Shown piece after piece: positions 1 through 64,000 of a DNA stretch of 64,000 bases. The translations under genes and the position numbers were made by a program. The DNA comes from Sminthopsis crassicaudata (lineage: Eukaryota): NCBI RefSeq assembly GCF_048593235.1, contig NC_133618.1:653616361-653680360 (forward strand). Direction: 5' to 3'. The notes under the pieces were generated by a model. That model worked only from the letters and a program-made list of their open reading frames with translations. It did not search any database and was not told where the DNA came from. Position 1 is the stretch's first letter. Every line of letters begins with the position of its first letter.

Positions 1-13736: not shown

Positions 13737-13957
13737 GAAGGATTCTTTACTCTTGCATGGGCTCCTATGGGAGACTAGACATTGGATTCTTCAGAATAAT
13801 ATAGGTTTTATATAGATCATAATTGAAGGAAATATTAAATTTCAGGTAGAGGTAAATGAAAATAAGATGTTATTTTTATCCATTAAAGTTCACAGAATTC
13901 CCTAAAATCTATCTACTAACCCTTTGGGGTTCATGGAATCCAAGGTAAGGATCCCTG
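13737..13957 (+). mobile_element. hAT-Charlie-like MITE (same family as 1726-1982)
   Basis: 'ttcagaataat', 'gaaaataagatgttattttt...aagttcacaga', end 'ggtaaggatccctg'. Confidence 0.55.
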
Positions 13958-15959
13958 AACCAGAGGCTCAGGAGTGAGAACCTTCAGGATATGGTAGTCA
14001 AGAGCTTGGTTAATTATGATACCCCTGTTTTTGACAAGTGGGTCCCCTGAACCTGTTATTATTCTGTGTGTCAGGATATATTGGATTGGTGAAGAAAAAC
14101 AGGGGTTTTAAAAAAATTTTGTATCATACCCAACTGGCTAAGAAGGAAGTTTCCAATAGAGAAGTTTCTGGACACAGAACATTCTAGAAAAGGGGAAAAG
14201 GGCCAAGAAGAATAAAGGGACATGTCTAAAACAGAGAATCTGTTGCATGAGGTGTCAGGGTTTCTGATCTAGGTTTTTCAGACTATCTCACAATCCTTTG
14301 GGGTTCCTTCACCCCTAAGAACATATCCCATTTTGTGTGTTCAGTTGTCCTGTAGGGACCCATCCAGGATCAGTTTCTACAGATGAATCACATATTTCCA
14401 TAATCTCAGAGTTAAAGGAACCATGAAGATCATCCTGTCCAAACTACAGTTGAACTCAAATCTTAATTATCACAAGTTTTGACAGACTCCTTGGGAGAGG
14501 GTTCATGTTTCCTCTGGAGGCAACCCATTAAACATTTGGTCACTTCAGCTTACTAAAATTTTATCAAGGTATCCATCAGATTTTTTGAAATTGTGCTGGT
14601 AAGAACCAAAGCTGTGTTTCTAATTAATATTCTTAGTTCAGTTTGCACAAAGTACTTTTTTTTTTTTTTTTTTTCAAAAACAGTATTCAACAATAGGCAC
14701 GACTTGCTACTATTTGTCTGCCAGAATCCAGGATCTCCATGGACTTCAATAATACCAAAAAGCTTCTGTCTAATGTGACATTATTAAAGTGGGTTTTATT
14801 GTCAGCCTAGCAAAACTTACAATTTAATTTTAGGTTATGTGTAATTTTTATTAATACAATATGCATCTGTTAAAATAACTTTGGATAATGAAATATTTGA
14901 TTAAACAGACCTTCTTAATACAACTATTAACTGGTAAGATTTTGGGGGTTAGTTTAGCTTTGTTTTTCATTTGTGCATTCCAAGCTGAGCCTGATAAGAT
15001 GGCCTGAGGTGTGGAATGTTAATGGCAGGATCCTGGATGGTTTGTTTATTTTTTATTTATTTATCAAATGTGTTGCTCCAGGAGAAGTGCCAGATGGGGG
15101 CCTAGAAGTCAGAAGGACTCTGTTTGGCCCTGGAGCACCAATAAACTGGCAGAAAGGCCTCTCCCCAAGCTAGAGGTATACCTTCCAAGAGCTGTACCAG
15201 CCCTATGGTGTAGGCAGATTGCCTTCTCTTTGAGGGTTCCTGAGAAAAGTGCTGAGCAGAGTGGGTGTTTAATGAGAGCTACAAGGAAGCCTTTTGAGAA
15301 GTTTTTTTTGGTTCCTTTTTAAGAGAGAATAATTTTTCTGAGTTGTCTTTCTTTTTCATGGTTCTGGGAGAAATTTATAGGTGGATGAGGCTAGATTCAA
15401 TTGAATCCATTTATAGTATTATTTAGAAGAACAACTTGTGATAGGCAGTGGGCCATCTTAGTCTATTGGGTTTTGAGACTAGTACTGACACCCGAATTCT
15501 CATACAGGGAGAGAATGTGGAGCCTTCTGGCTTTATTCCCTTTGTGCCAGCCCTTCTTCAATGTCTAGTGAGTTGTGATATCTCTCTGGTTCTTAGCACA
15601 GCTGCCTGAAGGGCTGGTCAGTCTGAATGGCTCAGTTTCTCTGAGCACAACTGAACTCTTCCTGACTTGAAATCTGTCTGCTACTGATTCAGTAGCACTC
15701 GGTATTGATCATTGATAACTTTCCTAAGCATTCCCTATTGGTAAGGATTATGAGTTTTATAATCTCATTGATTACATTCTATTTTCTTTATTAGATGATA
15801 AGCCTCAGAGCTCAAGAATGACTTCTGTCCTTTACTCTGAACTCTAGCATTAGTCACACTGCCCAGTTCCCTTTGTACCTTAAAAAAATTATTATCTGGT
15901 AGACAGACTGGACACAGACCATCCCCTCATTTCTTCTGGACCATTTTCCTTTAGCCATA

Positions 15960-16130
15960 TCAGGGTCTAGGACTCATAGAATCATAGATTTAGACCTTCC
16001 AAGTCATCAGTTCCAATCCCCTCACTTTACAGATGAATAAACTAAGGCCTGGAGAGAATAAGAGTCTTTTCCAAGGTGATAAAGCTACCAAGTGCCTAAT
16101 GTAGGATTTTTCTTGAATATTCCAAGTCTA
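15960..16130 (-). mobile_element. MIR3-like SINE
   Basis: 'catagaatcatagatttag...ttacagatgaataaactaaggc'. Confidence 0.6.
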
Positions 16131-16151
16131 ATTGGTTGTCTTCTGTTAAGC

Positions 16152-16688
16152 TGTTGAGATTGGGAAGGGACCCCAAAAGGAGGAGGGTCACAGACCAGTA
16201 TCAGAGATGTTTCAAAAGAATTTGCAGGCTTGAACCTATCTCCAAGTCAAAGGGCAAAGTTTATTATAATTGTAACACCAATGAAGCAGTCTAAATACCA
16301 AGAGAATTTAGCAAAGAAACAGAAGCAAGGAGATATATTTATCTCATTCTTTATATTATAGATATGCTAATTTTATGGCCCAGAGATAGAACTGAGGAAT
16401 GGTCTCTGGAATCTGGCTATCACTGACCAACAGATTATCTATCTGACAGTTAGCAGTGACTTGAGGAGTGGTTTAGTCACTATTGTCTCAGGAGTTTCAT
16501 TTCTGGGACTATCCTGAGCCCAGAAGACTTTAGAATTCTCAGGGTGGGTGTGGGGGCCCTTGGTCACATATTCCAAAGCCAGATGACTTAGAATCACTGA
16601 CTTATTGTTAAAAGAAGCCCCCTAAGGTCAAGGGGCCTTAAAATTATTACTGTCTCCCCTAGAAGTTATATTATATCAAAGCCACACA
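16152..16688 (-). mobile_element. Possible solo LTR
   Basis: TG...CA-bounded ~540-bp block; minus-strand AATAAA ~110 nt from its 3' end; TGTTAA on both flanks but offset by 2 nt on the left. Confidence 0.35.
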
Positions 16689-17329
16689 TGTTAACTCATA
16701 CCTAACTCATATGGGTTAGGATATGTGGAGCAAAGTCCTGTTCTCAGGGAATGGAATGGCTGGCTGAATTTTTATCAAACCCCATGTAATATCAGGACTG
16801 CCACAGTGGAGTAGAATATGTTGCCATTGGGATTGATTACCCTAACTAATTAAAGTTTTCTCAGACATAGCCTATCACCAAGATCACTTAAGTAATTGCA
16901 TATCAATTTGGGGCATTCATTCATTCACTCATTCATTCATTCAACAAGCATTTATGGAGTGCGTGTTGTATACCAGAAGCAGTAATGGTAAAATAAAAAC
17001 AGCCTCTGCCATCAAGAGGCCTCCATTCTGTTGAAACTGAAGCTTGTGCATTCAATAGAAAAATATGTGGGAAAAGCTAAAGCAGGCTCGATTTAAGCAA
17101 AGAGAATATCTATACCTTCAAACCAAATGCATCTAGGACCTGCAAAAGCCCATGTTGACATTTACCCCTACGACCCTACATTTCAAAAAGACAAACTGAA
17201 ATCAGAGAGGTTATTAAAAAAATAAAAGACAAGATATACCAAGTCAATATCATAAAGGAGCCCATTTAATCCATTATCTTACCATGATTGCATTATGCTT
17301 AGGTAAAGTTTCCTCTCCAGACTCCTCAG

Positions 17330-17540
17330 AGAGCATTTAACACATTGACTTTTACTGCTGGCAAGCCCTGAAAAGTTTTGATTCAGCATTTGTAAGTGTC
17401 TCCTATGACAAGTTGCCAATATGTAGATTATTCTCAAGAATTAACGGGATTCAGAAAGTGCACATCATTCAATTTTAGCCAATTAAATGAAGACCATCAA
17501 TCATTAACTGCTCCTTATTTGGGTCATTAATACACATACT
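17330..17540. promoter_or_regulatory. Candidate enhancer with PBX-HOX site
   Basis: CCATCAATCA 17494-17503 (reverse complement TGATTGATGG) among TAAT/ATTA cores. Confidence 0.3.
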
Positions 17541-20500
17541 TTGGGGGCTGAAATGGAGATACTTAGCAGGAGTATTCAGGAAACCTATATCCTGAGAATT
17601 GCAATGGGACAGTCTCTGGGACAGGCCAACTGGAGATTTAAGAACAGATCAGAAGGAAAGCCAAGTTTGAATCATTCCCAGTAGATACTGGTCTGATCAG
17701 ACTTTAAAATAATGATGTCATTTTGGTCTTTGGGAATGAAAGGCAACAACCAATCGCTACTAATTTGTAAAGATTTATTTTTCCTAACTTCTTCCTTCAT
17801 GGAATTTAAAAAGGCTTCTTGGAAAAATCATAGGAAAAACCAGAAGATGTTAGTGTCTTAATGGAACACCTGATATATCTACTCGCTTTTATCCTGAACA
17901 CCCATGCTCCAGTGCCTTCCTGCTACATCCTACTGCCTTTGATTACTCCAGTGTTACCAGAGCCAGTAAGTGGGCTAAGTCAGTGGGGATTCTCTAGAGG
18001 GGCAGGATTCTTGTTTGTTGAGTTCCAGGTTGGAATACCTGGCCTCTGAGGTCTTTTCTTACTCTGAGTTGCTGTGATGCTATAAATAAGAGTAATGACT
18101 GTCTTTGTGAAAGGAATGGATCAGCTAGGCTTTCAGAGCTCCTGCGGCATATACTAAACTAAGAGGACCCATAGTTTCAGCCCTAATGATGTTTGACTGA
18201 ATGTCAGGAAGCTATAATTCCATTCCCAGTTTAAATGAAAAACACAAAATATAGTACATTTAAATCTACTTCCTTATCTCTGTTTGTTTATTACTGCTTG
18301 AGCCTACATATATAAATCTGGCCTATGTTCCCTTCCAGCTTGAAGCCTGGATCCCACATGGGTAGGGCAGAATCCAGTTGAAAAGTACTATTCAGATGCA
18401 AATAAATGATGCCTTTTGCCTTTGAAATTTAGAAAGGTCTTTTCTCTCAGAAGCTTAGGTCAGAGTGCAGCTAGTTAATCTTGCCCTATCAAGCAGTGTA
18501 AAGTTCCCTGCCCCTCTCTACTCCTGACAATCTGCATTGTAAATATCTCATTAACCAAGATGCATTACATTTGAAATATGAACATTATTTCTGATGAAAG
18601 GGCAATGAAAAAATCAAGCTAATGCTAGCCTGCTGTGCCCTTTTTCCCCCACTGAGAACAAATTACAGCAACAATTTCTGTAATTTTAAAGTACAGGTCC
18701 ATGTGGGTGCTATTTAATCCTATGGCGTGTGTGAACAGGGCCCCTGGAGGGGGGGAAGGGGGAGTGTGCCAGGCCTGAATGTTGGGAAAAGGACCCTTTT
18801 CACAGCAAGAAGTCCCAACCAAGAAAATAGAGAAAAATATGGCTCCTGTGAGGAGAAAGGTGGCTCAGTTTCCTTATCAATCAAATGAGGATTGGACTAA
18901 ACTGTTCCTGCAATCCCTTCCAAATTTAATTTTATGTGACTCTATAAGCACCATGACTGGAAATGATAAGAAAGGACCCTGTGATTCATAGGTACTGGGT
19001 CCATGGGATTTAGACAAGGGCCTTAGAACAGAGAGATCACCTTGCTCAAGGTCACATAGTGAGTGAGTACTGAGGTGGGATTTGAACCCAGTTCCAGTGC
19101 CTTGAGAAGAACCCAAAATAGCTCTTCAACAGTGTGACTGCCAGTGCCATAAATCCACACAGAGGAGGTGGGGGGCTTGCTGAATAAGCTCTGTCCCATC
19201 CCAACCTATCTATCCACACATTTTTGGAAATAGTAGTGGGGACAGCAGAGGGATAAATACAAGTGTTAAGCAAGAAGGGGTATGTGAGTGGGAACCTTTT
19301 TCCAAAGTGATGAGTCCATCAGACAATGTGTCTGTGCTAAGACAACCTTGTATCATAATAACATTTGTTTTCTTAACCTCATAAGCATCCACTGTGGCAC
19401 AATGGATGGAAACCTGGCCTCTGTCATTGAAATCTGGATTTAACTTTGGCTTCTGACACAACTTAGTTCTATAAACCTGAATAAATCATTAAATTTCTCA
19501 TGCAGAGAATTTTTTTTGAGGGGGGAGGCATTCTTCATCTATGAAACAGTGTGAAAAAAAGACATGGAGGTTTAGAATGGGGAAATTTATTAGGGGAGTG
19601 GGCAGTAATCCAGGATGGCTGAAACCCAGAAGAAGGTAACAAAGAGGGATGGGAGAAAATGTTGGAAAGGTAAATTCAGGTCAAATCTCACAAGTCATAT
19701 AGGAACCAATTTGTATACTGAAGTACTTTGCACTGTGTGGGCACTTAATAAATGTTAATTGCTTATAATTGAATTAAATTCAGGGCTGAACCATTTTGAA
19801 ATAAAGAGTCCAATGCAGAGTGAGGAATATGGTAGACCTGGTGATTTTTGCTTAATTTTATTTTTATGAGGAAACATTAGAAAGAAGTAATATGTTTTCT
19901 TAAAGCAGCAAGTTAAATTAATCCTTGATTTAAAACCAAAGTTGTTTCTTTTGTAACCAAACCAATTTAAATTCTCTCTTTTTTTGTATCCCTGGCACTT
20001 AGCACAGTTTCTGGCACATAATAAGTACTTGATAAAAATTGATTGATTGAAGCAATATGTTTTTAAAAGAATTAATTAAAGAAAACTTAAAAAAAAAGGA
20101 TACAGTTCATTGGAGAAACAATGGAGTTGCTAAAGGGATGGGGTGCAGGCTGGTCATACACTTTGGGTAAAAATCACAACTTGATTCCCAGAACAGTCCC
20201 ACCCTCTAATACTGGAGACAACATAAGAGGGTCAAAGTCAGAGGCTCTTCAAGGAGAGAGACAATGAAATACTTGCATCCACTCCAAAAGAAAGCTGATA
20301 GGGGTCCTGACTTTTTATCAGGACATTGTCAAAGCCCAAATATTGACCCAACTTGACAGGGTTATCCCTGACAACCCTTGGCAACTTTTGCTTACATATG
20401 CCCATGATGATGACCTTTTACCCTCAATCCTGGCTCCCACACAGACATCCAGTGATCCCTCAAAGAACAAACTTCAGCTCCCTTCAGGCTCCCATTAGAA

Positions 20501-22106
20501 GCCATCCTGATAGAGAGAATAGAGAGATTACATAGAGGAATTTGCTGCTTCCTAGAGACAGGACCTTTCTTAAAGTAGAAGTGGACACTGATAGTCTGGA
20601 ACATGAATGCCAGCAATCACCTGTGCATCAGGCATTAAGAAACAAATCCATCCAGTCAACACCCACCATGTGTACATTTTTGCACATTTGTAAGCGGTTA
20701 GCAAAAGACTGATCTTACATATTTGAGAAGCACACTCATTTGCTAGAGAAAAACAAATTCCTCCCTCCATTTTTTCCTGTTTCCCTCTTTTCTTGTATTC
20801 AACCTCCTGACTTTTCTAAATCTTTTCAGACATATTTAATTTTTAAAGTTTTAAAAAATTTATATTTCTGCTTTCAGAGCCAAAAAGTAATACTGGAAGA
20901 ACAGCATTACCCAACTTCATTCTCCCTTCAACATCTAAAACTTTTGAGTTCACCTCTAGGGTGGAAGATCTTTGGAAGATCTTTTAAAGCTAGTTAGATA
21001 ACTTCACTCACTTAAGACCTATTTGGTCAGGATAAAGAAGAAAAGTAGGAAAACAGAAGAGTTTGTTTTGACCAACGATAGAGCAGTGATTTTTAAGGCA
21101 GATGACCTGAGTTCATATCTTAGTGTCACCCTATGGTGACCTTAGAAAAGTCACTTTATATATTTGGAACTCAGTTTCCTAATATAAAATAAAATAATTT
21201 GAACAGGTGACCTCTAAGATCACTTCCAGCTCTATAACTATATAACCTCTGAAAACATTTTCATATCCTTTATGAAACACCTTTGGGTTTAAAGAAAGCT
21301 GAGACAGATTTCCTACCCTTGAGAAATTATCTAACACATATATATACCAAAAGAAAACTAAACTAAATACATGGAGGCCTGAGTGATCAAGGGCAAAAGG
21401 TAGGACTGACTGGTCCTATGATTTCATTAATATAGACGGCATACAGATCCAGGTCTTCTTTGAGATTTATCATCTTAGACATTTGTCTAATTGTCAACTG
21501 CCTGGGAATCCTGAGAAGTTAAAATTTGCTCAGAGTATTACAGAAGACCTAAAGGTGAGGGTCCTAAACACTTGACCAAGAGGTCAGCTTTCTAACCACC
21601 AAATCACATCACCAGTGAAATAAATAAAGGGGGTATGTGGTTTGTTTTGACTGATGATAAGTAAATTGGATATCCTGAAAAGAGAAATGGTGTCCTAGTC
21701 TGAAGATGTGGATTCTGATCTCATTTTACTATCAATATGGCCTTAGGCAACCTGTCTGGATGGGGGAAGAGGGGAATTATTCATCCAAGGTCACATATCT
21801 GTCCTTCAACCAAGATCTTGGAGAGAAGCAAACAATCATATAGGTAGAAGTGGAAAGGCATTTGGAGGTCAGGTACACAATGTAGAGAGAAAGTATTGTG
21901 CAAGGTCAAAGGAGAAAGTGTTTAAAGTGATCTGTGAACCAGTATGGTTGGGGTCAGTTTCAAGCTGGAAAACTATTAGCTCATTGCCTTGAAGGCTAAA
22001 TTAGGAATTAAGTAGATTGAAAGGGAGAAGAGATGAATGAGACTCTTTAAGGCTTGCTCTACCACCATGTCCAAAGGCCTATTGGTGATTCTCAAGAAGG
22101 TTACTG

Positions 22107-22310
22107 ATAAGCCCTATTATTATAACAGGGCTTATTATAATATATTATAATATAACATATTATATATGTTATTATAACAGGGCTTATTATAATATATATA
22201 TATTTAATTATTATATTATATATATTTATATATATATATATATTTAATTATAATATATTATAATATATATATATATATTTTATATAATATTACATATATA
22301 TAAAATAACT
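22107..22310. repeat. AT-rich low-complexity insert with internal inverted and direct repeats
   Basis: ataagccct/agggcttat inverted pair; 24-mer repeated at 22117 and 22169. Confidence 0.85.
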
Positions 22311-22334
22311 TACCAATAGTTAACCATGCTTCCC

Positions 22335-22525
22335 AGTGTTAGATGGTAGGGTAAATAGAGATCCAGCCCTTGAATCAGGAAAACTCATCTTCAAATCCAG
22401 ATTCAGATACTTACTAGCTATGTAACCCTGAGCAGGTCATTTTACCCTGTTTGCCTCAGTTTCCTCACCTGTAAAATGAGCTCAAGAAGGGCAAACCACT
22501 CTCAGACAACAACCCAACAACAAAG
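22335..22525 (+). mobile_element. MAR1-type SINE
   Basis: tRNA head, CORE and RTE-like tail ('gaagggcaaaccactc...caacaacaa'). Confidence 0.7.
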
Positions 22526-22580
22526 AACAAGGAGGGGAGCTTACATCAGAGAACTCAGTAACTGATTATTGAACTTCACC

Positions 22581-22850
22581 TAAAGCTATTGAACTAATCC
22601 TCAACAAGGTCTACTAGGTTCCAATAAAACCCTTGCATGCTTCTCATGTGAAGGGAGATTCATGAGGAATTGCAACCATTCATTCACCTTACTGCCTGCT
22701 CTCCAGGGCCTCACAGAATGAGGTGTATCCCTGGAGAAGATTGCTTCCCAAAATTGGAAAAAGCTTTAAGGGAATAGTTTCTACCTAAATAAGTTGGTTT
22801 TCTGGATGCTAATGGCAATTGTCAGTTGACAATATGTGAGCAGCCTCCTC
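22581..22850 (+). repeat. Duplicated module, copy A
   Basis: 22605-22680 matches 24201-24276 at 68/76 nt without gaps; second block 22728-22807 matches 24320-24399. Confidence 0.85.
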
Positions 22851-23784
22851 CTTAGCTCTGAAATTTTGAGGCCATTTTTCTGCTCTGAGAGGTGCTCAGA
22901 AGTGCTTCCCCACATTGTAGCCTCTAAAACTCTTGGCCATAGGGCTACAAAAGAAGATCCATTTTAACTGCCCTCTCTTGAATGGAGACAACTTGAGTGA
23001 ATTAAATCAGTCTATATAAAAGGAAATAAGCAAAGTGAGAGCAGGGTGTGTTTTGACTGATGATGAATAGTTTATCATTCTGAATCAGTTCCACATTTGC
23101 TGTTCTTTTATGTGGGCCCAGAGGAAGTATGATGAAAGTAGTCTCAGATAATTCAAAGCTAAGTGTAGGGAAAAGACATTAGGGTCATCTGACAGGTCTT
23201 TCTGCCTTCCCTCCCAAAGTAGAAAACTCACTTCTAAAACCATCTCACAGAAGATGATCTAGGTGTACTCAGTAAGTCAACCCTTCCCCTCAACAGACAG
23301 CTCTAATTAGAAAACCTTTCCTTTTTGTTAAACAGAAAAGCCCTAGTCCTTCCCTCTGAAGCTATTCTGTCTTCCATATGACTTGAAGGGAGATATTGCC
23401 TTCACATTTCTCCTTGTCTCCTTTTCTCCAGATTAAAAAAACCCAGATTCCCAAGTTTTTTTCTCAGAGGATTGGGTTCCTAGGTCCTTCACCATCTCAG
23501 CTGTGCTCTTCTGAATGAGATCTAGTTTGTCAAGAAGAAATAAATAAAAATTTTATTGTGTTTACTATATGTGTCAAACATATTGGGGTACCCAGACTAG
23601 ACCCATATTCCAAATATGGGCAAATCTTTTAAATTTTCTGTGTTTTAGTTTCTTCATTATGAAATTGAAGGTGGAGAGGAGAAGTTGGGATAAATAATTT
23701 TTAAAGTCCCTTCTAGGACTAAGATTCTATAACTTCAAAATCAGAGTAAAATCAAACTGTTTTCTTCTTTGATTCAAACAAAGA

Positions 23785-23985
23785 CACCAACATCATCTAC
23801 CACCTACATCCCAGGCCATCCATCACCATCCATTATGTCACTGGATGTCAGTGACTGGAAGGGAGTGTGAGGCTGACAACTTTGGGCAGCTCAGTCTCAC
23901 AACTCCAATTTGTGAGCAAGTCAAGATATCACCTTCTGATGTCATTGATCCTCTTTGAAAATGAAGGATCAAAAGCAACAAAAGC
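23785..23985 (+). mobile_element. RTE-related SINE (WALLSI-like) 3' part
   Basis: 'gtgtgaggctgacaactttgggcagc...tcattgatcctctttgaaaatgaagga' RTE-type tail. Confidence 0.65.
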
Positions 23986-24167
23986 ATTTCTATTAGGGCA
24001 GTCCAATGTTCCATTAGTTAAATTATCATTGTGAGATTCCTTTCCAAACTGGTAGTCAGTAAGTTTGGGGTTTAATAGGGGAGGAATTGGGTTAGCAGAA
24101 GAAATCACAACCTATTTCAATGGATCTCTCTCTCTCTCTCTCTCTTTCTAGCTTTTTGAGTCCTCAC

Positions 24168-24430
24168 AAAGCTATTTACAATTGTTCAACTACTACTTAG
24201 CAAGGTCCACTGGGCTCCAATAAAACCCTTGCCTACTTCTCAAGTGAAGGGAGATTCATGAGGAATTTCAATCATTGTTCCTATGCTATTTGTCTAAGAA
24301 TGAAAGCCATGGTTGATAGTCCCTGGAGATGATTGCTCCCCAAAATTGAGACCAACTGTAAGGAATAAGCTTCTCCCTCAATAAGCTGCTTTTCTGTATC
24401 ATGATGACAATGATTAGGCAAATTGCATCT
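24168..24430 (+). repeat. Duplicated module, copy B
   Basis: Direct repeat of 22581-22850, offset about 1.6 kb. Confidence 0.85.
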
Positions 24431-24654
24431 TGCTCTATTCATGGAGGCAGATCTTTGGAAGAATAGACCCTCTCCTTTTAGTATCTGCCAAAAAGAAGGC
24501 TGGATCTAGGCAAAACAGCAACCTATTGGTATTTGCTTTTATTTGTCTCCATCACCAAAATGGCTTTTCTCTCTTTTCTCCACCACCTTCCCATCAGGAA
24601 TTCAGCTCTGCCGTATTCATTTTTGGTTGCCAAGGACTTGTTGCTGAAGCTTTC

Positions 24655-24890
24655 CTTAGGTTAGGTGCAGTGGAGAGAAGTTAGAACTTGGAGGCAGGAA
24701 AACCTGAGTTCAAAATTGTGTCAGACTGATTAGCTGTGTGATCCTGCTCAGTTTCATTTTCCTCATTTTCATAAATGGAGATAATAATAGCACCCATCTT
24801 TTATCAGCTAAAGTAGGAGTTAACTGAGATCATATATGAAGTCTTCTGTAAGTTTTAAAACTCTCTATAAATGTAATTACTACATTGTTA
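24655..24890 (+). mobile_element. MIR-type SINE
   Basis: 'aggcaggaaaacctgagttcaaa...ctcagtttc...ataataatagcaccc'. Confidence 0.7.
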
Positions 24891-24931
24891 TTATTATTAT
24901 TATTAATCTATCTTATGTGCATCTGTCTATT

Positions 24932-25081
24932 TTTTTTTTTTTGGCTGAGGCAATTGGGATGTAATGATTTGCCCAGGGTCACACAGTTAGGAAGTATTAA
25001 GTGTCTGAGCCTAGATTTGAACTCAGGTCTTCCTAACTTCAGGGCTGGTACTCTATCCACTGCATCAACTAGTTGCCCCCT
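24932..25081 (-). mobile_element. WSINE1-like SINE
   Basis: Near-consensus head and poly(A); 12-bp TSD catctgtctatt at 24920-24931 and 25082-25093. Confidence 0.9.
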
Positions 25082-25404
25082 CATCTGTCTATTCTATCTT
25101 GTGCCCACTCTCTCAGCCCTTTCCCATCTAATAAGAAGATCTAAGTCAATGTTGGATATAAATAAATTAACATAATAGATTAGCTCTACCAGTTAAAATC
25201 CTCATTCATTAATAAAGATCTTTCAGAGGGTTACAGGATTACATATTTAGAGATGGAAAAGATGTCACAGACATACTAGTCCAATACCCCCATTTTACAA
25301 ATGATTAAATTAAGGCCTAGAGGGGTCAAGTGACTTTGTCCAAAGTGACACAAGTGGTAAGTAGCAAGAGTTGGGATTTCAATCTACATCTGTCATTCTG
25401 TCTT

Positions 25405-25980
25405 TTTAGAAATTAAATTTATTTGTGATCTTTTAAGTTCCAAATTGCTACCTCCCATCCTTCTCCACTCTGCACTAAAGAAGCTAACATTTGACTCAGA
25501 TAGATGAATAAAGATATACACACACACACATAGAAAAATATGTGTGTATGTGTATATGTAAAATCATATTATGCTACTTCTATTGATCAGTTTTTTCTCT
25601 GGAGGTAGATATCATCTTCCTTTGTAGTTGATTTGAAATACTCAGAATGACTTGGCTATTCACATCTATTCTTGGAAAAGATATTGCTGTTACTGTATAC
25701 AATGTTCTCACTTTTTATTGTTTAATGAAAGCTTTTCAATGTCTTTTTTTAAATCAACCTGCTAATCATTTCTTATAGCACAATAATATTCCATTACAAT
25801 CATATATCACAACTTGTTTGGCCATTTCCCACCTGATGGGCCTCCCCTCAATTTTTAGTTCTTTGCCACCACAAAAAGAGCTGCTATAAATATTTTAGAA
25901 CATATAGGTTCTTTTCTTCCCTGATTACCTTGGAAAATAGACCTAACAGTGGTATTTCTAGGTCAAAAAGTTTTTGTGCA
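25405..25980 (-). mobile_element. Old L1 3' end (outermost layer of nest, left part)
   Basis: Reverse complement matches L1 ORF2 C-terminus (tttgacctagaaataccactgttaggtct) and an old marsupial 3'UTR; continues at 34107. Confidence 0.75.
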
Positions 25981-26170
25981 TATTAGGTCTGTATCCCAAG
26001 GAAATCAAAAAGGAGGGAAAAGGATACATGTATGCAAAAATGTTTGTCACAGCTCTTAATTCTAGTGGCAAAGAATTGGAAAATTAGTAGATGTCCATCA
26101 ATTGGGGAATGACTGAATAAGTTATGGTATATGAAGGTACTAGATTATTATTCCATAAAAAAAAATTATG
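25981..26170 (+). mobile_element. 5'-truncated host L1, piece 1
   Basis: Homologous to 32250-32430 of the young L1; resumes at 32906. Confidence 0.8.
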
Positions 26171-27034
26171 GGGGCGGAGCCAAGATGGCGGAGAGGAAAC
26201 ACACGACTCCGTGAACGTCCTCACTCCCTCACAACCAATTAGATAAATTAAGTCTCAAAATTAGCTCAGGATTGATAGATACCACAAGGACTGGAAGCAC
26301 GACTTACCAGCTGAAGAGAATCTGGAGTTTCAACAGGAAAGGTCAGTTCTCAGGGGAGGAATAAGAAAGACCAGCACAGACGGTGGGGTAGGGGCACACT
26401 GCGCCCATTGCGCTGGGAGGGGCTCTGGGATCAGAGAAGCCACTGAGGTAAAGGAATCTGGCACAGGCTGTTAGCTCTTCTCTGCTAATTATTTAGCAGT
26501 TCAGAAGAGAAAGCCAAAATATTTTAAAACTCAGATTAGATTTTCCCCGGACCCTGGGGGTGACTCAGGCACCAGGGGGTGTGGCCTCAGCTACCTCCTG
26601 AGAATAGTTAAGAGACTGACAAGTGGGTGGATACGGCCCAAGGCAACACACACTGCCTAACTTAGCTGGAGGGAGTGGAACTCAGCTCCAGGAAGTCCCA
26701 GAGAAGCGGAACCTTTGAACTAGGGACCGCGGTTTCTGGCAGACACTTCCAGTTTGAGCGCAGGGGCTTCTTACGTCACCTGCTGCAGACACCCACTCCC
26801 CACCCGGACACATAGCCTGAGCTTCCTGCAGTCTTCACTATTCTACGCCCTCAAAGCACAGCAGTGCTAATCACCTCTGAGGCACTCCCAGGGAGAGGGT
26901 GGGGAACTCTCTCCCAGAGCTCTCTCTTAGCTCAGGCTCAGGAGCCGCTGCATCCATCCCATCTGGGAGGAAGCTGGTAAAGAAGTAAATAATTTCCTAC
27001 CCCAGAGACAGACCCCAAAAGATTTTTTTTAAGT
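26171..27034 (+). promoter_or_regulatory. L1 5'UTR internal promoter
   Basis: Starts GGGGCGGAGC (Sp1-like) then CAAGATGGCGG 26181-26191 (YY1 site typical of L1 5' ends); CpG-rich. Confidence 0.85.
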
Positions 27035-28197
27035 ATGAGCAAAAAAGCTAGAAAAACCATAGATTCCTTCTATACAGAGAAAGAGCGGGTATCCAACCCC
27101 GAGGAAGTTAACAGCAAAGATTCAGAAGATAACAACCTAAAGGGGAACGATTCCTGCCCCCCATCACATAACTCTCTCCTAGAAGAAGCTCTTAAGAAAT
27201 TGAGGGAGATCGAAGAAAAATGGGGCAAGGAAAGGGAAGTTATGATAGAGAATAATAATGTCCTGAAATTGGAGTTGGAAAAAATAAAGAATTCACAGGA
27301 GATGCAGGGAAACAAAATTAGTGAATTAGAAAAGGTTAAAAAAACACAGGAAAGTAGGATATCTGAATTGGAAAAGATAAAAAAGTCTCAAGAAAATAGA
27401 ATTTCTGAATTGGAAAAAGAAAATAATTCTCAAAAAAAAAAATTAGGGAAATGGAAAAAAACTCAATAGAGCAAAATAATTCATTTAAAAACGAAATTGG
27501 GCATTTACAAAAAGAACTAAAAACTGTGAAAGAAGAAAATAACTCCTTAAAAGTCAGGATGGAACAAATAGAAATGAATGATTCACAGAGAACCCAAGAA
27601 TCAGTCAAACAAAACAAAAAAAATGAGAAGCTGGAGAACAACGTCAAATACTTACTGGGAAAATCTATAGACCTGGAAAATAGATCTAGGAGAGATAATC
27701 TGCGGATTATTGGACTTCCAGAAAACTATGACCAAAAAAAGAGCCTAGATTCTATTTTACAGGAAATTATCAAAGAGAACTGTCCAGAGATAATAGAAAC
27801 AGAAGGGAAAGTAGATGTGGAAAGAATTCATCGAACTCCTTCTGAAATAGACCCTAAAAAAAGAACACCACGAAATATTGTGGCTAAGCTGCAGAATTAC
27901 CACACAAAGGAGAAAATCCTGCAAGCAGCTAGAAAAAAACAATTTAAATACCAAGGTGCCACAATAAGGGTCACCCAAGATCTGGCTGCCTCCACATTAA
28001 AAGATAGAAGGGCCTGGAACCTGATATTCCGAAAGGCAAAAGATCAAGGACTGCAACCAAGAATGAACTACCCAGCTAAGTTTAGCATCTTTTTCCATGG
28101 AAGAAGATGGTCATTCAATGAAACAGAGGAATTCTATATGTTTCTAAGAAAAAAACCAGACTTAAACAAAAAATTTGATCTACATCCACAAGACTGA
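27035..28197 (+). CDS. ORF1p: L1 ORF1p (coiled coil, RRM, CTD), one frameshift in A11 at 27432-27442
   Basis: ORFs 27035-27469 and 27451-28197 join if one A is added (387 aa); motifs RRDNLRIIGLPE, ERIHR, DRRAW, YPAKFS. Confidence 0.93.
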
Positions 28198-28714
28198 AGA
28201 GAAACAGAAAAAGGTACACAGAACCCTTGAGAACTGTAACTTTGTTGTGGGTATATAAAAAATACTCAAGGATAATTTGATTTTACTGATATAAAAGAAA
28301 AAAAGGGGGGTGTGGTAAAGGGAAGGAGGTCGGTTCAGAAAAAGGGGAAGGAATGATAAAAAGAGGGAAACTACATCCCAGGAAGAGACATAGAAAATAC
28401 ACCATATCTGAGGGAACTTAGTGAGGGGGAGAATCATTGTGTGAATCTTACTCTCATCAGAAGAGGCTCAAAGAGTAAATAATTAACATATTTGTTTTTC
28501 AGAGAATTTTCTCTCACCTCATTAAAAGGGGGGAGAGGAAAAGGGGAAAGGAAAAGGAGAATAAGTGAAGGGACTTGGAGGGAGGGGGGAGGGATCCTAA
28601 AAAAAAAAAAAAAAAGAGGGAGGGTTGCGCGTCACAAGGGGGGTCTGTAAATTAAATATCGGGGAGGGGGATCAGGGGGGTCAAGGGAAAAAAGTATAAT
28701 CTGGGGATAATACG

Positions 28715-31700
28715 ATGGCAGGAAATACAGAATTAGTAATTTTAACTGTAAATGTAAATGGGATGAACGATCCCATCAAACGGAGACGGATAGCAGATTG
28801 GATCAAAAAGCAGAACCCTACAATATGTTGTCTACAGGAAACACACTTAAAGCAGGGAGATACATACAGAGTAAAGGTAAAAGGTTGGAACAGAGCTTAT
28901 TATGCTTCAGGTAAAGCCAAAAAAGCAGGGGTAGCTATCCTTATCTCAGATCAAGCAAAAGCAGAAGTAGATCTCGTTAAAAAAGATAAGGAAGGAAACT
29001 ATATCCTGCTGAAAGGTAGCATAAATAATGAAGCCATATCAATACTAAACATATATGCACCAAGTGGTATAGCATCTAACTTTCTAAAGGAAAAGTTAAG
29101 AGAACTGCAAGAAGAAATAGACAGTAAAACTATAATAGTGGGAGATCTCAACCTTGCACTCTCAGATTTAGACAAATCAAACCACAAAACAAACAAGAAA
29201 GAAATTAAAAAAGTAAATAGAACATTAGAAAAACTAGGTATGATAGACCTTTGGAGAAAACTGAATGGCAATAGGAAGGAATATACTTTCTTCTCAGCAG
29301 TTCATGGATCCTATACAAAAATTGACCATATATTAGGACATAAAGATCTCAAAATTAAATGTAGGAAGGCAGAAATAATAAATGCCTTCTTCTCAGATCA
29401 CAATGCAATAAAAGCTACATTCAGTAAAAAGTTAGGGGTAAATAGACCAAAAAGTAATTGGAAACTGAATAATCTCATCTTAAAGAATGACTGGGTGAAA
29501 GAGCAAATTATAGAAACAATTAACAATTTCACCCAAGATAATGATAATGATGAGACATCATATCAAAATCTTTGGGATGCAGCTAAAGCAGTAATAAGGG
29601 GAAATTTTATATCTTTAGAGGCTTATTTGAAGAAAATTGAGAAAGAGAAGATTAACGAATTGGGCTTACAACTTAAAAGGCTAGAAAAAGACCAAATTAT
29701 AAACCCCCAACCAAAAATTAAACTCGAAATACAAAAATTAAAAGGAGAAATCAATAAAATTGAAAGTAAAAAAACTATTGAATTAATAAATAAAACCAAG
29801 AGTTGGTTTTATGAAAAAGCCAATAAAATAGATAAACCTTTGGTAAATTTGATCAAAAAAAAGAAAGAGGAAAATCAAATTGATAGTCTTACAAATGAAA
29901 AGGGGGATCTTTCCACCAATGAAGAGGAAATTAGAGAAATAATAAGGAGTTACTTTGCCCAACTTTATGCCAATAAATTTGATAACTTAAGTGAAATGGA
30001 TGACTTTCTCCAAAAATATAGGCTCCCTAGATTAACAGAGGAGGAGATAAATTGCTTAAATAGTCCCATTTCAGAAAAAGAAATAGAACAAGCTATTAAT
30101 CAACTCCCCAGGAAAAAATCCCCAGGGCCAGATGGATTCACATGTGAATTCTACCAAACATTTAAAGAACAATTAGCCCCAATGTTATATAAATTATTTG
30201 AAAAAATAGGGGATGAAGGAGTCCTACCAAACTCCTTTTATGACACAGACATGGTACTGATACCTAAACCTGGTAGATCGAAAACTGAGAAAGAAAATTA
30301 TAGACCAATCTCCTTAATGAATATTGATGCTAAAATCTTAAATAAGATATTAGCAAAAAGACTTCAGAAAATCATCTCCAAGATAATACACTATGATCAA
30401 GTAGGATTTATTCCAGGAATGCAGGGCTGGTTTAATATTAGGAAAACTATTAATATAATTGACCATATTAATAATCAAATTAATAAGAACCATATGATCA
30501 TCTCAATAGATGCAGAAAAAGCATTTGACAAAATCCAACATCCATTCCTACTAAAAACTCTTGAGAGTATAGGAATAAATGGATTATTCCTTAGAATAAT
30601 CAGGAGTATATATTTAAGACCGTCAGTAAGCATAATATGCAATAGAAATAAACTGCAACCTTTCCCAGTAAGATCAGGAGTGAAACAAGGTTGCCCACTA
30701 TCACCATTACTATTCAATATAGTACTAGAAACGCTAGCCTCGGCAATAAGAGCCGAGAAAGAGATTCAAGGAATTAGAGTAGGAAATGAGGAAATCAAAC
30801 TATCACTTTTTGCAGATGACATGATGGTATACTTAGAGAACCCCAAAGACTCTGCTAAAAAGCTACTAGAAATAATTCAAAATTTCAGCAAAGTGGCAGG
30901 ATACAAAATAAATCCACATAAATCCTCGGCATTTTTATATATCACTAACAAAATGCAACAGCAAGAGATACAAAGAGAAATTCCATTCCAAACAAATGTT
31001 GAGAGTATAAAATATTTGGGAATCCATCTACCAAAGAAAAGTCAGGAATTATATGAGAAAAATTACAAAACACTTGCCACAAAAATAAAGTCAGATTTAA
31101 ATAATTGGAAAGACATTCAGTGCTCTTGGATAGGCCGAGCGAATATAATAAAGATGACAATACTCCCCAAACTAATCTATTTATTTAGTGCTATACCAAT
31201 CAGACTCCCAAGAAACTATTTTAATGACCTAGAAAAAATAACAACAAAATTCATATGGAAGAATAAAAGGTCAAGAATTGCAAGGGAACTAATGAAAAAA
31301 AAACTCAGAGGAAGGTGGTCTAAGTGTACCTGATCTAAAGCTATATTATATAGCAGCAGTCACCAAAACCATTTGGTATTGGCTACGAAATAGACCGGTA
31401 GATCAGTGGAACAGATTAGATACAAAGGACAAAAAAGGATACATCTATAGCAATCTAATCTTTGACAAACCCAAAGATTCCAACATTAGGGATAAAAATT
31501 CATTATTCGGAAAAAACTGTTGGGAAAACTGGAAATTAGTATGGCAGAAATTAGATATGGATCCACACTTAGCACCATATACCAAGATAAGATCAAAATG
31601 GGTCCATGATTTAGGCATAAAGAGGGAGATAATAAATAGATTAGAGGAACAGAGGATAATCTACCTCTCAGACTTGTGGAGGAGGAAGGAATTTATGACC

Positions 31701-32549
31701 AGAGGAGAACTAGAGATCATTATTGATCACAAAATAGAAGATTTTGATTACATCAAACTAAAAAGTTTCTGTACAAATAATACTAATGCAAACAAGATTA
31801 GAAGGGAAGTAACAAATTGGGAAAATATTTTTAAAAACAAAGGTTCTGACAAAGGTCTCATTTCCAAAATATATAGAGAACTGACCCAAATTTATAAGAA
31901 ACCGAACCATTCTCCAATTGATAAATGGTCAAAGGATATGAACAGACAATTCTCAGAGGAAGAAATTGAAACTATATCCACTCACATGAAAGAGTGTTCC
32001 AAATCACTACTGATCAGAGAAATGCAAATTAAGACCACTCTGAGATACCACTACACACCTGTCAGATTGGCTAAGATGACAGGAACAAATAATGACAAAT
32101 GTTGGAGGGGATGTGGGAAAACTGGGACACTAATACATTGCTGGTGGAGTTGTGAAAGAATCCAGCCATTCTGGAGAGCAATCTGGAATTATGCCCAAAA
32201 AGTTATCAAACTGTGCATACCCTTTGACCCAGCAGCGCTACTACTGGGATTATATCCCAAAGAAATACTAAAGAGCGGAAAGAGACATATATGTGCCAGA
32301 ATGTTTGTGGCGGCTCTTTTTGTTGTAGCTAGAAACTGGAGGATGAATGGATGTCCATCAGTTGGAGAATGGTTGGGTAAATTGTGGTATATGAAGGTTA
32401 TGGAATATTATTGCTCGGTAAGAAATGACCAACAGGAGGAATATAGAGAGGCCTGGAGAGACTTAAATCAACTGATGCTGAGTGAAATGAGCAGAACCAG
32501 AAGATCACTGTACACTTCAACAACAATGCTGTATGAGGATGTATTCTGA
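28715..32549 (+). CDS. ORF2p: L1 ORF2p (APE endonuclease, reverse transcriptase, CCHC), one frameshift in A9 at 31295-31303
   Basis: [40 protein letters not shown]; deleting one A gives an open 1277-aa frame (31305-31556 translated by hand, in frame with the 31557 ORF). Confidence 0.96.
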
Positions 32550-32905
32550 TGGAAGTGGAAATCTTCAACATAAAGAAGATCCAACTCACTTCCAGTTGAT
32601 CAATGATGGACAGAGGTAGCTGCACCCAGAGAAGAAACACTGGGAGGGGAATGAAAATTGTTAGCACTAATATCTGTCTGCCCAGGTTGCATGTACCTTC
32701 GGATTCTAATGTTTATTGTGCAACAAGAAAGTGATATTCGCACACATGTATTGTACCTAGACTATATTGTAACACATGTAAAATGTATGGTATTGCCTGT
32801 CGTCGGGGGGAGGGAATAGAGGGAGGGGGGGTAAATTGGAAAAATGAATACAAGGGATAATATTATAAAATATATATATATATATATAATAAAAAAAAAA
32901 TTATG

Positions 32906-33209
32906 AACAAACTAATTTTAGAAAGGCCTGGAAAGATTTACACAAACTGATGATAAGTGAAACAAGTAGAACCAGGAATACATTGTACATAATAACAGCA
33001 AGATTATCAACCATGAAAGATATGGTTCTTTTCAGTGGTTCAGTGATCCAAGGCAATCTCAAGAAACATTGGATAGAAAATGCCATCTGCATCCAGAAAG
33101 AGAACTATGGAGATTGAATGTAAATCAACCTATGCTCTAGTCACTTCTTTTTTCTATTTGTTTTCCTCTCATGATTTTTCCCTTTTGCTCTGATTTTTCT
33201 CTTCTAATA
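32906..33209 (+). mobile_element. Host L1, piece 2
   Basis: Continues piece 1 ('aacaaactaattttagaaaggcctggaaagatttac') into the 3'UTR. Confidence 0.8.
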
Positions 33210-33532
33210 TGTAAAGGGATAGAACTGAGCAGATGCGTAACCTAGCATATAAAGCTAATTACCAATTGGACAATTCTCTATTAGCATATGCTTGGACAAT
33301 GATCCTCCTCAACTATTCTGTGCTGGATCCATGGGTGTGGACAAAGAAGGAAAAGAGAGAGATGAGAGGGTGAAGTAGGACAGGGAGGATCATTCTTTTG
33401 GTGGTGGAGAGAAAGGAAGGAGGTGTGGAGATTGCTAGATCTAATCCCCTGACAGTGACCCCAAAAGACCAAGAATAAAGATTTTTGCTTATCCTGACTC
33501 CGGCTGACTCTAAGATATCCAGGGTCACAACA
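33210..33532 (+). mobile_element. Solo LTR (323 bp), ERV
   Basis: TG...CA ends, AATAAA 33474-33479, 6-bp TSD ctaata / ccaata (1 mismatch); interrupts the host L1 3'UTR. Confidence 0.8.
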
Positions 33533-33704
33533 CCAATATGATTCATAAAGAGATATGTATTAAAAGTTAATATGCATGCAAAAGGAAGAATTACAAATGT
33601 TTAGCATATATTGGATTACTTGTTGTCTAGGGGATGGGGGAAGAGGGAAGGGTGGAACACAAGGATTTGCAAGGGTGAATGCTGAAACTATCTTTGCATA
33701 TATT
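33533..33704 (+). mobile_element. Host L1, piece 3
   Basis: L1 3'UTR with G-rich tract; last piece at 34073-34105. Confidence 0.7.
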
Positions 33705-34059
33705 CATTTATTTATTTGTTCTCTTTTTATTTTTTTAATTAAAGCTTTTTATTTTTCAAAACATATGCATGGATAATTCTTCAACATTAACTCTCACATA
33801 CCTTGTGTTCCAATTTCCCCTCCATTTCCCCCCTCCTTCAGATGGCAAGTAGTTAATATGTTAAACATGGTAGAAATATCTGTTAAGTACAATATATGCA
33901 GACATATTTATACAATTATCCTGCTGCACAAGAAAAATGAAATCAAACCAGAAAAAAAATTAGAAAGAAAATAAAATGCATGCAAACAACAACAAAAAGA
34001 GTGAAAATGCTATGTTGTAAACCATATTCAATTCCCACAGTCCTCTCTCTGGATGTAGA
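33705..34059 (-). mobile_element. 5'-truncated L1 (3'UTR only)
   Basis: T-rich tail at left; perfect 13-bp TSD ctttgcatatatt at 33692-33704 and 34060-34072. Confidence 0.85.
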
Positions 34060-34106
34060 CTTTGCATATATTTTTAAAATGAAAAGCTATTATTAAAAAT
34101 ACATAA

Positions 34107-34580
34107 ATAGTCTTATAACTCTTCCAATATAATTCCAGATTATTCACCAAAATTGTTGGATCAATTCAGTTCTACCAATAGTGTATTAATGTCCCAATTT
34201 TTCCACATTTCCTTTAATATTTGTCATTTCCTCTTTTATCACTTTAGCCAATCTGAAAGAGATGAGATAACTCTGAGATATCACTCTCAAAGTTGTCTTA
34301 ATTTGAATTTCTCTACTCAATAATGATTTAGCATTTTTTCATATGACTATAAATGACTTTAATTTCTTCATTGAAAAACTGTCTGTTCATATCCTTTAGC
34401 CATTTATCAATTGGGGAATGACTCATATTCTTATAAATTTGATAAAGTTCTCTATATATTTGTAATATGAGATTTTTATCCAAGAAACTGTATAAATTTT
34501 CCTCCTAATTTTCTGCTTTCCATCTAATCTTGGCTACATTGGTTTTATTTGTACTAACCCTTTTTAACTTAATCTAATCA
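34107..34580 (-). mobile_element. Old L1 ORF2 fragment (outermost layer, right part)
   Basis: Reverse L1 ORF2 C-terminal DNA collinear with 25405-25980. Confidence 0.7.
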
Positions 34581-35056
34581 AGCTGCCTGAATGTCTTAAT
34601 AAAAGTCTTGGGGATTTTAAATGTCAGGGCAGAGCTGGCATCTGAAGGGTCTTTTGACACTCTTCAAATCACACTTCCTAGGCATTCATCCAGGATGCAT
34701 ATACATAAGACCAACCCTGCTGATAAGCCTTCTCTACCTTTTGTTATTTGCTGTAGACATTAGTGAATGCCTATTGAAATAGAGTTCTTGGCATAGGGCC
34801 CTAGACTACTGTGAGACTGGAGGTATGTAAAGGTCCAACTTATATCCTTAATGTAGCTCATTCACCCATCAAGTTCCAGTCCATTGAGTTATTTCCCCAT
34901 GGAGCTTATTGGCTTTAGATTCATAAATTACCACTATGTTTCCTAAGAATATACATATATATGAACAGCTCCATGTTATAACTAAGTACATGCTCATACA
35001 TTGAAAACTAAGCTTTTTATAATAAATTACTAGAGATCATTAAGGAATATATACAG

Positions 35057-35203
35057 GGGGCAGCTTGGTGGTGCAGTGGATAGAGCACCAGCTCTGAAGT
35101 CAGGAAGACCTGAGTTCAAATCTGACTTCAGACACTTAACACTTATTGGCTGTGTGACTCTGGGCAAGTCACTTAACCCCAATTGTCTGAGAAAAAAAAA
35201 AAA
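35057..35203 (+). mobile_element. WSINE1-like SINE
   Basis: A box TGGTGCAGTGG, B box GAGTTCAAATC, poly(A); 15-bp TSD aaggaatatatacag at 35042-35056 and 35204-35218. Confidence 0.92.
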
Positions 35204-36146
35204 AAGGAATATATACAGTAAAATTTGCAATTTGAACCAGGATATGAGCTTTTGTTTGATCTAACAGGGGTGTGGGAGAAAGAGGAAAGGTGGTAAAGAT
35301 CTGTTATGCAAATTAACAATGTAAACAAAATTCAGTGATATTTGCTCTACTAAATGGGGGATATCTATTTTTAAGTAGTCAAGACAGAAGGTTTATATGT
35401 AATTGACATCCTACTTACAAATCTTGCTTAATTTGTTTATTAAAACAGGTCCTTATAGGTTGTCTACTATTAAAAAAAAAAAAACTAGATTAGACCTCTT
35501 TCAAGTAAAGTATGCGAAAGTAACATGCTATATTAATTTTAAATAACACATAATTTAGACTTTTTACTCCATAAGAACTAGCTTTTACGACAAGTATAGG
35601 AATAGCTAGAGCTAATGGCATTAATTGGTTCCATAAAATTATGATATTAGAAGGAAAAAGTATTACATTCCTCATAATGTGGATATAAATGGGTGACTGG
35701 CAAAATATTTTATAGCAATTTTTTTTTTTTAGCTAACCATCTAGGCAGTCAGATGACATGGTTAGAATGTATTAATGAATAGATGGTTCAAATAAAAAAT
35801 TGCAAAATTGCAAAATAATTTCAATCAAGGTCATCTTATGCTGAGTAGACTTGTAATCCAAAATAAGGAAGAGTAAAGAAGTAGTAAGGTTGGGCAGAAA
35901 TAGTAATAAATCTATATATGGTCACAGGGTCTTGATTTAAACCTTGTCCTCTGATATTTTCTAGCTCTGTGATCCTGGGCAAGTTACTGGACCCGTTTTC
36001 TTATTTGTTAAATGTACCAAGGTCTATAGTTCTTTAAGTGAGACTTTTCTGCTATTCAGAAAATCATTGATCCTTAGTTGAAACTCTAAACTTTTAGTAA
36101 ATTGCATTGATTGAGTCACTTTGTGGTGTTCAAAATGTTTGCCTCA

Positions 36147-36411
36147 CTATATTATACAATGATCAATTCTTATGGATGTGGCTCTTCTCAACAGTAAGGT
36201 GATTCAGACCAGTTCCAATGATAACGAGAGCCATGTGCACCCAGAGAGAGGACTGTGGGAACTGAGTGTGGATCACAACATAGCATTTTCACTCTTTTTG
36301 TTGTTCCCTTGCATTTTATTTTCTTTCTCACTTTTTTCCGGTTTGATTTGATTTTTCTTGTGCCGTAAGATAATTGTATAAATATGTATGCATAATAAAA
36401 AAAAGAGAGAG
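36147..36411 (+). mobile_element. 5'-truncated L1 3'UTR
   Basis: L1 3'UTR text with A-rich tail; 14-bp TSD aaatgtttgcctca at 36133-36146 and 36412-36425. Confidence 0.85.
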
Positions 36412-36921
36412 AAATGTTTGCCTCAATGTCATTTTATGATCCAGTATCTATAGCAAAAGAAATGCATTTAGCAGTCGACATATTCTGTTCTAATTATAAA
36501 GGTACTAGAGATGGACGCCCTGTTCCCTCTCTGCCCATAGGCCTTCATGACAAGCAGCCTAATATTTAAACTTAAATGAGCTACCTTTTTTTTCCCCATC
36601 AACCTACTCCCGTTTAATTTAGAACACAATGGACCTTTAGGTGTCTGGGTCTCACGCTCTCGAAGATGGTATCACAAGATCAGCTCAAAACATGCATAAC
36701 CCAGACACTCAGGAACTGCCTCAAACGTGGCCACTAATTGGATGTTGCTCCTGGAAAAGAGTGCAATGTGAATCATGGGGAAGAAGAAGATGCCCTTAGG
36801 ATTTCCTTGATACAATTACACACTATCTATATCCCCTCTTAGGGCACAGCTGGTCCAGGCAATTTATTACTTTAAAAGAGGCAATGCTTGTGATTTTATC
36901 TGAAGTCATTCCTTCTATATG

Positions 36922-36924
36922 AGT

Positions 36925-36971
<47 letters not shown>
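36922..36971. repeat. (GT)n microsatellite
   Basis: Direct reading. Confidence 0.95.
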
Positions 36972-36974
<3 letters not shown>

Positions 36975-37229
36975 ACAGTGGAGCCCCAAGCTGTCTCTCC
37001 ACAACTCTCTGAGTTAGAGCAGCCCTTTTATTGTAATCAGTTTTCATTAGGACCCTTTGATCTCCATCCATTCTTTGTACACAATACTTCATCACCTTTA
37101 TTTTTTGTCATAATTGCATGTGAAAGATTTCCCCTTTGATAGGCCCTAGATGCCAAACTCCTATGGCAAAGAGTGTTGAAAAGTGTCATGTGACCTGTCT
37201 CTTTTAGAAGGAAACCCATACACCTGTGG

Positions 37230-37620
37230 AAGACAAATAATTTTTTCAGAGATATGACATATCTATCATCTGTCCACAGGATATGAGCTGCTTAATAGCA
37301 AGGGGCTCTGAATGGCAAGAGGATGTGCTGAAAGAAATTTGTAGCACGCCGCATACCGTCTGGCAGCCGTCCCCCAGCTCCGGCTCATCCCTGGCCGGCT
37401 GAGAATTCACAGGCTGCTCATCACGCTGGCAGGCCAAGCAGCCGGATGAGGCCCCCTGTCTCTGTTCTCTGTCACCCTGTCATTCAGGTGAGCCTGCCTG
37501 CCGTCACCTGCTGACAGTACCACAGGCTTCTCAATTACAGACCAGGTCTCCGTTCCTGCCTCAGTCCCATCCAGCTCATGAGGGGCCCTTCATGTTCTCC
37601 TTTCAGGGCAGGTAGGAGTG
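37230..37620. promoter_or_regulatory. CpG-retaining candidate conserved element
   Basis: 10 CpGs in ~210 bp (37345-37555), several CTGTCA/TGACAG and CAGGTG/CACCTG motifs. Confidence 0.5.
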
Positions 37621-63100: not shown

Positions 63101-64000
63101 CCTAGGAGCCCATTCTTTTAGAAATCTATTGAGTGTATTACATGCTGGGAAAACAATATGTAAATACATTTTTTCCAAAACCTGACTTAGCCATAATATT
63201 AGTCTAACGAATAGACATATCTCACACATTTTAAATTCTTCCTTTTTGGGAATGTGGGATGAGGAAGAGGAAGATGAGAGGATTTTCTCAATTAACTGCA
63301 TACTTATCCTGAACTTGGGAAAGGAAAGGGTGGAAGTTAAAACTCTTTAATTGACTTGTTTTCTTAAGAACCAGAGCAAACTAGGAGCTATATTAGATGG
63401 CTAGATTCCTAATGTGTGATTTCTTTACAACAGTGCAGGTTGAAGGCAATAGGTCTCCTCTCATTTGGCAACAAAAGAACACTGAATGGTTATCTGCGCT
63501 AGATGTTTGAAGATAGAGATGAACACACCAAACCAAAGGGCCCAAGAAGATAAGTTTCTGTGACATTTGCTATAACTCTTTTATATTACCATCCGGCTAT
63601 TCTATATGTAGCATTCAGAAGAGAATATAAAAAAAAATGATATAAAGCTGAAATTATTTCCTTGATAACACTTGTTTTAAACACCTCGCCACTAAATAGC
63701 TAAAAAGTCTCTAAAGTGAATGCATAAAGCATATAAAAGCTACAAGCATTCTTACATAAATTCTTAAGATTAAAGTAATAACTTCTAGAAAAAGGTGGGA
63801 AAACATATACCAATAAATCTATTTGTAATGGTATTTGGGCCTCCACCAACTGCTTTCATTGGTCTCGAGTGGCTTACATATAAAACAATACATTTGATGT
63901 ATGCTTTCAATTCCTTATGGAAAACTGTTCTATCTACAAGCAGCCTGTCAGAGGCAAGACCAAAACAAATAACAAAAAAACCCACACCACAAAAGAAAAC

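Follow-up and report, generated by a model that had tools for sequence, protein, structure and literature searches.

What is a full-length LINE-1 whose two reading frames are each broken once, at a run of adenines: a working source element that was mis-assembled, a copy disabled very recently, or one that never functioned where it now lies? The question is raised by a 6.7-kb L1 on the + strand at positions 26170-32904 of the 64,000-nucleotide stretch of Sminthopsis crassicaudata DNA analysed here (the window), with a full 5'UTR, ORF1, a spacer, ORF2 and a 3'UTR between 13-bp target-site duplications (TSDs). The original prediction had left the first two answers side by side. The copy does prove very young, with no stops and a synonymous bias in ORF2, whereas mis-assembly is not needed to explain it. 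We favour, at a probability of about 0.6, a very young full-length L1 that came from an intact source and acquired real slippage lesions after insertion. We infer the reality and timing of these lesions, and also the absolute age, from the comparisons described below.

The limits of the element each lie one base away from those first proposed (26171-32905), as it starts at 26170 and its 3' TSD ends at 32904. The 5' TSD copy (A9TTAT, 26157-26169) sits in the 3' fragment of an older L1 ORF2 and is matched exactly over its 13 bp by the 3' copy (32892-32904). Together with AATAAA (32888-32893) and an A10 run at the 3' end, this duplication carries the hallmarks of target-primed reverse transcription, and the bottom strand of the target reads T9/AT, a TTTT/A-type cleavage site. 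The 865-bp 5'UTR (26170-27034) has a G run at its start, 19 CpGs and a YY1-type motif, CAAGATGGCGG, at 26181-26191. Its start was set from the sequence and from a sister copy, which begins no more than 3 nt from the same position behind a TSD of its own. The motif and the agreement between two copies with separate TSDs would fit a full-length 5'UTR, as had been proposed, with a putative internal promoter. The 3'UTR (32550-32891) contains a (TA)n stretch, and in the A10 run (32891-32900) the tail and the A run of the TSD are merged, leaving a tail of 1-10 A. For so young an insertion a tail of 10 A or fewer is unusually short; priming on the T9 of the target could explain it. No other copy of this L1 was found in the 64-kb window, which holds only old fragments at 72% identity; runs of N occupy 484-625 and 55149-55361.

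The element is a LINE-1, a non-LTR retrotransposon of the L1 clade, by its ORF1p, its ORF2p and its mode of insertion. ORF1 matches Pfam Transposase_22 (E 5e-15) and Tnp_22_dsRBD (dsRBD), and its product aligns to human ORF1p structures across the RRM and the C-terminal domain. ORF2 matches Exo_endo_phos and RVT_1, and its pieces align without gaps to the sequences of human ORF2p structures over residues 4-860 and 867-1265. Equivalents of endonuclease N14, E43, D145, N147, D205 and H230 are kept, as are FADD and the CCHC knuckle; the Pfam matches and the human alignment together bear out the claim that all endonuclease, reverse transcriptase and CCHC motifs are preserved. Human L1 (PDB 8sxt, 8uw3, 1vyb, 2yko), which is ~55% identical in ORF2 and less so in ORF1, conserves the same catalytic endonuclease residues, FADD and CCHC, whereas the window copy has both ORFs out of frame. 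Outside the two A runs the element looks functional, as far as its sequence indicates. The purine-rich spacer between the ORFs (28198-28714) contains an A17 run at 28599-28615, which is A21 in the sister copy. This spacer is 517 bp long, and that of human L1 is far shorter, at 63 bp.

ORF1 is open at 27035-27466 in one frame and at 27427-28194 in the -1 frame; ORF2 is open at 28715-31330 and then at 31296-32546 in the +1 frame. The first ORF1 piece (27035-27469, 144 codons) encodes the N-terminus and coiled coil and ends past the A run at a stop that lies out of frame, and the second (27442-28197) encodes the remaining coiled coil, the RRM and the C-terminal domain, with 98% identity to S. crassicaudata LOC141555273. 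Within the first ORF2 piece (28715-31333, 872 codons), which extends through the thumb, lie the endonuclease (~28742-29401) and the reverse transcriptase (~30260-31030); the second (31305-32549, with its stop at 32547-32549) covers the wrist and C-terminal domain, including the CCHC knuckle at 32100-32153. No further stop occurs in any of the four pieces (4971 coding nt), in agreement with the reported lack of independent nonsense codons. The overlap at the ORF1 frame change (27427-27467) holds A11 (27432-27442, a -1 change) and that at the ORF2 frame change (31296-31331) holds A9 (31295-31303, a +1 change), the latter corresponding by alignment to human ORF2p residues ~861-866. These are the two longest homopolymers in the coding sequence. 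As assembled, each ORF is interrupted by one frame change, and the copy as written in DNA is not autonomous: its only possible products are a 144-residue ORF1 fragment and an 872-residue endonuclease-reverse transcriptase protein that lacks the C-terminal third. Exact matches to the four pieces were not found in the protein collection or the contig index, which therefore gave no independent sequencing of the A11 or A9 alleles.

That A11 and A9 are the only lesions is supported by the sister copy, which was reached through the best ORF1p match (98%, an annotated S. crassicaudata protein) and lies at LOC141555273 (GCA_048593235.1, CM109181.1:541.71 Mb, ~7126-14902 of our locus L001). It belongs to the same family, sharing the 5'UTR with its YY1 motif, a ~520 bp spacer that includes a long A run, and a 3' end of the form (TA)n-AATAAA, and has a 387-codon ORF1 and an ORF2 of ~1278 codons. 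The two copies are 98.1% identical overall (1.94% difference). At both runs the sister is in frame, with A12 in ORF1 (reading SQKKKIREMEK) and A8 in ORF2 (reading MKKNSEEGG), and the only coding indels between the copies are these two and a 4-bp duplication in the sister. The A7 run at 27455-27461 lies in the same ORF1 overlap, but we rejected it as the site of the slip: when the copies are aligned, the one indel falls within A11/A12. The sister's ORF1 is intact and is annotated by NCBI as a 387-residue protein. Its ORF2, unlike that of the window copy, carries a nested 1-kb L1 3' fragment and, near the C-terminus, the 4-bp duplication; its A tail is ~30 nt long, against at most 10 A here. Amino-acid and CpG differences are derived more often on the sister side. 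Word searches with the ORF2 pieces gave no dunnart ORF2 proteins among their returns.

How long ago the window copy inserted can be approached from the nature of these differences. In ORF2, 17 of 46 are nonsynonymous, against a neutral expectation of 70-80% (pN/pS 0.14; P 2e-10 to 3e-6, and no higher than 6e-6 in any mutation model tried); the ORF1 ratio is 0.32, which is not significant when transition bias is allowed (P ~0.15). Because the ORF2 differences are mostly synonymous, most of the divergence arose on active lineages, before insertion. The two copies document a dunnart-specific L1 lineage in which purifying selection acted on ORF2 until very recently. Of the five amino-acid differences in the endonuclease and reverse transcriptase, four are changes derived on the sister's side, and none can clearly be assigned to the window copy. 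The unmutated CpGs described earlier in ORF2 number 22, out of 26 CpG positions found in either copy, and candidate CpG losses are 6 in the window copy compared with 13 in the sister. The absence of stops in 4971 coding nt places a 95% upper bound of 1.0-1.5% on decay; this bound and the selection-shaped ORF2 differences rule out an old copy spared stops by luck. We estimate decay since insertion at ~0.2% on the window copy, derived from a neutral component of ~0.4-0.6% summed over both copies. On this basis, two copies compared with outgroup proteins, insertion would date to ~1 million years ago, a figure with a wide margin of error.

At an assumed rate of ~1 indel per eight substitutions, ~0.2% decay predicts about one indel in 5 kb, and ~1-2 real indels would be expected at this age. 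As long A runs are the usual sites of such changes, real slippage lesions are the most likely explanation. The history that we favour would begin with a source element that had working ORF1p and ORF2p, from which target-primed reverse transcription would have placed this copy at a T-rich site of the older L1 fragment, creating the 13-bp TSD. After insertion, replication slippage would have altered the two longest coding A runs by one base each, so that ORF1 is cut within the coiled coil and ORF2 where the thumb meets the wrist, before the CCHC domain. The element is an ordinary near-intact L1, such as is expected around any active family.

The ORF2 run has broken elsewhere. Tasmanian devil L1 (Sarcophilus harrisii A0A7N4UZ13 and A0A7N4P7Z2; ORF1 P0122-P0124) has the same domain order and a lysine/A run in the same position of ORF2. 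Amino-acid identity between the devil proteins and the window copy is 82-86% in ORF2 and 75-81% in ORF1, compared with 98% for the dunnart ORF1p match. On these identities we rejected the devil as the origin of the window; its L1 is a separate, species-specific lineage, as predicted by the clustering of Gallus 2016. L1 of the opossum (Monodelphis domestica A0A5F8H9U4, A0A5F8GQ42 and others), which belongs to a different marsupial order, is 72% identical in ORF2. Opossum copies that are in frame have MKKN at this run, whereas two independent proteins (P0003 and P0004) are frameshifted exactly there, as is one from the devil assembly (P0001); P0002, P0005 and P0234 are in frame through it. Frameshifts recur at this run across three marsupial species.

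Homopolymers of 9-12 bases are also where long-read assemblies most commonly carry consensus errors, and the length of one or both runs could be such an error, in which case the real locus would hold an intact, potentially competent L1. Each lesion is a one-base length change, the runs concerned are the longest two homopolymers of the coding sequence and nothing else is wrong, and the endonuclease/reverse transcriptase part of ORF2 has no clearly derived replacement, as would suit an intact element. Additionally, four of the six internal runs of at least 8 bases differ in length from the sister, which either miscalls or biology could produce. Published dunnart assemblies include one made from ONT reads only and another made with Flye and Pilon polishing, which performs poorly inside repeats; for GCA_048593235.1 itself, a search of the literature for the sequencing technology found only papers that use the assembly. 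However, two independent errors would have to fall in one 6.7-kb element, and the sister, probably in the same assembly, has both runs in frame and an ORF1 annotated as intact. The 1-2 real indels expected at the estimated age tell against error as well, as do the opossum proteins frameshifted at the same ORF2 run, which come from what we presume, by their accession series, to be a Sanger assembly and indicate that real slippage is common there. We consider an assembly artefact unlikely, if worth taking seriously.

Real slips need not postdate insertion. They could have arisen when an intact source was transcribed, through RNA polymerase II slippage, or when its RNA was reverse transcribed; the copy would then never have functioned at this site. 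A runs of at least 9 bases are sites of RNA polymerase II slippage in vivo: from a human DMD allele with A9, transcripts gain one A and yield ~15% protein (PMC12946587). The recurrence of frameshifts at the ORF2 run in three marsupial species would also fit a process that acts in every replication cycle, but a single copy cannot separate it from replication slippage after insertion. Two slips in one event would have the product of two small probabilities, and ORF1p and ORF2p prefer their own RNA in cis, so an RNA bearing the two slips would depend on proteins provided in trans. We regard this course of events as quite improbable and retain slippage after insertion as the preferred reading.

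Slips might also restore the frame. If transcripts slipped or ribosomes slid at the two runs alike, a few RNAs might be read in frame, and the copy would be a leaky source of occasional daughters, some possibly in frame. In human muscle the frame is restored at A9-A10 (PMC12946587), and ribosomes have been shown to slide on A tracts (PMC4363877, PMC5263891); on this precedent leakage or reversion by slippage at the two runs, as first suggested, is plausible. Both events would have to meet on one RNA, however, and the productive fraction would be the product of two minor fractions; we consider active leakage from this copy very improbable. A broader form is that long coding A runs serve as reversible switches. 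L1 RNA is translated and also serves as the template for new copies, so polymerase slippage at the two runs could produce transcripts from which both proteins are made in cis and which hand in-frame lengths on to daughters. We think this very improbable as well; if true, copies like this one would be cryptic low-output sources, not dead ends, and counts of 'intact' elements based on PCR or ORFs would underestimate the potential dasyurid sources.

The selection seen between the two copies argues for L1 activity in the dunnart as recently as roughly one to a few million years ago, to the extent that divergence between two copies can date it. The scarcity of intact L1s in early dasyurid assemblies, which the original prediction had mentioned, is documented (Gallus 2015/2016; PMC4408412, PMC5010896): in a PCR survey of the dunnart 2 of 100 ORF2 clones were open, and independent silencing of L1 in dasyurid lineages was proposed (PMC5010896). 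In the opossum, 35 of 100 clones were intact and many intact copies are known (Gallus 2016). Somatic activity in a devil transmissible cancer, also mentioned correctly, was reported by Stammnitz et al., who identified 35 source elements and found L1 active and mobile in DFT2, a tumour of the devil (10.1101/2022.05.27.493404); recent activity in the dunnart would agree with this later evidence of mobility. The ORF2 A run falls within the survey amplicon (30806-31421 of the window). As it is also a recurrent frameshift site, counts of 'intact' L1s are sensitive, biologically and technically, to the length of one homopolymer.

One complete L1 occupies 26170-32904 on the forward strand, an ordinary, very young, broken member of a recently active dunnart lineage. 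Sequence and a three-frame stop map give its layout: a G-rich 5′ end, then a YY1-type motif (CAAGATGGCGG, 26181-26191), in a 5′UTR of 865 bp; ORF1 (27035-28197); a purine-rich spacer (28198-28714); ORF2 (28715-32549); and a 3′UTR with a (TA)n stretch, AATAAA (32888-32893) and, after it, an A10 run. The TSD, A9TTAT, is exact over 13 bases on both flanks (26157-26169 and 32892-32904), and the originally predicted span of 26171-32905 sets each boundary one base too late. The insertion site is an older L1 ORF2 3′ fragment, which continues on both flanks. As the A tail is inseparable from the A9 of the TSD (32891-32904) and the total run is just 10 A, the tail measures 1-10 A, a shortness consistent with the T9 run of the target itself having served as primer. 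The window's two N runs, 484-625 (142 bases) and 55149-55361 (213 bases), both lie far from the L1.

The ORFs of this window copy consist of four open pieces and nothing else, in agreement with the claim in the original prediction that independent nonsense codons are absent. On the forward strand, ORF1 is open at 27035-27466 and then, in the -1 frame, at 27427-28194; ORF2 is open at 28715-31330 and then, in the +1 frame, at 31296-32546. A frame change is possible only within 27427-27467 in ORF1 and 31296-31331 in ORF2, and these overlaps are occupied by the two longest coding homopolymers, A11 (27432-27442) and A9 (31295-31303).

The second ORF1 piece shares 98% identity with the S. crassicaudata "uncharacterized protein LOC141555273" (NCBI), an intact ORF1p of 387 residues, whereas devil ORF1 proteins are only 75-81% identical to the window copy and devil ORF2 proteins at best 86%. 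These identities make the host a dunnart rather than the devil, in line with the dasyurid origin assumed in the original prediction. Contig look-up for LOC141555273 led to locus L001 (GCA_048593235.1, CM109181.1:541,712,198-541,729,361), which holds a full-length sister L1. At the same two sites the sister carries A12 and A8, in frame (SQKKKIREMEK and MKKNSEEGG), and coding indels between the two elements are limited to A11/A12, A9/A8 and a 4-bp duplication close to the end of the sister's ORF2. Since the sister differs by a single A at each run, the predicted lesions, one A short in ORF1 and one A extra in ORF2, are confirmed. The 5′ ends of the two copies agree within 3 nt, supporting the view that both are full length, as had been predicted for the window copy. 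The sister has its own TSD of ~16 bp, an A tail of ~30 nt with two G interruptions and an ORF2 split by a nested 1-kb L1 3′ fragment. That fragment (L001 10350-11346) is a 5′-truncated L1 3′ end, 81% identical to the young family, and its ends carry A22 runs together with ORF2 sequence duplicated over 15 bp; the entire sister element sits within a gene model that lies on the opposite strand and has F-box and LRR domains. At 517 bp the spacer between ORF1 and ORF2 is of unusual length, and it includes a long A run, A17 at 28599-28615 in the window copy and A21 in L001 (9566-9586).

With each ORF analysed as separate pieces, ORF1 matched Transposase_22 and a dsRBD-like domain in Pfam, its RRM and C-terminal domain being alignable to 2yko, and ORF2 matched Exo_endo_phos and RVT_1. 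Solved human ORF2p (8sxt, 8uw3) gives gap-free alignments with the first ORF2 piece over residues 4-860 and with the second over 867-1265, so the ORF2 break falls at the thumb/wrist junction. The same comparison shows that the endonuclease has kept its catalytic residues and that FADD and the CCHC knuckle (32100-32153) are still present, matching the motif inventory of the original prediction. Among the database proteins, P0128, P0269 and P0275 are L1 ORF1p- or ORF2p-like records filed under a Bacteroidales MAG, Trypanosoma congolense and a fungus (Entrophospora), most likely through host or mammalian DNA contamination.

Aligned over 6699 sites, the two copies show 130 differences (1.94%); divergence is 4.3% in the 5′UTR, 2.3% in ORF1 and 1.2% in ORF2. 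Of the 46 ORF2 differences, just 17 are nonsynonymous (pN/pS 0.14), whereas under neutrality 69-80% would be expected, whether or not the mutation model includes strong transition and CpG bias (P 6e-6 to 2e-10); this deficit implies that most ORF2 divergence arose under selection for function, on active elements. The ORF1 ratio, 0.32, gave no significant selection signal after transition bias was included. Treating the ORF2 counts as a mixture of a neutral class (70% nonsynonymous) and a selected class, our own arithmetic puts neutral change at ~0.4-0.6% summed over both copies. Three observations suggest that the window copy carries the smaller share: when devil, opossum and eutherian proteins serve as outgroups, four of five endonuclease/RT replacements prove to be derived on the sister's side and none clearly on that of the window copy; candidate CpG-to-TpG/CpA losses number 6 in the window copy versus 13 in the sister; and, because stops would result from 3.9-5.9% of the substitutions possible in these ORFs, zero stops in 4971 nt limits post-insertion decay to at most 1.0-1.5% (95%). 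We estimate its decay at about 0.2%, and hence, at a generic mammalian neutral rate rather than a dunnart-specific one, its age at the order of a million years.

At ~0.2% decay, 5 kb should hold ~10 substitutions, ~0.5 stops and ~one indel, assuming roughly one indel per eight substitutions; extended homopolymers, moreover, have mutation rates well above the sequence average. Ordinary decay therefore leads one to expect this picture, a one-base slip in each of the two longest A runs of the coding sequence and zero stops, so that no artefact need be invoked. We therefore favour, at a probability of roughly 0.6, real lesions that arose after insertion, each run probably having slipped by one base in the course of that decay. 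Slips during the retrotransposition event itself seem unlikely. The original prediction had offered mis-assembly or very recent inactivation, and it is the latter that we prefer; an artefact in at least one run length is improbable, though somewhat less so than slippage at retrotransposition. Homopolymer length is the typical consensus error of long-read assemblies, and other assemblies of the dunnart were made either from ONT data alone or with Flye plus Pilon, but both the indel expectation at the estimated age and a recurrent ORF2 breakpoint accord with real slips. The lysine/A run at 31295-31303 is a repeated frameshift site, here and in devil and opossum: frame is lost exactly there in the ORF2 proteins P0001 (devil) and P0003 and P0004 (opossum), the latter two differing by one lysine in their K runs, and several ~870-residue "ORF2" gene models terminate at it. 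Devil P0234 and two further L1 ORF2 proteins, P0002 and P0005, stay in frame through it. The ORF1 lysine run also varies among in-frame devil copies (KKK, KNK).

Low-level frame restoration at each run of the window copy is credible from precedent: transcripts from a human DMD allele containing an A9 run acquire an additional A, with a full-length protein yield of ~15% (PMC12946587), and ribosomes are slowed and slide on A-tracts of 9-12 bases (PMC4363877, PMC5263891). A locus still functional through RNA-level slippage would nevertheless require both restorations on one RNA, and we consider this very improbable. In its in-frame form, the family's ORF1 has 12 consecutive A's (L001 8398-8409; window counterpart 27432-27442). 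Tracts this long cut protein output and promote ribosome sliding in reporter studies, so the family may possess a built-in attenuator of ORF1p.

The original prediction correctly stated that intact L1s were scarce in early dasyurid assemblies and that L1 is somatically active in a devil transmissible cancer. The devil's short-read assembly yielded no functional L1 (Gallus et al. 2015, PMC4408412); a later survey, which reported species-specific clusters and called for better assemblies, recovered open ORF2 clones at 19/200 in devil, 14/100 in quoll and 2/100 in dunnart (Gallus et al. 2016, PMC5010896); and DFT2, a Tasmanian devil transmissible tumour, carries somatic L1 insertions in the hundreds, with 35 source elements identified (Stammnitz et al., 10.1101/2022.05.27.493404). 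The window copy is valuable chiefly because it provides evidence of recent dunnart L1 activity and illustrates a homopolymer hotspot. The 612-nt ORF2 amplicon of the 2016 survey maps to 30806-31421 and spans the A9 run, because of which alone this copy would have scored as degraded, and its primers, designed on devil sequence, mismatch this dunnart family at 2 and 3 positions; the A run and the primer mismatches could both depress the apparent intact-clone fraction in that survey.
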